Assembly (NCBI GenBank): GCA_031403195.1
Contig: JANNSZ010000061.1
Location: 1,653-65,652 of the forward strand
Reading direction: 5' to 3'
From: Planctomycetota bacterium
GTDB lineage: Bacteria; Planctomycetota; Planctomycetia; Pirellulales; UBA1268
Length of the DNA: 64,000 nt
How positions within the stretch are numbered: position 1 is the stretch's first letter; each line of letters opens with the position of its first letter. Shown here piece by piece: positions 1-64,000 of the stretch. The position numbers were made by a program, and so were the translations under genes. Below the pieces are notes generated by a model, which did no database searches, was not told where the DNA came from, and saw only the letters and a program-made list of their open reading frames with translations.

Positions 1-884
1 TTTGCCTTCAACGTGCGCTCAAAAAACGCAATCACACGATCGACGATCTCTGGGCTCTGCACGCTGTGACCGACTCCGGGCATCAGTTCGAGCGTGGCAT
101 CGTTGTCAAACTCCCGCAGCCACTCATGCAGTAATTCGCTCTGAGTGGAGGGAACCGTCCGGTCGGCGGTTCCATGAAAAATGAAAAACGGGGGCAGCCC
201 TTTGCGGACATACGTGAGGGGGCTGGCCACTTTTGCAAGCGATTGCACCTCCTCCGGCGTCGGCCGCTTGAGGAGCGCCTCCACTGCCTCGAGGTTGCTC
301 GGCCTCCCAGGACCGGCAGTCGTGGGCCGCTGGGAGATCTCCGCAAGCATCGATGGGAAATCGGAGGGGCCATACCCATCCACCACGGCCTGCACGCTGC
401 TGGAAACACCGGTCACTCCCACATCTCCTTCGAGCTCTGGAACATCGCCGCTGGTGCCCAGGAGCGCCGCGAGATGACCTCCGGCCGACAACCCCATCAC
501 CCCGATGCGATCGGGGTCAATCCCATGCTCGGCTGCATGTGACCGAATCCAGCGCACCGCCGCTTTGCAATCATGAATCTGCGCAGGAAACGCGGCCTCG
601 CTCGTGAGCCGGTAGTTAATTGAAGCCACCACGAAGCCGCGATCCACCAAGGGAAGGCAGCGTGGATTCTCTTTGGAGCCCGAATACCAGCCGCCTCCGT
701 GAATCCAAATCACACACGGCGCTTGTTTGCTTTCGGATCCCTTGGCCGGGTACACGTCGAGCAGCAGTGGCTTGCCTTCAGCCTGGGCGTAGACAATGTC
801 TTTGACCGGCTGTTCTGCAAACCCCGCGGGCTGCCCGAACGCCAGAGCTCCAGCGACGACGATCGCCGTCCATCGGAAGTGCAT
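1..884 (-). CDS. alpha/beta hydrolase (esterase/lipase, HGGG type); 3-prime end lies outside the window
   Basis: Own minus-strand translation from ATG at 884-882: MHFRWTAIVVAGALAFG (signal-like). It then shows VIWIHGGGW (oxyanion-hole motif), GLSAGG nucleophile elbow, FHGTADRTV and GVGHS. The frame stays open to nt 1, which is presumably why it is missing from the ORF track. Confidence 0.8.
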   Translation of the reverse strand, partial: MHFRWTAIVVAGALAFGQPAGFAEQPVKDIVYAQAEGKPLLLDVYPAKGSESKQAPCVIWIHGGGWYSGSKENPRCLPLVDRGFVVASINYRLTSEAAFPAQIHDCKAAVRWIRSHAAEHGIDPDRIGVMGLSAGGHLAALLGTSGDVPELEGDVGVTGVSSSVQAVVDGYGPSDFPSMLAEISQRPTTAGPGRPSNLEAVEALLKRPTPEEVQSLAKVASPLTYVRKGLPPFFIFHGTADRTVPSTQSELLHEWLREFDNDATLELMPGVGHSVQSPEIVDRVIAFFERTLKA

Positions 885-921
885 GATCGCTCGTGCCCAA
901 TCGGCACGGCCACAGGACGAC

Positions 922-2235
922 TCAGCCCGCGGCCGGCACCGGCACCGTCACGGGATGTGATGATGGTACCGCATCCATCGCCACGACCTCGTAGCGGAAC
1001 GAACCTTCGCGGAGATCGAGCGTGCGCAGGGGAATGCGCGGCTTGACGGGCACAGCGGAAGGAACTGTCTCGGGAAGGATCGACGACACCGCCACCACGA
1101 CATCCTCGACGCCGATATCGTCCATCAATGCCTTGCCTGTGGGCCAGGCCGATGCCCGCGGCTTCATCCATGCGGCGAGCCGCTCGGCGAGGGTTGGCAC
1201 GACCCGCGACGATCGCACGACCACCGCCCGCGGGCTCCACGGCGACCACTGATTCGGATCGGTCGGCCCATACAGCACGGCCACGGGCACGCCATGCGAC
1301 GCTGCCATATGGCACAGCCCGGTGTCGACCCCCACGCAGGCATCCATTTGGGCCACGACGCCGCTCGCTTCGCGGAGCGAAAGGTCCTCTGTGAGGTCGT
1401 GAACATGCCCGGCCACGTCGCTGCCCACAGCAGCTCGCAGGGCATCATGGGTTGGAATGTCGCCACGGCCACCGCAGAGCACGACCTCGCAGCCTCGGGC
1501 GTCTACAAGCCACTCGACCAGCGCCACCCAGCGATCCAGCGGCCAATGTTTTTTCTCGTCGGTGCTCCGCACGGCCATAAACACCCGCGGCCGGCCGGCC
1601 GGCAGTGGCGCGAGTCGTGCCTCAATGCGGCTGCGAACTATTTCCGCCGTCCAGTTTTCAGCGTGCCCGTCGTCGATGGCGATGCCGTCGCACCGCAGGA
1701 GATCAAGGTAGCGGGATGCCTGGTGACGCCCGCGCGGCACTGGGATCGAACGCGTATGAAAAATGCGGCCGTCGCCAGCCAGCCCGATCCGCTGCGGGAT
1801 CCCAGCCAGCGCCGCCATCAGCCCGGCCGAGAGCGATCGCTTCAGGAGATAGACGCGACCATACCGCCGTCCTGCGAGCCACGCGGCCTGGCTGCGGATC
1901 GAGGCGAGGGACGACGCGAGCGTGCGGCGCCCGGCGGGCCGCTTCCACGAAATGAACCGATCGACGTAAGGGCAGTCGGCGAGCACATCCCGCGCAGCCC
2001 CTTCGGCACAGATCTCAATCGACGCCCCGGGAAACGCCCGGCGGAGATTTCGCAGGAACGGAATCGCAAGCACCGTGTCGCCGATGTACTTGGTGCAGAC
2101 GACGAGGATCCGCTCCTCAGCGTGGCCTGCCTCGGGCGGTGACTCCCTCCTGCTCATGCGCGCGAGGGTAGACAACCAGGGCCGCTGCCGCAGCGCCGTT
2201 TTAGAGCCTGTCCGAGAACCGGTCGTGAGCCTCAA
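922..2235 (-). CDS. glycosyltransferase family 9 (ADP-heptose:LPS heptosyltransferase-like)
   Basis: 437-aa ORF. ILVVCTKYIGDTVLAIPFLRNLRRAFPGA near the N-terminus and VDTGLCHMAASHGVPVAVLYGPTDP near the C-terminus are typical GT9 (RfaF/WaaC-like) motifs. The true start is probably the internal ATG at 2157 (MSRRESPP). Confidence 0.85.
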   Translation of the reverse strand: MRLTTGSRTGSKTALRQRPWLSTLARMSRRESPPEAGHAEERILVVCTKYIGDTVLAIPFLRNLRRAFPGASIEICAEGAARDVLADCPYVDRFISWKRPAGRRTLASSLASIRSQAAWLAGRRYGRVYLLKRSLSAGLMAALAGIPQRIGLAGDGRIFHTRSIPVPRGRHQASRYLDLLRCDGIAIDDGHAENWTAEIVRSRIEARLAPLPAGRPRVFMAVRSTDEKKHWPLDRWVALVEWLVDARGCEVVLCGGRGDIPTHDALRAAVGSDVAGHVHDLTEDLSLREASGVVAQMDACVGVDTGLCHMAASHGVPVAVLYGPTDPNQWSPWSPRAVVVRSSRVVPTLAERLAAWMKPRASAWPTGKALMDDIGVEDVVVAVSSILPETVPSAVPVKPRIPLRTLDLREGSFRYEVVAMDAVPSSHPVTVPVPAAG

Positions 2236-2549
2236 GGTCGAGCGAGCGGCAGGCTGGCCAGGAAGGCGAAGCAGGCGAATCCAGGGAGATTCGTCGATGC
2301 AGCCTGACGCCGTCCAGCGTGCCGCGCAGCCGACCGACGGCAGACAAGGTGCTCGGACAGCCTCTCACTGGCCTGAAGCGGGCCGCCTGAGACACGAACG
2401 CCGCTTGGCCTCGTGGCCCTTAACCCGTTGCCTCGTAAGGGATTTCGACCCAACGGCCAGCCCGCCTACGGCGAAAACCCAGGGGATCCACGGGGTGTTA
2501 CAGTTGGCCGGTTTGTGCCACCGGTTTGCCGCACGTCCCATCGCGCCTC

Positions 2550-4091
2550 ATGAACCACGACTCCCGCCTGCCACTCTGGCCGATGCTCGCGATCGCCGCA
2601 GGGGGCCTGGTCCTGGCCTACGCCAACGGGTTTCGCGGCACCTTCGTGCTGGATGACGTGGTGGAGATCGTGGAGAACGAGTCCATCCGCACGCTCTGGC
2701 CGCCCTGGGTCCCGATGTTTGAGGGGGGTCAGCTACCGCATCGGCCGCTCCCCTATTTCACATTTGCCCTGAACTACGCTGTTCACGGGCTCACCGTCGG
2801 GGGATACCACGCGGTGAATCTTGGCCTGCACTGCCTGAACGCGTGGATGGTCGCCCTCATCATCACGCACGTGCTCCGTCTGTCGGGCTGGCGGCTGCCA
2901 CCGCGGATCCCAGCGGAGTGGGTGGGGACCGCAGCGGCCTGCATCTGGCTGGTGCATCCCTTACAGACGCAGGCGGTGACGTATATCTACCAGCGGATCG
3001 AGATCATGGGGGCCACCGCGACCTTGGCGACCGTGCTGTGTTTTCTCCTGGCGGAGACCAGCCGCCGCGGCACGTTCTGGCGCGGCCTCGCGGTGGGCTC
3101 GTGCCTGCTGGGGTGCCTCTGCAAGGAAACCGTGATCGCGGCACCGGTGCTGGTGTTGCTCTGCGACTGGATCGTGCTGCGGACAACCGTGCAGACTATT
3201 GTGACGAAGCGGTTGCCGTTCTATGCCGGCCTGTTTGCGTGCTGGCCGCTGGTGGTCTTGCTCGTGAAGTTCCAGGCCGACCGCTATTCCGAATCGAATG
3301 GGCTCGGCTACGGGCCGCTGACCTATCTGGCCAATCAGCCGGCCGTCATTGTCTGGTATCTGCGGCTTACCGCCTGGCCCACGCCACTCTGCTTCGACTA
3401 CGGCTGGCCCGTGTACCAGAACTGGCACCTTCTATTGCCCTGGTGTCTGCTTGTGGGCGCGCCTCTGGTTGGGGCTGTGTACTTTGGTATCCGGCGGCAG
3501 TTGGCCGCACTGCCACCACTCATGTTCTTCACGCTCCTGGCACCCACGTCCAGCCTCGTTCCCTGTAACGAGCTGTGCACCGAGCACCGGATGTATGCCG
3601 CTCTGGCCCCGCTTTCCGCGGTAGTCGCCTTCGCGATCGCCCGCGGTGTGGAGTGGGCCGCCTTGCGGCGTGCGCCGCTTGGACCCGCATGGCGTCGGGC
3701 CGCGGCCTTTGGGCTCGCCATCGCCGCGCTGGTTGGGCCGCTGGCGGCCGTGACCGCAGCCCGGAACACCTGTTATTATTCACGGCTTGAACTGCGGATC
3801 GACACCGTTCTCAAGGCCTTTTCAAATCCGCGGGCCCACCGCATGCTGGCCTGCGAGCTGGTCAACCTCGGCCGGCCACACGAGGCCCTCGGCTTGCTCC
3901 AAAACGCGATCGACCTTCAGCCCCGCTATCCCCTGGCGTACGCCAACTTGGGGCAGGTTTACGAGGCGCTGGGGCAGGTAGACCAGGCGATCGAGGCCTA
4001 CGAACACGCGGTCGAACTCGACCCCGCAAACGCGGTAGTGATGGCGCGGCTCCGGCTGCTCAAACCGGGAACTCCCGGACCGGCTCGCTGA
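2550..4091 (+). CDS. polytopic membrane protein with C-terminal TPR repeats (TMTC/PMT-like putative glycosyltransferase)
   Basis: ORF 2526..4091. N-terminal FVLDDVVEIVENESIR, HRPLPYFTFALNY and GYHAVNLGLHCLNA, followed by many hydrophobic segments, resemble TMTC/DUF1736-type proteins. The C-terminus has TPR-like repeats (AYANLGQVYEALGQVDQAIEAYEHAVELDP). ATG at 2550 is preferred over the alternative start at 2526. Confidence 0.72.
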   Translation: MNHDSRLPLWPMLAIAAGGLVLAYANGFRGTFVLDDVVEIVENESIRTLWPPWVPMFEGGQLPHRPLPYFTFALNYAVHGLTVGGYHAVNLGLHCLNAWMVALIITHVLRLSGWRLPPRIPAEWVGTAAACIWLVHPLQTQAVTYIYQRIEIMGATATLATVLCFLLAETSRRGTFWRGLAVGSCLLGCLCKETVIAAPVLVLLCDWIVLRTTVQTIVTKRLPFYAGLFACWPLVVLLVKFQADRYSESNGLGYGPLTYLANQPAVIVWYLRLTAWPTPLCFDYGWPVYQNWHLLLPWCLLVGAPLVGAVYFGIRRQLAALPPLMFFTLLAPTSSLVPCNELCTEHRMYAALAPLSAVVAFAIARGVEWAALRRAPLGPAWRRAAAFGLAIAALVGPLAAVTAARNTCYYSRLELRIDTVLKAFSNPRAHRMLACELVNLGRPHEALGLLQNAIDLQPRYPLAYANLGQVYEALGQVDQAIEAYEHAVELDPANAVVMARLRLLKPGTPGPAR

Positions 4092-4263
4092 AGTCTGCCC
4101 CGCAGACGGCGCCGCGCACCGGGCTCGGGTGTGGCGACCTCACCGCATCCCCTGCGGCAGACGGTCATCCACACTCATGCTGAATCAGAAAGCGATAGAC
4201 TCATCCGTGGTGTTAGTACGAGATCGTCGGATTGAGCATTCTGATCACGCTGAGAAAACCGCC

Positions 4264-4665
4264 ATGATGTGCTTCAAGCCTGCATTCCGTCGAGTTGCCT
4301 CCACCCCCTGGGTGCGAGTCGTCTTGATTGCCACGTGCGGCGCGATCGTCGGGTGTGAGTCGGGTACAGGCATCAACTACGAGATGAACAGTTCCAACGT
4401 TGCGCAGCATCTCAGCTACGACGAACATTACCCGTTTGTGGGGTTATGGAAACTGCAGGCCAGCGACGAGTTTGGATTGGCGATCGACAAAGGGCTCGAT
4501 GGAAATTACAGGATCTGGTCCTGTAGCCCACGGGGCTCAACGGAAGTTGATTCGCTGAGCCCGACGACGTTGATCGACGACGCGAATTTCAAGATCATCA
4601 ACGATGATCGGATCGAGATCATCGACAAAAGTGGCCAACCCCAGACGTACGTCCGCTTTGAATGA
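4264..4665 (+). CDS. hypothetical lipoprotein (low-GC gene)
   Basis: Internal ATG of ORF 4129..4665 gives MMCFKPAFRRVASTPWVRVVLIATCGAIVGCESG, a signal peptide with a lipobox-like IVGC. I recognise no family. G+C is visibly lower than in the flanks. Confidence 0.55.
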   Translation: MMCFKPAFRRVASTPWVRVVLIATCGAIVGCESGTGINYEMNSSNVAQHLSYDEHYPFVGLWKLQASDEFGLAIDKGLDGNYRIWSCSPRGSTEVDSLSPTTLIDDANFKIINDDRIEIIDKSGQPQTYVRFE

Positions 4666-4750
4666 CGCGGCGCAAGGCACCCGCTACCACGGTCGGCGAT
4701 GCTCCCCAGACGCCAAGCAGCCACCCAACCGTCGGTGACCACCGTCGCGT

Positions 4751-7700
4751 TTACCGCGCGAAGCCGACGAAGAAGCTGAACAGCTGCTCGCTGTCGAACG
4801 GCGCGGCAACCACTGGGACGGCGAAGTCGAGCGCGATCGGAGCCGGGCCCATGGCGGGGATCGTGATCCGCAGCCCGAAGCCCGGAGCCACGCGCATGTT
4901 GTTGATCGAGACGTTGCTCTCGACGGTACCGAAGTCGGTGAAGACGACACCGCGGAGCGAGTCGTCGGCCGTGATGGGGAAGAGATATTCGACCGTGTTG
5001 AGCCACTGAAACGGACCGCCGACGATCGCGAGCTGGCCGTTCGGGCCCGCCTGACGGGGGCTCGCCCCGCGGAACGTGAAGCCGCGGAGGGTGTTGTAGC
5101 CACCGGCAAAGAAGTTGTCGTAGGCCGGCGTGTCGGGGCCGCTCATGCCGACCACCGAGCCGACCGAGAGGACATGCCGCCCCGAGCCGTCGGGCCGCTC
5201 ACGCATCAGAAAATACTGCCGGCCTTCGAGGATGCCACGCGGGTAGGAAAAGGTGCCGATGACCTGCTCGAACTCAAACGTCGCCAAGTGGCCCTGGGTT
5301 GGCAAGAAGGGGCTGTCGCGGGTGTCGTGGATGATGCCCGCGGAGAACCCGTACACGCCGTTGGTGCCGAGCATATTCACGATGTCGGGTGCCTGTATCC
5401 GCGAGTCGAACACATCCACGCTCTCGCCACGGAAGCCGGCATTCACGGAGAGGTCGGGCGCGAACTGAAACTGGTACCCCAGGCCCACGCGGCCGCCGGT
5501 GCGAGCTTCGGCCCAGTCGAAGAAGTAGCGGGTGTAGTACGACGCCGAGAGCGTCATGCCGATGCGGGTGTCAAACAGGTAGGGCTCCTGGAACGTGGCC
5601 ATGTACCGCTGGAGCTGCGTGCCAGGAGAGGCCTCGAGCCGGAACCGCTGGCCCGCACCACGGAAGGCGACGCCGTTCTTGATGTCGTCCCAACTGCGGG
5701 GCAGCCTGAGGATGTCGAAGTTTTGCTCGTCGACGACGATGTTGCCCACGAGGCCGGCATTGGAGTTCACACCGGCACCAATCATGAGGCGGCCCGTCTG
5801 CGTCTCCTCAGCCTCGACGTCGAGAATCACATAGGGCTCGTTGCCGGGGAACACGTTGGCACTGCCGCCAGCGAAGTCGGGCATCGCCTGCGGCTGGAAT
5901 CCCGGAGGCTGATTGGGATCACCCTGCAGTCCGGGCAATGCCTGGCCGCCGCCGACCGGCTGCTGCACGGTGTAGACCGGCGGTGGGGGCGCGGTCATGC
6001 GGGCATAATCCAGCGCCTCGGGGCCCGCGGGCGCTAGCGGCTGACCACCCCACGGGCTGACTGGTTGCTGCTGCACAGCCGGCTGCAGAAGAGGCTGCTG
6101 TCCGGCAAAGGGCTGAGTCTGCTGCACCGGCTGCACGGGCACCGCCGGCGCGGGCTGCCACGCGGGTGGCTGCTGTGCCGCGAAGGGCTGTGGCTGAGGC
6201 GGCGCGTACTGCGGCTGAGGCTGGGCGTACTGCGGACCGGGAGCCGGCGCTGCCGGTTGCCCATACACAGGCGCTCCCGGCTGCGCGTAGGGAGATTGCG
6301 GCTGCGGGTACTGGGGCGGCATAGCCTGCGGCGGTGCGTACTGTTGCTGCGCGTACTGCGGGGTCACCGGATAGCCTGGGCTCTGCCCGCGCCACACGGG
6401 CTCGTGCACCATGCTCGACGGTGGTGGTGCCTGCGGCGCGACACCCGATGCGGGCAGCGCGATCGCTGGCTCTGCCGTGTCAACGCCCTCTTCAAAAATC
6501 ACCAGGTCGATCACGGCGTCATCTTCGCCATCGGGGCTCTGACCGCGGACGCGAGGCTTGCCGGCCAGCTGCACGTCATCGTCTTCGGGCTTCGAGAAGC
6601 TGATCTTCGGCCCCTCACCCTTGGCTGGATCGGCCGCGAAGAGGGAGCTTGACTTCAGCCGCCGCTCGTCGTCGCGGAGCTTGCGGATGTCGAGGATGTC
6701 ACCGGGCCGCAGCGACAGCCGATTGAGCACCACGCCATGTTTCGTGTGCGGATGCTCGCCCTTGATCTTCACGTTGATCTTGCCGACGCGATACCGCTGC
6801 CCCTCGGAGACGTTGTAGACTAGGTCGAGCTGCCCCGGCTCTTCCAGGAATCGGGGATCGGCGCGGATGTCGGCGAACACGAACCCACGCCCACCGTAGA
6901 TGTCGCGGATGAGGTTGAGATCGGCATCCATCTTCGACTGGTTGAATGGCTCGCCGCCCTTGAGCTTGATGTCCCGCTCGAGGAACTCCGTCTTGAACTT
7001 CGAGTTGCCGACAAACGACACATTGCGGACGTTGTAGCGCGGTCCCTCGCTGATCACATACGTGAGGTGCGTCCAGTCACGGATGCCCTCGCGGACGACG
7101 TTGACCTCGCGGCCCACCTTCGCCTGAAAGAAGCCGAGGCTGCGGTAGTAGGCGGTGAGGGCCTCGATATCGGCATCGATCTTCGCCTGGTCGACATCGC
7201 CGCCGAGGAACCAGAAGACGCCGGGCTTCGTCTTCACCTGGGTGAGGAGCCGGCCGTCGCTGGCGATGGAGTTGCCTACGAAGCTCGTCCAGAGTGCCTT
7301 GCGGGACTGCCCCTCGTCGATGAGGAACACTGCGCCCTTGTCGCCGGTCTTACTCCCCTCGACGGTCGTCACGCGGGCTGCCTCATAGCCCTTCTCATGG
7401 TAGAAGCTCTCGATCCGTCGCCGAGCCTCCTCGATCACGTAGGGGTCCATCGCATCGCCCACATCGATCTCCGACTTCTTGCGGAGCGTGCGGCCGGTGT
7501 GCCGGTAGTTGCCGACATACTTCACATACCGAATCGTGGGCCGCTCGACGACCTGGAAGATGACGACCACGCCGTCGGACACGCGGACATACTTCGGATG
7601 GATGTCGACGAATTTCCGCGACTTGTGGAGCGTGCGAACGTCTTCCTCGATCGACTGCGGATCGAAGACCTGGCCCGCGCGGGTGACGAGCTTGGGGAGC

Positions 7701-8056
7701 CGCGAGACTTCCACCGTCTCGTTGCCCTCGATCCGCACCTCGACGACGAGATCGTCAGGCTGCGATGCCGGAAGGCTGCTCGCCTGAACCGGGGGCAAGG
7801 CCTGGATGCCCGCCGGCTCCTGGGCAGCGAGGCCTCGCGCGGCCGCCAGAACCGCGACCGCCGCGACGGCAAACCGACAGACGGACGCGAACGCGGCCGG
7901 GCGGAAGTGTGTGGCAGATGAAGACAAGGGATCGCTGCCGGGGGGAGATGTCGGCGAAAGCCGCGGAGGAATAGACGAGCGACCCGCACCCCCACAAGGT
8001 GAAAACTGCCCGCGGCCACCAGACTCGCGAGAATGGCCACGCCGGCGTTTACCCAA
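4751..8056 (-). CDS. bamA: outer membrane protein assembly factor BamA (Omp85/D15 family) with a long P/Q-rich linker
   Basis: 1101-aa ORF with POTRA-like repeats (VEVRIEGNETV..., IRYVKYVGN..., VRNVSFVGNSKF..., YRVGKINVKIKG...). The C-terminal 360 aa are a beta-barrel ending in FSFFVGFAR (aromatic terminal region), with a GAGVNSNAGLVGN start. The start is uncertain: TTG at 8056 or TTG at 7927, the latter giving MSSSATHFRPAAFASVCRFAVAAVAVLAAARGLAAQE. Confidence 0.85.
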   Translation of the reverse strand: MGKRRRGHSRESGGRGQFSPCGGAGRSSIPPRLSPTSPPGSDPLSSSATHFRPAAFASVCRFAVAAVAVLAAARGLAAQEPAGIQALPPVQASSLPASQPDDLVVEVRIEGNETVEVSRLPKLVTRAGQVFDPQSIEEDVRTLHKSRKFVDIHPKYVRVSDGVVVIFQVVERPTIRYVKYVGNYRHTGRTLRKKSEIDVGDAMDPYVIEEARRRIESFYHEKGYEAARVTTVEGSKTGDKGAVFLIDEGQSRKALWTSFVGNSIASDGRLLTQVKTKPGVFWFLGGDVDQAKIDADIEALTAYYRSLGFFQAKVGREVNVVREGIRDWTHLTYVISEGPRYNVRNVSFVGNSKFKTEFLERDIKLKGGEPFNQSKMDADLNLIRDIYGGRGFVFADIRADPRFLEEPGQLDLVYNVSEGQRYRVGKINVKIKGEHPHTKHGVVLNRLSLRPGDILDIRKLRDDERRLKSSSLFAADPAKGEGPKISFSKPEDDDVQLAGKPRVRGQSPDGEDDAVIDLVIFEEGVDTAEPAIALPASGVAPQAPPPSSMVHEPVWRGQSPGYPVTPQYAQQQYAPPQAMPPQYPQPQSPYAQPGAPVYGQPAAPAPGPQYAQPQPQYAPPQPQPFAAQQPPAWQPAPAVPVQPVQQTQPFAGQQPLLQPAVQQQPVSPWGGQPLAPAGPEALDYARMTAPPPPVYTVQQPVGGGQALPGLQGDPNQPPGFQPQAMPDFAGGSANVFPGNEPYVILDVEAEETQTGRLMIGAGVNSNAGLVGNIVVDEQNFDILRLPRSWDDIKNGVAFRGAGQRFRLEASPGTQLQRYMATFQEPYLFDTRIGMTLSASYYTRYFFDWAEARTGGRVGLGYQFQFAPDLSVNAGFRGESVDVFDSRIQAPDIVNMLGTNGVYGFSAGIIHDTRDSPFLPTQGHLATFEFEQVIGTFSYPRGILEGRQYFLMRERPDGSGRHVLSVGSVVGMSGPDTPAYDNFFAGGYNTLRGFTFRGASPRQAGPNGQLAIVGGPFQWLNTVEYLFPITADDSLRGVVFTDFGTVESNVSINNMRVAPGFGLRITIPAMGPAPIALDFAVPVVAAPFDSEQLFSFFVGFAR

Positions 8057-8116
8057 CCTGCGATCCTTGACTGGTCAACTGAAACGGCGTTAGTTTCAAG
8101 GCTTTCCTGGCACGCC

Positions 8117-9286
8117 ATGCCTCCAATGATCATTGATCTGCGTCGCACCGAGGACGCACGGGACGTGGTACACCGGGCTGTCCAGGCTTTAGCGGAAGGA
8201 CGGGCGGTCGCCTTCCCGACCGAGACCGACTATGTCGTGGCCTCGTCGGCGCGGGAGCCGTCGGCGACCGAGGCGCTCGTGTCGATGGCTCTGGCGCGGG
8301 ACCGTGAGCCGCTGCTCTCGCTCGCCCTCAAGAGTGCCGACGAAGCCCTCGACTGGGCGCCGCGTATCACGCCGGTGGGCAGACGCATCGCTCGGCGGTG
8401 CTGGCCCGGGCCCATCTCGATCATCGTGCCCGACGATCATCCCGAGAGCCTCGTGCGGCGGCTGCCGCAGGCTACCCGCGAGGCGGTGACGGGTGAGGGG
8501 CGGCTTCGCCTCCGCATTCCGGGCCATCCGATGCTCGCCGACTGCATGCGGATGCTTGCGGGCCCGGTGATGCTCGCTGAGCCCACGGGCCCTGGCGGCG
8601 CGATCGTCACCGCTGAAGAGGTGGCGGAGATGGGTGGCGATCGGCTGGCGCTGGTGCTCGATGACGGCCGCGCGCGGTATGCCCAGCCGATCTCGACGAT
8701 CGAGCTTGTTGGTGAGACCTATCGCGTGGTGCGGCCCGGCATCGTGGCCGACGACACGCTGCGCCGGCTGGCCAGCCTGATGGTGCTCTTTGTGTGCACG
8801 GGCAACACCTGCCGCAGCCCGATGGCCGAGGCGATCTTTCGGGCACTCGTGGCGAAGCGGCTGGGATGCCGGCCCGACGAAATCGACCAGTTCGGTGTGG
8901 TCGTGTCGAGCGCAGGGCTGGCGGCATGGGCCGGCGGCCCGGCGAGTGGTCACGCGATCGAAATCGCTGCCGAGGCCGGGGCCGATCTTCACCATCACGA
9001 AAGCCAGCCACTGACCGAGTCGCTCGTTCGCCAGGCCGACATGATCCTCACAATGACGGCCTCTCACCGGGCCGCCCTGCTCGCACAGTTTCCCGAGGCC
9101 GGGGGCCGCGTCACCCTCCTCTCCCCGGACCGCCGCGACGTGAGCGACCCCATCGGCGGGAGCCTCGACACCTACCGGTCCTGTGCGGGCCAGATCCGCC
9201 AGCACTTGGTCGCCAGACTGGATACACTAGGGCTCCCAGAGGCTGGCCAGGCAGGCCCGCCAGGTGACCCACCAGGAAGTAGTTGA
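8117..9286 (+). CDS. fusion protein: L-threonylcarbamoyladenylate synthase (Sua5/YrdC/TsaC domain) + low-molecular-weight protein phosphatase domain
   Basis: N-terminal half has AVAFPTETDYVVASSA and a YrdC-like fold signature. The C-terminal half has the CX5R(S/T) P-loop LFVCTGNTCRSPMAEA and a later DP motif (DVSDPIGG). The ORF opens at 8033, but ATG 8117 (MPPMIIDLRR) fits the family N-terminus. Confidence 0.85.
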   Translation: MPPMIIDLRRTEDARDVVHRAVQALAEGRAVAFPTETDYVVASSAREPSATEALVSMALARDREPLLSLALKSADEALDWAPRITPVGRRIARRCWPGPISIIVPDDHPESLVRRLPQATREAVTGEGRLRLRIPGHPMLADCMRMLAGPVMLAEPTGPGGAIVTAEEVAEMGGDRLALVLDDGRARYAQPISTIELVGETYRVVRPGIVADDTLRRLASLMVLFVCTGNTCRSPMAEAIFRALVAKRLGCRPDEIDQFGVVVSSAGLAAWAGGPASGHAIEIAAEAGADLHHHESQPLTESLVRQADMILTMTASHRAALLAQFPEAGGRVTLLSPDRRDVSDPIGGSLDTYRSCAGQIRQHLVARLDTLGLPEAGQAGPPGDPPGSS

Positions 9287-9292
9287 AGATTC

Positions 9293-9769
9293 ATGCGGAT
9301 TGCGATCGGCAGCGACCACCGTGGTGTTCAGGCGAGGCTCAGGCTCGTCGGGCTTCTCGAGCGGCTGGGTAATGAGGTGGTGGACTGTGGCTCGATCGGC
9401 GAAGAGCCGGTCGACTATCCCGACGTTGCTGCTGACGTTTCGCGACGCGTGGCCGACGGCAGTGTGGACCGCGGCATTTTGCTGTGCTGCACCGGAGTCG
9501 GCATGGCGATCGCCGCCAATAAGGTGCCGGGTATCCGGGCAGCTACCTGTCACGACGAAGTGACCGCCGAGATGAGTCGGCGACACAACGATCTCAACGT
9601 GTTGTGTCTCTCCGCCGAGATGCTCGGTCAGGACTTGCAGGAGAAAGTCATCCGCACCTGGCTGGCGACATCCTTCGAGGGAGGCCGCCACGCCCGCCGC
9701 GTCGCGAAGATCACCGCCCTCGAGCCTGCCTGCGGCGACGGCGAGCCCGCCGAAACGCCGAGGGGCTAA
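9293..9769 (+). CDS. rpiB: ribose-5-phosphate isomerase B
   Basis: MRIAIGSDHRGV..., ILLCCTGVGMAIAANKVPGIRAA and a 158-aa length are classic RpiB/LacAB family features. It starts 7 nt after the upstream stop. Confidence 0.92.
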   Translation: MRIAIGSDHRGVQARLRLVGLLERLGNEVVDCGSIGEEPVDYPDVAADVSRRVADGSVDRGILLCCTGVGMAIAANKVPGIRAATCHDEVTAEMSRRHNDLNVLCLSAEMLGQDLQEKVIRTWLATSFEGGRHARRVAKITALEPACGDGEPAETPRG

Positions 9770-10123
9770 TACGGTCGAGCCGCCCTCCAGACTCCCTCGG
9801 TTGACACCAGGCTCTGGGGAAATTCGGTTGGTTGGGCGATTGGGCACACGACGCGTATGAGTACGGGAGCCGGGATGTGCGACCGCCGAGCGGAGGGCTT
9901 GGATGCCCCGCCGGCCGTAAAGACGGCAAACTGGGGGGAAACTGGGGGACCACGAAGAGTCGTTGGCTCGTAGCGGTCGTACGACCTCGCCGCCTGAAAA
10001 CCGGTCCAAAATTTGTGCTTGGTTCGTTGATTGGCGGGCGCCTGTGGGTATCGTCGGAAGTGTGTCGCGGTCGATCCCGGTGGGTGCCGGGAAACTGCGA
10101 CTCTTCCAGTGGACCTTCCCGGC

Positions 10124-10696
10124 ATGCCTCTCGCTCGTCATCCCGATCCCGAAGAGATCGATTGCCTGATTCGCAACGGCGACCTCAGGACGGCGATCGA
10201 GCCGTACCTCGACGAGGCGGTCTACCAGATCGACTTTCGTCATCTGCCCACTGAGGCCGAGAACCGGTTTCTCGAATCGATGCTCGCCTGGGAGCTTGCT
10301 CCGATGGCTCAGGTGTCGCGGTGGTTCGAGCCGCCGCTGGCGATGCAGCCGGTCTGCACGCTCGACGACGATCAGGTGCGCGAACGGCTGTGGGATGTGA
10401 TCGAGCGGCTGCACGACAAGCGGATCGTGCTCGACTTCACCGACCACCTCTCGGATCGCGAGCTCTACTCGCTCATCCGTCGCGACATCCTTCCTGCGGT
10501 GCTCAAGCGGGTCGACCTTCCCGATAATTTCATCCACTGGGACTGTAGCGCCATGCTCGATGGCGACTCATCGGTCTGGCTCTCGTACTACGCCAGCGAG
10601 GAGGAGCGTGAGGAGTGGCGGCTCGAAGAGGGTCGTGATCCACCTCCCCGACGCATCCCGGCCCACCCCCGTGCGATGCCCGTCGCCGACGCCTAA
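10124..10696 (+). CDS. hypothetical protein
   Basis: ATG inside ORF 10031..10696 (MPLARHPDPEEIDCLIRNGDL...). The composition is protein-like and acidic. No family recognised. Confidence 0.5.
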   Translation: MPLARHPDPEEIDCLIRNGDLRTAIEPYLDEAVYQIDFRHLPTEAENRFLESMLAWELAPMAQVSRWFEPPLAMQPVCTLDDDQVRERLWDVIERLHDKRIVLDFTDHLSDRELYSLIRRDILPAVLKRVDLPDNFIHWDCSAMLDGDSSVWLSYYASEEEREEWRLEEGRDPPPRRIPAHPRAMPVADA

Positions 10697-10714
10697 GCGA
10701 CAAGGCTTCCGCGA

Positions 10715-10845
10715 GGGGCTGCCCACGTCGTGTCGCCGGCGTTGAAGACAAGCGCAGCCATGGATGGCGGAGCGCAGGCTCCATCGAGAGAGCGGAGGCC
10801 TGGAGGGCCGCAGCAAACGTCCGACGACACGACGTGGGCAGCCCC
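10715..10845 (+). repeat. structured interspersed element, family B, copy B1
   Basis: Outer arms GGGGCTGCCCACGTCGTGTCG ... CGACACGACGTGGGCAGCCCC are perfectly complementary. The core GCCGGCGTTGAAGACAAGCGCAGCCATGGATGGCGGAGCGC...GGCC-TGGAG-GGCC...GCAAACGTCCG aligns with the copies at 42626, 47138 and 56284. Confidence 0.8.
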
Positions 10846-10959
10846 GAGCCCCAAGCAGGCCGGCGGAAAATCCACCAGGGTGGGGAAATTTCACCCGGCG
10901 GCAGGCGGCGACCTTCCAGCGTATCCTGAAGGCCACCACCCCTCACCACAAACCCTCGG

Positions 10960-12063
10960 ATGGCCATCATGAATTTGTTGCGTCTTGCGCTCACCATTGC
11001 GGTTGCGACCACCACCATTGCCGCGGCCCTGCCAAGCCGCGCCGCCGACAAGGCAGCCGTGAAGGCAGCGATCGCCAAGGCCACAACGTTTCTCGAGGGC
11101 TGCCAGGAGGAAAACGGCAGCTTCAAGAATGAACTGGGCCCTGCAGTCTCGGCGCTCACGCTGACGGCGATCGTGAAAAGCGGCACGCCGGCCGACGCAC
11201 CGGTTGTGAAAAAGGGTATTGAGTACCTCATGACGTTCCGCCAGCCCGACGGCGGCTTCTACTCGCCTGGGTCACCGGTGGCCAACTACGAGACTTCGAT
11301 CGCCATGCTCGCACTGGCTGCCTGTAACAGCAACGGCTCGCTCGATAGCGAGATCAAGGGGGCCACGGCGTTTGTCAAGAAACTTCAGTGGGATAGCGAC
11401 GAGGGCAAGGGTCCCGATGACCCGGCCTTCGGCGGCGCCGGCTACGGCAAGAAGTCGCGGCCCGATCTTTCCAATACGCAGTTCATGATCGAGGCGCTGC
11501 GGACCGTCGGCGAGAGCGAGAACGATCCGGCCATCCAGCGGGCGCTGGTCTTTGTGTCACGCACCCAGAATCTACCTGGCCCCCACAACCCGCTGCCCTT
11601 TCCCGAGAAGAACCCCGACGGCGGCTTCTACTACACGCCTGCCAACGGCGGCGAGAGTCAGGCAGGCGAGACGGAGAACGGGGGCCTGCGAAGCTATTCC
11701 TCGATGACCTATGCCGGGCTCAAGAGCATGATCTTCGCGGGGCTCACGAAAGATGACCCGCGGGTGAAGGCCGCCACCGAGTGGCTCGCCAAGAATTTCA
11801 CGTTTGAGGAGAACCACGGCATGGGGCAGGCGGGGCTGTTTTACTTCTATCACACGGCGTCGAAGACGTTCGTTGTGCTCGGGGAAGACACCTTCACCGA
11901 CGCCCAAGGGAAGCAGCACGTCTGGCGGGATGAGTTGACGACAGCCATCGTCTCCCGGCAGAAGCCCGACGGTTCGTGGACCAACCCCAACGAGCGGTGG
12001 CTCGAAGGCGAGCCTGTCTTGGTGACGGCCTACGCGCTGTTGGCACTCGCGAATTGCCGCTAA
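10960..12063 (+). CDS. secreted prenyltransferase/squalene-oxidase-repeat (terpenoid cyclase fold) protein
   Basis: Signal peptide MAIMNLLRLALTIAVATTTIAAALPSRA. Repeated GGF/GSW motifs (DGGFYSPGS, DGGFYYTPANGG, PDGSWTNPNERW) with helical spacers are typical of the prenyltransferase-like repeat family common in planctomycetes. Confidence 0.72.
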   Translation: MAIMNLLRLALTIAVATTTIAAALPSRAADKAAVKAAIAKATTFLEGCQEENGSFKNELGPAVSALTLTAIVKSGTPADAPVVKKGIEYLMTFRQPDGGFYSPGSPVANYETSIAMLALAACNSNGSLDSEIKGATAFVKKLQWDSDEGKGPDDPAFGGAGYGKKSRPDLSNTQFMIEALRTVGESENDPAIQRALVFVSRTQNLPGPHNPLPFPEKNPDGGFYYTPANGGESQAGETENGGLRSYSSMTYAGLKSMIFAGLTKDDPRVKAATEWLAKNFTFEENHGMGQAGLFYFYHTASKTFVVLGEDTFTDAQGKQHVWRDELTTAIVSRQKPDGSWTNPNERWLEGEPVLVTAYALLALANCR

Positions 12064-12069
12064 CTGTCC

Positions 12070-12183
12070 GTGGAAAAAGCCGTCCATGGCCTTTTCCCAC
12101 GTGGCCGACCGCTGGAAAAGCCGAGGTTTTCCATGGTCGGCAGTCGCCGCATCGTGCGGCGGCAGACTTTTCCACAGTCTGCC
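12070..12183 (+). repeat. multi-hairpin 3-prime element, family A, copy A1
   Basis: Begins 6 nt after the stop at 12063. It contains four consecutive hairpins: GGAAAAAGCC-GTCCAT-GGCCTTTTCC; GCCGACCGCTGGAAAA-GCCGAGG-TTTTCCATGGTCGGC; CGCCGCA-TCG-TGCGGCG; GGCAGACT-TTTCCAC-AGTCTGCC. Related copies lie at 38345, 39771 (rc) and 51855 (rc). Confidence 0.85.
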
Positions 12184-12191
12184 AGGTTGCC

Positions 12192-12821
12192 TCAGGCAGC
12201 GTTTGGGGTGGCCTTGTAGAGGTACGGATTCATCGTCGGGTCGTTGTACATCTTCATCTGACGGAACACCCGCAGCGGGCGTTTGGCTGAGAAGATCTCC
12301 GCGAGGAGCCGGTCGACGGCAGCCACCAGATGATCCCGCTGGGCGTCGAGCACGACCAGCTTGTCGGCGGCCTTCTCGCGGTGCTCGGGCGTCGCGTCGG
12401 GCCGGTCAACCTGCTCACGCATGTGGTAGCGACGAAGCTCGAGGATCGAAAGACGATCGATCGCCGCACCAGGCGTCTCGGTCGCGGCCGGCGCACCGGG
12501 CGAGGCCACGACGCCGCGGGCGGCAAGCTCGGCGATGAGCCAGTCGTCCACCTTCTCGATCGCGTCATTGCGGGCCTGGTTGTAGCCGTCGATGGCCCGC
12601 TTCACCTGGGCGATGCGGGCGTCGGTGACATCCGGCGACCGGGCGATGTCTTCTTCATGCCACAGGAGAAAATTAAACCGGTGGAGGTCGCAGACCTTGC
12701 CGCGAAGTCCACCCTCGGAATGCGCGGGCTCAATCTCATGCCAGCGGGCCACGAGATCGGCGAGCAGAGTGTCGATGTCGGCCGTGGCGACGGGTGGATG
12801 GTGGGGGTGCGACGAGGCCAT
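12192..12821 (-). CDS. DUF4254-like protein (function unknown)
   Basis: 209 aa. The motif DLHRFNFLLWHEEDIAR followed by a helical region resembles what I recall of the DUF4254 family. It is the last gene of the ACP-KS operon, 45 nt after the KS stop. Confidence 0.55.
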   Translation of the reverse strand: MASSHPHHPPVATADIDTLLADLVARWHEIEPAHSEGGLRGKVCDLHRFNFLLWHEEDIARSPDVTDARIAQVKRAIDGYNQARNDAIEKVDDWLIAELAARGVVASPGAPAATETPGAAIDRLSILELRRYHMREQVDRPDATPEHREKAADKLVVLDAQRDHLVAAVDRLLAEIFSAKRPLRVFRQMKMYNDPTMNPYLYKATPNAA

Positions 12822-12866
12822 ACGAAACTCCTGGTGAGGCGCTCGGTGTCAGGTTCGTGTGCAGGC

Positions 12867-14102
12867 TCAGGCGGCGCGAAGCACAAGGCAGAGATTCGAG
12901 CCGCCGAACCCAAAGGAATTGCTGGCGGCGACCTTCACAGGGTGAGGCCGCGCGACATTCGGCACGTGGCACAGCCGGCATTCGGGATCGGGGTTGTCGA
13001 GGTTCACGGTCGGGGGCACCTGTTGCCGCTCGATCGCGCCCAAACAGGCGAGTGCCTCGAACGATGCGGCGCCACTCACGAGGTGGCCCGACATGCTCTT
13101 GGTCGAGCTCACCGGGATGCTGTCGGTCGCATCGCCGCAGGCCATGCGGATCGCACCAGCCTCGGCCACGTCGCCGACCGGTGTGCCGGCGGCATGGGCG
13201 TTGAAGTAGTCGACCTCGGAGGGGTCTACCTGGGCATCGGCCAGGGCCGCGGTGATCGCCCGGGCTGTCTGTGTCGGATCGGTGCTCGGCGCCACCATGT
13301 GGACGCCGTCGCTCGACATCCCGATGCCGGCCAGCTCACAGCGAATCCGCGCCGAGCGGCGGCGGGCGTCCGACTCCCGTTCGAGCACGAAGAATGCACC
13401 CCCTTCGCCCATGACGAAGCCATCGCGATCACGATCGAAGGGCCGTGAGGCTTTGGCGGGATCGTCGCTGCGTCGCGAGAGGGCGCGGAGATTGTAGAAG
13501 GCTGCGATCGCCGTCGGCCCTAGCACATCGCACCCACCGGCGACGCAGATATCGACCCAGCCGGCGTCGAGCCAGGTGCGGGCCAGGCCAAGGGCATAGC
13601 CGCTCGAAGCACAGGCTGCGGCCACGGCGACCGCAGGGCCCGCGATGCCGGCGCGGGCAGCCAGCCGCTGGTCCAGGGTCGGATCGCGACGCGATTCGAA
13701 GACGAACGTGCCTCCGTTTAAAAAATCGGCTTCCCATGTCTTGAAATGCTCGCCGCCGACGCCGAGCACAAGTCCGATCCGCGGTGCGGCCTCGGGATGC
13801 CCGAGGCCCGCATCGACAAGCGCGCCGATCACCGACGGGAGGCAGAGCTGTTCGAGGCGACCGAGCCCACGAAAGGTTTCAGGGTCCATGCCGAGTGGAA
13901 CAGGGATCTCGAGGACCGGAGCGGCAAACCGCGACTCGGTCCGCACCCGCGGGTCCACGTCGATCTCGCGCACGCCCGATACGCCAGAAAAGAGGTTGTC
14001 GAAGATCGTCTCGGTGTCACACCCGAGAGGAGACACGGCCGCCACGCCGGTGATGACAACACGCTCGCAGCCATTCCGTCTTCGCATCGCTTGCCCGCTC
14101 AT
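12867..14102 (-). CDS. beta-ketoacyl-ACP synthase, FabF-like (KS)
   Basis: RVVITGVAAVSPLG, active-site AAACASSGYALG, NAHAAGTPVGD, SSTKSMSGHLVSGAA and NSFGFGGSNLCLVL together give the Cys-His-His KS signature. Start taken at ATG 14102, which overlaps the upstream stop (ATGA at 14099-14102). Confidence 0.9.
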   Translation of the reverse strand: MSGQAMRRRNGCERVVITGVAAVSPLGCDTETIFDNLFSGVSGVREIDVDPRVRTESRFAAPVLEIPVPLGMDPETFRGLGRLEQLCLPSVIGALVDAGLGHPEAAPRIGLVLGVGGEHFKTWEADFLNGGTFVFESRRDPTLDQRLAARAGIAGPAVAVAAACASSGYALGLARTWLDAGWVDICVAGGCDVLGPTAIAAFYNLRALSRRSDDPAKASRPFDRDRDGFVMGEGGAFFVLERESDARRRSARIRCELAGIGMSSDGVHMVAPSTDPTQTARAITAALADAQVDPSEVDYFNAHAAGTPVGDVAEAGAIRMACGDATDSIPVSSTKSMSGHLVSGAASFEALACLGAIERQQVPPTVNLDNPDPECRLCHVPNVARPHPVKVAASNSFGFGGSNLCLVLRAA

Positions 14103-14938
14103 GCTGCCTCCCGGAGAACCTGCTCGTGCCGATGCCGCGTCACGTTGACCTCGAAGCCGCCCAGGCAGAGCAACGTGGTGGTGCCGTCGCGCTTGCCCCC
14201 GAGGACACCGGCCAGGTTGGCCAGCGTGCATGCTGCGATCGCGGGCCGTGATCCAGCCGGTCGCCGTCGAGACATCCGCACAGAAAGCGTGAGCGATCCC
14301 GTCTGATCAGCGTCGGTGGGCTCGGCCGACGGCTCGAGAAGCATGGCGATCGCTCGGCAGGAAGGGTCGTTTGTTGGGATGCCTTTGGCGTCGAGCGCCG
14401 GCTCGACATCCCACTCCGTAGCGACGAGCCATGCGGCTTCGCACTGTGGGTCGCCGCCACTGGCCAGAAGCGACGTCACGACGAGCAGTCCTTCGGCGAG
14501 TGCGTCTGGCCCCCCGCCGACGCCCAGATGCGGGCCGTGCGTGCCGAGGGCCACACTCACGGCGCCAGCGACCGAATGCATCGAGCACTGCGGAACGATA
14601 TGTGGCTTGATGGCACTCGGGCCCGATGTGTCGAGCCCTGCCAACGCCTGCGCCGTCGCAATCCTGCCTGCCTGACAGGGCGCCGCAATGACGGCATGGC
14701 GTGCGAGTGGAGGGAGGTCTTCGGCTGTGCACACCGCTGACAGCGCCGTCAGGACGGCATGCATACCGACGACCGTGTGCTCGTCAGCATGCCGCAGGAA
14801 CCGCGGTGGAAGTGGCGGCACGCCTTCGGGAACCGGCCGGTTGCGGAGGGTCCCCATGTCGGAGAGACGCGCCTTGACCAGGGCGTGGGTGGTGATTCGG
14901 CATCCGGCTACAAAAGCCGACGGCGACAGGTCGTTCAT
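14099..14938 (-). CDS. beta-ketoacyl synthase N-terminal-like protein (chain-length-factor-like KS partner)
   Basis: 279 aa, too short for a full KS. The region VIAAPCQAGRIATAQALAGL aligns roughly to the KS active-site loop, and GPHLGVGGGPDALAEGL resembles a thiolase-fold glycine-rich loop. It is translationally coupled to the downstream KS and preceded by an ACP gene. Confidence 0.6.
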   Translation of the reverse strand: MNDLSPSAFVAGCRITTHALVKARLSDMGTLRNRPVPEGVPPLPPRFLRHADEHTVVGMHAVLTALSAVCTAEDLPPLARHAVIAAPCQAGRIATAQALAGLDTSGPSAIKPHIVPQCSMHSVAGAVSVALGTHGPHLGVGGGPDALAEGLLVVTSLLASGGDPQCEAAWLVATEWDVEPALDAKGIPTNDPSCRAIAMLLEPSAEPTDADQTGSLTLSVRMSRRRPAGSRPAIAACTLANLAGVLGGKRDGTTTLLCLGGFEVNVTRHRHEQVLREAA

Positions 14939-14995
14939 ACGGGCTCCCCTGCGGTGGCCGAAGGCATCGCCCCCGGCAACAAAACACGGCCGCGG

Positions 14996-15262
14996 TCAGG
15001 CGGCCTGGCGGCCCCCACTGGCCGCGAGCTTCTCTTCGAGCACGTCGAGTAAGGTGCCTACGGTGGCGATGTTCTCGAGCAGCTCGTTCTCGATCTGAAT
15101 CTTGAGGCGGGTCTCGATGTGCAGCACGAGGCCGGCCATGTCGAGCGAGTCGAGGTTGAGGCCTTCGCGGAGCGTGGTCTGTTCGTCGAGATCTGGATAG
15201 GTCTCGCCCGTTTCCTTCTCGAGCAATTCAAGCACGGTGGCCGACAGTTCCTGGCGGTTCAT
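14996..15262 (-). CDS. acyl carrier protein
   Basis: 88 aa with the phosphopantetheine attachment motif GLNLDSLDMAGLV, acidic and helical. Confidence 0.9.
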   Translation of the reverse strand: MNRQELSATVLELLEKETGETYPDLDEQTTLREGLNLDSLDMAGLVLHIETRLKIQIENELLENIATVGTLLDVLEEKLAASGGRQAA

Positions 15263-15425
15263 GGAAAGGTCCTCTCCTCGGACAGTTGGGCGGGCCTTTT
15301 GGCGGTCGCCACAGGAAGCGGGAAGGTACCGAGACTGGCTGGTCGGGCGAAGATCAAAAACTCCGGTTATCCTTGGGGTTTCCCAGAAATCCGTGAACTA
15401 CCCAGTGCCCCAGATCCTCCCTCCG

Positions 15426-15836
15426 ATGCACGTCGCCGGTTCGCGTCTCAGCCGGTGGCTGTTCTGGCCCCTGCTCGCAGTCACACTCGGCTACGCCGTG
15501 TTCCTCGTATGGGCCACCCACTATCCGAGGCCAGGCGATCTGCTCGGGCCCAGCCCGCCGCCCGACAAGCTGCTGCACTTCATCGCCTACGGGCTTCTGG
15601 GATTTCTGGTCGCGGCCACGGTGGCGACGACCGGCCGCTGGTCGCGCCGCGGCATTGTGCTCCTTGCGGTCGGCTTGGCGATTGCCGCCGGAGCGGATGA
15701 GGCCACCCAGCCATTGTTCGATCGAGCCGCCGACGTACTCGATTGGGTCTATGACATCATCGGGCTCTTTGTCGGCCTCACGATCGTGGCCGTCGCCTGT
15801 CGGCTCCTGGGCTGGCCACCGAGCCCGCGGCCATGA
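15426..15836 (+). CDS. VanZ-like membrane protein
   Basis: ATG 15426 inside ORF 15237..15836. It has four hydrophobic segments, and DKLLHFIAYGLLGFL and ADEATQPLF..R...DVLDWVYDIIG are typical VanZ family motifs. Confidence 0.7.
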   Translation: MHVAGSRLSRWLFWPLLAVTLGYAVFLVWATHYPRPGDLLGPSPPPDKLLHFIAYGLLGFLVAATVATTGRWSRRGIVLLAVGLAIAAGADEATQPLFDRAADVLDWVYDIIGLFVGLTIVAVACRLLGWPPSPRP

Positions 15837-15842
15837 CAATCT

Positions 15843-16841
15843 TTAGTAGTTGGGCGTGGGTGCCCGGAACTCGTCCATCCGCACCGAGCGGAACCACTCG
15901 ATCGTCCGCGCCAGGCCTTCGCGAAGCGGCACGGTCGGCTCCCAGCCGAGTTTTTGCTTGGCAAGCGTGATGTCGGGCCGCCGTCGCTCAGGGTCATCCA
16001 CCGGCAGCGGCTTTTGGATCAGCGGGGCCTTGGAGCCGGTGAGCTCGCATGTCAATTCCGCGAGCTGGCGGATCGTGAACTCACCGGGGTTCCCGAGATT
16101 CACCGGCCCGACAAAATCATCGGGGCCATTCATCATGCGGATGATGCCCTCAACGAGGTCATCGCGATAACAAAAGCTCCGCGTCTGGTTACCCGACCCG
16201 AAAATCGTGACCGGCTCGCCGGCGAGCGCCTGCCGAATGAAATTCGAGACGACGCGACCGTCGAAGGGGTGCATCCGCGGGCCATACGTGTTGAAGATTC
16301 GCACGATCCGGACATTCACGCGGTTGTGACGGTGGTAGTCCATGAAGAGCGTCTCGGCCGCTCGCTTGCCTTCGTCGTAGCAGGCCCGTGGGCCAATTGG
16401 GTTCACCGCGCCGCGGTAGCTCTCGGGCTGCGGGTGAACCTCCGGGTCGCCATACACCTCACTCGTCGACGCCTGCAGAACCTTGGCCCGGCAGCGGCGG
16501 GCCATGCCGAGCACATTGATCGCCCCCATCACGGAGGTCTTCATCGTCTTGATGGGGTTGTATTGATAGTGGCCCGGGGCGGCGGGGCAGGCGAGGTTGT
16601 AGATCTCGTCGACTTCGAGCCAGAGCGGCTGGATCACGTCGTGGCGAATGAGCTCGAAATTGGGCCGCTCGAGGAGGTGGGCCACGTTCGACTTCTGGCT
16701 CGTGAAGAAGTTATCGACGCAGATGACATCATGCCCCTCACCGACGAGCCGCTCGCAGAGGTGACTGCCCAAAAAACCGGCCCCGCCGGTCACGAGAATC
16801 CGCCTGATACTTGACATGGTTTCTTCCGGAGAGAGGGGCAT
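15843..16841 (-). CDS. UDP-glucuronate decarboxylase (UDP-xylose synthase, SDR family)
   Basis: [38 protein letters not shown] catalytic motif, and [10 protein letters not shown]. An alternative start is ATG 16817 (MSSIRR). Confidence 0.92.
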
Positions 16842-16885
16842 GATAGTGTAGTCGGTCGGAGAACCACGTCCCGGGGGATGCCTTC

Positions 16886-17833
16886 ATGTCCATGCCGTTC
16901 AACCGCCGTACCGCCCTGGCTGCCGGAGCCGCCGCGCTGGGCGCTGCGTCACCGTTCGCCACGGCCCTCGCCGCCGCACCGCCCGAACGCGCCCACCCCG
17001 AACGCGCCCACAAGGGCCGCATCAAGCAGTCGATCGTCGCCTGGTGTTTTGAGCTGTTTGGCGAGAAGTGGAATATCGAAAAGACATGTCAGGTCGCGAA
17101 AGACCTGGGCTGCGTGTCGGTTGAGCTGGCGCCGCCCGCGGCCTGGGTCACGATCAAGAAGCACGGGCTCACCTGCGCGATCACACCCAACGGCATGCCT
17201 GGCGCTCCCTTCGTGAAGGGACTCAATAACCCCCGCTACCACGAGGAAGTGATCGCCCGCACGACCGAGATGATCGATGCTGCCGCAGAAGCCGGGTTTC
17301 CGAATGTGATTGCGTTCACGGGATTCAAGTGGCGGGATGCGGAGGACCCAAAGAGCGGTGAGATCTCGCTCGAGGAAGGGGCCGACAACTGCGTGAAGGG
17401 TCTCAAGGAGCTCTGTGCGCGGGCCGAGAAGAAGGGCGTCACGATCTGCATCGAGCACTTGAACACTCGCGATGACTCACATCCTTTCAAGGGCCATCCG
17501 GGCTATCAGGGAGATGACATCGATTACGTCGCCGACATCGTGCGTCGGGTGGGCAGCGATCGCGCCAAGGTGCTTTTCGATATCTACCACGTTCAGATCA
17601 TGAATGGCGACGTGATCCGCCGGATCGAGCAGTGCAAGGACGTCATCGGCCATATCCACACCGCCGGCAACCCTGGACGTTGTGAGCTCGACGACACCCA
17701 AGAGATCCTCTATCCGCCGATCATGCGAAAGCTCATCGACATCGGCTACCAGGGCTATGTGGGCCAGGAGTTTATCCCGACCCGCGACCCGCTCGCCGGG
17801 CTCCGGGAAGCGGTCGTGCTCTGCGACGTCTAA
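16886..17833 (+). CDS. Tat-signal xylose-isomerase-like TIM-barrel protein (hydroxypyruvate isomerase-like family)
   Basis: Twin-arginine-like N-terminus MSMPFNRRTALAAGAAALGAASPFATA. KGRIKQSIVAWCF, ICIEHLN, FDIYHVQIMNGD, HIHTAG and GQEFIP are motifs of the AP-endonuclease-2/TIM family. Confidence 0.85.
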   Translation: MSMPFNRRTALAAGAAALGAASPFATALAAAPPERAHPERAHKGRIKQSIVAWCFELFGEKWNIEKTCQVAKDLGCVSVELAPPAAWVTIKKHGLTCAITPNGMPGAPFVKGLNNPRYHEEVIARTTEMIDAAAEAGFPNVIAFTGFKWRDAEDPKSGEISLEEGADNCVKGLKELCARAEKKGVTICIEHLNTRDDSHPFKGHPGYQGDDIDYVADIVRRVGSDRAKVLFDIYHVQIMNGDVIRRIEQCKDVIGHIHTAGNPGRCELDDTQEILYPPIMRKLIDIGYQGYVGQEFIPTRDPLAGLREAVVLCDV

Positions 17834-17842
17834 AGCTGATTT

Positions 17843-17879
17843 CACGCACGCCGGGCCATCCATGGCCCCGGCGTGCGTG
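17843..17879 (+). terminator. near-perfect 17/18-bp palindrome directly after the stop at 17833 (terminator-like hairpin, no U tract)
   Basis: CACGCACGCCGGGCCAT-CC-ATGGCCCCGGCGTGCGTG. The centre GCCATCCATGGCC is the same as the loop region of hairpin 1 in family A repeats. Confidence 0.4.
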
Positions 17880-18288
17880 CCCGGCCTCCGCCGGGAGGGA
17901 ACACGGCCCTCCAGGCCTCGCGCACGTCGTTGCTACACCGATCTCACCTGTCTCCCATCCATGGCCCCGGCGTTCGGTGCGCCGGTGGCAGAGGCAGGCC
18001 GCATTGGTTCGCCGGTCGGTGACATGTGGCCGCACGCGGCTCTTTCAGATCGCCGCCTTCGCGACGTGAACCCTTCGGGTCACCTGCGGTGTGCGAGTGT
18101 GCTCTCGTGGATGATGGTGCGCCGCTTGGCCGCGCAATAGATGCTCGGCGGCTGCGCGTGCCCCCGACCGACTCCTCAGCATCGTGAGCTCAGGGGAGGC
18201 CGCCGCGGTTGCGAACCGTCCGCAGTCCCCCGGCTTCCGCCGAGGGCTTGTATCGGGCAAACGACGGACATAGGCCGAGGAACAACAC

Positions 18289-18517
18289 GTTCCCACGACA
18301 CCTCCCGCATCGCGTGGGCCAAACTCCTCGCCCGGATCGCCGAGGCGTTCCCGCTTGTGCGCCAGGCCTGAAAAACGGCGCTCCCGCGGAGGATTGTGGG
18401 GGCGTCCGAGGCCATCCGTCACGTCGCAAAACAGCCGCAGACCGACTCGCCTACCATCCATCGATGGTCGTCTGCCATCACCCTGTTGCGGAAGTGTCGT
18501 TGACCGTCCTATCCTTC
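18289..18517 (+). mobile_element. IS91-like element remnant, copy 1 (3-prime end only, internally deleted)
   Basis: 18289-18357 encodes ...HDTSRIAWAKLLARIAEAFPL and matches 20785-20854. 18358-18517 matches 21114-21274 almost base for base. About 259 bp present in copy 2 are missing. Confidence 0.6.
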
Positions 18518-18692
18518 CTTCGAGGAGGGCCATCGTGGCCGGCTCGGGCACGACAACGTAGCTGAGCATGAGGTCGTTGACGACGTTGTCGAGCGTGAGC
18601 GCCGCATTGATCGTGGGCGTGTCACCCAGGATCGACGGATTCGCCGTGCCGTTGCCACTTGCGGGCAGGACTCCCCGTGAAACTGGCCGTAT
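18518..18692 (-). pseudogene. C-terminal fragment of a PEP-CTERM-anchored protein, cut off by the IS remnant
   Basis: Minus-strand translation gives ...GNGTANPSILGDTPTINAALTLDNVVNDLMLSYVVVPEPATMALLEG. This is a VPEP + hydrophobic start of a PEP-CTERM sorting signal that stops exactly at the repeat boundary. An in-frame stop lies about 58 codons upstream. Confidence 0.4.
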
Positions 18693-18795
18693 TCAACCCC
18701 GATCGAGTACGCTCATCGAGGGCCGATCAGCCACGACCGCGTCGCGAACGTGCCGTGGAGCGTCCTCTTCTTTCTCCCCGTGGAGCCTCCAGCCC

Positions 18796-19284
18796 ATGAA
18801 TGCCAAGGCCCTGCTCGATTACAACCTCGGTATGACCGATATGGTGGTGAACGCCTACCTGGGCGACCTCACCGACGCGGACATGCTCGTGCGTCCGGTA
18901 CCAGGGATGAACCACATCGCGTGGCAGCTTGGCCACCTCATCGTGTCCGAGAACCGTCTCCTCAGCATGGTGAAGCCCGGCTCCGCACCCACGCTTCCCG
19001 AAGGCTTCGACGGGCAGTATTCCAAGCAGACCGCGAACATCGACGACGCGACGAAGTTCCATACCAAGGCCCGGCTCCTGGACCTCTATAACCAGCACCG
19101 CGAAGCCACCAAAAAGGTGATCGCGGAGTCCACCGACACCGACCTCGAGCACGCTGGGCCGCAGTTCCCCGACTACGCCCCCTCGGCCGGTGCGGTGCTG
19201 GCCTTGTGCGCGAACCACCCCATGATGCACGCCGGTCAGTGGGTAGCGGTGCGTCGCATGCTCGGCAAGCCAGTGACGATCTAA
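18796..19284 (+). CDS. DinB-superfamily protein
   Basis: ATG 18796 inside ORF 18568..19284: MNAKALLDYNLGMTDMVVNAYLGDLTDADMLVRP..MNHIAWQLGHL...HPMMHAGQ. This shows the four-helix DinB pattern with conserved His residues. Confidence 0.8.
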   Translation: MNAKALLDYNLGMTDMVVNAYLGDLTDADMLVRPVPGMNHIAWQLGHLIVSENRLLSMVKPGSAPTLPEGFDGQYSKQTANIDDATKFHTKARLLDLYNQHREATKKVIAESTDTDLEHAGPQFPDYAPSAGAVLALCANHPMMHAGQWVAVRRMLGKPVTI

Positions 19285-19449
19285 ACCCCGAACCGTCGGG
19301 ACGCGGGTGCACGCTTCAACAAACGTGGTCTTCTGCCTTTCGCCCAAAGTTTATGACTGCTTTGGACTCGGGCGAGGGAAAGGACGCGTCGCCGTGAAGC
19401 GGGCCGCACAGCGCCGCGGCAGATACGTGAAGACACACGGAACTGTCTG

Positions 19450-20166
19450 ATGGCTCGAGAAGAGGGAACCATGCCGCACAACAAAATCATCGTCGTCACG
19501 CTCTACAACCGGCCTCAATACACGAGCGAAACACTGGGTGCCCTGGGCCGGTGTGACGGCATCAACGACTACAAGGTCCTGATCCATGTTGACCCGGGCA
19601 ACAGCGAGGTCCAGCGCCTGGCCAACACATGGCTCCACATGAACAAGGAAGTGTTCACGAACCACACCCGCATCGGCTGCAATCAGAACATCTTCGGTGC
19701 CCTCAACCACGGGTTCCGCGAGTCCGACTACGTCATCATTTTCGAAGACGACTGTGTCCCGTCGTGGGACTGCCTGCGGTACTTCGAGTGGGCCGCCGAG
19801 AGGTATTGCGACGACAAGGACGTGTTCACGGTCGCGTCGTACCGCAACGCCACCGAGCCGCCCGAGACGTGGTGGCAGGTCCATCGCGAACGATGGTTCA
19901 CGCCGTGGGGCTGGGCTACCTGGCGTGACCGATGGCCCGAGATGAGTCGCACCTGGGGCATCGGCACGACCGATTCCTGGGACGTGATCGTGAACCGGGT
20001 CCGCGGCAGCCGGTGCCAGATCACGCCACACCTGGCTCGCACTCAGAACATCGGCGCCGAGAACGGACAGCACGTCCCAGGCCCCGAGTGGCACCGAACG
20101 AACCAGTTCAACGCCTTCTGGTCGGGCAGCGTGAACATCAACGAGATCCACCCCTTCACGGAGTAA
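19450..20166 (+). CDS. GT-A fold glycosyltransferase (GNT-I-like)
   Basis: IIVVTLYNRPQYTSETLGAL, the DxD-type motif IIFEDDCVPS, WFTPWGWATWRDRW and ARTQNIGAENGQH resemble GNT-I/GT-A family transferases. Confidence 0.6.
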   Translation: MAREEGTMPHNKIIVVTLYNRPQYTSETLGALGRCDGINDYKVLIHVDPGNSEVQRLANTWLHMNKEVFTNHTRIGCNQNIFGALNHGFRESDYVIIFEDDCVPSWDCLRYFEWAAERYCDDKDVFTVASYRNATEPPETWWQVHRERWFTPWGWATWRDRWPEMSRTWGIGTTDSWDVIVNRVRGSRCQITPHLARTQNIGAENGQHVPGPEWHRTNQFNAFWSGSVNINEIHPFTE

Positions 20167-20169
20167 CGA

Positions 20170-20316
20170 ATGTTCGGCACACTTGTGAAGGCCTACCCGC
20201 AGCTCGCGTCCAACCTGGACCGTCGTTTTTCGATCCATCTCGGGTGCGGGCCTGACAAGTCGATCACAGGCGGCAGGCCTGGCATCGACACCTACCGATG
20301 GCAACGGCGTGTTTGA
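20170..20316 (+). pseudogene. N-terminal stub of a class I SAM-dependent methyltransferase
   Basis: 48 codons starting 3 nt after the GT stop: MFGTLVKAYPQLASNLDRRFSIHLGCGPDKSITGGRPGIDTYRWQRRV*. IHLGCG...ID is the motif I region. The reading frame ends where the IS91-like sequence begins. Confidence 0.4.
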
Positions 20317-20328
20317 CCGCCGTCAACA

Positions 20329-21081
20329 GTGGAGCATTTCGGCCGCGTGATCGGCGGTCGCGACGACAAGCCCGAGCGAATCCGCTACACGCTCCCGCGG
20401 CACAGCCGCGGGCAGTGGGTCGGGCCGGGGCGGAACAAGAAGCCGACGGCTCCTGACGCGCAGGGCGTGGTAAACCTCTCGCCGTCTGAGTTTCTCGATC
20501 GCCTTGCGGATCTGGTGCCGCCGCCTCGAAGGCACCGGCATCCCACCGGCAGGATGCCGGATTGCGGTCGAGCCAGACCTTGGCTCTGGCATTGACCGCG
20601 AGGCGGCAGGGGACATGGATGGACCTGCCGCCCTGGAGCAAGCTATGGCGTGTTTGCACCGAATCATCCGCTGCGACCGCTTGTGACGGCGCTGGCGATT
20701 GGGAACGCCGGGAAGTCCGCGGGCACGGCGACCAGTGAGCCTCACGCAGGGAGGCTACCCGCGGAAGCACTCGCTGCCGAGCGTCGTTCCCACGACACAT
20801 CCCGCATCGCGTGGGCCAAACTCCTCGCCCGGATCGCCGAGGCGTTCCCGCTTGCGTGCCCGGCCTGCGGTGGCGACATCCGGCTCATTGCCTTCATCAC
20901 CGATCCGGGGCCAATCAGAAGAATCCTCGCGCACGTCAGCGAGCCGGTGGAGCCACCTCCGGTCTCTCCCGCGCGAGGGCCCCCGACTGACTGGGGTGAG
21001 CTCGTGCAGGTCCTGGACGACCGCGATGTCGTCCAGGACTCGTCCGATGAGCTGCCCGTGACTGACATCCACTCGCTCTGA
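20329..21081 (+). pseudogene. IS91-family (Y2 HUH rolling-circle) transposase, C-terminal part only, frame-disrupted
   Basis: ORF 20329..20595 carries ...RIRYTLPR...GVVNLSPSEFLDRLADLVPPPRRHRH. After about 115 nt of unrelated sequence and a frame change, ORF 20650..21081 continues (Y)GVFAPNHPLR...RIAWAKLLARIAEAFPLACPACGGDIRLIAFITDPGPIRRILAHV. Both blocks match the conserved C-terminal region of IS91-type transposases as I remember it. No N-terminal catalytic part is present. Confidence 0.6.
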
Positions 21082-21274
21082 ACCGCCTCCCGCGGGCACG
21101 CGTGGAGCCGGTCTGCGCCAGGCCTGAAAAACGGTGGTCTCACGGAGGGATTGTGGGGGCGTCCGAGGCCATCCGTCACGTCGCAAAACAGCCGCAGACC
21201 GATACGGCTACCATCCATCGATGGTCGTCTGCCATCACCCTGTTGCGGAAGTGTCGTTGACCGTCCTATCCTTC
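20329..21274 (+). mobile_element. IS91-like element remnant, copy 2 (transposase 3-prime part plus about 190-nt non-coding end)
   Basis: The non-coding tail 21082-21274 is duplicated at 18358-18517. It contains the palindrome CCATCGATGG. The element ends 1 nt before the stop codon of the esterase gene at 21276. Confidence 0.6.
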
Positions 21275-21275
21275 T

Positions 21276-22196
21276 CTATTTCGCCCGCTTCTTGGCTTTC
21301 GTCAGCCGCTCGATGATCGGATCGAGCTTCTCGCGGGCGCTCGCGATCACCTTGGATGAAAGACCGTTTTCGCTCAGCGGCTCGCGATCGCGGGCTTTCT
21401 GAGCAAGCTCAAGTGCTTCCTCCTTCTTCCGCTTCCGCTCGAGTTTCGGTACCTCGTCGAGCACGCCTTGGTAATACGGGATGAGATCGGTGGCCACGAG
21501 GAAACACTCTTCGGTCATCTGCTTCGCCTCATTGCACTGCGAGTGCCCCACCTTGGGAAAAAACATCGAGTCCATGAAGAAGCCGGCCTGCTTCGCCTCG
21601 GCCTCGAAGAGCTTGGCCCAGTCGAGCCGACCATAGGCTGCTTCGGGAAAACTCTTGGCCGTGTCGTTCTCGCCGCAGGACATCACAAACGGGATGCTGC
21701 TGGCACGGGGATTGACGCCGCCTGTCTCCCATGTCCCTCCAGAGTGTGCCGCACAGCCCGCCACGAGTTCTGGATGCTTCAGCATGAACCGGTGGGCGTA
21801 TTGCGACCCGCCCGAGAAACCGGCGATAAAGAGCTTGGGGTGGAGTTTGTGCGTCTTGCCGATTTCCTTCGCGACGGCAATCAACTGCTCGTCGCTTTGA
21901 TGCGCGAGCCCTTGGTATCCCTCATTGGGAAACGACGGCCCGACGACGATGCAGTCGTACTTGTCGGCCCAACCCGTGAGCCCTCCCGCTCCCTTGCCAT
22001 TTCCCTTGTACCCGTGGACGCCAACGACCAGCCAGTACGTCTTCGCCGGATCGACCTTGGTCGGAAGGTAGACAAAATATTCCCGACCGGTGAGTGGATC
22101 TTTGAGTGGCGTGTCGTCTGCTATGACGAAGCCGTGCGACCCGAGCGCGAACACGAGCCCTACCACCAGGACCGCGATCGATGGATACCGCGTCAT
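21276..22196 (-). CDS. secreted alpha/beta hydrolase (esterase / PHB-depolymerase-like)
   Basis: Signal peptide MTRYPSIAVLVVGLVFALGSHGFVIA. VGVHGYKGNG, nucleophile elbow IAGFSGGSQYAH and AAHSGG. The ORF opens at 22250, but ATG 22196 gives the signal peptide. Confidence 0.78.
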   Translation of the reverse strand: MTRYPSIAVLVVGLVFALGSHGFVIADDTPLKDPLTGREYFVYLPTKVDPAKTYWLVVGVHGYKGNGKGAGGLTGWADKYDCIVVGPSFPNEGYQGLAHQSDEQLIAVAKEIGKTHKLHPKLFIAGFSGGSQYAHRFMLKHPELVAGCAAHSGGTWETGGVNPRASSIPFVMSCGENDTAKSFPEAAYGRLDWAKLFEAEAKQAGFFMDSMFFPKVGHSQCNEAKQMTEECFLVATDLIPYYQGVLDEVPKLERKRKKEEALELAQKARDREPLSENGLSSKVIASAREKLDPIIERLTKAKKRAK

Positions 22197-22274
22197 AAGG
22201 CCTCCCTGTCGGCAATGTTCGGGGCCACGTTCCCCGCGGATGGCTGGCATTTCAATGCCCGTGTGATCGTGAGT

Positions 22275-23696
22275 CTACTCAGCCGCCAGCGGGCACGCGA
22301 GGATCACGCGGAGGTCGGCAACGTTCGTGCCGGTGGGCCCGGTCATCACCAGGCCGTCGACGGCTTCCAGCAGTGAACGCGCATCGCACCGGGCGGCGGC
22401 ATGCGTGGCATCGAAGCCGCCCGCCGTGATCCGCTGGGCCACGAGGGCATCGGCGATGCCGCCGGCTGCATCAGTCGGCCCATCCTCGCCATCGGTGCCG
22501 ATGCTCGTGAGCGCGAGGCCTCGCGGCCACTCGCAGCCGGCGCCGAGGATCGCCGCCAGCGCAGCGACGATCGTTTGCTGGTTGCGGCCTCCCTGGCCGT
22601 GATCCGCCGGAAGGCACACGACCGCCTCGCCTCCCTCGACGAGCGCCCTCGGCCGGCCATCGCCGGCCGCGGCGGCTCGTAGCGCGAGCCCTTCATGGGC
22701 GAGGCGTCGGCCGACCTCGTCTGCTGTCTCGCTGGTATCGGGGTGTGCGTGGCGGACAGTCACGTCGTAGCCAAGTCGCCGAGCTGCCACTGCCGCAGCA
22801 TCGACCGCGGTCACATTGCTGCCAACGAGCACATGCTCCACGCGGCACCCACGAGGCGGCACCCATGAGCCGGGCGGCAATCGCTCCGGCTGCTCGGATC
22901 GAATGGGGGATCGGGAACCAGTTTCACCCAACAGTGCCACAAGCCTGGGCGCGATGCCCGCTGCAACGGCCCCATACCGCTCGAGCAGAGCCAGCGCCAG
23001 CGCGGCGTCGGCCGCCACGGGCATGCACGGCCCCGATGCGATCGCCTCCAGCGGGTCGCCGATCACGTCGGAAAGCACAAGCACGAGCATCCGGCCGGCT
23101 GAGCAGGCTCGTGCCAGGCCACCCCCTTTCACGTCACTAGCCGCCTGGCGGACCGCATTGATGTCGGTGATCGGCGCTCCGGCCGACGCCAGGAATCGTG
23201 CGAGGGCGATTTTTTCTTCAAGCGGCACGCCGGCTCGCGGGGCTGCCAACAGTGCCGAGCCGCCACCACTGATGACCGCAATGACAACGTCATCGGCCTC
23301 GAGCGATCCCACGAGAGCCAGCATCTCCCGTGTGGCCGCCTCGGCAGCCAGCGTGGGGACGTTTTGCGTTGCGGGGCGGGTTTCCCGCACATCGACGCCG
23401 GGTACAAGCCGCCCAGAGCCCTGCGGCACACTCACGATTCCCTGGATGCGGCTCTCTCCAACGCCGCCACGCAGCAGGACGTCCACGAGCCCCGCCGCCA
23501 TGCCGGCTGCGGCCTTGCCCCCGCCTACGATCACGATGCGTCCGCGACCATCGACGCGCAGCGGCGTGTTCAGCGGCTGACCGGCGAGAAGCAAGGCGCC
23601 CTGCACGATGGCACACCGACCCGCCACGAGCGACTCAGGATTGATCGCGCGAAGCGCCGCCGTGAGGATCGCCCCGATGTCGTCGCGCGCGATCAC
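22275..23696 (-). CDS. glycerate 2-kinase / hydroxypyruvate reductase family (DUF4147 + MOFRL domains)
   Basis: GRIVIVGGGKAAAGMAAGL, VISGGGSALL, GGEAVVCL and GTDGEDGPTDAAG are typical of MOFRL glycerate kinases. The GTG start overlaps the upstream stop (GTGA). Confidence 0.85.
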   Translation of the reverse strand: MIARDDIGAILTAALRAINPESLVAGRCAIVQGALLLAGQPLNTPLRVDGRGRIVIVGGGKAAAGMAAGLVDVLLRGGVGESRIQGIVSVPQGSGRLVPGVDVRETRPATQNVPTLAAEAATREMLALVGSLEADDVVIAVISGGGSALLAAPRAGVPLEEKIALARFLASAGAPITDINAVRQAASDVKGGGLARACSAGRMLVLVLSDVIGDPLEAIASGPCMPVAADAALALALLERYGAVAAGIAPRLVALLGETGSRSPIRSEQPERLPPGSWVPPRGCRVEHVLVGSNVTAVDAAAVAARRLGYDVTVRHAHPDTSETADEVGRRLAHEGLALRAAAAGDGRPRALVEGGEAVVCLPADHGQGGRNQQTIVAALAAILGAGCEWPRGLALTSIGTDGEDGPTDAAGGIADALVAQRITAGGFDATHAAARCDARSLLEAVDGLVMTGPTGTNVADLRVILACPLAAE

Positions 23697-24547
23697 AGGT
23701 CGCGCCCACCAGAAAAGTTCTTGGGGTCGAAGCGGGACAGGTCGATGCCTCCGCGGCCTTCTTCTTCAAGAAGCTTCAACCGCATTTCGAGCCGTTCGAG
23801 CCGCCTGGCGAGCATGGCTGGCGAGTCCTGCGACGGAGCCGCTGGCTTGACCCGTGGTATGACCGGGTAGCCGAGCTGACGCTGGAGCGCCGCAAAAAAG
23901 AAGAGGGGATCCTTGCCACGGTTGGCGCGGGCGATCCGTCCCTCCTTCTCACCGAAGAGGATCTGACGGTCGGGCTCGGACGCGGCGCGGCCGGCGAGGA
24001 GCGCGTCACGCTTTTCAAGCCGCCAATACTCAGGGCTCCGCACAAACACGAGATCAGCCAGATCGACGAGTCCGACCTGCCGCGCGACCGTACTGATCCA
24101 TCCCTTCCAGTGCTCGTCAAAAATGTCGTCGGTGGCAACTGCGGCGAGGCCATGGCCGTAGTCCAGGCGATTCCGCGAGAGGCACTCGAAGCGATAGAAG
24201 AACAGCCCCTGTGGCGTCACGCCCTCGGCGCGGTACGTCGCCTCCCGTTCGAGCATCGCCAGTGCCGTGCGGATGTCGAACCTTCCTCCCTCTTCTTCAG
24301 CCGCGGCAAATACAAAGGTCTGGAACGCGGTGAAGTAGTGCGGCAGGCGTGCGAGCGCCGTGGAGAGTGTGCCGACGAGTTTGAGCTCACTGACGAGATA
24401 GCCGATGGCCAGGGGTAGCTTGGAGGTGGCGAGGACCTCCTGGCCGATGGCGGCCAGGGCCTCTTGGGAGGCAATTCCGGCGGTCACTCGCTCCCCGAAC
24501 GACCGGAACAGATAGGCCTGTTCGATGTATTCCTCGCGGTCGAGCAT
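23693..24547 (-). CDS. conserved hypothetical protein
   Basis: ATG 24547 (MLDREEYIEQAYLFRSF...) inside ORF 23693..24937. The upstream 130 codons of that ORF are R/S/A-rich and overlap ribBA antisense. The sequence is protein-like and coupled to the glycerate kinase gene. Confidence 0.55.
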   Translation of the reverse strand: MLDREEYIEQAYLFRSFGERVTAGIASQEALAAIGQEVLATSKLPLAIGYLVSELKLVGTLSTALARLPHYFTAFQTFVFAAAEEEGGRFDIRTALAMLEREATYRAEGVTPQGLFFYRFECLSRNRLDYGHGLAAVATDDIFDEHWKGWISTVARQVGLVDLADLVFVRSPEYWRLEKRDALLAGRAASEPDRQILFGEKEGRIARANRGKDPLFFFAALQRQLGYPVIPRVKPAAPSQDSPAMLARRLERLEMRLKLLEEEGRGGIDLSRFDPKNFSGGRDL

Positions 24548-24659
24548 AGGGATTGCCCTTGGAAGCGGGCTCATCGACACATGGAAACCGTCGGCGACCC
24601 GTGCCGCCATCCTATAATCAGTCTGCTCGGGCTGGCAGAGGTGCCGCCGACGTGCCACC

Positions 24660-25892
24660 GTGGTCACCGATTTTCGGCTCCTGATGTCTACCCGTTTTTC
24701 CGCGATCGACGCTGGTGTGGCCGCCATTGGCCGAGGCGAGGTCGTGATTGTCGTCGATGCCGAAGACCGTGAGAACGAAGGGGATTTTGTGTGTGCGGCC
24801 GATGCCGCCACGCCGGGGATCGTGAACTTCATGATCAGCCGAGGCCGAGGCCAGCTCTGTCTCTCGATTCTCCCCGACGTGGCCGAGCGTCTCGAACTGC
24901 CGATGATGTGTGAGACCAACTCCACGCCGCTCGGCACGGCCTTTACGGTCCCGGTCGATCACAAGACATCCAAAACAGGCATCACCGCCGCCGAGCGTGC
25001 CACGACGATCGCCGCGATCCTCGATCCCGAGAGCCGCCCGAGCGATTTCCTGAGGCCGGGCCATCTCTTTCCGCTTGTAGCGAAGGAAGGGGGCGTGCTC
25101 AGGCGAGCCGGTCATACCGAGGCGGCAGTCGACCTCGCGCGGCTGGCAGGGCGGCCGCCAGCGGGCGTGCTCTGCGAGATCCTCGACTCCGAAGGCAACC
25201 GCGCCGATCATGACACGCTCTTCGCGCTGGCCCGTGAGCATGGCCTCGAGATCATTTCGATCGAGGAGTTGATCCGGTACCGTCGCACGCGTGAAAAACT
25301 GGTCGAGCGGATTGCTGAGGCCGATCTTCCGACGCGCTACGGCCGATTCCGGATCATCGGCTACGGCGTCAAATTCGAGAGCCAGCAGCCAATCGTGCTC
25401 GTGCTCGGTGACCCGAAGCAGGTGGCCGCGCCGCTCGTGCGGCTGCACTCGTCCTGTTTTACCGGCGACCTGCTCGACAGCCTGCGGTGTGACTGCGGCG
25501 ACCAGCTTCACATGGCCCTCGACATGATCGCTCGCGAGGGCGCTGGCGTGCTCGTGTATCTGCCACAGGAAGGCCGCGGCATCGGCCTCATGGAAAAACT
25601 CCGGGCCTACGCGCTCCAGGACCAAGGGCTTGATACGGTAGAAGCCAATCTCGCACTCGGCTTCAAGGCAGACGCCCGTGACTATGGTGTCGGAATCCAG
25701 CTCTTGAAGGATCTCGGCCTCACGAAGGTGCGGCTCCTCACCAACAACCCCAAGAAGACCGACGCCTTCATTTATGGCGGCTTTGATCTCGAAGTGGTCG
25801 ACCAGGTGCCGATCCTGCCGCCGGTCAACGAACACAACGAGAAGTACCTCGCGACCAAACGCGAGAAGCTCGGCCACCGCTTCCCGGGGTAG
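24660..25892 (+). CDS. ribBA: bifunctional 3,4-dihydroxy-2-butanone-4-phosphate synthase / GTP cyclohydrolase II
   Basis: RibB part: VVIVVDAEDRENEGDFVCAA, GHTEAAVDLARLAG. RibA part: VRLHSSCFTGDLLDSLRCDCGDQL, QEGRGIGL. Possible alternative start at ATG 24684. Confidence 0.93.
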   Translation: MVTDFRLLMSTRFSAIDAGVAAIGRGEVVIVVDAEDRENEGDFVCAADAATPGIVNFMISRGRGQLCLSILPDVAERLELPMMCETNSTPLGTAFTVPVDHKTSKTGITAAERATTIAAILDPESRPSDFLRPGHLFPLVAKEGGVLRRAGHTEAAVDLARLAGRPPAGVLCEILDSEGNRADHDTLFALAREHGLEIISIEELIRYRRTREKLVERIAEADLPTRYGRFRIIGYGVKFESQQPIVLVLGDPKQVAAPLVRLHSSCFTGDLLDSLRCDCGDQLHMALDMIAREGAGVLVYLPQEGRGIGLMEKLRAYALQDQGLDTVEANLALGFKADARDYGVGIQLLKDLGLTKVRLLTNNPKKTDAFIYGGFDLEVVDQVPILPPVNEHNEKYLATKREKLGHRFPG

Positions 25893-25986
25893 CTGGCCTG
25901 GCACGCGGTTGACCCGGCTCGGCTCGCGGCCGTAGCATCGCTGTTTTCCGGGCGCACCAGTCGCCCGAAGCCCCTGGGAGCCAGGC

Positions 25987-28002
25987 ATGCCGGCCCTCTC
26001 TCGATCTGTTTGGAAGCCCGTTCGCCTTCTGGTGGGCTTTGTGATCGGACTGGCGGTCCTGGGCGGTGTCGGCTGCGGACGGACGCCCGCCGAGCCGCAG
26101 CTCAAGCCTGAACCGGTGCTGACGCCGCACACGGGCGAGACCCCGCCGCCATCCACGACCGTGCTTTCGAACGGTACCGCCGGCGACCCCGTGGAAGATC
26201 CGGCGTCGCCGCAGCCCGAGGCACCGTTCTCGCCGCCGTTGCTCGAGGACCTCGAGCGGGATGCCAAGTGGATCGACCGTCCCGTCCGCGACGCAGTTGC
26301 GGATCTCGCCGCAGAGCTGGCCAAGGAGCCGCTGCTAGCAACCCCCGCCGAGGCACTCGCCCTGCGGAACAATTCGTCTGAAAACAACGCCAAGATTCTC
26401 TCGGCGCTCGGGCGACTGCCTGCGGAGGGCGAGGCCGACTACGGGACACGCGTCAACCGCCATCTCTCCGGTGACCTCAACAGCTCAAACCCGATCCTGG
26501 CCAGTTCTGCTGCCGAACAAGACGTGCTCGGGCTGACAGGCTTCGGCATTTTTTCGTTCGACCGTCATCTCGAGCCATTTGCTGCCTCCGAGACGGTCGA
26601 AACGTGGCAGACAAGTGTGGACGGCACGCTCGACAAGGTCGTGCTCCGCGAAGACATTCTCTGGAGTGATGGCCAGCGGATCACCGCCCACGACATCGCC
26701 TTTAGCTACAAGGTCATCATGGATGAGCGGGTGCCAGTGCCCGCAGTGCGAAACGGGACGGACCAGCTTCGCGGTGTGCATGCCTACGACGACCGCACGA
26801 TTATCTTCTTCCACAGGGCGGCGCTCGCCACGAATGTCTGGAACATCAACTTCCCGGTGATTCCCGAGCACGTCTACGGTGAGACTTGGGAAGACGACCC
26901 CACGCTCAAGGACAGCCCGCGACACGTTGAGCTCGAAACGAAGCCCGTCTGCGGTGGCGCCTATGAGATCGTCAAGCGCGAGCGTGGCCAGGAGATTCTC
27001 CTGCGCGCCCGCGAGAGCTGGCACACCGTGGGAGGCAAGAACGTCCGCCCGAAGCCTTTTTTCAACGAGATCCGTTTCCGGATTATCGAAGATCCCAACA
27101 CCGCCCTCCTCGCACTCAAAAAGGGCGAAGTCGATGAGATGGCGCTCACGCCCGAGCAGTGGACCACCCAGACGATCTCACCCGACTTCTACGCCCAGAA
27201 CACGAAAGCCACCGATCTCGAGTGGGTCTCATTTCACTTCGTGTGGAACACCAGGCGACCCTACTTCACCGACCGCCGTGTCCGCCGAGCGATGAGCCAT
27301 GCCTTTGATCACGAGCGGATGCTCGAGACGATCTGTCACGGGCTGTACACACCATGCACGGGAAACTTTCACCCCACGGCCTGGATGTCTTCGAAGAAAC
27401 CGACCGAGCCCTACCGACAGGATCTCGACCGGGCCGAAGCGCTGCTCGATGAGGCCGGGTGGGTCGATCACGACAACGATGGGATTCGGGATCGTGAGAT
27501 CGATGGAACGAGCGTGCCCTTTGAGTTCACCGTGCTGTGCAGCCAGCAGCCTATCGCCCTGGAGATCTGCACGCTCCTCCAGCAGAGCCTCGATCAGATC
27601 GGCGTCCGTGTGAACGTGAGGCCCCTGGAATACACGGTTCTCCAACAGCTCGAACTCGAACGAGACTTCGACGCCGCGTTCGGCGGCTGGGGCACCGGCA
27701 CCGACCCCGACACCTCCTCGAACATCTGGGCCACCGGTGAGGCGCGGAACTATGGCAGCTACTCGAACCCCGAGGTGGATCAGTTATTCGCCGATGGCCG
27801 CGCCGAGCTGGATCGATCCAGGAGAGCCGAGAAGTACGCCCGCATTCAAGAGATCCTGTGGGAAGACCAGCCCTACACCTGGCTCTATTGGCGGAACTCC
27901 TTCTACGGCTTCTCCAAAGACGTCCGTGGCTACGTCTTCAGTCCGCGCGGGCCCTTTCATTACTCACCGGGCTTCGGCAGCCTCTGGAAGCCTGCACCAT
28001 GA
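25987..28002 (+). CDS. ABC transporter substrate-binding lipoprotein, peptide/nickel (family 5, OppA/DppA-like)
   Basis: Lipobox LGGVGC, 671 aa, and family-5 SBP features (WSDGQRITAHDIAFSY, NPRMT-like region, DPDTSSNIW). It is the first gene of a 5-gene operon. Confidence 0.85.
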   Translation: MPALSRSVWKPVRLLVGFVIGLAVLGGVGCGRTPAEPQLKPEPVLTPHTGETPPPSTTVLSNGTAGDPVEDPASPQPEAPFSPPLLEDLERDAKWIDRPVRDAVADLAAELAKEPLLATPAEALALRNNSSENNAKILSALGRLPAEGEADYGTRVNRHLSGDLNSSNPILASSAAEQDVLGLTGFGIFSFDRHLEPFAASETVETWQTSVDGTLDKVVLREDILWSDGQRITAHDIAFSYKVIMDERVPVPAVRNGTDQLRGVHAYDDRTIIFFHRAALATNVWNINFPVIPEHVYGETWEDDPTLKDSPRHVELETKPVCGGAYEIVKRERGQEILLRARESWHTVGGKNVRPKPFFNEIRFRIIEDPNTALLALKKGEVDEMALTPEQWTTQTISPDFYAQNTKATDLEWVSFHFVWNTRRPYFTDRRVRRAMSHAFDHERMLETICHGLYTPCTGNFHPTAWMSSKKPTEPYRQDLDRAEALLDEAGWVDHDNDGIRDREIDGTSVPFEFTVLCSQQPIALEICTLLQQSLDQIGVRVNVRPLEYTVLQQLELERDFDAAFGGWGTGTDPDTSSNIWATGEARNYGSYSNPEVDQLFADGRAELDRSRRAEKYARIQEILWEDQPYTWLYWRNSFYGFSKDVRGYVFSPRGPFHYSPGFGSLWKPAP

Positions 28003-28988
28003 TCCACTACCTCCTGCGTCGGCTGGCGCTGGGGCTGGTGACGCTCGTGCTGATTTCGTTTCTGGTCTATGGCCTCATCCGGGCGATCCCCGGAACGCCA
28101 CTGACGGTCGAGGCTGGCGAAACCGACATCAGCCGCAAGCTCAGCCTGGAGAATGAGGCGAAGCGGAAGGCCGCCTACGGACTCGACAAGCCCTGGTACC
28201 AGGCCTACTTCATTTGGCTTTCGCATGTGATGCAGGGCGACCTCGGCAGGAGTGTTCCCAAACGAGCGCCGGTGGCCCAACTCATCGGCGACCGCATCGG
28301 GCCAACGCTCGCCCTCTCCGGAAGTAGCCTGCTGTTGACCTGGGCGATCGCCGTCCCACTCGGCCTCTACACCGCAGCCCGCAGTGGCACACCCGATGAG
28401 CGGGCCACGAGCCTCGTGCTCTACATGCTTTATTCGGTGCCCACGTTCGTGGCCGCCTTGGCGCTCCAGGTGATGTTCTCGATCTGGGCTGCCGGCACGG
28501 CCTGGGAGCTGCCGCTCTTCGGCATGACCAGCGGCACACCAGACATGACCACCGCGGCCTGGCTTGGGGACGTGGGAAGCCATGCGATTCTGCCGCTGGT
28601 CTGCATGACCTACGTGAGCCTCGCCTGGTACTCCCGGTTCATCAGCACGAACCTCCAGGAAGTCCTTCGTCAGGACTACATCCGTACCGCGCGGGCCAAG
28701 GGAGCGGGGCCCATCCGCGTGCTCGTGTCACACGCCTTCCGCAACACCCTCATCCCGCTGGTCACCCTGCTTGGACTCTCGCTGCCGGCGCTCCTCGGAG
28801 GCTCGGTGATCGTTGAGCAGATCTTCACGTGGCCCGGTATGGGACGGCTGTTCTTTGAGAGTATTCGGCAGCGTGACTACGAAACGATCATGGGCCTGAC
28901 GCTCATGTTCAGCGTCCTCACGCTCGCAGGCCAACTCCTCGCCGACATCCTCTATGCGTGGGTCGATCCCCGGGTGAGCCTGGACTGA
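27999..28988 (+). CDS. ABC transporter permease (DppB/OppB-like)
   Basis: MIHYLLRRLALGLVTLVLISFLVYGLIRAIPG is the canonical N-terminus. It has an EAA-like loop (DYIRTARAKGAG). ATG overlaps the SBP stop (ATGA). Confidence 0.9.
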   Translation: MIHYLLRRLALGLVTLVLISFLVYGLIRAIPGTPLTVEAGETDISRKLSLENEAKRKAAYGLDKPWYQAYFIWLSHVMQGDLGRSVPKRAPVAQLIGDRIGPTLALSGSSLLLTWAIAVPLGLYTAARSGTPDERATSLVLYMLYSVPTFVAALALQVMFSIWAAGTAWELPLFGMTSGTPDMTTAAWLGDVGSHAILPLVCMTYVSLAWYSRFISTNLQEVLRQDYIRTARAKGAGPIRVLVSHAFRNTLIPLVTLLGLSLPALLGGSVIVEQIFTWPGMGRLFFESIRQRDYETIMGLTLMFSVLTLAGQLLADILYAWVDPRVSLD

Positions 28989-30088
28989 TGAAGCCGGATC
29001 ACACGCCTGGCCCGCTTGCTTCCGAAAAGCCTCCTCGCGGGTTCTGGGCCGAGGCCTGGAGTCGCTTTCGGCGGATGCCGCTGGCAATGGCAGGGCTCGT
29101 GTTTGTCTGTTTCCTCGGGGTCGTCGCCGTGTTCGCGCCGGTGATTGCCGGCACGAAGCCAGTCGCCTGCCGCTACAAGGGATCGATCTATTTTCCATGC
29201 CTGGCCTACTACAACCGCGCCTGGGAACCGGTCGTTTTCACCACTGACAAGTTTCGTGGCGAATACCCACGAAACCTCAAAGAGAAAGACCCGGTGAGCT
29301 GGGCCATCTGGCCACTGGTGTTTCAGGATCCCTATCGGACCGTCCGCGCGGATGAGTGGCCCGGCCTGCCGGCAAACCCGGCCCGCGACAGGGGGCGACC
29401 TGATGCGCGGAACCTCTTTGGCACAAACCAGGCTGGCGTCGATGTCTTCGCGAAGATGGTCCACGGCACACTCGTGGCGCTCCTGGTGGGCTTTGTGTCG
29501 ATGGGGATTGCGGGCCTGATCGGCATCGTCGTCGGAGCACTCGCCGGCTACTTTGGCGGCGTGGTGGACATGGTCATCAGCCGCGTCACCGAAGTTGTGA
29601 TGTGTGTCCCCACACTCATTCTGATTCTGGCACTGCTGGCTGTCGTCGAAAAACCGACGATCTGGAAGATGATGGCCGTCCTCGGCCTCACCGGCTGGAC
29701 GAGCATCTCGCGACTCATGCGGGCGGAGTTTCTCCGGCTCAAGTCGTCGGAATTCGTGACCGCCGCGCGGGCCCTCGGAGCGGGTCATTCTCGAATCATC
29801 TTCCGCCATGTCCTGCCGAATGCGCTCGCGCCGGTGATGGTGCCAATCACGTTCGGGATCGCCGCGGCGATCCTTACCGAAAGCGGACTTTCCTACCTGG
29901 GCTTCGGCCAGCCGCCACCCGCGGCAAGTTGGGGCTCACTGCTCAACGACGCCCGCTCAAACCTCACGATGTGGTGGCTCGTGCTCTACCCGGGTACCGC
30001 CATCTTCTTGGCCGTGCTCGCCTTCAACCTCATTGGCGAAGGGCTCCAAAAAGCCACCGACCCGCGGCTCCGCGAGGCCCGGAAGTGA
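28988..30088 (+). CDS. ABC transporter permease (DppC/OppC-like)
   Basis: GTNQAGVDVFAKMVHG, EFVTAARALGAG and a BPD_transp_1-type core. Start MKPDHTPG overlaps the upstream stop (TGATG). Confidence 0.9.
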   Translation: MKPDHTPGPLASEKPPRGFWAEAWSRFRRMPLAMAGLVFVCFLGVVAVFAPVIAGTKPVACRYKGSIYFPCLAYYNRAWEPVVFTTDKFRGEYPRNLKEKDPVSWAIWPLVFQDPYRTVRADEWPGLPANPARDRGRPDARNLFGTNQAGVDVFAKMVHGTLVALLVGFVSMGIAGLIGIVVGALAGYFGGVVDMVISRVTEVVMCVPTLILILALLAVVEKPTIWKMMAVLGLTGWTSISRLMRAEFLRLKSSEFVTAARALGAGHSRIIFRHVLPNALAPVMVPITFGIAAAILTESGLSYLGFGQPPPAASWGSLLNDARSNLTMWWLVLYPGTAIFLAVLAFNLIGEGLQKATDPRLREARK

Positions 30089-31146
30089 ACCAGCCTGCCA
30101 CACCTTTGCTTGCCATCCACGACCTGGTCACGGCGTTTCACACACCGGCCGGCAGAGTACCGGCGGTGGATGGAGTCTCGCTCGAGCTGCATCGGGGCCG
30201 CGCGCTGGGCCTCGTCGGCGAGAGCGGCTGCGGCAAGAGCGTGACGGCGATGAGCGTCCTCGGACTCGTGGCCTCGCCCGGTCGCATTGAGACTGGAAAG
30301 ATCCTGCTCGAAATCGACGGCCAGCCGATCGACCTGGTTGGCCTTGGCGACCGCCGGCTGCGGCGGATCCGTGGCGGGCGAGTGGGGATGATTTTTCAAG
30401 AGCCGATGACGAGCCTCAATCCGGTCTTCACGATCGGTAGCCAGATCGCCGAGGCAGTGCGGCTCCACCGAAAGGTCACGCGGGCGGCAGCCCGTGCGCG
30501 GGCCCTCGAGCTCTTGACGCTCGTGAAGATCGCCGACCCCGAGCGACGCCTTGACGAGTATCCTCACCAGCTCTCCGGCGGCATGCGGCAGCGGGCGATG
30601 ATCGCCATGGCGCTGGCCTGCGAGCCCGACCTCCTGATTGCTGATGAGCCCACCACGGCACTCGATGTCACGATTCAGGCGCAGATCCTGGAGTTGCTCG
30701 CCGACCTGCGCACACGGCTAGGCATGGCAATCCTGCTCATCACCCATGATCTCGGCGTCGTCGCCGAGACCTGTGACGAGGTGGCGGTGATGTATGCCGG
30801 GAAAATCGTGGAACGCGCCCCGGCGGCCTCGCTCTTTGCGCAGCCGCTGCATCCCTACACGATCGGCCTCCTGGCCGCACGGCCCGAGTACCAAAACCAG
30901 CGTGGCTCACACGCCGCCGGTGGCTCACGCGGGTCTCCGAAACCGCTCGCGGCGATTCCTGGCATGGTGCCGTCGCCAGCCAATTTTCCGGCGGGCTGCC
31001 GGTTTCATCCCCGCTGCCCGTTTGCCCGCGAGCCCCACTGCGCAGCCGAAATGCCGGCGCTTCGCGAGTATTCGGCCAGCCACCTCGTCCGCTGCCACTA
31101 CGCCGGTGAGCTTGGTACACCTCGCCCCGAGGCCACCCCAGGATGA
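30085..31146 (+). CDS. ABC transporter ATP-binding protein (DppD/OppD-like)
   Basis: Walker A GESGCGKS, signature LSGGMRQR, Walker [13 protein letters not shown], and a C-terminal oligopeptide-type extension (CRFHPRCP). GTG 30085 overlaps the upstream stop. Confidence 0.9.
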
Positions 31147-32189
31147 GCGAGTCACCGGAACCACTCCTGGCTGTCGGGGGCCTGGCAACCCATTTTCCGA
31201 TTCGACGGGGAATCCTGCGCCGCACGGTTGGCGCGGTGCGGGCGGTGGACGGCGTGTCGTTCACGATTGATCGCGGTCGCACGCTCGGGCTCGTCGGCGA
31301 AAGCGGCTGCGGCAAGACAACCGTGGGCCGCAGCATCCTGCGACTCATCGAACCCACGGCCGGCTCGCTGCACTTCGCCGGCCATGACGTGCGGACGCTC
31401 TCCCCGGCGGCCCTTCGGCCGCTCCGACGGCAGATGCAGATCGTCTTCCAGGATCCCTATGGCTCGCTCAATCCGCGAATGACGGTGCGGGCGATCCTCG
31501 AGGAAGGCCTCCTCATCCACGCGCTCGGTGATCGCACGGAACGTTTGCGACGGATGGCCTCGGCCCTCGAGCGGACAGGCATGCCGGCCGCGGCGCTCGC
31601 CCGCTACCCGCACGAGTTTTCCGGCGGCCAGCGGCAGCGGATTGCGATCGCGAGGGCGCTCGTCTTGGAGCCCGAGTTTCTGGTGCTCGACGAGCCCATT
31701 TCCGCGCTCGATGTTTCGATTCAGGCGCAGGTCGTGAATCTCTTGGTCGAGCTGCGACGAGATCTGGGCCTCACCTACCTGTTCATCTCGCACGACCTCT
31801 CGGTTGTCGAATACCTCTCCGACGATGTCGCGGTCATGTACCTCGGCCGGCTCGTCGAGAAGGCTCCGGCCGCGGCGGTCTACGCGGCCCCGCTCCATCC
31901 CTATACCCACGCGCTCTTTTCCGCCGTGCCGAGCGTCGATCCTGCCCGTCGCCGTGGACGGATCATCTTGCCCGGTGACGTGCCGAGCCCCGCCAACCCT
32001 CCTCCCGGCTGCCACTTTCACCCCCGCTGTCCACTGGCTGAATCGGTCTGCCGAAGCGTGGATCCCCCAGCGACGACCGCTGGGGACCATCTCGTGCACT
32101 GCCACGTCGCGGCTCGCGAACTGGCCACGGGTAACGCGTCTACGGCGGCACAGCGGATCGCGTTGGCGCTGGCCAACACGACCGTGTGA
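31143..32189 (+). CDS. ABC transporter ATP-binding protein (DppF/OppF-like)
   Basis: Walker [36 protein letters not shown] and [12 protein letters not shown] overlap with the upstream gene. Confidence 0.92.
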
Positions 32190-32273
32190 GTTGGTGGCAA
32201 TGCGATAGCCGCGTGGAGTAGAATTGCCTGCGCTCATGGTGTCGGTAGCAGCACACTTCGAGGGACCATTGGT

Positions 32274-33137
32274 ATGCGTCGGATCATCGCCATGGCGTGT
32301 GTCTTCGTGGCGACGACTGTGTCTGCCCAGGACACTCCACCGAGCCGCGGCGGTGGGAGTGCGGCCGTACCCACAGCCGGCCTGTCGCGGGAGGAGCTTG
32401 TACGAAGCTGGGACCTCGATCGTGACGGCACGCTCAGCACGTCGGAGGCAGAGGTAGCCCGCGCGCGGATGAAGCGGGAGCGGCTCGAGACTCAGCTCGG
32501 AGCCGGCCTGGATCCCATCACCGGGCGTCCGCGGGGCGAGGGCTCCGAGTCCGCCGACCGCGATGCTGATTCTCCGTACCAACTTCCTCCCGAGTTGCCC
32601 CCTGTCACGCAACCGCCAGGAAGTACGACGACACCGGGAATCTCACAGCCGAAGGTGCGCCCAAAAACAATGGCCGAGCTTGCGGCGCCGATCATGGCGG
32701 CTCCCACCGTGCCGGGCCTTCCGAATGCCCCGATGACCACGCCCTCAGGATCATCGACCCCGATCACCGCCGAGCGATCGAGCAGGGCGTCATGGCTGCC
32801 GCCAACATCCAAGGGCAACACGGGCGCGGGAGGACCGCGGGCTGGCGCGCCGCCAGCGGTGCCAGGCTATGGCGCGGGCTCCTGGTCAGACCTCAACGCC
32901 GGCCGTCCGCTGCCCAGCACACGCACGACACACCCGGCGACCGCCGCGGACGGCCGCACGGGTGTGACGGGTGGTGGACTCCTTCCGAGCTCCCGTGCGG
33001 CCGGTCGGACTGGCGCCCTCCTGCTTCCTGGACAAACCGTGCCGAAACTCGCGCCGCTCGTACCCACCACACCGCCGCGGCCTCGGGCAACGCTCCCACG
33101 GATCACGGCCGAAGACATCGGCGGCTACCGTCCGTGA
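32274..33137 (+). CDS. secreted P/T/G-rich protein with one canonical EF-hand loop
   Basis: Signal peptide MRRIIAMACVFVATTVSAQ. DLDRDGTLSTSE fits the 12-residue EF-hand loop (D1, D3, D5, G6, L8, E12). The rest is low complexity. Confidence 0.6.
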   Translation: MRRIIAMACVFVATTVSAQDTPPSRGGGSAAVPTAGLSREELVRSWDLDRDGTLSTSEAEVARARMKRERLETQLGAGLDPITGRPRGEGSESADRDADSPYQLPPELPPVTQPPGSTTTPGISQPKVRPKTMAELAAPIMAAPTVPGLPNAPMTTPSGSSTPITAERSSRASWLPPTSKGNTGAGGPRAGAPPAVPGYGAGSWSDLNAGRPLPSTRTTHPATAADGRTGVTGGGLLPSSRAAGRTGALLLPGQTVPKLAPLVPTTPPRPRATLPRITAEDIGGYRP

Positions 33138-33439
33138 ACGGTCCATTCGGCGAGACGCTTCCGGCCGGACCGATCCTCGTCGTGGCCGACAACGAAGCCA
33201 TCACCCGCGGAGGACCGGCCTGGGCCCCAGCGTTCGCCGCCGCTGGTCGCGTGTACCGCGTGCGACTTGCTGGGCCATCGAGCCCACACGCCATCGCAGC
33301 CGAAGCCCGAAGCCTTGGGGCTATCGCCATCGTCTGGGCCGGCGGTCCAGACGTCTGTGACCTAGCCACACTCGCCGCTGCTGACCTCGCCATTGCGGTA
33401 TTCAACGAAGAGATCCTGCACCATGCACGCCTGTCGTAA
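33134..33439 (+). CDS. small hypothetical protein (weak call)
   Basis: A GTG overlapping the upstream stop (GTGA) opens 101 codons (VNGPFGETLPAGPILVVADNEAITRGG...). No family recognised. It could be a non-coding spacer. Confidence 0.3.
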   Translation: MNGPFGETLPAGPILVVADNEAITRGGPAWAPAFAAAGRVYRVRLAGPSSPHAIAAEARSLGAIAIVWAGGPDVCDLATLAAADLAIAVFNEEILHHARLS

Positions 33440-36032
33440 CCCACCAACAGTTTCCGACTATCGAAGCACCCCGAGCCGCAGCGTGTTCTCGTGCGCTCTC
33501 CTGCTGCTGGTGGCGCGACCGCTGCAACTCTTCGCTGAAGACATCGCCTTCGTGCCGACGCTCGACGGAGGCACGACGGTCTTCGTGGGGCCGGGTGTTG
33601 CCGATGATTTTGACGTGGCCCGCCGAGCGATCGACGCGGCCCACACCGCGAGCGGCCGCAGGTATCGGGCCGTCGTCGTGAAGTCTTCCGGGATGACCGG
33701 TGGCGCGCCCGACATCCTCCCTCCCATCGTGGACCACTGGTGGGAGGCCCGCGACCCTGCCATGTTCAACCCCTCAGCGGACGTGACGATTGTCATCGAC
33801 CTGGGGGATCGCTCAGTGGCGATGGACATCCCGCCGTCGCTGCTCTCCAAAGCCGGCCTCGACCTGCGGGCGCTCGAGCGAGGCGTCATCACGTCGGTCT
33901 TTGTCCCCCGAGCCAAAGATATGCGGTACGCCGAAGGGCTCGCCGAGATGGTCGCCGCGACTGACCAGGCCATCACCGCCGGCATCACGGATCAGGCCCG
34001 TCAGGCCGAAGACTCGAGAATCTTTCGCACCCGCACGCTCCCGAATGCTGCGGCCGCGCTCGTGGCGGCGGGGATCGCCACGGCGTGTGCGGTGCAGCGG
34101 TGGCGGCATAGCGCGCGGAGGGCCAAGGCCACCGCCGCACTCGCCGCGTTCAAGCGGGATGTCGTGGCTCTCTCCGACGTACTCGACGGGTCTCAAGAGA
34201 GGCACCGGATGCTGCCGCATACCGATCCTGATTTTCTCACGCCCATGCGAGGCATGACCCGCGACACCTACGATGCCGTGCAGGATGCGATCCGGCGCTC
34301 CCGCGAGCGATGGCTCGCGCTCATGGAGGTGTGGGACAAGGCTCAGGAACGACTCGCATCTGAATGGTTCCTGGGCACTGCGGCCAACGACGATGTGCTC
34401 ACGATGCTGGGCCGGGCCGAGGCCAGGCCTCCCCTCGATGAAGTCGCCGCCGACTGTCGCGGGCCGCTCGACGCGCTCGAAACGGCCCATGAGCGAGCCC
34501 GTGAATTGGCCACCTCTCTCAAGGCAGACCTGGCTCAGTCACGGGCGCGGCTCGAAGCCCTGGCTCGGCGGGGCCGGTCTGCTGCGGCCTTCGAGCCGGT
34601 GGTCGCCGAAGCGGCGCGGGCAGCCGCGCTTGCGGATGAGGACATCGAGCCTGATCCAATCGCCGCCCGGGGCCGGCTCGAGGCCGCCCGCGGCACCCTG
34701 GCGGAGCTTGTCACCAGGCTTGATGGTGTCGAAGCTGCCGACGATCGTCGGCAGCACCTGATGCAGCGGCAGGACGAAGTCCGTGGCCGTGCCGCAGCCC
34801 GCCGGGCCGAGGGCTGGCTCCTCGCGGAGCCCGGCGCGAACCCGGATGCGCACTTCGAGAAGGCCGCCTCGGAGTCCGACCTCGCTGCGCGTCTGCTCGA
34901 TGCAGCCGATATCGAGACCGCAACCGTGCACCTGCGGCTCGCCGAAGAGGCGCTCGCAGACGCAGCGACGCTCCTCGAGAACGTGGCCGCCGCCCGCGAC
35001 CGTACCGAGCAGCTCATGCCGCTGGTCGCCACGCGGCTCGACGCGTTTGCAACCGCGAGACTCCAGGCCGAGACGGACCTGCGGCATATGCAACAGACGT
35101 ACTCCGACCCCGCCTGGGGAGACGTCGCCGACAACATCACGAAGGCCCATGAAGGACTCGAGCGATCGCGACAGCTCATCACCACAGGCCATGCCGCGGC
35201 CGATCCGGCCACGCAGCATTTTTTCCGCGCGGTCGCAGCGCTTGAAGAGGCCGAACGGCAGGCCGCGTGGGCCGACTCGCTCGCCGCGGCGCTCGCGGCA
35301 CGACGGCGTGAGCTGGACTGCCTTGCCGAGGCATTGCCGTCGCGGCTGGCGGCGAGTCGTGCCGAAACGGCGACCCTGGCACGATCCCTCGACCGGCAGC
35401 GGACTGACCGGGCGAGAGCCAACGAGCGCTGCCGTGAAGCCGAGCGGCTCGTGGAGGTGGCCGGTGATCTTCTGCGATCGTCACGGTCTGACCCACGGCA
35501 GATTGACCGAGTCGTTGACGCGATCGACATGGCAGTGGCCAGGGGCAACGAGCTGGCCGCGGAGGACGAGCAGCTCGCCCGCCAGAGTAAAACCGATATC
35601 GACGAGGCCGACGCCGCGATCCGCAGGGCCGCAGCCTGGTATGCCGAGGGCATGCGGGCCGATCTCCGTGCCGCCCAAGCCGCCATTGATTCGGCCCGGA
35701 GGTTCCTCGCCCAACAACGGTACGAAGACGCCGTCCACGCCGCGGCCGACGCCTCGCAGCAGGCGCGCCTCGCCTATGCAAACGCGACTGCTGAAGCAGG
35801 CCGGCGGCGTCAGCGGCGCGAGTCCGATGACCGTGTCCGCCAGATGGAGGAATCATTTTCACGCATGGCCAAGGGGGCGGGGCCCTGGGTGATCAACCTC
35901 CCGACGGGATCACTCACTGGACCCAGCCCATGGACATCGAGCGGGTCAAGCTCCCAAGGATCAAGCCGCACGACGGAAAGTCGATCGACGGGCAGCGATT
36001 GGAACCGCGACATCGCCGCCGGCCGCTGGTGA
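33423..36032 (+). CDS. TPM-domain-like membrane protein with a roughly 600-aa Ala/Arg/Glu-rich coiled-coil extension
   Basis: After a signal/anchor segment, residues about 40-200 (YRAVVVKSSG..., DVTIVIDLGDRSVAMDIPPSL..., FVPRAKDMRYAEGL) resemble TPM (TLP18.3/Psb32-type) domains. A TM segment follows (LPNAAAALVAAGIATACAV), then a long helical low-complexity region and a Ser/Gly-rich tail. Confidence 0.6.
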   Translation: MHACRNPPTVSDYRSTPSRSVFSCALLLLVARPLQLFAEDIAFVPTLDGGTTVFVGPGVADDFDVARRAIDAAHTASGRRYRAVVVKSSGMTGGAPDILPPIVDHWWEARDPAMFNPSADVTIVIDLGDRSVAMDIPPSLLSKAGLDLRALERGVITSVFVPRAKDMRYAEGLAEMVAATDQAITAGITDQARQAEDSRIFRTRTLPNAAAALVAAGIATACAVQRWRHSARRAKATAALAAFKRDVVALSDVLDGSQERHRMLPHTDPDFLTPMRGMTRDTYDAVQDAIRRSRERWLALMEVWDKAQERLASEWFLGTAANDDVLTMLGRAEARPPLDEVAADCRGPLDALETAHERARELATSLKADLAQSRARLEALARRGRSAAAFEPVVAEAARAAALADEDIEPDPIAARGRLEAARGTLAELVTRLDGVEAADDRRQHLMQRQDEVRGRAAARRAEGWLLAEPGANPDAHFEKAASESDLAARLLDAADIETATVHLRLAEEALADAATLLENVAAARDRTEQLMPLVATRLDAFATARLQAETDLRHMQQTYSDPAWGDVADNITKAHEGLERSRQLITTGHAAADPATQHFFRAVAALEEAERQAAWADSLAAALAARRRELDCLAEALPSRLAASRAETATLARSLDRQRTDRARANERCREAERLVEVAGDLLRSSRSDPRQIDRVVDAIDMAVARGNELAAEDEQLARQSKTDIDEADAAIRRAAAWYAEGMRADLRAAQAAIDSARRFLAQQRYEDAVHAAADASQQARLAYANATAEAGRRRQRRESDDRVRQMEESFSRMAKGAGPWVINLPTGSLTGPSPWTSSGSSSQGSSRTTESRSTGSDWNRDIAAGRW

Positions 36033-36040
36033 ATGTGAGC

Positions 36041-36949
36041 CTACCGTAGCTCGACGGCAGGCAGGTCGAGGTGCCCGACCCGCTCAGGGGCGCGGCCCTG
36101 CGGAGCCGGCTGGGGCTGTGGCACGGCCTGCGTCTGTGGGGGCACGTGGGTCTGCGGCGCGACGGCTCCTGCGAGCTGGCCTTGGCTGGGCGGCGGTGAT
36201 TCGAGCGCCTGCACCATTTCCACCGCGCGGCTGCGGACGCCGGCGGGAACTCGGTTCAGACCAGCAGGGCCATCGATGGCTCCATCAAACACGACCTGGC
36301 CCGTGAGATCGGTCACGGTGAGCCGCGTGCCATCGCCATGGGTGAGTTGGAGACGGTAATCACCGTCTTCACGGACGAGCGTCTCGGCGGCCAAGCGGCG
36401 GAGTTTCCCCGAGGGATCAGCAGGAGGCTTCGGTGGCTGCACGATCGCGAGCGACGAGGCCGTTGGGCGAAGCACGCGGGACGGAGGGGCGACGCGAGCC
36501 ACTTTGCCCGCCAGGGAAATCACGACCTCACGGCCACCACGCAGCACGGTGCATGCCAGCGGGTCACCAGGCTCAGCGCCCTCGAGCAGCGCGTCGAATT
36601 GCTCGGGCAGGACCAGAATCTGATCATCAAGCCACACAACCACATCATGCGGCTCGAAACCAGCTCGGGCGGCAGGTGAGCCACGCGAAACCGAGTCGAC
36701 GACAAGCCCGGCGCCCCGCGTGAGGGCCAGTTGGCGGCGCAGCACGGGCGACGCGCGCGAGAGCGTCATGCCAAATCCCTGGGCAGTCGACGGCGCACGG
36801 GCGGCCTCGGACACGGGCACAAGGTGTGATCGCGTGGGTGTGGCCACGTCGGCTGCAATCGTGACGACCGATGTCGCGGTGATGCCGGCCGCCACAAGGA
36901 TGGCCGCGGAGAGCTTCGTGCACGGAAAATGCGTCGAGGTCATGGTCAC
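36041..36949 (-). CDS. secreted PDZ-domain protein
   Basis: Signal-like N-terminus. GAGLVVDSVSRGSPAARAGFEPHDVVVWLDDQIL...VLRGGREVVISL is a PDZ domain. Confidence 0.72.
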   Translation of the reverse strand: MTMTSTHFPCTKLSAAILVAAGITATSVVTIAADVATPTRSHLVPVSEAARAPSTAQGFGMTLSRASPVLRRQLALTRGAGLVVDSVSRGSPAARAGFEPHDVVVWLDDQILVLPEQFDALLEGAEPGDPLACTVLRGGREVVISLAGKVARVAPPSRVLRPTASSLAIVQPPKPPADPSGKLRRLAAETLVREDGDYRLQLTHGDGTRLTVTDLTGQVVFDGAIDGPAGLNRVPAGVRSRAVEMVQALESPPPSQGQLAGAVAPQTHVPPQTQAVPQPQPAPQGRAPERVGHLDLPAVELR

Positions 36950-37281
36950 TTCCGCGATCGGCAGGTGAAGGAATGTTCGTGGAATGCGGTGAGTCCCTCA
37001 CGCAGGAAGACCGCAGATCGGGTGTGTGACGATTTTCTCTCGGCCGTGCCAGGGGACTCGGTTCGGAATTTTCCGTGACGCGGAACCTGGGTAAGGAGCG
37101 GCGTCCGCGGAAGCATGGCCGACTTCGGACCGAGGGGGGAGGGTGAAAGCCAGGGGAGGAGCACCGCCACGGCACAACCCTCCTAGTGATGGTTCGTCGG
37201 CAAGGTCGATACCCTCCGCATCGGTCAGAGGCCTGTTGGCCTCCGGCCCGCGGATGCAACGCAACGAGGGAGAACTCGGAT

Positions 37282-38337
37282 ATGTCGGCTCGCATTGTCA
37301 TCGGGTTGGGAGTGATCATCGTCGCCGGCTGGCTCGTTGTGGCCGATGCGGCGCCGGGTCGCGGCTTCTTCGGCAGCCTCACGCGTTCAAACCAGCCCTC
37401 GGGCAAGGTCGGCGGTCCGGTACCCGATCGTCCGCCGCTCGTTCCGGGCACCGGCACACTCGTCAAGAACGTGGTGGATGACTTCGAGAACGAGAAGTGG
37501 AAGTGGTACTACAACCACCCGAAGAGCTCCGAGGAGCAGGACAAGCGAATGCGCGGGCCGCTCGGCAAGAGCGCCAACGGCCGTTGGTTCGAAGGCCCCA
37601 TGCGGGGCACACCCGACGTGGTCAAGCGGGTCGAGCTTCCCGCGCCTGGCATCGAAGGCAGCAGCCACGGCCTCCTCATGGCCAGCCTCAATGCGGGCGT
37701 GCCAGGACGCGTCAGCTACAAGATGCAGCAGGACGACCTGGTCTATAACCTCGGCAAGTTTGCCGGCCGGGGCATGTCGGCCGGCGACAGCCCGAGCATC
37801 GTGGTCCGCGTGTACCTGCCGCCCTATGAGCAGTGGGAGAAGCGCACTGGGCCGAGCTTCGGATTCCGAGCTGGGTGCTTCACCCACGCGACCATCACGG
37901 GCGAAGACCATCCCGACAAAGGCAGCTACGGAGTCGAGGAGTATTGGCCGGGCATGTTCATCTGCTTCGAGAACTCGGCCGACGGCAAGTTCGAGAAGGA
38001 TGGAGCCTTCATCCGAATCCGCGGTGGCCGCAACGGCGGCGAGATCATGGGCACGCGGATCGAGCAACTCGGCTGGTGGACTCTCGGCATGTCGTTCACG
38101 CCCGACGGCGTCGTGCACTACTTCGCAAGCCCCGGGGTAGACAACCTCACGCCCGAGGATCACATGACATCGCAGTATCCGTATGCGTATCGCACGGAGT
38201 GGGTGAAGACGTTCTTCTTCAACGTCTGCACGCACGACGACAGCAAGACTTGGAGTACGCCCTGGATCGTGGACGACCCGCAGGTGTTCTTCGTGAAGCG
38301 TCAGCAGATGGCCGCCCAGCCGAAGACGAAGCGGTAA
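37282..38337 (+). CDS. secreted hypothetical protein
   Basis: ATG 37282 is preceded by GAGGGAG. N-terminus MSARIVIGLGVIIVAGWLVVADA is signal-like. The body is Trp/Tyr-rich and globular. No family recognised. Confidence 0.6.
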   Translation: MSARIVIGLGVIIVAGWLVVADAAPGRGFFGSLTRSNQPSGKVGGPVPDRPPLVPGTGTLVKNVVDDFENEKWKWYYNHPKSSEEQDKRMRGPLGKSANGRWFEGPMRGTPDVVKRVELPAPGIEGSSHGLLMASLNAGVPGRVSYKMQQDDLVYNLGKFAGRGMSAGDSPSIVVRVYLPPYEQWEKRTGPSFGFRAGCFTHATITGEDHPDKGSYGVEEYWPGMFICFENSADGKFEKDGAFIRIRGGRNGGEIMGTRIEQLGWWTLGMSFTPDGVVHYFASPGVDNLTPEDHMTSQYPYAYRTEWVKTFFFNVCTHDDSKTWSTPWIVDDPQVFFVKRQQMAAQPKTKR

Positions 38338-38344
38338 CTCCGCC

Positions 38345-38457
38345 TGGGAAAAGCCATCCATGGCCTTTTCCCACGTGGCCAAACCTGGAAAAGCCGAGGT
38401 TTTCCAGGTTTGGCGACCGCCGCTTCCTGCGGCGGCAGACTTCATTCACAGCCTGCC
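38345..38457 (+). repeat. multi-hairpin 3-prime element, family A, copy A2
   Basis: Begins 7 nt after the stop at 38337. It has the same four-hairpin layout as A1. Hairpin 2 is changed compensatorily (GCCAAACCTGGAAAA-GCCGAGG-TTTTCCAGGTTTGGC). Confidence 0.85.
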
Positions 38458-38464
38458 GCGCGCA

Positions 38465-39745
38465 TTACCGCGACGTACGGGAAAAACCGCTCGCCGGGGG
38501 CATGAGGCTTTCCAAGCCCGTGCCCTCGCAGCGGTATTCGAGGGCGTCGGACCCGCCGGGAAAGAGGGTGCAGGTCGCCGACCGTCCGGCGTCGGAGCCC
38601 CGGCCCTCGACTTCGATCTTCCACGCCTCACCGTCGCGCCGCCACGTCGCTTCAGCGAATCGGCCATCGGATGAAAAGAGCCACGAGCAGATCTCCTGCC
38701 GCTCGGGATCCCAGCCGATGATTTCGGTCAGCTCGCGAGGTGACATTCCGCCAGGAGGGAGCAGGCCCGGGATCGACCCGTCGCCAGCCCGCGGCCGCTC
38801 GGCGGGCGCGTGATCCGGCTGCACTGTGTGGCACCGCACAAGGAAGCCGCGGCCGGGTGCCCAGTCGCAACGGGCTCCGGCCACGACGCCTGGGCCGACA
38901 TTCTCCCAGCGGCCCACGAGCCAGGCCAGTTCGTCGAGCGGCCGAGGTGTCGCTTCCAGCTTCGCAGCCGCAGCCTCGCGAACGCTGTCGAGCATCCACT
39001 CGCCTGCATGCCGTACCGCCACCGCTGAGAACCGGCTGCCGATGACTTCACCATCGGCGTACGCCACCCGCGAGACACCGTCGATGACGGCGACGTCGTC
39101 CCGAATCGGCCTGATGGAGGCGACGTCGATGTCGATCGTGGCAGAGGGCTCATTGGCGAAGAGCTTGGTGAAGAGCGTATGAACGGCCTCGCGGCCCGAG
39201 GTCACCTCGCCGCTGTCGAGGTTCACATTTTCGGCGGTCGGAGCCCAGTGGTCCGCCGCGGCCACGGCGTCGTGACGATTGAAGGCCCGCAGGTAACCGG
39301 CGAGCATGTCGCGAATCTCGGCCATGGGCTGATCGACCGTGGCGTGCTCAAGGTGGCCCGGCTCCTCGGCGCTTGTCAGCTGCACGGTGCCACCGGTGGC
39401 GGTGGCGATGCGTGCCGGGACCCGCCCCGCAGCAGGGTGCGATACCCAGTTCAAGCCGCGGCCTGCGGGTTGATCGGTGACGGTCGCATGGCCCATGTCG
39501 GCCACGCGAAAGGCCTTGGCTTGTCGAATTACGACAGGCACACGCCCAGCACTTCGCGGCTTCGAGCGTGTCGTCGCACGAGGCAACTCGGGCTCCGCGG
39601 CCAAGGCCTCGAGACGGCCGGCGGCGGGCTTGGTGCTGGACGAGCATCCCGTCACGACGGCCACTCCCAGCGTGACCGCGATGAGCGAGGCGAGCGACGA
39701 TGACCAAAGGCCATCGCGGCAAGCAGAAGCGGCGGCGTGCGGCAC
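38465..39745 (-). CDS. lipoprotein with SnoaL-like/DUF4440 (NTF2-fold) domain
   Basis: GTG 39745 lies 9 nt after AGGAGG and gives VPHAAASACRDGLWSSSLASLIAVTLGVAVVTGCSS (lipobox). MAEIRDMLAGYLRAFNRHDAVAAADHWAPTAENV...GREAVHTLFTKLF is the SgcJ/EcaC/SnoaL-like pattern. The first 78 codons of track ORF 38465..39979 are read-through of repeat A3. Confidence 0.7.
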   Translation of the reverse strand: MPHAAASACRDGLWSSSLASLIAVTLGVAVVTGCSSSTKPAAGRLEALAAEPELPRATTRSKPRSAGRVPVVIRQAKAFRVADMGHATVTDQPAGRGLNWVSHPAAGRVPARIATATGGTVQLTSAEEPGHLEHATVDQPMAEIRDMLAGYLRAFNRHDAVAAADHWAPTAENVNLDSGEVTSGREAVHTLFTKLFANEPSATIDIDVASIRPIRDDVAVIDGVSRVAYADGEVIGSRFSAVAVRHAGEWMLDSVREAAAAKLEATPRPLDELAWLVGRWENVGPGVVAGARCDWAPGRGFLVRCHTVQPDHAPAERPRAGDGSIPGLLPPGGMSPRELTEIIGWDPERQEICSWLFSSDGRFAEATWRRDGEAWKIEVEGRGSDAGRSATCTLFPGGSDALEYRCEGTGLESLMPPASGFSRTSR

Positions 39746-39770
39746 GGAACAAACCCTCCTGAGTGAACTA

Positions 39771-39878
39771 GACAGCGACAAATTTTTGGCCGCACGATGC
39801 GGCGACTGCCGACCACGGGAAACCTCGGCTTTCCGTGGTCGGCCAAGTGGGAAAAGGCCATGGACGGCTTTTCCCGCG
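39771..39878 (-). repeat. multi-hairpin 3-prime element, family A, copy A3 (reverse orientation on + strand)
   Basis: The reverse complement reads GGGAAAAGCCGTCCATGGCCTTTTCCCACTTGGCCGACCACGGAAAGCCGAGGTTTCCCGTGGTCGGCAGTCGCCGCATCGTGCGGCC. Hairpin 4 is degenerate. Confidence 0.8.
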
Positions 39879-39982
39879 GACAACTCGTTCGTGGCGGTTG
39901 CGGCCGACCTCCTTTGGCCGGCCGTTCCGCGAGCCAGCGATCCTACCCGAGGGCAGCCAAGTCGCACAGTCAGGGACACCGA

Positions 39983-40315
39983 TCACTCACCTGGTATTGA
40001 CCGTGATCCCTGGGAAATCGTCGGTCCGAAACGGCGTGAGCGGAAGCCCGGCCCCGGAATACATATTGCAGACGGGATTATCTGCCCAGGCATAACAAAC
40101 CGCCAAGGGGTCGGCCACATCACAGGGCCGCCGTACTCAGCGATCGGATCGAGTCGCACGTCCCAGCGGCCGTCTGCTTCGGCGGTCGTCGCATGCGACT
40201 GCCTGGCGATCGACACGGTCACTGCTCCGCCGGGTGCGGCCCGTCCCCATACGCGGTTCGCCAAGCCCTGCTGGAGGGAACACGCGTCGAGGCGATCGCT
40301 CGACCGCGAGAGCAT
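39983..40315 (-). pseudogene. N-terminal remnant of a sialate-O-acetylesterase-like (SASA/DUF303) gene
   Basis: [51 protein letters not shown] matches the usual N-terminal pattern (MVLQR...WG.A.PG..V.V...G....A.AD..G.W...L.P...GGP) of these esterases. The sequence then degenerates and stops after 110 codons. No catalytic GQSNM region is present. Confidence 0.4.
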
Positions 40316-40347
40316 AGCCCTGCGTCAGCCTCGGGCAACGCAGCCCG

Positions 40348-40785
40348 TCAGGCTCGGCTCATGATGTAGGACTGCACCTGCACGAGTTCTGTCGCGCAGG
40401 TCGCAAAGCGGTGGGCATTGATATCGCTGATCGACACAAGGCCCAGGAGCGTTTCATCGGCGTCGACCACCGGCACATGGCGGATATGACGGCGGTGCAT
40501 CACATCGGCCACGTCCTCGATCGGCGTGTCGGGCCTGCAGCAGACGACATCGCAAGTCATCACCTCACCGATAGTCGTGGTCTCAGGCGAGCGGCCCTCG
40601 GCAACGATGCGGCGGAGGACATCCCGTTCCGTAAAGATACCCACGAGCCGGTCGGCGACAGTCACGACCAGCGAACCGATCAAGTGTTCGTTCATCAGCC
40701 ACGTCGCCTGACGCACGGTGGCAGTTGGCGCGATGGTAACCATGCGGCGCGGTTTCACGGCCAACAAATCAGAGACGTTGTCCAT
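40348..40785 (-). CDS. CBS-pair domain protein
   Basis: 145 aa with two CBS motifs (IGSLVVTVADRLVGIFTERDVLRRI and IRHVPVVDADETLLGLVSISDI). Confidence 0.88.
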   Translation of the reverse strand: MDNVSDLLAVKPRRMVTIAPTATVRQATWLMNEHLIGSLVVTVADRLVGIFTERDVLRRIVAEGRSPETTTIGEVMTCDVVCCRPDTPIEDVADVMHRRHIRHVPVVDADETLLGLVSISDINAHRFATCATELVQVQSYIMSRA

Positions 40786-41213
40786 TTCCAGGCCCTCCCC
40801 CGATGACGCTCACAGCATGTGAACAATGGCCCCATATGACTTCCTCATTATGGATCGCGCGGCATCCCACCGCAACTCGCCGGACGGTGCTGCGGCCCCA
40901 GAAAGGCAGTTTGCAGGCTATGACCCCGGGACACGACACAAGCGGCCCAGAAAAAACTTGGCCACCGAGGCCATGCCAAGATGACCCCCCCTGCTGGGGG
41001 ATCGCCAGCAGAGTCAACGCGTTTTCACTGATCGGACCCTTGAATGGCGGTTAAGTCGACGTAATCTATCTAAGTTATCAGGCGGCCGGTTGTTCGGTCG
41101 TCGCAGAGCGAGGTCTCTTCGACCGACCGACCGGCGTCAGGCGCGTGCGCAAGGCAAACCTGTCGGGTCCGTTCAGCGTTCAGTGTGTGTTCTCCCTACT
41201 TTTGGAGGTTAGC

Positions 41214-42518
41214 GTGGTTCGAAAGATTTTGGCTTGTTTGATGCCGGCTGTCGCCGTCGTCGCCATGTGCACGAGCACGTGGGCTGGCGACTGCGGTGGC
41301 TGCGAAGGTGGTTGTGGTGATGCCAGCGCATGCTGCGGCACCAAGACCGTGTACCAGAAGCAGATGGTCACCGAGATGAAGTCGGTCACCTGCACGGAGT
41401 ACACCACGGAGACCCGCGAGAAGACCGTCACGGTCATGAAGCGGGTTCCGAAGACGGAAGAGAAGACCCGGATGGTCACCGTCTGTGTCCCCGAGACGAA
41501 GACGAAGACCTGTAGCTACACGATCAACAAGAACGTCACGGAGACCAAGACGTGTGAGTACACGGTCCAGGTTCCGTACACCGAAGAGGTCGAGCAGACC
41601 TACACGGTGATGACCCCGGTCGCGGAGAAGAAGACCTGCACCTACACCGTCATGGTGCCGGTGAAGGAAGAGAAGACCTGCACCTACATGGTGAAGGTCC
41701 CTTACACCGAAGAGGTCGAGCAGAAGTACACCGTGATGGTGCCCTACACCGAAGAGGTGAAGGCCACTCGGAAGGTGATGAAGCGGGTTCCGAAGGAAAT
41801 CACCAAGACCGTGCAGGTCCGTGGTGGTCACTGGGAGACCCAGATGGTGGAAATGCCGTCGTGCGGCACCGACGCCTGTGGCTGCCCATGCCCGCCGAAG
41901 CAGTGCTGCAAGAAGGTCTGGGTTCCGACGTGTGAGACCAAGGAAGTCACCTGCATGACGTACGAGTGCGTCACCGAGGAAGTTCCTTGCAGCTACACGG
42001 TCACCAAGTGCAAGCCTGAAGAGCGGACCCGCAAGGTCTGTGTCTCCAAGTGCCGTGATGAAGAGCGGACCCGCACCTACACCGTCACCAAGTGCGTGCC
42101 GGAAGAGCGGACCCGTGAGTACACGGTCACGAAGTGCGTGCCAGAGCAGAAGACTCGCATGGTCAAGGTCACCAAGTGCAAGGCCGAGACTCGCACCCGC
42201 GAGTACACGGTCTGCAAGTGCGTGCCGGAGACGATGACCAAGGAAGTCTCGTACACCGTGATGGTGCCTACGCAGAAGGAAGAGAAGTACACCGTCACCA
42301 CCTGCGAGTGCGTGTCGGAAGAGAAGACCGTGTCCTACAAGGTCTGTGTTCCGGTCTCGGTCACGAAGGAAGTGCCGGTCACCAAGTGCGTCATGGTCGC
42401 CGTTGAGGTGCCATGTGGCGACTGCTGCGGCAACAACTGCTGCGGTGGTGATTGCTGCTGCGACTCGTGCGACTGCTGCGACTCGGGCTGCAAGAAGAAG
42501 CGCGGTTGCCGTCGCTAA
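41214..42518 (+). CDS. YTV-repeat, Cys-rich secreted protein (planctomycete envelope protein family)
   Basis: GTG 41214 lies 6 nt after GGAGG. Signal peptide VVRKILACLMPAVAVVAMCTSTWA. There are more than 15 degenerate repeats of the type (C/E)xYTVxxCVPExxTRE / YTVMVPYTEEVEQK. Three Cys clusters occur: CGGCEGGCGDASACCG at the N-terminus, CGTDACGCPCPPKQCC in the middle, and CGDCCGNNCCGGDCCCDSCDCCDSGC at the C-terminus. Confidence 0.85.
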   Translation: MVRKILACLMPAVAVVAMCTSTWAGDCGGCEGGCGDASACCGTKTVYQKQMVTEMKSVTCTEYTTETREKTVTVMKRVPKTEEKTRMVTVCVPETKTKTCSYTINKNVTETKTCEYTVQVPYTEEVEQTYTVMTPVAEKKTCTYTVMVPVKEEKTCTYMVKVPYTEEVEQKYTVMVPYTEEVKATRKVMKRVPKEITKTVQVRGGHWETQMVEMPSCGTDACGCPCPPKQCCKKVWVPTCETKEVTCMTYECVTEEVPCSYTVTKCKPEERTRKVCVSKCRDEERTRTYTVTKCVPEERTREYTVTKCVPEQKTRMVKVTKCKAETRTREYTVCKCVPETMTKEVSYTVMVPTQKEEKYTVTTCECVSEEKTVSYKVCVPVSVTKEVPVTKCVMVAVEVPCGDCCGNNCCGGDCCCDSCDCCDSGCKKKRGCRR

Positions 42519-42553
42519 GCACGACTGCTTCTGCTTCTAAAGCGTTGACAAAC

Positions 42554-42595
42554 GAAGGGCCGGGCGAGCAATCGCCCGGCCCTTCCTGTTTTCTC
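42554..42595 (+). terminator. Rho-independent terminator of the YTV gene
   Basis: GAAGGGCCGGGCGA-GCAA-TCGCCCGGCCCTTC (14-bp perfect stem) followed by CTGTTTTCTC, 36 nt after the stop. Confidence 0.8.
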
Positions 42596-42625
42596 AGGCA
42601 TTCGCGCCGAACGCTCGGGACTGCC

Positions 42626-42740
42626 TATGTCATGTCGCGGGACGTTCGCGGTGGCCATCGTGGCCACCGCTTCAATCGGAGAAAATCGAGCTTCGCCATC
42701 CAGGCTCCGCTCGATTATCTACGCCCGCTCCATGACATGA
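42626..42740 (-). repeat. structured interspersed element, family B, copy B2 (reverse orientation)
   Basis: The + strand reads TATGTCATGTCGCGGGACGTTCGCGGTGGCCATCGTGGCCACCGCTTCAATCGGAGAAAATCGAGCTTCGCCATCCAGGCTCCGCTCGATTATCTACGCCCGCTCCATGACATGA. This is the reverse complement of the family core, with its own complementary outer arms (CATGTCATG / CATGACATG). Confidence 0.8.
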
Positions 42741-42832
42741 GCAATCCCGAGCGGCCAACCGCGTTCGAGCCTTTGCGAGAGCGACAATGCCGTGCTATTC
42801 TGCGGACTCTCGCGCGAGACAAGGAAGCGCGC

Positions 42833-44503
42833 ATGTCTCTGAAAACCGCGTTCACGTCTGCTCGCCTATGCTTTCGGGGTCTCACGCTCACGCTGCTGGT
42901 GCTTGCGGTGATGCCGCTCTACGGCTACGCCGCGGCCGCACAGAACCGGAGCCCGAAGCTTTCATACCCTGACTCGGCGTTGGCGGAGATTGACGCCCGA
43001 GCCTTCGGCTCCACAGAGAGGTCGCAGGTCGAAGCCGCCGTGCTTCATGCCTCGGGCCCGCAGCAGTGTGCCCATCTTGTCGTGATGGCGCGATACGACC
43101 GCGTCTTGGAACGCAATCCGCTGAAGGCGATCGCTGCGACGGGGATGGTTCTCTGGACTCGTGAAGACCGTGCAGAGTGGATGCGGCGAAGCGCTGCCGC
43201 GATGGGACAGATGCGGAAATCACGAACCAAGGCCGACGGTCTCGCCCAACCGGTGCGAATCGAAGACTGTCCACACGTGGATGTTGAGGTCCTGGACGTC
43301 AGCACGGCGAACGTGGCAATCGAGTACGCACACTGCCTGGCCGAAGTGGGGCAAGTCAAGGAGGCTTTCGCGATCACGAACTTTATTGGATCGCGATTCA
43401 ACGGCGTCTTGCGGGCACGAGCCTCGGAGACGCTCGGTGATTTTGCGATGCTCAATCGTGACCACGCCGCTGCGCGAGACCGATACAGCTTCGCCGTGGA
43501 TGTGCTTGACGATCATGCTCGGTACCAGGAACGTCCGCTCGCCCCCGAAGAGGCATACCTTCGGACGCAACTCCTTGCGAAGTTGACACGCGTTCGGCAG
43601 TTGCTCGAGAGCGACACCTATGGCGAGGATTGGATCGCGTACCGTGACGCGGATCGGCTCCGCCTCAACGACAAGAACTACCTTCTTGCATACCATCGCT
43701 TCCAGCAGATTATCGAGATTCATCCGGGCACGGTGTTTGCAGGCGCGTCCGAGTGCTACTCGATTGACTGTCTTCTTTCGCTCGCCGACCCGGCCCATCA
43801 GCAGTCGGTGAGAAAATCACTGGATCAAGCCCGAGCGGCGTTGGCGCACGATCGGCAGGAGCTTCAGCGCGCCGTCAGTCGTTCACTGCCCGTCGCCACG
43901 GCAGACGCATTCGCGAGCGCGGCACGCGACAACGAAGCCTTGGTTCGGTCGCTCCAGCAGATTCCCGTTGGTTCGGCGGCAGTCATGGCGGCCGAGAAGC
44001 GGATCATACGACTGATGGCAGGCCCAGCCGGCGAGCTGTATGGAGGTGAGGCGATCGTCCGCATGGGACGACACGTGCTGGAAACTGCAAGAGACCCGAC
44101 GCGCGCCGAACCCATCTTCGTTCGTGCTGCCGAATGGTGCGAGGCTCGGCCGGAAGCCCCCGTTGTACCTCCTGGGTTCGAAGTCCCTGCGAAGTGCCAA
44201 GCCGCCAGTGCGCCACCTCGCGACGAACGAGTCACCGACGTATTCATGAACGTGACGCTCGTGGAGACGAAACCTGGGGCGATCGTGAACGCCGTTACGT
44301 GCCCGTGGTATGTGCGGCGATTGCACCGTGAGGCTCTGCTCAAAGGCGGCCTTGCTGCCTATGCGCTCGGCACGATTAACGATGCGAAACGACATTGGCA
44401 GGCGATCTACGCTATCGAGCCGTTCTATGCGGAAAGTGAGGCTGCCCGTCGCGGGTCGGTGGTGGCGCGACTCTTGTGGCATGCGGAGAATTCTCCGGGC
44501 TGA
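42833..44503 (+). CDS. secreted helical-repeat (TPR-like) protein, function unknown
   Basis: ATG 42833 is preceded by AAGGAAG. Signal peptide MSLKTAFTSARLCFRGLTLTLLVLAVMPLYGYAAAAQ. The body is long and alpha-helical. It is the first gene of a co-directional four-gene block. Confidence 0.6.
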   Translation: MSLKTAFTSARLCFRGLTLTLLVLAVMPLYGYAAAAQNRSPKLSYPDSALAEIDARAFGSTERSQVEAAVLHASGPQQCAHLVVMARYDRVLERNPLKAIAATGMVLWTREDRAEWMRRSAAAMGQMRKSRTKADGLAQPVRIEDCPHVDVEVLDVSTANVAIEYAHCLAEVGQVKEAFAITNFIGSRFNGVLRARASETLGDFAMLNRDHAAARDRYSFAVDVLDDHARYQERPLAPEEAYLRTQLLAKLTRVRQLLESDTYGEDWIAYRDADRLRLNDKNYLLAYHRFQQIIEIHPGTVFAGASECYSIDCLLSLADPAHQQSVRKSLDQARAALAHDRQELQRAVSRSLPVATADAFASAARDNEALVRSLQQIPVGSAAVMAAEKRIIRLMAGPAGELYGGEAIVRMGRHVLETARDPTRAEPIFVRAAEWCEARPEAPVVPPGFEVPAKCQAASAPPRDERVTDVFMNVTLVETKPGAIVNAVTCPWYVRRLHREALLKGGLAAYALGTINDAKRHWQAIYAIEPFYAESEAARRGSVVARLLWHAENSPG

Positions 44504-44524
44504 CTGTTCGCGCAGCCTGTCGAA

Positions 44525-45079
44525 ATGGCTTCGTTTGGAGACGAACGACTTCGGCTTGGTGTCCTGCTCGCCGATCTGTTCTACGTAAACGAAGATCCAA
44601 AGTCTGCCGAGACCGCGTATCGAGCCCTTCTGGCAGATCGTGAGCGGCCGCTGAACACGCCCCAGAAAGCATACGTCACGTTCGCCCTGATCCGCAGCGT
44701 CGACCTCCAGTTTAAGGACAAGGAGGTTGCCCCACTCGCAGAGACTTTCGTTCCTGCTTTTGGCATGACACCGACGATGCCGCGGTTTCTTCTCTGGCGA
44801 GCAAACCTAAGAACGTCCAACCTCACAAGGTCACGCCCCGGTATGCCCGAGTGGAAGTCTGGCATGGCGGACTATACCGAGCTTGTCCGCCGTTTCCCGA
44901 AGACCGAGGAGGCCGACTACGCCTGCTACTACATAGGCTGGTCGCTCTACGCCGCTGGTGAGTTCGACGCGGGCATCAAGGGCTTGGAAGCGTATCGCCG
45001 GCTGTATCCCGACGGAATCTGGAAGGAACCAGCGGAATACAACCTGGTGGCATGTCGAAAAAGGATTCCCCTTCAATGA
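44525..45079 (+). CDS. TPR-like protein (YbgF/BamD-like C-terminal repeat)
   Basis: ADYACYYIGWSLYAAGEFDAGIKGLEAYRRLYPDGIWKEPAEYNL is a typical TPR/YbgF-type repeat. It lies in the same reading frame as the previous gene, separated by a TGA and 7 sense codons. Confidence 0.55.
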   Translation: MASFGDERLRLGVLLADLFYVNEDPKSAETAYRALLADRERPLNTPQKAYVTFALIRSVDLQFKDKEVAPLAETFVPAFGMTPTMPRFLLWRANLRTSNLTRSRPGMPEWKSGMADYTELVRRFPKTEEADYACYYIGWSLYAAGEFDAGIKGLEAYRRLYPDGIWKEPAEYNLVACRKRIPLQ

Positions 45080-46339
45080 AACTTTGTGTGCTTACGACTC
45101 CAGGCCGTTCATTTATGGCCGCATCCGTTCTGCTCGCGATTTTCTTGGGTGGGGCATTGCCGTTGGTCGTGGGCGCCGATCCGCCGCAACAGCTCACCGA
45201 CAAGACCAATGTTGCGCCGGGAAGTCACCTCAAGCCTCAAGCGGAAGTGGGACGGGATGCTCGATTCGGCCCAGGGAGGTTTGCTCAAGTTGGATGTTTC
45301 CCCCACGGGCGGGCGATTCAAACCAGGCAGCGCTGAGGCAAGAAAAGGGGGGCCTGAAAAGTGGCTGACTACTGAGAACTCCGAGACGGCCGCAAAATTT
45401 CTCGGAACGGTCCCGCCAAACACGCCGGTCCAACAGTATCCGCCGAGTTTTTCAGGGCTCTTTTTGCCGGGCGGTGGCGGGGCCGGGAAAGGAAAACCCG
45501 AGCCGCCGAAACCTGATGACCGAACTTGGTCGGTGGCCTCGGCCTTTGACGTGGGTAACCATGTGCACGAAGCTTCCGGTGCGATCAAAAACGGAAACCC
45601 GACTGGGTCACACGAAATAAAGCCCGTCTATGACGGCGTGAAAGAATACGACGTCGATTGCCCGGTGCGAGCCGCCAATGGCGAAATCGTGCGGATGATC
45701 ACGTTGATCGACAGCGCCAAGGCGGCGTTGGTCGCGAAATACGGAGGGGACGGCAAGGAACAAGGCCTGTTTGTGCCAGGGGAGCCGGGTTTGGCTGCGG
45801 GGAAAGCGACAAACGTCAAGACCGGCCAGGCCGACCCCAAGCATGGTGACAACAATATGGTTCGCGCGAAAATCACCGGCACTTTTAAGAACGACGCCAA
45901 ATACTTCATTGCTATGCCGAAGTGGCTCCAGCTCACGGAGAAAGATCTGGACAAGCAACCTTCGCAGGAAACTCAAGAAAGGTGGAGTCTCAAATTCTAC
46001 CTACCACTCGAGAAGCATGAGGTACTCCACAAGGAAAAATATGAGGCGTACGTGAAGAACGTCCAAGCCGTCGTCGACACCCATCCGAAGACTTTGTATT
46101 TCGGTGAGGTTTGCTATGGGCCAGGGCGAACCGCGGAGGCGAAGGCGCGTGCGATACGCGTCGCTACAGAAGAATACGACCGAGAGAAGCAGGCGGTCCT
46201 TGACGAGGTTCAGACGCTAATGACCAAGTTACAAGAAGAGCAAGCCGAATATGACAGGATCACAAAGCACGGAGCAAACCAAAAGGCGATCGGAGGGCAG
46301 AATGTGGAGTACGAAGAAAATTGGCCGTTGCCACCATGA
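45076..46339 (+). CDS. secreted hypothetical protein with HExxH motif; apparent frame disruption near the 5-prime end
   Basis: ATG 45076 overlaps the upstream stop (ATGA) and encodes a good signal peptide (MKLCVLTTPGRSFMAASVLLAIFLGGALPLVVGA), but that frame stops at 45336. The 417-codon body is in the next frame (track ORF 45086..46339, first internal ATG at 45257). The body contains LEKHEVLHKEKYEAY. Confidence 0.5.
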
Positions 46340-46343
46340 GTCG

Positions 46344-47063
46344 ATGACGCCCGCGGCGCTCAACCGCACTTGCGCCCAGGCGGGCCTTGCGTGGCTCTTG
46401 CTCGCGGCTGCCACAGCCTTCACCGGTATGGAATCGGGGCAGGCTAGTGATGGACTTGCTCCCGAGCCACCAAAGCTGCTTCTGGGAAAGATTCGCGCGG
46501 AGCTATCGCTCGACGAAACTGAAGGCCGGCTGACGTACGCCGTCCGAAATGTGTCGAACGGCCCCGTGACGGTCCATGCCAGGACGCTCAAGTACGCCGA
46601 GGCTGCCTTTTGTATTGAGCCTGACGCTGAATCGGCGGCTATCGCAGACGAGGACTATGTGGACGTAGAGGAAGGATTCGTTTATGAGGTTGACGATGGT
46701 CTCGGGTGGGGCTCGAACCGGAAGGCGCCGCCCGACCGGGTGATTGATCTCATGCCAGGTGAATCCCTCTCGCGTTCAATGATCCTTCAGGACCTTCCGT
46801 GGTTTGAAAGGCTCGTGGCGCAATTGAAGAAGCGAAAGTTCAAGCAGTATCGTCTCGACCCTAGTGTGATTTTCTTCACGGCGGATGCCCACGGCAAACC
46901 CGTCATGGATCACACCGTTGAGGTGTGGAAATTTGAGCCCGACAAGGAAGGAAATCTTCGGAAAGTGCACTTCACTGGCGGAATCATGATGACGGTCCCG
47001 CAGGCGATGAAGCTCAAGGCCTTGGCTCGCCAAAAGGCCCCTGACTCAGTCACAAAGGATTGA
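46344..47063 (+). CDS. secreted hypothetical protein
   Basis: ATG 46344 lies 4 nt after the upstream stop and gives MTPAALNRTCAQAGLAWLLLAAATAFTG (signal-like). No family recognised. G+C is lowest in this block. Confidence 0.55.
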   Translation: MTPAALNRTCAQAGLAWLLLAAATAFTGMESGQASDGLAPEPPKLLLGKIRAELSLDETEGRLTYAVRNVSNGPVTVHARTLKYAEAAFCIEPDAESAAIADEDYVDVEEGFVYEVDDGLGWGSNRKAPPDRVIDLMPGESLSRSMILQDLPWFERLVAQLKKRKFKQYRLDPSVIFFTADAHGKPVMDHTVEVWKFEPDKEGNLRKVHFTGGIMMTVPQAMKLKALARQKAPDSVTKD

Positions 47064-47137
47064 GCGAGCGAGCTCGTTGAACTCGCGCTCAAAAACCGTT
47101 CATCCAAGTAGGTCCAACGGTAGACTCGCAATGCCCT

Positions 47138-47267
47138 GGGTGACTCGTGTCACGGAGCCGGCGTTGGAGGCTGAGCGCAGCCAGGATGGCGAAGCGAAGG
47201 CTACACCGAGTGAAGCGGCGGGCACGATGCCCGCCGCGAACGTCCGGCGAAGTGACACGCGTCACCC
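47138..47267 (+). repeat. structured interspersed element, family B, copy B3
   Basis: GGGTGACTCGTGTCACGGAGCCGGCG...GCGCAGCCAGGATGGCGAAGCG...GCGGCGGGC-ACGAT-GCCCGCCGC-GAACGTCCGGCGAAGTGACACGCGTCACCC. It lies between convergent genes. Confidence 0.85.
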
Positions 47268-47314
47268 AGGGCTACCAGCCGGCGTCGCGCATGTGCCCTG
47301 CGAGGAGGCCGCGA

Positions 47315-48454
47315 TTACCACTGACGCTCCAGCCCCAAGCTCGCACCGAACAAGAACATGCTGCCGGCGCCGTTGATGCCCGTGCCGCTCAAGGTGGTGT
47401 CGGTGAAATCGAACTGATTCGGGGCGAGGGCCAGGCCACTCAGCCAGGCCAGGTTGTAGCCCGCACGGAGTGACCAGTGTTCACCGAGGGACCGCACGGC
47501 CGTGATGTTCATGCTCGAGAGGAAGCCCGTGTTTGTCGTCGTGGCCTCGCGGCCTGGCCGGTACTCGAAATCCGGGACAAAACCGGTCGTGATCGGGCTT
47601 GTGGACTGGTGCATCCACGAGCCGCCGAGACCGACCTTCCAAAAACCTTCGAGCGCCCAGGATTGCCACTGCCGACGGCCGCGCACGCCTGTTTGCACGC
47701 CACAGAGGTTCGAGCTTGCGGCCACACGGTAGGCAGTCGTCGGCACGCTCGGGTCGGTCGTGATCCGCATGAAAGCGGTCTCATCCACACCTGCCCAGAA
47801 AACGCCACCGATCCAGTCGATTGTCGTGGTGCGATGCACCTTGTGACACGGGTCTCGCGGATTGCAGGTCGTGGTGGACCAGCCTTCGGCCAGAAAGAAG
47901 TTTAGCTCCGCAACATTCACCGCGGACGTGTACCCTGTCTGAATCGCGTCGGCGGTCTGCCATCCGGGCACGGCCAAGCCCAGGTCACCGGGCACGGCCA
48001 GGCCATCAGCAAAGTCGGCACGGTTGACGGCGTCCATGGCATAGAGGCCCCAGTAACCCACCTCCCAGCCGTCCCCTTCACAGTCTCGACGAGTGTGAAA
48101 GAGCCGCATGCCGGGTGTCGTTTCAAACACCATGCCGCGTGTCGTGAGCACCGTGCTGCCGGGGTTGGGTCCGAGCGGGCCAGTCAGAACCAGCGATTGG
48201 TCGTTGGTGCCGTTGTCGCGTTCCCAGAAGAGCAGGTCGAAGGTGGTCTGGGATGTCCAAGCGGGCCGCGTGGCACGACTCGACGCAATTCTCGTGGATG
48301 GGATGTACACATCGGATGGCTCCTCGAGCCACTCCTCCTCGCCGATGACAATAGGCTCGGGCTCCGGAGGGAGTTGCACCTCGGCGGCGTCCTCGGCCAA
48401 GCCCGTGGCCGAAAGACACACCAGCATCGCTGCCCACATGAGCCGACCCGTCAT
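47315..48454 (-). CDS. BBP7-family putative outer-membrane beta-barrel protein
   Basis: Signal peptide MTGRLMWAAMLVCLSATGLA, alternating beta-strand-like segments rich in G/W/Y, and a C-terminal ...FLFGASLGLERQW. This resembles the planctomycete BBP7 porin-like family. Confidence 0.7.
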   Translation of the reverse strand: MTGRLMWAAMLVCLSATGLAEDAAEVQLPPEPEPIVIGEEEWLEEPSDVYIPSTRIASSRATRPAWTSQTTFDLLFWERDNGTNDQSLVLTGPLGPNPGSTVLTTRGMVFETTPGMRLFHTRRDCEGDGWEVGYWGLYAMDAVNRADFADGLAVPGDLGLAVPGWQTADAIQTGYTSAVNVAELNFFLAEGWSTTTCNPRDPCHKVHRTTTIDWIGGVFWAGVDETAFMRITTDPSVPTTAYRVAASSNLCGVQTGVRGRRQWQSWALEGFWKVGLGGSWMHQSTSPITTGFVPDFEYRPGREATTTNTGFLSSMNITAVRSLGEHWSLRAGYNLAWLSGLALAPNQFDFTDTTLSGTGINGAGSMFLFGASLGLERQW

Positions 48455-48734
48455 TGCGTCCCCCTCTCACCGCGGGCTTGAAGCCCGTTTGCCCGCACCG
48501 GTACCACCGGCACGACCCACCCGCTTTCCCATCGACCAGAAGGCCGCAGAATCATGAGAACCGGCACATCCGCACCACGGCGGCTGGGCGAGGGGGCAAG
48601 CCAGGCAAAGAATCCGGCCTCTGGGGGCCCGCGGGCCGGTGCTGGCGAGGGGTCGGGCAAAGCGTTACGATTTGGCGAGTTCGCACCACCGCCGCGGAGC
48701 CCGCGGCCCGTAAGACCCCTTCTGAGGAAGACGC

Positions 48735-49091
48735 ATGGACCAGTTTCGCAGGATCCAGACGGGCAAGAAGGGGGACATCTTCATGATCCTGTTCAAGGAC
48801 AAGAAGATCCTGGACGACACCGTGCTCGACGAGATTCGCTCGGAGGTCACCCATTTCCTCGGCAAGGCTTCGGGCCCGGACGTGATGCTCGATTTCTCGG
48901 AAGTCGACTTCATGTCGAGTGCCATGCTCGGCCTGCTCGGCCAGCTGCACCGCAAGGTCGTGGGGGGCAAGGGACGGCTCAGGATGTGCAACATCAAGCC
49001 GGCCATCTTCCAGGTCTTCAAGCTCACAAACCTCGACAAGCTCTTCAGCATCCACAAGGATGCGCCAACGGCCCTAGCCACGTTCACCTGA
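48735..49091 (+). CDS. STAS-domain anti-sigma-factor antagonist (SpoIIAA/RsbV-like)
   Basis: 118 aa. VMLDFSEVDFMSSAMLGLL contains the conserved phosphorylatable Ser context. KPAIFQVFKLTNLDKLF is the typical C-terminal helix. Confidence 0.88.
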   Translation: MDQFRRIQTGKKGDIFMILFKDKKILDDTVLDEIRSEVTHFLGKASGPDVMLDFSEVDFMSSAMLGLLGQLHRKVVGGKGRLRMCNIKPAIFQVFKLTNLDKLFSIHKDAPTALATFT

Positions 49092-49135
49092 CCCAGATCA
49101 CCTGACACAGTTCACCTGAAACAAGGGGGGGCACG

Positions 49136-50539
49136 GTGGCTGACGGGGCGACGGCTGGAGTTGATGTCCTCATCGCTGAGGACAGCCGCATGCAGGCGAA
49201 GATTCTGCAGAAGCGGCTCACCGACGCCGGTCACACCGTCCGCTGGGCAGAGAATGGGTCGCTCGCGCTCGGCATGGCTCGCGAGCGACGGCCCGACATC
49301 ATCGTCTCGGATATCGAGATGCCGGTGGCGACCGGGTACGACTTCTGCAAGGCCGTGAAGTCCGACCCGGCGCTTCGCAGCGTGCCCTTCATCTTGCTGT
49401 CCACACTCTCGGACCCGATCGACATCATTCGGGGACTCGACGCGGGCGCCGACAACTACGTCACGAAGCCCTATGAGCCCGACTACCTCCTCGGCCGAAT
49501 GGCGGCGCTGCTAGCCACGCCGCTCGGTGACGAGGACGATGCTACCGCCACCACGCTTGAAGTCACGCTCGCCGGCCAGAGCTTCAAAGTGCGAGCAGGA
49601 CGCCAGCAGGTCTTGAACCTCCTCGTGTCGACGTTTGAAAACGCCGTCACCACAAACAAGGAGCTCATGGTCGCCAATCAAGAGCTTTCAGTTGCCCGCG
49701 ACCGCCTCGAGCAATCGAATACGGACCTGGTCAGCCTTAATGCCGAGATTTCGCGGATCAATAGCCATATGGTCCGCGACCTCGAGGCGGCGGCAAAGGT
49801 CCAGCGTTCCTTGCTGCCCGCCGATGACGTGGCCTTTCCCTCGCTCGATGTCGCCTGGCGGTACGTGCCGTGCCAGGGCCTCGCTGGCGACTTTCTGAAC
49901 ATCTTCCGACTCGATGACGAGCGGATCGGGCTGTTCGTCGTGGATGTGAGCGGCCACGGCGTGCCCTCATCCCTGATGGCGGTCACGGTCGGCCGGTTTC
50001 TCACGTCGAAGGTCTCTGACTCCTCAATCCTCGTGCGGCAAGGGCCCGCTGGCAGCGTCGTGATTGCCTCGCCAGCCGAAGTGGCCACGCAGCTCAACAA
50101 GCTCTTCCAGGCTGATGAGTTTTCGGGGCTCTATTTCACGATTCTCTACGGGGTCCTGCACGTGCCGAGTGGTCGGCTCGACTACGTTTCCGGCGGGCAC
50201 CCAGCGCTCGTGCGGATTCCAGGAGCCGGCGGGCCGCCAGAATTTCACGGGGCAGAGGGCTTTCCGATCGCCTTTGTGCCCGATGTCGAGTACGAGCAGC
50301 GGACGCTCGAGCTGCGACCGGGCGACCGGATCTATCTCTATTCCGATGGCGTGCCGGAGGCGATGGACAAAGACCGCGAGCCGTATGGCGAAGAAAAGAT
50401 GGCTGCATTCCTGGATGGCAGCCGGGAAGGTCCGCTCGATGCGAGCGTCGCTGGCCTCCTCGAACAGGTCGAAACCTGGTGTCGCCCACACGGCCCGCTC
50501 GACGACATCACGATCCTGGGCGTGGAGTGGCGGCCATAA
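49136..50539 (+). CDS. response-regulator receiver + PP2C/SpoIIE-type serine phosphatase (RsbU-like)
   Basis: REC domain: VLIAEDSRMQAKIL...DIIVSDIEMPVATGYDF...KP. Coiled linker. PP2C domain: GDFLNIFRLDD, FVVDVSGHGVPSSLMAV, YLYSDGVPEA, DDITILGVEW. Confidence 0.9.
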   Translation: MADGATAGVDVLIAEDSRMQAKILQKRLTDAGHTVRWAENGSLALGMARERRPDIIVSDIEMPVATGYDFCKAVKSDPALRSVPFILLSTLSDPIDIIRGLDAGADNYVTKPYEPDYLLGRMAALLATPLGDEDDATATTLEVTLAGQSFKVRAGRQQVLNLLVSTFENAVTTNKELMVANQELSVARDRLEQSNTDLVSLNAEISRINSHMVRDLEAAAKVQRSLLPADDVAFPSLDVAWRYVPCQGLAGDFLNIFRLDDERIGLFVVDVSGHGVPSSLMAVTVGRFLTSKVSDSSILVRQGPAGSVVIASPAEVATQLNKLFQADEFSGLYFTILYGVLHVPSGRLDYVSGGHPALVRIPGAGGPPEFHGAEGFPIAFVPDVEYEQRTLELRPGDRIYLYSDGVPEAMDKDREPYGEEKMAAFLDGSREGPLDASVAGLLEQVETWCRPHGPLDDITILGVEWRP

Positions 50540-51779
50540 TCGACGAGGATTCGGCAGGAGGCTGGGCATCGCCCAAGAGCGGCCACAGTGTATCGATGCG
50601 ATCGGTGAAGATGTCGCCGATGAGAATGTCGGTGATGAGTGCCTTGGCCGCAGCATGCTGGCGGACCACCTGTCCGAAGTTGAGGCCGTCGTAGAACGCA
50701 CGGACGAGCTTTCGCATGCGGTCCATGCCCGTGAGGTAGTCGGGCCCCCAGCCGCCCAGCGCGAGCGCCGACGTGTCGCCCCGGTCGAGCCCATCGGCGA
50801 TCGCGTCGGCGGCCAGCGCGCCGCTCTTGAGGGCGAGTAACACGCCCGACGAGTACAGCGGGTCGAGGAACCCGAGGGCATCGCCCACGAGCACCCATCC
50901 GTCACCCGCCACCTGCCGCGAGCGGTAGGAATACTCCTTGGCCACACGGAAAGGTTCGGTGCGGGTGGCCCCCGCAAGCCGTGGCACGAGCCCTGGACAG
51001 CGGGCCAATTCCTCGCCGTAAATCGCCTCCGAATCTTTCGAGTGACGTCCCTGGAAGAGATACGAAAAATCGGCGACAACCCCCACGCTTGTGATGTCGT
51101 CGGCGAGCGGGATGTACCAGAACCAGCCCTTCTTCCCTTCGAGCTGGAGGACGAGCGTGGCGCCAGCATCGCGGCCACACTCCCGCGCCGCCCCCTTCCA
51201 ATAGGTCCAGATGGCTGCCTTCTTGAGATCGGGGTCCCATTGCCGGAGCTCCAGGCGGTCTTGGATCAACCCGCTCTGACCCGCGGCGTCGACCACGACC
51301 CGGCACCGAACGGCTCGCTCACCCCCCGACTCGTCAGCGACTCTCACGCCAACGGCTCGGCTGTCTTCAAAGATCACGTCGAGAACACGCACGCCCTCGT
51401 GGACATCGACGCCCTTGGTCCGGGCGTTATCGAGGAGGAGTGCGTCAAAATCCTGGCGTGTCACCTGCCACGTACGGGAGCTCTCGTGGTCTTTGTAATC
51501 GGCAAAGTAAAACGGCGCCGAAAGCTTTCCATCTTCAGAGACAAATTGAACACTGTGCTTTTCGACAAACCTACTCCCCTGCATGTGAGGGAGAATGCCG
51601 AGCCGCTCGAGCACCCAGAACGTCTCCGGGATGAGCGATTCGCCGATGTGGTACCGAGGAAACCTTTCCCTCTCAAAGAGCGCGACGGAGTGGCCTCGCT
51701 CGGCCACAAGCGTGGCCGTCGTCGCGCCAGAGGGCCCACCACCGATGACCACCACATCCGGCTCGGCCTGACGAATCAT
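50508..51779 (-). CDS. FAD-dependent oxidoreductase (geranylgeranyl-reductase / flavin-halogenase-like family)
   Basis: ATG 51779: MIRQAEPDVVVIGGGPSGATTATLVAERGHSVALFERERFPRYHIGESL (GxGxxG dinucleotide fold), and later GDALGFLDPLYSSGV. The upstream 124 codons of the track ORF run through repeat A4. Confidence 0.85.
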   Translation of the reverse strand: MIRQAEPDVVVIGGGPSGATTATLVAERGHSVALFERERFPRYHIGESLIPETFWVLERLGILPHMQGSRFVEKHSVQFVSEDGKLSAPFYFADYKDHESSRTWQVTRQDFDALLLDNARTKGVDVHEGVRVLDVIFEDSRAVGVRVADESGGERAVRCRVVVDAAGQSGLIQDRLELRQWDPDLKKAAIWTYWKGAARECGRDAGATLVLQLEGKKGWFWYIPLADDITSVGVVADFSYLFQGRHSKDSEAIYGEELARCPGLVPRLAGATRTEPFRVAKEYSYRSRQVAGDGWVLVGDALGFLDPLYSSGVLLALKSGALAADAIADGLDRGDTSALALGGWGPDYLTGMDRMRKLVRAFYDGLNFGQVVRQHAAAKALITDILIGDIFTDRIDTLWPLLGDAQPPAESSSIMAATPRPGS

Positions 51780-51854
51780 CGTGATACTCCCGAGGCCCGG
51801 CTGGCGGAAACGGCTAGCCATGAAGGCTAGGCGCTCCGCCGGCCGGCGTCCAGG

Positions 51855-51978
51855 GACAGACTGTGGCCGGTCGCCTGATACAGTCTGCGCCGCACGATGC
51901 GGCGGTCGCTGACCATGACAAACCCCGGGTTTGTCATGGTCAGCCGAGTGGCCAAAGACAGGGATCGCGGAGGGCCAC
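51855..51978 (-). repeat. multi-hairpin 3-prime element, family A, copy A4 (divergent variant)
   Basis: The reverse complement starts 3 nt after the stop at 51982. Hairpin 2 is GCTGACCATGACAAAC-CCGGG-GTTTGTCATGGTCAGC, hairpin 3 is CGCCGCATCGTGCGGCG (identical to A1), and hairpin 4 is CAGACTGT-N15-ACAGTCTG. Confidence 0.75.
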
Positions 51979-51981
51979 GAA

Positions 51982-52359
51982 CTAGCTGTTCTCGAACTTC
52001 CGCAGGGCCTCAAGCGTCGCCAGGGCCCGCTCAACGCCGCCCAGGGCGCTGACAACCTTCTTGGCTTCCACGAGATCCTCGAGCGTGATGTTCGAGGCCT
52101 TCTTCGCCCGGCCGGCCTTCGCGCCCGCCTTCGCGGTCGCACCATCGGCACCGCCAGACTTTCGACGGCGACGGGGGCGGAAACCCATGCGCTTGAGGAC
52201 CATGCTCACCTGGGGCGAGGAAACCTCGACGCCCTGCTTCCGGAGCACTTCGATGATCGTCACGGGACGCGGCTTCTCGTTCTTGTTCTTCATCGCGGTC
52301 GCTATTTTGCGGATTTCCTCGGACTTGTTCATGTCCTTGGAATTCTTTGTCTCTGCCAT
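51982..52359 (-). CDS. small basic protein of unknown function
   Basis: 125 aa, Lys/Arg-rich (MAETKNSKDMNKSEEIRKIATAMKNKNEKPRP...RRRRKSGG...AKAGAKAGRAKKAS). It is preceded by an unusually AT-rich 170-nt spacer with GGAG 13 nt before the ATG. Confidence 0.6.
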   Translation of the reverse strand: MAETKNSKDMNKSEEIRKIATAMKNKNEKPRPVTIIEVLRKQGVEVSSPQVSMVLKRMGFRPRRRRKSGGADGATAKAGAKAGRAKKASNITLEDLVEAKKVVSALGGVERALATLEALRKFENS

Positions 52360-52530
52360 CAGGTATCAGTCTCCGTAAAAAAAGAAATGAGCCGCAGCAT
52401 TCCCGGCCCTGTAACGAGAGGCATAGTATACGCCTCGTGTTACCATCACAAGTGACCCCCGGTTTTTTCGAAACCGTTTGGTCACCGTCGCCCAAGTCAT
52501 CTACCCACCCTGAGGGAGCGCCCAGCCTGC

Positions 52531-52989
52531 ATGTCACTGATTCCCACCGGCTCGTTATGGCTCGCGCTCGCCGTGGCTGCAGGAGGCTGCATCGCCGTGC
52601 AGGCCGCGGCGAATGGGGCCTTCAAGCACCAGCTTGGTGACGCCCGGTATGCGGCTTTCCTCTCGATCTGCGGCACGATGCTGACAGCGCTCGTCTGCAT
52701 GCTCGCCCTGCGGCCAGCCATGCCGTCGATGACGGCCGTTCGCGGAGCCCCCTGGTGGATGTGGGTCGGCGGCCCGCTCGGCGCGATCTTTGTCCTCGCC
52801 GGTGCCGCACTGACGCCGCGCCTCGGCGCCGCGGCCTACATCACGGCTGCCATTGGCGGACAGGTTGTCTTCTCGCTGCTCCTCGACCACTTCGGTCTCA
52901 TGAACGTGCCGCAGCAGGGCCTCACCATGGGCCGCCTCGCTGGCGGCCTGCTGGTGGTTGGCGGCGTCCTGCTGGTGCGGTATGGCTGA
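52531..52989 (+). CDS. DMT-superfamily membrane protein (DUF606/YdcZ-like)
   Basis: 152 aa with five hydrophobic segments. GGCIAVQAAANGAFKHQLG and AAIGGQVVFSLLLDHFGL resemble YdcZ-type half-size DMT proteins. Confidence 0.75.
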   Translation: MSLIPTGSLWLALAVAAGGCIAVQAAANGAFKHQLGDARYAAFLSICGTMLTALVCMLALRPAMPSMTAVRGAPWWMWVGGPLGAIFVLAGAALTPRLGAAAYITAAIGGQVVFSLLLDHFGLMNVPQQGLTMGRLAGGLLVVGGVLLVRYG

Positions 52990-53416
52990 TCGCGAGGACC
53001 CAAAACAGCGGCCCGCGGCTCAGAAACTCAGCTGGTCGTGGAGTTGGATCAATCTCCTACTCGATGCGGCCCTCTTGGTCGCATTCACCGCGCTGTGTTT
53101 CGCGGCCGTCGTCGTCCGGTTTGTCTTTCCGCCAGGCCCAGCCGCCGATGGCTGGACGCTCTGGGGACTCGACTACGACGCCTGGGGGGGCATCCAATTC
53201 GCTCTCCTCGCGATGCTCGCCGTCGGGATCCTCGTGCACGTGATGCTGCACTGGTCGTGGGTCTGCAACGTGATCGCCAGCCGGGTCGCCGGTCGCGGCG
53301 CCCGCGTCGACGACGGCCTGCAGACGATCTACGGCGTGTGCCTGTTGATCGGCCTGTTGCTCACGCTTGGCGCAGGGCTCGCCGTGGCCGTGCTCACGGT
53401 GAAAGCCCCTCTGTAG
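52982..53416 (+). CDS. DUF4405-like membrane protein
   Basis: ATG 52982 overlaps the end of the upstream gene. It has three to four TM segments, and GILVHVMLHWSWV resembles the conserved His-containing helix of DUF4405. Confidence 0.55.
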   Translation: MADREDPKQRPAAQKLSWSWSWINLLLDAALLVAFTALCFAAVVVRFVFPPGPAADGWTLWGLDYDAWGGIQFALLAMLAVGILVHVMLHWSWVCNVIASRVAGRGARVDDGLQTIYGVCLLIGLLLTLGAGLAVAVLTVKAPL

Positions 53417-54122
53417 CCTCTGGAGCCTTCTCACAGTACGGGCAGCCGGCCGCGGGCTCACCCGAAAACGAAAGGCCACTGGCACCGCGGGCGATCGAAA
53501 CACAGCCCGTGAGCACGAGGCACCAGGCAGCCATCGCGTGGACCCGCTTTCGTGACGCCAGGCCCAGAAGCGACCCCCCAACGCCCGTCGCGACCATTCC
53601 CGGCACCGTGCCCAATCCAAACACTGCCATCGTGGCCAGCCCGGTCAGCACATTGCCGCTACTGCCAGCGAGCGCGAGCATGCCGTAGAGCAGGCCACAC
53701 GGGAGCAGGCCCGTGAACAGTCCTGCAAGAAACACATCCACGGTCGAGCGTCCGCCGAGCAGCGCCTTGAATGCGGAGGCCCCCGGACAGGCGATGGCCC
53801 CGCCCACGCCCCGCTTCTTGATGATGCCCGTGGCGAACAGCCCCTGGACGATGAGAAATCCACCGGCCACGAGGGCCAGCACCGCCGGCACATTGGTCCA
53901 TCCAGGCAGTTTTTCGGTGAGCCATCCCCCAAAAAAAGCCGCGGCGGCACCGAGGACCGAGTAGGTGAAGATCCGCCCGACGGAGTACCAACTCTGCCGC
54001 CAGAGGTTCGCCCTCGGCGACGGGGCGGCCGCGCCCAGCGCGAGCGCAAATGGCCCACACATGCCCAGGCAGTGCGCCGAGCCCAAGAGCCCTGCCCCGA
54101 AAACCAGTGGCCACTCGATCAT
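53394..54122 (-). CDS. DsbD_2 / TauE-like membrane protein commonly found in cbb3-assembly clusters
   Basis: MIEWPLVFGAGLLGSAHCLGMCGPFALALG (HCxxMCGP motif) and six TM segments. ATGA overlap with the P-type ATPase gene. Confidence 0.72.
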   Translation of the reverse strand: MIEWPLVFGAGLLGSAHCLGMCGPFALALGAAAPSPRANLWRQSWYSVGRIFTYSVLGAAAAFFGGWLTEKLPGWTNVPAVLALVAGGFLIVQGLFATGIIKKRGVGGAIACPGASAFKALLGGRSTVDVFLAGLFTGLLPCGLLYGMLALAGSSGNVLTGLATMAVFGLGTVPGMVATGVGGSLLGLASRKRVHAMAAWCLVLTGCVSIARGASGLSFSGEPAAGCPYCEKAPEATEGLSP

Positions 54123-56254
54123 GCGGCAGCCTCCACCGTCTCGAGGGTTTTCATCGTCGATGCCAAAGGAGATGCCGGGTCAGCGGCCGCCTCGTCGCGA
54201 CCAAGCCGCAGCGAATTACCGACAACCAAGAGGCTCGACGCAACCATCGCCACAGCGGCCAGAGCCGGGTGAACCATGCCCGTCGCGGCCAGGGGAATAC
54301 AGGCTGCGTTGTAGCCAAACGCCCAGACGAGGTTCCAGCGAATTGTGTGCCGGGTCTTCACGGCGAGATCGACGAGCCACGGGAGATGCGTGAGATCGTC
54401 GTCGAGGAGGCAGATGTGCGCGCTCCAGCGGGCAATATCGGCCCCGCAGCCCAGGGCGATTCCCACGTCGGCTGCGGCGAGCGCCGCAGCGTCGTTGATG
54501 CCGTCGCCCACCATTGCCACGCCGCCTCTCGTGCGAACCGCATCGATGGCGCCAAGTTTTTGGGCCGGCAACAGTCCTGCCTGCCAGCTCACACCGAGCT
54601 GCTTCGCCAGAGCCTCGACACGCGGTGGCTGGTCTCCCGAGAGGATCGTGACGAGTCGTCCCTGGCGCACAAGCCCCGCCACAGCCGCTGCCGCCGAGGG
54701 CCGCACCTGCTCGGCTGTCCAAAATGCCGCAACGGGATGTCCTTCGATCGAGAGCACACATCGCGATCCAAAAAAGGTGTCAGGAACCTTTTCGTTTCGT
54801 TCTTCAAGCCACCGCGGGCTGCCGAGCCATACCGTGTTTCCGGTGGCCTGATCCCGGCCTTCGACCCCTGACCCAGCGATGCTTTGGGAATTGTCTACCG
54901 CTGCGGGGAGGACGCCTTCGATAGCCACCATGTCGGCAATCGCCGCGGCTGTCACATGCGTTGCGCCGCGGGCCAGCCCAGCGGCCAGCGCGAGCATGGT
55001 GTCGCGGTCGGCGGCCTCGACGAGTTCGACTCTCTCGACGCGGCAGCCGGTCGTGAGCGTGCCCGTCTTGTCGAGGCAGAACGTCGCCACACCGGCGAGC
55101 CGCTCGAGCGCATCCCCTTCCCGCACGAGCACGCGCCGCCGCATGCATCGTCCAACCGCTGCCCAGAGCGCCATCGGCGTCGCGAGCCCGAGGGCACAGG
55201 GGCATGACACGACGACCACGGCGAGCCCGGCGAGCACTCCAGCCGCCGGCCCATTCCGCCACCAATGAGCGACACACGTGGCCGTTCCCGCGACCAGCAC
55301 CGCCGGCAGGAACCAGGCGGCGATCCGGTCGGCGGCCCGCTGGCTCGAGCTTGAGCCGACGGCCGCCGTGACTGCTGCGATCAGCTGCTCGAGCGTTCCG
55401 GCACCGGGCGGCGCCGTGGTCACGATGACCAGCTCGCCGTCGAGATTCGTCGTGCCGCTTCGCACGACATCACCGGGCCCACGAACGACCGGTTCACTCT
55501 CGCCGCTGACGGTCCGCTCATCCATTGTAGCACGCCCCGATTCGATTACGGCGTCCACTGGCACCTGCTCACCGGGCAGCATGCGCAGGACATCTCCCAC
55601 CCTCACCTCCGCGAGCGGAATGTCTGTTTCCATGTCAGCATTGGCGCCTCGCGCGTCTCCTCCACGACCGAGCCGCCGCACCCGATCCGGCAGGAGCGCC
55701 TCGAGATCCCGCAGCGCCGCGGTCGTCGCGAGTTTGCCTGATGCTTCGAGCCAGCGGCCCAGTGTCACGGCCAGGAGCACCATGCAGGCCACCTCGAAAT
55801 AGACATGACCCTCACCCTGCCACGTTGACCAAGCCGAGATCCCGAATGCTGCGGCCACACCGGTCACCAGCAAGAGATCAATCGAGAGCCGGCCCCGCTT
55901 GGCTTCATCGAGAGCCGACTCAACCAGCGGTACGCCCAAGAGCAAGAGCACCGGCACCGTGAAGACGAGCGACGCGTAGCGCGCCAGGTCATACAGGGCC
56001 CTGGCCTGCCCGTTTGTGTCTTCGGCAGCGCCCTCCGACCAGAGCAGGAACGTGAACACCATCACATTCATCGAGAAGAACGCAGCCAAGCCCAGGCAGG
56101 TCATCATCCATCGCGCCTGGCCATCGGCCCCACCCGACGCCGTGATCGCCGCCGCAAACCGACATCCCGAGCAGCAGTACCGTGGCCCCTCGTCCACCGC
56201 GCCGCGCACCGGCAGCCCGCAGTAATCACAGGCGTCGTTCAGGCGGCTCTTCAT
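54119..56254 (-). CDS. ccoI: copper-translocating P1B-type ATPase (FixI/CcoI-like)
   Basis: N-terminal CDYCGLPV...YCCSGCRF, CPC motif VVSCPCALGLATP, phosphorylation site CLDKTGTLT, and hinge VGDGINDAAALAAADVG. ATG 56254 (MKSRLNDACDYCG) is preferred because the first 22 codons of the track ORF are the left arm of repeat B4. Confidence 0.9.
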   Translation of the reverse strand: MKSRLNDACDYCGLPVRGAVDEGPRYCCSGCRFAAAITASGGADGQARWMMTCLGLAAFFSMNVMVFTFLLWSEGAAEDTNGQARALYDLARYASLVFTVPVLLLLGVPLVESALDEAKRGRLSIDLLLVTGVAAAFGISAWSTWQGEGHVYFEVACMVLLAVTLGRWLEASGKLATTAALRDLEALLPDRVRRLGRGGDARGANADMETDIPLAEVRVGDVLRMLPGEQVPVDAVIESGRATMDERTVSGESEPVVRGPGDVVRSGTTNLDGELVIVTTAPPGAGTLEQLIAAVTAAVGSSSSQRAADRIAAWFLPAVLVAGTATCVAHWWRNGPAAGVLAGLAVVVVSCPCALGLATPMALWAAVGRCMRRRVLVREGDALERLAGVATFCLDKTGTLTTGCRVERVELVEAADRDTMLALAAGLARGATHVTAAAIADMVAIEGVLPAAVDNSQSIAGSGVEGRDQATGNTVWLGSPRWLEERNEKVPDTFFGSRCVLSIEGHPVAAFWTAEQVRPSAAAAVAGLVRQGRLVTILSGDQPPRVEALAKQLGVSWQAGLLPAQKLGAIDAVRTRGGVAMVGDGINDAAALAAADVGIALGCGADIARWSAHICLLDDDLTHLPWLVDLAVKTRHTIRWNLVWAFGYNAACIPLAATGMVHPALAAVAMVASSLLVVGNSLRLGRDEAAADPASPLASTMKTLETVEAAA

Positions 56255-56283
56255 CGCTCCTCCGGCAATCCGGCCTCCGCGAG

Positions 56284-56411
56284 GGGTGGCCCGTGCCACG
56301 CTCGCCGGCGTATGAAACAAGCGAAGCCAGGATGGCGAAGCGCGTTTCCTCCGAGTGAGCGAAGGCCACGATGGCCGTAGCGAACGTCCGGCGAAGTGGC
56401 ACGGGCCACCC
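56284..56411 (+). repeat. structured interspersed element, family B, copy B4
   Basis: GGGTGGCCCGTGCCACGCTCGCCGGCG...GCGAAGCCAGGATGGCGAAGCGC...GGCC-ACGAT-GGCC...GCGAACGTCCGGCGAAGTGGCACGGGCCACCC. It sits between the 64-aa ORF and ccoI inside the oxidase cluster. Confidence 0.85.
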
Positions 56412-56441
56412 CTCGCCGCGGTTGACCATCACGCCACCCAC

Positions 56442-56636
56442 TCACGGCCGTTCAAGCAGCTCCACCTGCATCGCCGGGAGGAGATAGCGAATCGTGTACG
56501 CGACCGCAAAAATCCAAAAGCCAATCCAGATCACCCGCACGTACCACGGGATATCGTTGCCTATGTAGTAGTGGAAACGGTGCTCCGAGCGCGGCGATGC
56601 GTCCGTGGAAACTGGCTGGGGGGCGGTGTCTGGCAT
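56442..56636 (-). CDS. small single-TM protein (unknown; cbb3-cluster associated)
   Basis: 64 aa with one clear TM (IPWYVRVIWIGFWIFAVAYTIRYLL). It lies 11 nt downstream of the previous ORF. Confidence 0.45.
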   Translation of the reverse strand: MPDTAPQPVSTDASPRSEHRFHYYIGNDIPWYVRVIWIGFWIFAVAYTIRYLLPAMQVELLERP

Positions 56637-56647
56637 AGAAACATCCT

Positions 56648-56959
56648 TCAGGAGGCGGCCTGGCCACGGGCTCGGCTGGCGGCGTCGATGCGGGCCTCAT
56701 TGTCGAGAAAGTCGTACTTCGGCTGCTCGACATCGCGGAACATCCCGTTCCATGCGGCCCAGAGGAGCATGCAGAAGAACCCGCCGCTGGCCAGCAGGTA
56801 GTTCATGATCGGGGCGACCGCAAATTCACCGCCACTCTCGCCTCGCGAGATGTGGACAAACTCGATGAACTTTCCGAGGAAGCCGTACATGCTCGGAATC
56901 AGGATCAAAACCGCCATCGCGATCGTGATCCAGGCCTGTCGACTCACGCGGCTACTCAT
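56648..56959 (-). CDS. two-TM membrane protein (unknown; cbb3-cluster associated)
   Basis: 103 aa. TM segments are QAWITIAMAVLILIPSMYGFLG and IMNYLLASGGFFCMLLWAAW. Its start overlaps the ccoO stop by 8 nt. Confidence 0.5.
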   Translation of the reverse strand: MSSRVSRQAWITIAMAVLILIPSMYGFLGKFIEFVHISRGESGGEFAVAPIMNYLLASGGFFCMLLWAAWNGMFRDVEQPKYDFLDNEARIDAASRARGQAAS

Positions 56960-57596
56960 CGGTCACCTCCGCGAGCTCTTCGTAGTAGGGATACTCTGGC
57001 AGCCATGAGCCGAGCCACTGGATATAGGTCATGATCGCAAGCCCACGTCGGTTGGGCTTGTCGGGGGAACCATCAAAAAACCAGGGATACTCCGGCATCG
57101 GTGAATTGTTCGAGACGACCGACGGCTGGAAAAAGTGCACGGCATGCCAATCGTTGCCCCGGCGGCCCCCTTCCCGAGACAGGTCGGGGCCGACGCGGCG
57201 GGTGCCGAACATCACGGGTCGCTGAAGCTCGTTGTCGTATTCATGGGATTGCGAAACTGGCCCGTACCGCAGCGATTCATTCGAGACCGGACGGACGAAC
57301 TGGCTGTGGCAGTGCCAGCAGGCTTCGCCGATGTAGATCTGCCGGCCAAGCCGCAGTGCCTCGGCGCATTTCTCCTCGGTGGGCTCACCGAAGGCGGCCT
57401 TGAACTGTTCGGGGTATCGCTCCGAGAGATCCCGAAACTGGACCATGATCCGCTTGTTGTCCGCCACGAGCTCCTCGACCGATTTTTCTGGGCGGTCCTT
57501 GTACATGAGCATCGGCACGACGCCATTACCGAGAAACGCGAGGAGGAAGAACCCCACGCCCGCGATGAAAAAGATGCCCGCTTTGCTTTCAAACAT
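56952..57596 (-). CDS. ccoO: cbb3-type cytochrome c oxidase subunit II (monoheme CcoO)
   Basis: N-terminal TM, heme site CWHCHSQFVRP, and FGTRRVGPDLSREGGRRGNDWHAVHFFQP. Confidence 0.9.
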   Translation of the reverse strand: MFESKAGIFFIAGVGFFLLAFLGNGVVPMLMYKDRPEKSVEELVADNKRIMVQFRDLSERYPEQFKAAFGEPTEEKCAEALRLGRQIYIGEACWHCHSQFVRPVSNESLRYGPVSQSHEYDNELQRPVMFGTRRVGPDLSREGGRRGNDWHAVHFFQPSVVSNNSPMPEYPWFFDGSPDKPNRRGLAIMTYIQWLGSWLPEYPYYEELAEVTDE

Positions 57597-57606
57597 CGCC
57601 CAGCCC

Positions 57607-59091
57607 TCAGTTCCCGCTGACCTTTGGAATTGGCGTGACCTCGACCCAATCAGCCGGCGTGACGCCCCGCCAGGTCATCCACAGGTCGTAGATGAAGCAG
57701 AGCATGCCGGCGAACATCACAAGGCCCGCGAAGACCCGCGTGATCCAGAAGGGCTGAGAGCCATCGGTCGACACATCCCACGGCTGAAGCGACGCCCAGT
57801 AGTAGCCCTGAAATATGCCGGCGAGCGTGAGGTCGCCAAACATCACGAACAGGCCAGCGGATGAGAACCAGTAGTGGTAAATGAGGAGCTTGTGGCTGTA
57901 CCACGGCCGATTCAAGAGCCTGGGGAACAACTCGATCATGATTCCAAACAGCCAGAGGCTGAAGACACCGAACATCACGAGATGGGCGTGCCCCACGACC
58001 CAGTCGGTGAAATGAATGAGCTTCTGGAATGTCAGCGTCACCTGGAGAGCACACTGGAAACACGTAATGAAGTAAAAAACCATGCCGGTGTAGAAGTAGC
58101 GGATCGGCAGGTTCGTGAAGAACATGGAGCCGCGACCGGCGAGTGTCCCGAAGAAGTTGATCACCACCGTCGCCACGACGAGCTCCACGGCGATCGTCGA
58201 GATCACGGCGCCGTACTGCAGGAACATCGGGATCGGCGTGTACAGGAAGTGGTGGATGCCCTGGAGGGGATAGAAGAAGGCCAGTCCCCAGAAGCCCACG
58301 AGTGAGAGGCCGTGGCTCCAGATCGGCTTCTTGAGGAGGATCGGCACGAAGTAGTACATGAGCCCCCAGCCGAGGGGCGTCACGAAGAGGCCGACGAGGT
58401 CGTGAATGAACAGGCCGCCGATGGCCCCGGCGCTCGTGCCGCCGACCGTGTATTCAGGCAGCAGGTTCCCCATCGCGTAGGTGAGGAAGGTCCAGACGAA
58501 GGCGGCCATGAAGTACCACAGCGTGACATACATCGGCCCCTTGCTCTTGGCGATCGGCACCATGAAGTTGACCGCCACGAGCGCCAAGCCCAGAAGCGCC
58601 AGGGGATCGATCCAGAATGGCGTCTCACCCCACTCAAGGCCTTGGGCCCCGAGGCTCATCGGAAGTTTCCATTCGCGGGCGAGATTCATGACCCAGGCCT
58701 GGTCTTGCAGGGACGGACCGACGACGAGGGCGATGGCCGTCGACAGCACGATCACCTGCCAGGCCACGAAGATGAACCAGTTGAGGGCCTTGCTCGCCAC
58801 AGGATGAAACGTCAGCCTGGGCACCGCCCAGTTGAGGGCGCCGAGAAAGGCGTTGGCCAAAAACCCGTAGGCGATGGCGTTGGTATGCACCATCCGCCAG
58901 CGACCGGGCGAGAAGAGCTCGACGCCCCGCAGCGGGTTCCAGTGCACGAGCTGCAGCGCCATCAGGATGCCGGCGAGCATCGAGATCGTGAGATACGTGA
59001 GGGCTGCGACGAAAAAGGCGCCGACGATCTTCTGGTCGACCAGTTCGTCGTGCGACGGCACGTCCCGAGGGATAGCGGCGGTGTGGGTCAT
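57607..59091 (-). CDS. ccoN: cbb3-type cytochrome c oxidase subunit I (CcoN)
   Basis: 12 or more TM segments and heme-copper signatures (WVVGHAHLVMFG, HFLYTPIPMF, WYFMAAFVW). ATG 59091 (MTHTAAIPRD) overlaps the upstream stop (ATGA). Confidence 0.92.
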   Translation of the reverse strand: MTHTAAIPRDVPSHDELVDQKIVGAFFVAALTYLTISMLAGILMALQLVHWNPLRGVELFSPGRWRMVHTNAIAYGFLANAFLGALNWAVPRLTFHPVASKALNWFIFVAWQVIVLSTAIALVVGPSLQDQAWVMNLAREWKLPMSLGAQGLEWGETPFWIDPLALLGLALVAVNFMVPIAKSKGPMYVTLWYFMAAFVWTFLTYAMGNLLPEYTVGGTSAGAIGGLFIHDLVGLFVTPLGWGLMYYFVPILLKKPIWSHGLSLVGFWGLAFFYPLQGIHHFLYTPIPMFLQYGAVISTIAVELVVATVVINFFGTLAGRGSMFFTNLPIRYFYTGMVFYFITCFQCALQVTLTFQKLIHFTDWVVGHAHLVMFGVFSLWLFGIMIELFPRLLNRPWYSHKLLIYHYWFSSAGLFVMFGDLTLAGIFQGYYWASLQPWDVSTDGSQPFWITRVFAGLVMFAGMLCFIYDLWMTWRGVTPADWVEVTPIPKVSGN

Positions 59092-59738
59092 GCGTCTTCC
59101 GTCTGGAGGCGGTAGGGATGGAACAGGCCCCACGGGTAGATCACGGCCATCGTCCAGCCAAACACCAGGTGCGTGGCCAACGCCACCCACCAGGGGAGAT
59201 AGACCGGGTTGGTACTCGTGATCCAGTTGCCGCCGAAGAGGAGCGGCTGTATCCACGAAAGGAGCCCATAAAAATTCATGAGCCAGACGGCCACGGCGAG
59301 ACCTGAAGCCCAGAGGAGCCGGCCAAGGAGCGTCGCACGCGAGGCATACCGCGTGAGAACCACATGAAACACGATGCCCAGCAGCATGCCGGTCGCGATA
59401 TAGAGGACGCAGCCCATCGCGAGGGCCAGGCCATTGTCAAAGGCCGGGTCGAGCGCCCTGCCGCCCAGGCCGAACGTGAGATAGACGCGAATGAGCTGAA
59501 GTGGGTCTTTTCCGGCGATCGTGGCTCCCGCAATGTTGAACATCAGGCTCACCAGTGCCGCCACCATGCCCAGGAAAAACCCCGTGGTCGCGTAGTAGGT
59601 GAGGTAGTAGCCACGGCGGGCCCACTCGCCTGCGGCCCTTCCAAACGCCTCGGCTTCGATCTCCGCCTGAAGTCGTGCCGCCTCCTCACGGAGCCTCGTG
59701 AGCTTGGCCTCGCGCTCGGCAAGTGTTTCTGTGCTCAT
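59088..59738 (-). CDS. membrane protein of unknown function, translationally coupled to ccoN
   Basis: 216 aa. N-terminal coiled segment (EREAKLTRLREEAARLQAEIEAEA) followed by five to six TM segments. ATGA-type overlaps on both sides. Confidence 0.6.
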   Translation of the reverse strand: MSTETLAEREAKLTRLREEAARLQAEIEAEAFGRAAGEWARRGYYLTYYATTGFFLGMVAALVSLMFNIAGATIAGKDPLQLIRVYLTFGLGGRALDPAFDNGLALAMGCVLYIATGMLLGIVFHVVLTRYASRATLLGRLLWASGLAVAVWLMNFYGLLSWIQPLLFGGNWITSTNPVYLPWWVALATHLVFGWTMAVIYPWGLFHPYRLQTEDA

Positions 59739-60997
59739 GGGAGAGTCTCCAACGCGGCATGGTCTGCTGCCAGCTCATGGGCCGAAGTCGTGCCGGCGTC
59801 GGCGGCCTCCTTGGCGGGGGCTTGCTGCTCGGTGGATTGTTTCTGGAGCACGTCGAGGATCGCCTCGTGGTCGGCCGCGGCAACCTCGTTGTTTTCGATG
59901 ATCGATGTCACGAAATGGACGAGATGCCAGATGCGGTCGCTCCGCTGCTCGGGCGTCTCGCCGATGGCGGTGTTGGGGTCTTTGGAAGAGGGCATCGGCG
60001 TGCCGTTGATGCCCGAATAGATCCGCCGGTAGATGTCGACGGGGCGGCGACCGCCGTGGAGCATTCCCATCGTGAGGTCAGCCGGGTAGGCCGTACGGCC
60101 CCAGATATCCTGGCCGACATCGGCCAACGTACTGCCCCGCGCGTTCGTGCCGTGGCACTTCACGCAATAGAGCTCGGCAAACGCGATCGCGCCGGAATGG
60201 ATCGTCTCGGGAGTGCGTGGCGGATTGACGGTGATCGGTCGCACGCGCTCGTCCTCGGACCGCTTCCACGACTCCGCGATATCACTCACGCCGGCAGCGA
60301 CCACTTCCGGATCAAAATCATCTCCCTCATCGAGCTCGGTCTCCGCTTCACGCAAGAGCGCGAGCTCGAGCTCACCCCGCGAGGCGAGCATCTGCACATA
60401 GTCGAGCACGGCCTCGGCCTCCTCGTGGGGTAGAAACCGGAACCCTGGCATGCTCGTGCCCTTGGCGCCATATTTCAGGATGCGCCGCAGATCGTCACGG
60501 CGAGGCTTGGAGCCGCGGGGCGTGGAGGTGAACTTGAAGACGCCGTTGCGGTAGTCCCGCGGCGGCGGGTTGAGGTAGGCCCCGGCCGGCCCCTTGCCGT
60601 TTCCGGTCGTCCCGTGGCACCCGGCGCACTGCTTCGTATACACCTCTCGGCCAAGCTGGAGATGGAGCCGATCGAAGCCTGGTGTGTCGCCGCCGGCAAT
60701 CCGATAGACCCCGTCGGCCGGCCGATCCTTCGCTGCGGACGGGTCGGATTCTTCAGTGGCGGCCTCATAGACAGCGTACGCCTGTTCCACGGCCTTCTCG
60801 TCTGGCCCCGTCATCCGCGGATTGGCCGGCGTGCCATGAAACATCGCGAGATACGCCGCGATTTGCGCCCTGTGCTGGGCTGAGACATCGAGCTTCTCGG
60901 CGTCCGCCCGGAGCGTGAACGTCGCGTCGGGCAGCCGCGAACAGCCCGCTCCTGTCAGGGCGACGAGGCACCAGGCCGCAAAGTGAAAGCGAGGCAT
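59735..60997 (-). CDS. diheme c-type cytochrome lipoprotein (possible CcoP substitute)
   Basis: Lipobox LTGAGCS. Two CxxCH sites (CAGCHGTTGNGKG and CVKCHGTNARG). PPPRDYRNGVFKFTST...GTSMPGF is typical of class I cytochrome c domains. Confidence 0.85.
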   Translation of the reverse strand: MPRFHFAAWCLVALTGAGCSRLPDATFTLRADAEKLDVSAQHRAQIAAYLAMFHGTPANPRMTGPDEKAVEQAYAVYEAATEESDPSAAKDRPADGVYRIAGGDTPGFDRLHLQLGREVYTKQCAGCHGTTGNGKGPAGAYLNPPPRDYRNGVFKFTSTPRGSKPRRDDLRRILKYGAKGTSMPGFRFLPHEEAEAVLDYVQMLASRGELELALLREAETELDEGDDFDPEVVAAGVSDIAESWKRSEDERVRPITVNPPRTPETIHSGAIAFAELYCVKCHGTNARGSTLADVGQDIWGRTAYPADLTMGMLHGGRRPVDIYRRIYSGINGTPMPSSKDPNTAIGETPEQRSDRIWHLVHFVTSIIENNEVAAADHEAILDVLQKQSTEQQAPAKEAADAGTTSAHELAADHAALETLP

Positions 60998-61202
60998 CGA
61001 CTCAGGTCCGAGGATGATCTTTGTTGCGATCCCATAGAGGTATCACGCAAAGATTTTTGCACCAAATGGAGCGAGAAAGTTTCTTTCTACGCTTGCACGC
61101 CGGCGCGTGTTTCGAGGACGATGACGGGTCGCGGGGGTGCCGCCCCGGCATACGGCTGGCGACGGCTTTTCTCCGTGCCTTTCCAGGATTTCACAGATCA
61201 CT

Positions 61203-61994
61203 ATGCCAAAAACAGCCGGCCGCCCATCCACCATTCAGTCCTTGCTCACCGCGGCCGAGAAGAAAGTGCACGACGGAACGCTTGGCGAGTCGCTTGCGGC
61301 CGCCACCCGCCAGCAGCTCGAGGCTGGGCGAAAGCAGGTCAGGGCTCTCCGCGACAAGTGGCGCGATCTCTTCAGTCGCCAAACGATTGCCACCAAGCGC
61401 AAGCCGGCAGCGGCTGATCAGGCCAACTCGCGGTCGCTCGAGAAATCGAATCTTTTTGGAGAGGCGCTCAAGCGGATCGAGACGCGGCTGACGGAACTGG
61501 CCCAAGGCATCGCCGCTACCGTCAATGGCACCACACGGGGCGCCAAGGCTGGCCGCACGAGCGCCGCACGGGCGATGACGAAGCCGACGCGGCAGGCAGG
61601 CCATCGCGCGACCCGCGCGACGATCCGTGGCGAGCTTTCAGCGGCCGTGGCGAAGATGAATGAGGCGGCTCAGAAGCTCGTCGGGAAAGCGGGCGGCACG
61701 AAGAAGCCGGCAAAGCCCGCGGCAGCCAACAGGGTCGTCGTCAAAGCAGGCCCGCGCGACACCAGGGCATCGCGGAAGCCTGTCACATCGAAGAAGGCCC
61801 GGCAGGCGGGCACACTGCGTTCACTGACTGCCACTGGCACGGGCCAGGCGCTGTCCTTTGATGTGAAGAAGCAGCGGTCAGCCAAAGCCCGCGCGACCGC
61901 GACTCGACTGAAGGTCGATGGTGAAGCGACAAGGCGGAAGGGCTTCGTGGTCTCGAACACGAAGCGGAAGCAGGCCCGCCGCGACAGTCGGTAG
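61203..61994 (+). CDS. highly basic low-complexity protein (unknown)
   Basis: ATG 61203 (MPKTAGRPSTIQSLL...). 263 aa, rich in K/R/A/T, helical N-terminal part. No family recognised. Confidence 0.45.
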   Translation: MPKTAGRPSTIQSLLTAAEKKVHDGTLGESLAAATRQQLEAGRKQVRALRDKWRDLFSRQTIATKRKPAAADQANSRSLEKSNLFGEALKRIETRLTELAQGIAATVNGTTRGAKAGRTSAARAMTKPTRQAGHRATRATIRGELSAAVAKMNEAAQKLVGKAGGTKKPAKPAAANRVVVKAGPRDTRASRKPVTSKKARQAGTLRSLTATGTGQALSFDVKKQRSAKARATATRLKVDGEATRRKGFVVSNTKRKQARRDSR

Positions 61995-62046
61995 CACGAG
62001 CATGTGTCGGGGGAACGCCTCGCCGCTCCACCAGAGCCATCGTCGA

Positions 62047-63039
62047 ATGTCCAGTGAGGATCAACGCATCGATATGCCGGATGATGGCGAGTCGCTGGCC
62101 GATGATTTTTCGGCGCGGCGGCGGATCCTCATCACGGCGTCATGCCACGACTGTGACGTGATCCCGAAGGTGCCACGCGCCGGGCAGGTGCTCGATGTCT
62201 CGGGAACCCGCGTGCAGATGATGCACAACGGGGTGATCGTCGAGGCAGACGGCTACTGCGGCACCTGGATGACCGAGCTCATCCGGCGGCTTCGCGGCCA
62301 CCATGAGCCTCAGGAAGAACGGCTCTTCCACGAGGTGGTGCCGCGGCTCCCGGCCGGAGCGACGATGGTCGAACTGGGAGGCTATTGGGCCTATTACTCG
62401 CTGTGGATGCAGGGCGTGGTGCAGGCTGCGAGGTCGATCATCGTCGAACCCGATCCAAAAAACCTCAGCCTTGGGCAACGCAACGTCGCGCTCAATGGCA
62501 AGACAGCCGAGTTCATCGACGCCGCTATCGGTGTCCGTCCTGGCACGATGCGGTTTGCCTGCGAGAACGGTACGACGCGGGTCGTGCCCGTCACCTCTGT
62601 CGACGCGCTGATGGAACAGCAGCAGGTCCGTTTTCTCGACCTCCTGCATGCCGATGTTCAAGGTGCGGAGCTCGTGATGCTCGAGGGCGCCAGCGAGACG
62701 ATCCGCTCCGGCCGCGTGCGGTTCATCATGGTATCGACGCACCATCACGACATCTCAGGCGACCCACTCACACACCAGCGATGCCTGGCATACCTGCGGA
62801 CGGCTGGCGGCCACATTCTCTGTGAGCACACCGTCGCAGAGAGCTATAGCGGCGACGGCCTGATCCTCGCGTCGTTTGACGAGCGGGACGTGGATCTCGC
62901 GTCAGTATCGATCTCCTATAACCGCGCCTCGCACAGCCTGTTTCGCGAGACCGAATACGACCTCGACGAGTCACGAAAGTTGCTCACGATCGCCCAGTCG
63001 CCGCAGCCTCGCTTCCGCTGGCCCTGGCGCGCATTCTGA
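62047..63039 (+). CDS. FkbM-family SAM-dependent methyltransferase
   Basis: MVELGGYWAYYSLW, VEPDPKNLSLGQRNVALNG, and LHADVQGAELVMLEGASETIRSGRVRFIMVSTH. Start taken at ATG 62047 (MSSEDQRID). Confidence 0.82.
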   Translation: MSSEDQRIDMPDDGESLADDFSARRRILITASCHDCDVIPKVPRAGQVLDVSGTRVQMMHNGVIVEADGYCGTWMTELIRRLRGHHEPQEERLFHEVVPRLPAGATMVELGGYWAYYSLWMQGVVQAARSIIVEPDPKNLSLGQRNVALNGKTAEFIDAAIGVRPGTMRFACENGTTRVVPVTSVDALMEQQQVRFLDLLHADVQGAELVMLEGASETIRSGRVRFIMVSTHHHDISGDPLTHQRCLAYLRTAGGHILCEHTVAESYSGDGLILASFDERDVDLASVSISYNRASHSLFRETEYDLDESRKLLTIAQSPQPRFRWPWRAF

Positions 63040-63370
63040 TCGCCTTGATCTGGGAGTTGGAGTGGGCGAGCGATGCGCCTAACGGCGGCGGCCTATCCCG
63101 TAGCCTTGGCCGAATACCATGTTCCGCTCCGGCTTTCCGAGTCGCACAACTCAAATACAGCCGCGAGGTCGACCACGTTCCTGGACAACCGTACCGACTC
63201 CGCTCGAACGCCTTCTTGCCAGAAACGAAGTGACACGAGTACGATCCCGCTGCTCCATGGCTGTTGTCGAGGAGGAGGGGAACGTTACTTGCCCAGGTTC
63301 GCAGCTCCTCGCAATGAGCAGGGTGTATCTTCCGACACGAGTCATTAGTCATTGATAGGAGGGGACGCCT

Positions 63371-63931
63371 ATGGCTGCTCCAAACATTGGGGAATGCGTT
63401 TCGCTTGGGTTTGAGGGGCTCAAGAAGAATCCGCTCACGTACATCCTCGGATTCCTCCTTCTGACGATCATCAACTCCATGACGTTCGGCATCTTGCTCG
63501 GGCCGCTGTGGGTCGGGTATCTGAAGATGGTCAAGATCGACGATGAAGGTGGTCGGGCCCAAATCGGCGATCTCTTCAAAGGATTCGACGATTTCGTCCC
63601 AGCACTCGTCGCAGGAATCGTAAGCTCGCTCATCATTTTTGCCGGAACCATTCTCTGCATCATTCCAGGCATCATCGTAGCGCCAATCCTCCCGATCTCG
63701 CTCTACCTCGTGGCGAACGGCGAGAAAGACGGTGTCAAAGCCGTGACTCGCGCGTGGAAAGCACTCTCGGCCAACCTTGTCCAGGCATTCCTGGGCAGCT
63801 TGGTGCTTAGCGTCATCGGCATGTTGGGATTCGTGCTGTGCTGCATTGGCATCGTCTTGACCATCCCAATTACGTTCATTGGCAACTACCACATGGCAAA
63901 GCAGTTGACCGATGGCGGAACCGTGCAATGA
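63371..63931 (+). CDS. membrane protein, unknown function (low-GC gene)
   Basis: 186 aa with four to five clear TM segments (LTYILGFLLLTIINSMTFGILLGPLWVGY, ALVAGIVSSLIIFAGTILCIIPGIIVAPILPI, ...). Preceded by AGGAGGGGA. The antisense 329-aa ORF 62984..63973 was rejected. Confidence 0.65.
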   Translation: MAAPNIGECVSLGFEGLKKNPLTYILGFLLLTIINSMTFGILLGPLWVGYLKMVKIDDEGGRAQIGDLFKGFDDFVPALVAGIVSSLIIFAGTILCIIPGIIVAPILPISLYLVANGEKDGVKAVTRAWKALSANLVQAFLGSLVLSVIGMLGFVLCCIGIVLTIPITFIGNYHMAKQLTDGGTVQ

Positions 63932-64000
63932 ACCGGTGAGGCTCGACTCAGCGGATCGCACGTGGCGACTCATGCTGCTGCCACTTTGTCTTCTCGCTCT

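Follow-up and report, generated by a model that had tools for sequence, protein, structure and literature searches.

A structured intergenic repeat family of about 140 nt with covarying helices, retained at orthologous sites in Planctomycetota

Family B, an interspersed repeat with four copies in the 64,000-nt stretch of planctomycete DNA analysed here (the window), is, judged from its alignments, one homologous, non-coding unit of about 140 nt, outer stems included. Comparisons among related lineages showed its predicted fold, loops and junction sequences to be under purifying selection at each locus, and dimers, composite units and truncated copies showed that it formerly spread as a non-autonomous mobile element. 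The selected molecule may well be RNA, towards which we lean over single-stranded DNA with a probability of about 0.5. In kind, Family B is an ERIC-, REPIN- and MITE-like structured intergenic repeat; the family itself is new, and it is unusual in its complex core, its very strong covariation and its demonstrable long-term retention.

Family B copies in the window

Exact motifs and a covariance model both placed four copies with the shared core at the loci named in the original prediction. Exact core motifs occurred in the window at these four loci only, and the covariance model (109 members) returned four matches of 111.7-143.1 bits (E 1e-23 to 1e-30) and no further copy in the whole window, all other matches having E >= 0.14; the opposite strand of the same four loci scored 25-33 bits. 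The ends first proposed did not hold, since the boundaries refined by the family alignment make the units slightly longer, about 140 nt each. As predicted, all copies are intergenic and of mixed orientation, and one lies inside the cbb3 oxidase cluster:

10711-10849, + strand: copy 1, between divergent genes, ~110 nt upstream of a squalene-hopene-cyclase-like gene; 136 bits
42613-42752, - strand: copy 2, antisense to both flanking + strand genes, just past an intrinsic-terminator-like hairpin (42550-42596) of a YTV-repeat gene; 111.7 bits
47133-47272, + strand: copy 3, a complete unit between two convergent genes; 128.4 bits
56279-56416, + strand: copy 4, antisense within the cbb3 oxidase cluster, between a CcoI-like ATPase gene and a 63-65-aa gene, with small genes next to FixO/COX1; 143.1 bits

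Mean column identity among the four aligned copies was 78%, and each copy folded with z scores of about -7 to -9 against shuffled sequence, as RNA or DNA and on both strands.

Fold and covariation

The fold is described for the strand reading GGATGGCGAAGC. On this strand a closing rod (P0-P1-P2) of ~27 bp with two tandem G·A sites ends in a compact three-way junction, which carries the hypervariable P3 and the hairpin P4. P0 consists of 2 bp outside a tandem G·A and P1 of 18 bp; the internal loop between P1 and P2 is of the GA/GA type, with TC/GA Watson-Crick pairs in its place in some copies; P2 is GCCGG/CCGGC, and P3 stacks directly on it via a CG/CG extension. P3 itself, a helix of ~7 bp whose sequence is free, carries as its cap the conserved module GC-GNA-GCC-[A(U)GGAU]-GGC-GRA-GC. 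P4 is a module homologous to this cap, GC-GRA-GGCC-[loop]-GGCC-GNA-GC, extended by G-U-G-A / G-A-A-C (a UGA/GAA motif). Both hairpin modules thus bear A(U)GGAU-type loops: nearly every copy has A(U)GGAU as its tip loop, and the P4 loop contains GGA in ~70% and CGA in most of the rest (about a quarter). In copy 3 the parts are as follows:

47133-47153, + strand: rod 5' arm (P0 and P1), pairing with 47252-47272 in MFE folds
47157-47163, + strand: P2 5' strand GCCGG, pairing with 47244-47248, and the CG that extends P3, pairing with 47207-47208
47164-47206, + strand: P3 and module 1; P3 at ~47164-47174 with 47197-47206, cap GCGCAGCC-AGGAU-GGCGAAGCG at 47175-47196
47209-47243, + strand: junction AGUGA, module 2 and junction GAACGU; P4 reads GCGGCGGGC-ACGAU-GCCCGCCGC at 47215-47237
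47244-47272, + strand: P2 3' strand CCGGC, GAA internal loop and rod 3' arm, from folds and covariation

Each copy closes into a long stem, as had been claimed, and that of the 42.7-kb copy is longer than first described, extending as GGGAUUGC/GCAGUCCC with one U·G pair. The outer stems had been considered unrelated between copies; they instead align to a common GGGGyNGCCCrYGyC... pattern and covary. Covariation of the inner helices was borne out and extends to all helices, with one amendment to the core pairing: the 5' CG that follows GCCGG has its partner in the CG of CGAGUG, not in that of AACGUCC.

Covariation was scored on two alignments, A2, with 109 distinct copies and a hand-written structure, from which the covariance model R1 was built, and A3, with 113 R1 matches, 43 of them independent of the search pattern described below. 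Standard pairs filled 88% of the cells of A2, against 34-38% when partners were slid by 1-3 columns, and changes on both sides affected 36 of its 54 pairs (588 cells), values that none of 500 shuffles reached. In A3, 89.8% of the cells were paired and 45 of 53 pairs showed both-side changes, including all 18 pairs of P1 family-wide and eight of the nine pairs of P4. The P3 extension alternates among CG/CG, CC/GG and GC/GC, and the sequence of P3 is almost wholly different between copies, orthologous copies included, with pairing kept. Two regions that the search pattern had frozen in A2 also varied in A3: the tip stem exchanges C-G for G-C in 12 copies, and the pair closing the tandem G·A of the UGA/GAA motif exchanges U-A for C-G in 16. 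Watson-Crick pairs replace the 3x3 GNA/GRA loops in some copies. Both-side changes thus occur in every helix, those of the asymmetric core included, and every helix is supported. Sequence conservation reaches 4-5 nt beyond the rod and then ends on both sides.

Family size and distribution

A genome scan with one genome per species, using the pattern GGATGGCGRAGC-N30-48-GCRAACGTCC, matched at least 117 stretches, from about 60 species-level assemblies among the matches listed. In about 1 Mb of fetched DNA the covariance model picked out about 190 copies, many of which do not match the search pattern. The model and the wider scan that had been proposed as a check therefore yielded many further copies, together with support for the covariation.

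Among the matches listed, the hosts were nearly all freshwater Planctomycetota, as Pirellulales or Planctomycetia MAGs. A few host bins were labelled Kuenenia or Chitinophagaceae; the element-bearing DNA there has 66-75% G+C, which makes these labels doubtful. The sole non-planctomycete match listed, in Microvirga lenta, was attributed to chance, as the model detected no copy there and the flanks held neither the rod nor the remaining core. The pattern had no match in viral contigs. To our knowledge, the non-coding biology of uncultured freshwater Planctomycetes, which are abundant, is essentially undescribed. Family B breaks metagenome assemblies, and its covariance model would improve the annotation of these genomes.

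Retention and compensated change at orthologous loci

Syntenic regions were fetched via the RsbU-like gene adjoining the 47-kb copy, from relatives at 76-100% protein identity. The site between the ATPase gene and the 63-aa gene of the cbb3 cluster held an antisense copy in five lineages (the window and four others), being occupied in identical orientation in L119, L120/L121, L122/L123 and L124, and these orthologous copies were 71-83% identical. In RsbU and FixO, identity at four-fold degenerate sites was 42-64% for nine of the ten lineage pairs, a level that at this G+C is essentially saturation; only the closest pair, L120 and L124, departed from it, with 80% identity at FixO four-fold sites. 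Intergenic DNA around the cbb3-site copies could not be aligned between lineages. Orthologous copies also occupied the 47-kb site in L119, L120 and L124, as a single + copy in L124, like that of the window, and as a head-to-head dimer in the other two; L122 had no detectable copy there.

Changes at these sites were compensated. At the cbb3 site, P1 of the L124 copy had three double changes and one U·G pair, and the L120 copy had three double changes; P3 differed between L119 and L124 in four pairs, all by transitions. At the 47-kb site, P2 alternates between GCCGG/CCGGC and GCGGG/CCCGC in orthologous copies, and one P1 pair forms the series C-G / U·G / U-A across lineages. Rod sequences are site-specific and common to orthologous copies, which argues against concerted evolution of whole elements, although short-patch gene conversion of the highly similar core may occur. 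Retention at the same site, compensated change and saturated synonymous sites together indicate that the copies are old residents of their loci, passed on vertically and maintained by purifying selection, and Family B looks functional rather than junk. With about 200 natural variants of one 140-nt fold, covariation in every helix and loci traceable across species, it is an exceptionally clear system in which to ask if bacterial interspersed repeats are junk, selfish replicators or domesticated regulatory modules.

Strand bias and the RNA reading

Wobble pairs in P1 were strongly asymmetric, with G·U against A·C counts of 123:23 in A2, 135:20 in A3 and 56:4 in the pattern-independent subset; in A3, G·U exceeded A·C in 32 columns and the reverse held in nine. 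The rod ratio was about 6:1 overall and 5-7:1 in each class of flanking-gene orientation. This excess indicates a constraint that acts on the strand reading GGATGGCG when it is single-stranded. Together with covariation and orthologous-site retention, it strongly supports the earlier suggestion of a structured RNA or single-stranded DNA element selected for its fold.

Of the two molecules, RNA, as a cis-encoded module, best fits the conservation of individual loci and the compensated changes that arose there. The architecture is RNA-like, with tandem G·A pairs, a UGA/GAA motif whose closing pair covaries, and 3x3 purine loops that swap with Watson-Crick pairs. A copy would be transcribed within, or antisense to, intergenic transcripts, and its rod, with two similar loops on display, would serve in protein binding, processing or stability. 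Because orientation is random, an RNA function would require transcription of the + strand even where a copy is antisense to an operon. The random gene orientation, the same wobble bias in sense and antisense copies, the lack of promoter signals and the REPIN-like dimers speak against RNA and fit a DNA-level replicator better; both strands, moreover, fold about equally well thermodynamically, as RNA or DNA.

Past mobility and a single-stranded DNA replicator

Dimers of Family B were head-to-head in 17 cases and head-to-tail in two, and none was tail-to-tail. One dimer subfamily, with a conserved spacer and outer inverted repeats, recurs at unrelated loci and has therefore propagated as a unit. 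Solo fragments of the 3' terminus, a rod-only internal deletion and nested insertions of other small hairpins were also observed, the last entering Family B loops, and many contigs break off within a copy. Taken together, the dimers, the composite units and the truncations show that Family B once moved as a non-autonomous element.

The same features could mark a REPIN-like selfish replicator of single-stranded DNA, in which an unlinked transposase (HUH/Y1 RAYT-type or other) would recognise the top-strand fold and conservation would reflect replicator selection and gene conversion, without RNA or host function. We consider this possible but rather doubtful. It would account for a strand-specific G·T bias independent of transcription direction, for the 17 to 0 ratio of head-to-head over tail-to-tail dimers, like that of REP/REPIN families (PMC3733652), for the composite dimers at unrelated loci, and for the fragments, internal deletions and contigs ending inside copies; a GTAG-tagged REP family is present in the same genomes, and the single-stranded DNA fold is as stable as the RNA fold. 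Against it, the same site and orientation are kept across saturated lineages with compensated change, which indicates selection at the locus and not turnover. The 648 ORFs neighbouring about 120 copies included neither a transposase-like protein nor any family that recurred, and the GTAG/CGTC-tagged 20-40-nt REP architecture is absent. Single contigs carry copies in both orientations, and the association with GC skew (56 vs 34, p=0.03 uncorrected, in 8-kb chunks) is too weak to be used as a sign of replication-strand bias.

Genomic context and less probable readings

Relative to flanking genes, as classified with a crude gene caller of our own, 22 copies lay between convergent genes, 20 were antisense and 17 sense in tandem pairs, and 17 lay between divergent genes; properly annotated loci gave an agreeing mix. 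In tandem gene pairs the median distance was 39-51 nt to the upstream stop codon and 116-174 nt to the downstream start, in both element orientations. This nearness to the upstream stop codon, together with the head-to-head dimers, largely explains an apparent excess of space on the 5' side of the element.

Such a position would suit a generic palindromic hairpin in mRNA, effective in either orientation as an ERIC/REP/BIME-like terminator, RNase barrier or processing site, for which the rod alone would matter. The element is strictly intergenic, the rod forms on both strands, and a copy has been conserved within the cbb3 operon, between genes, all as this reading would have it. It is nonetheless improbable, given that the asymmetric core (P3, P4, loops and junction strands) is conserved and covaries as much as the rod, that the 6:1 ratio of G·U to A·C on one strand should vanish or flip with orientation if the two orientations served equally well, and that no U-tract follows the rod on either strand, the consensus flanks being GAGCC on the 3' side and TCGC for the opposite strand.

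That the copies are separate small-RNA genes, each autonomous and with a promoter and terminator to itself, seems very unlikely, even though strand-specific selection independent of the neighbours and conserved hairpin loops would agree with it. Conservation ends 4-5 nt out, with neither an AT-rich promoter-like box at a fixed distance nor a terminator U-tract conserved around the copies; no consensus promoter or terminator-like site was found at 46900-47500, around the 47-kb copy; and some copies lie only 6-30 nt from coding sequences. We know of no precedent for a single small RNA present in hundreds of copies per genome.

A mobile core of ~100 nt inserting into the loops of unrelated, pre-existing palindromes or terminators, the second suggestion of the original prediction, is hardly credible, for although one rod-only palindrome (GCGAGGGGCTGCCCGGGCAGCCCCTCGC, at L019), an L124 site with 10-nt rod-arm identity and small hairpins inserting into Family B loops could be read in its favour, the outer stems of about 200 copies are alignable with the consensus, and there is no reservoir of empty palindromes, with that single rod-only hairpin against about 190 full copies in about 1 Mb. 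The L124 site, which lacks the element and keeps a 10-nt stretch matching the 5' rod arm exactly, looks, in comparison with L119/L120, like the remains of a deletion and is equally explained by slippage between CCCG direct repeats. No clean empty site was seen at orthologous positions, the intergenic DNA of the relatives being too diverged, and a search for solo rod arms or long elements with Family B ends was swamped by chance matches at 68% G+C.

Comparison with known elements

Family B did not pass the defining tests of MITEs, REPs, IS200/IS605 elements, attC sites, terminators, hammerheads or Rfam families, and we therefore regard it as a new family; in the original prediction it had not been recognised as any known IS, MITE, REP or Rfam family. 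The whole window gave no match to Rfam 15 at gathering thresholds, hammerheads included. In a relaxed search, the 47-kb copy matched best to SorX, with 17 bits where the threshold is 46.6 (E=0.065), which is noise, and six copy-bearing loci searched at E<=1 gave no match, TwoAYGGAY included. No description of the family was found in a full-text literature search.

ERIC/IRU elements of Enterobacteria and Vibrio, imperfect palindromes of ~127 nt, resemble Family B in size, intergenic location, insertion in either orientation, a long hairpin, many copies and some cross-species occurrence. They presumably act in transcripts. They share no sequence similarity with it and belong to another phylum; Family B differs in its asymmetric three-way-junction core with two homologous modules, in covariation that is documented far more strongly and in a wobble bias that clearly favours one strand.

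REP units are simple hairpins of 20-40 nt with an unpaired GTAG or CGTC tag, the GTAG types being associated with a flanked RAYT gene (Di Nocera et al. 2013, PMC3733652). Family B shares with REP/REPIN-RAYT systems the predominance of head-to-head dimers, larger dimer hairpins, mosaic repeat clusters, long persistence and an implied single-stranded form (PMC3733652), frequent head-to-head doublets being the trait borne out by its 17 cases. However, its unit is about 140 nt with a complex core, and no tag architecture or associated gene was seen; GTAG/GTTG and CGTC strings within it are parts of helices and junctions, not terminal tags.

Like MITEs (Correia/NEMIS, RPE, bcr1), Family B is non-autonomous, in the 100-200 nt range, intergenic and bounded by terminal inverted repeats, and its transcripts would fold. 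Its terminal repeats, however, vary with compensating changes instead of being conserved, and no parent IS was found. Nor is it a piece of some IS whose terminal repeats are conserved. A CGAG target-site duplication was considered and rejected: the flanking 4 nt (CGAG ... CGAG in the majority; CGAG/GAGC) covary as a stem with tandem G·A, with the variants GT-GA/GA-AC, GG-GA/GA-CC and GTCG/CGAC. A PATE of the IS200/IS605 type was likewise rejected, as the Family B ends pair with each other, not within themselves, and orientation is mixed.

Integron attC sites also keep structure while sequence varies, fold on one strand and span a comparable size range. Family B lacks their R''/R' GTTRRRY (RYYYAAC) boundaries, cassette arrays and uniform orientation, and its central core is conserved, not variable; its ends are GGGG.../...CCCC, and the window copies lie 4-32 kb apart in mixed orientation. 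A hammerhead ribozyme, suggested by the three-way junction with UGA...GAA, was rejected: the hammerhead core, CUGANGA ... GAAA with an A15.1-U16.1 pair and a single H17, differs from the Family B junction, CGAGUGA ... GAAC, in which the first CG is paired and stem III would begin with C-G. An intrinsic terminator was rejected for want of a U-tract on either side of the rod.

Loops of Family B and of the terminator modules

The two hairpins with A(U)GGAU loops recall TwoAYGGAY RNAs and the GGA hairpins bound by CsrA/RsmE (CsrB/RsmZ type), and the loop version CAUGGAUG presumably fits the AYGGAY and CANGGANG consensus. The rod and three-way junction of Family B have no counterpart in those RNAs, and about a quarter of its P4 loops are CGA. 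A tblastn search for CsrA in the fetched fragments (about 1.2 Mb) gave no match and was uninformative. The strand preference of free GGA-loop hairpins was abandoned as a genome-wide measure, since chance matches in coding DNA dominated it.

Should + strand RNAs be made from hundreds of Family B loci, they might form a genome-wide regulatory layer, each with a rigid rod that presents two loops of Shine-Dalgarno-like or CsrA type (A(U)GGAU / UGGAG) and interacting with Family A by loop-loop kissing or by competition for one hairpin-loop-binding protein, a scheme that we offer as speculative and rather unlikely.

Family A is a three-hairpin repeat that, together with single hairpins, makes up the 3'-end terminator modules of this genome; all four of its window copies lie just past a stop codon, on the sense strand of the gene. 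The terminator-module loops AUCCAU, CUCCA, AUCGU and UUCCU are exact reverse complements of the + strand Family B loops AUGGAU, UGGAG, ACGAU and AGGAA. Shared module ancestry, a common loop-binding factor or loop-loop pairing are possible explanations of this match, and the two sets of loops vary over the same spectrum.

A three-hairpin family with loops complementary to those of Family B

A second interspersed family, labelled Family A here, consists of three hairpins in series and was found in the window as follows:

12065-12173 (+), Family A copy
38342-38445 (+), Family A copy
39778-39883 (-), Family A copy
51877-51984 (-), Family A copy

Outside the window it was present in the loci L010, L013, L025, L098, L113 and L122. 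All four window copies closely follow a stop codon and have the same orientation as the gene concerned; the first is terminated by a U-run. The loop of Family A hairpin 1 (GCC-AUCCAU-GGC) is the exact reverse complement of the Family B tip hairpin, hairpin 3 (GCCGC-AUCGU-GCGGC) is that of the Family B P4 loop, and each Family A hairpin shows the same spectrum of variants as its Family B counterpart.

The Family B loop motif was also observed outside any Family B copy, in this region, where the Family B covariance model gave a weak match (E=0.14):

17834-17990 (read on the - strand), intergenic hairpins directly 3' of the stop codon of gene 16892-17833

On the antisense strand these hairpins read GGGGCC-AUGGAU-GGCCC and GGCC-UGGAG-GGCC.

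Composite and enlarged Family B copies

Head-to-head Family B dimers in L108, L065, L034, L047, L048, L077 and L091 had in common the conserved spacer CCAGTTGAGGAGGCT and were flanked by outer inverted repeats (TCAACnCGCCCAAcCCGGC ... GCCGGgTTGGGCGnGTTGA), the whole making up a composite palindrome ~400 nt long, which is repeated in unrelated places. Some Family B copies were enlarged by nested insertions within the P3 or P4 loops (L026:2712-2895, L034 near 410, L085:6411-6594, L120:19855-20035 and L029:3608-3840); the insert in several of these is one small hairpin, CACCGATCCGCCGCAGGCGGATTGGTCG, a repeat targeting hairpin loops.

Other repeats

Family B copies in L015, L019, L022, L042, L057, L071 and L084 were adjoined by a classical GTAG-tagged REP, CACAGGTTGAAAACCTGTGCTAC(G), frequently in tandem arrays of 2-4, and a RAYT-type system is therefore probably also present in these genomes. 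Tandem arrays of a further short repeat, CC(G/C)CATCGCTCACGCGATTG(C/G)GGCTTCC, abutted Family B copies in L032, L041, L112, L055 and L129:19100-19190. Other repeated features of the window were:

18288-18517 and 20785-21274, direct duplication, segments 95-98% identical and ~2.5-2.8 kb apart
41497-42240, tandem 42-nt (14-codon) repeats inside gene 41349-42518, which encodes Pfam YTV repeats
42550-42596, intrinsic-terminator-like hairpin directly 3' of the YTV gene

These two segments either arose by duplication recently or are the termini of a mobile element. The terminator-like hairpin reads GAAGGGCCGGGCGA-GCAA-TCGCCCGGCCCTTC, followed by CTGTTTTCTC, and the second Family B copy begins ~15 nt beyond it.

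Organism labels and assembly breakpoints

Family B was also detected in MAG records labelled Chitinophagaceae (L001, L056 and L081) and Candidatus Kuenenia (L008, L010, L015, L027 and others), where it lies in 66-75% G+C DNA with planctomycete-type neighbours; these labels look wrong or too coarse. Family B is a frequent breakpoint in metagenome assemblies: contig termini fell inside it in L004, L006, L017, L023, L025, L028, L040, L057, L061 and L080, as well as in L097, L098, L111, L114 and L118, the last at both ends.
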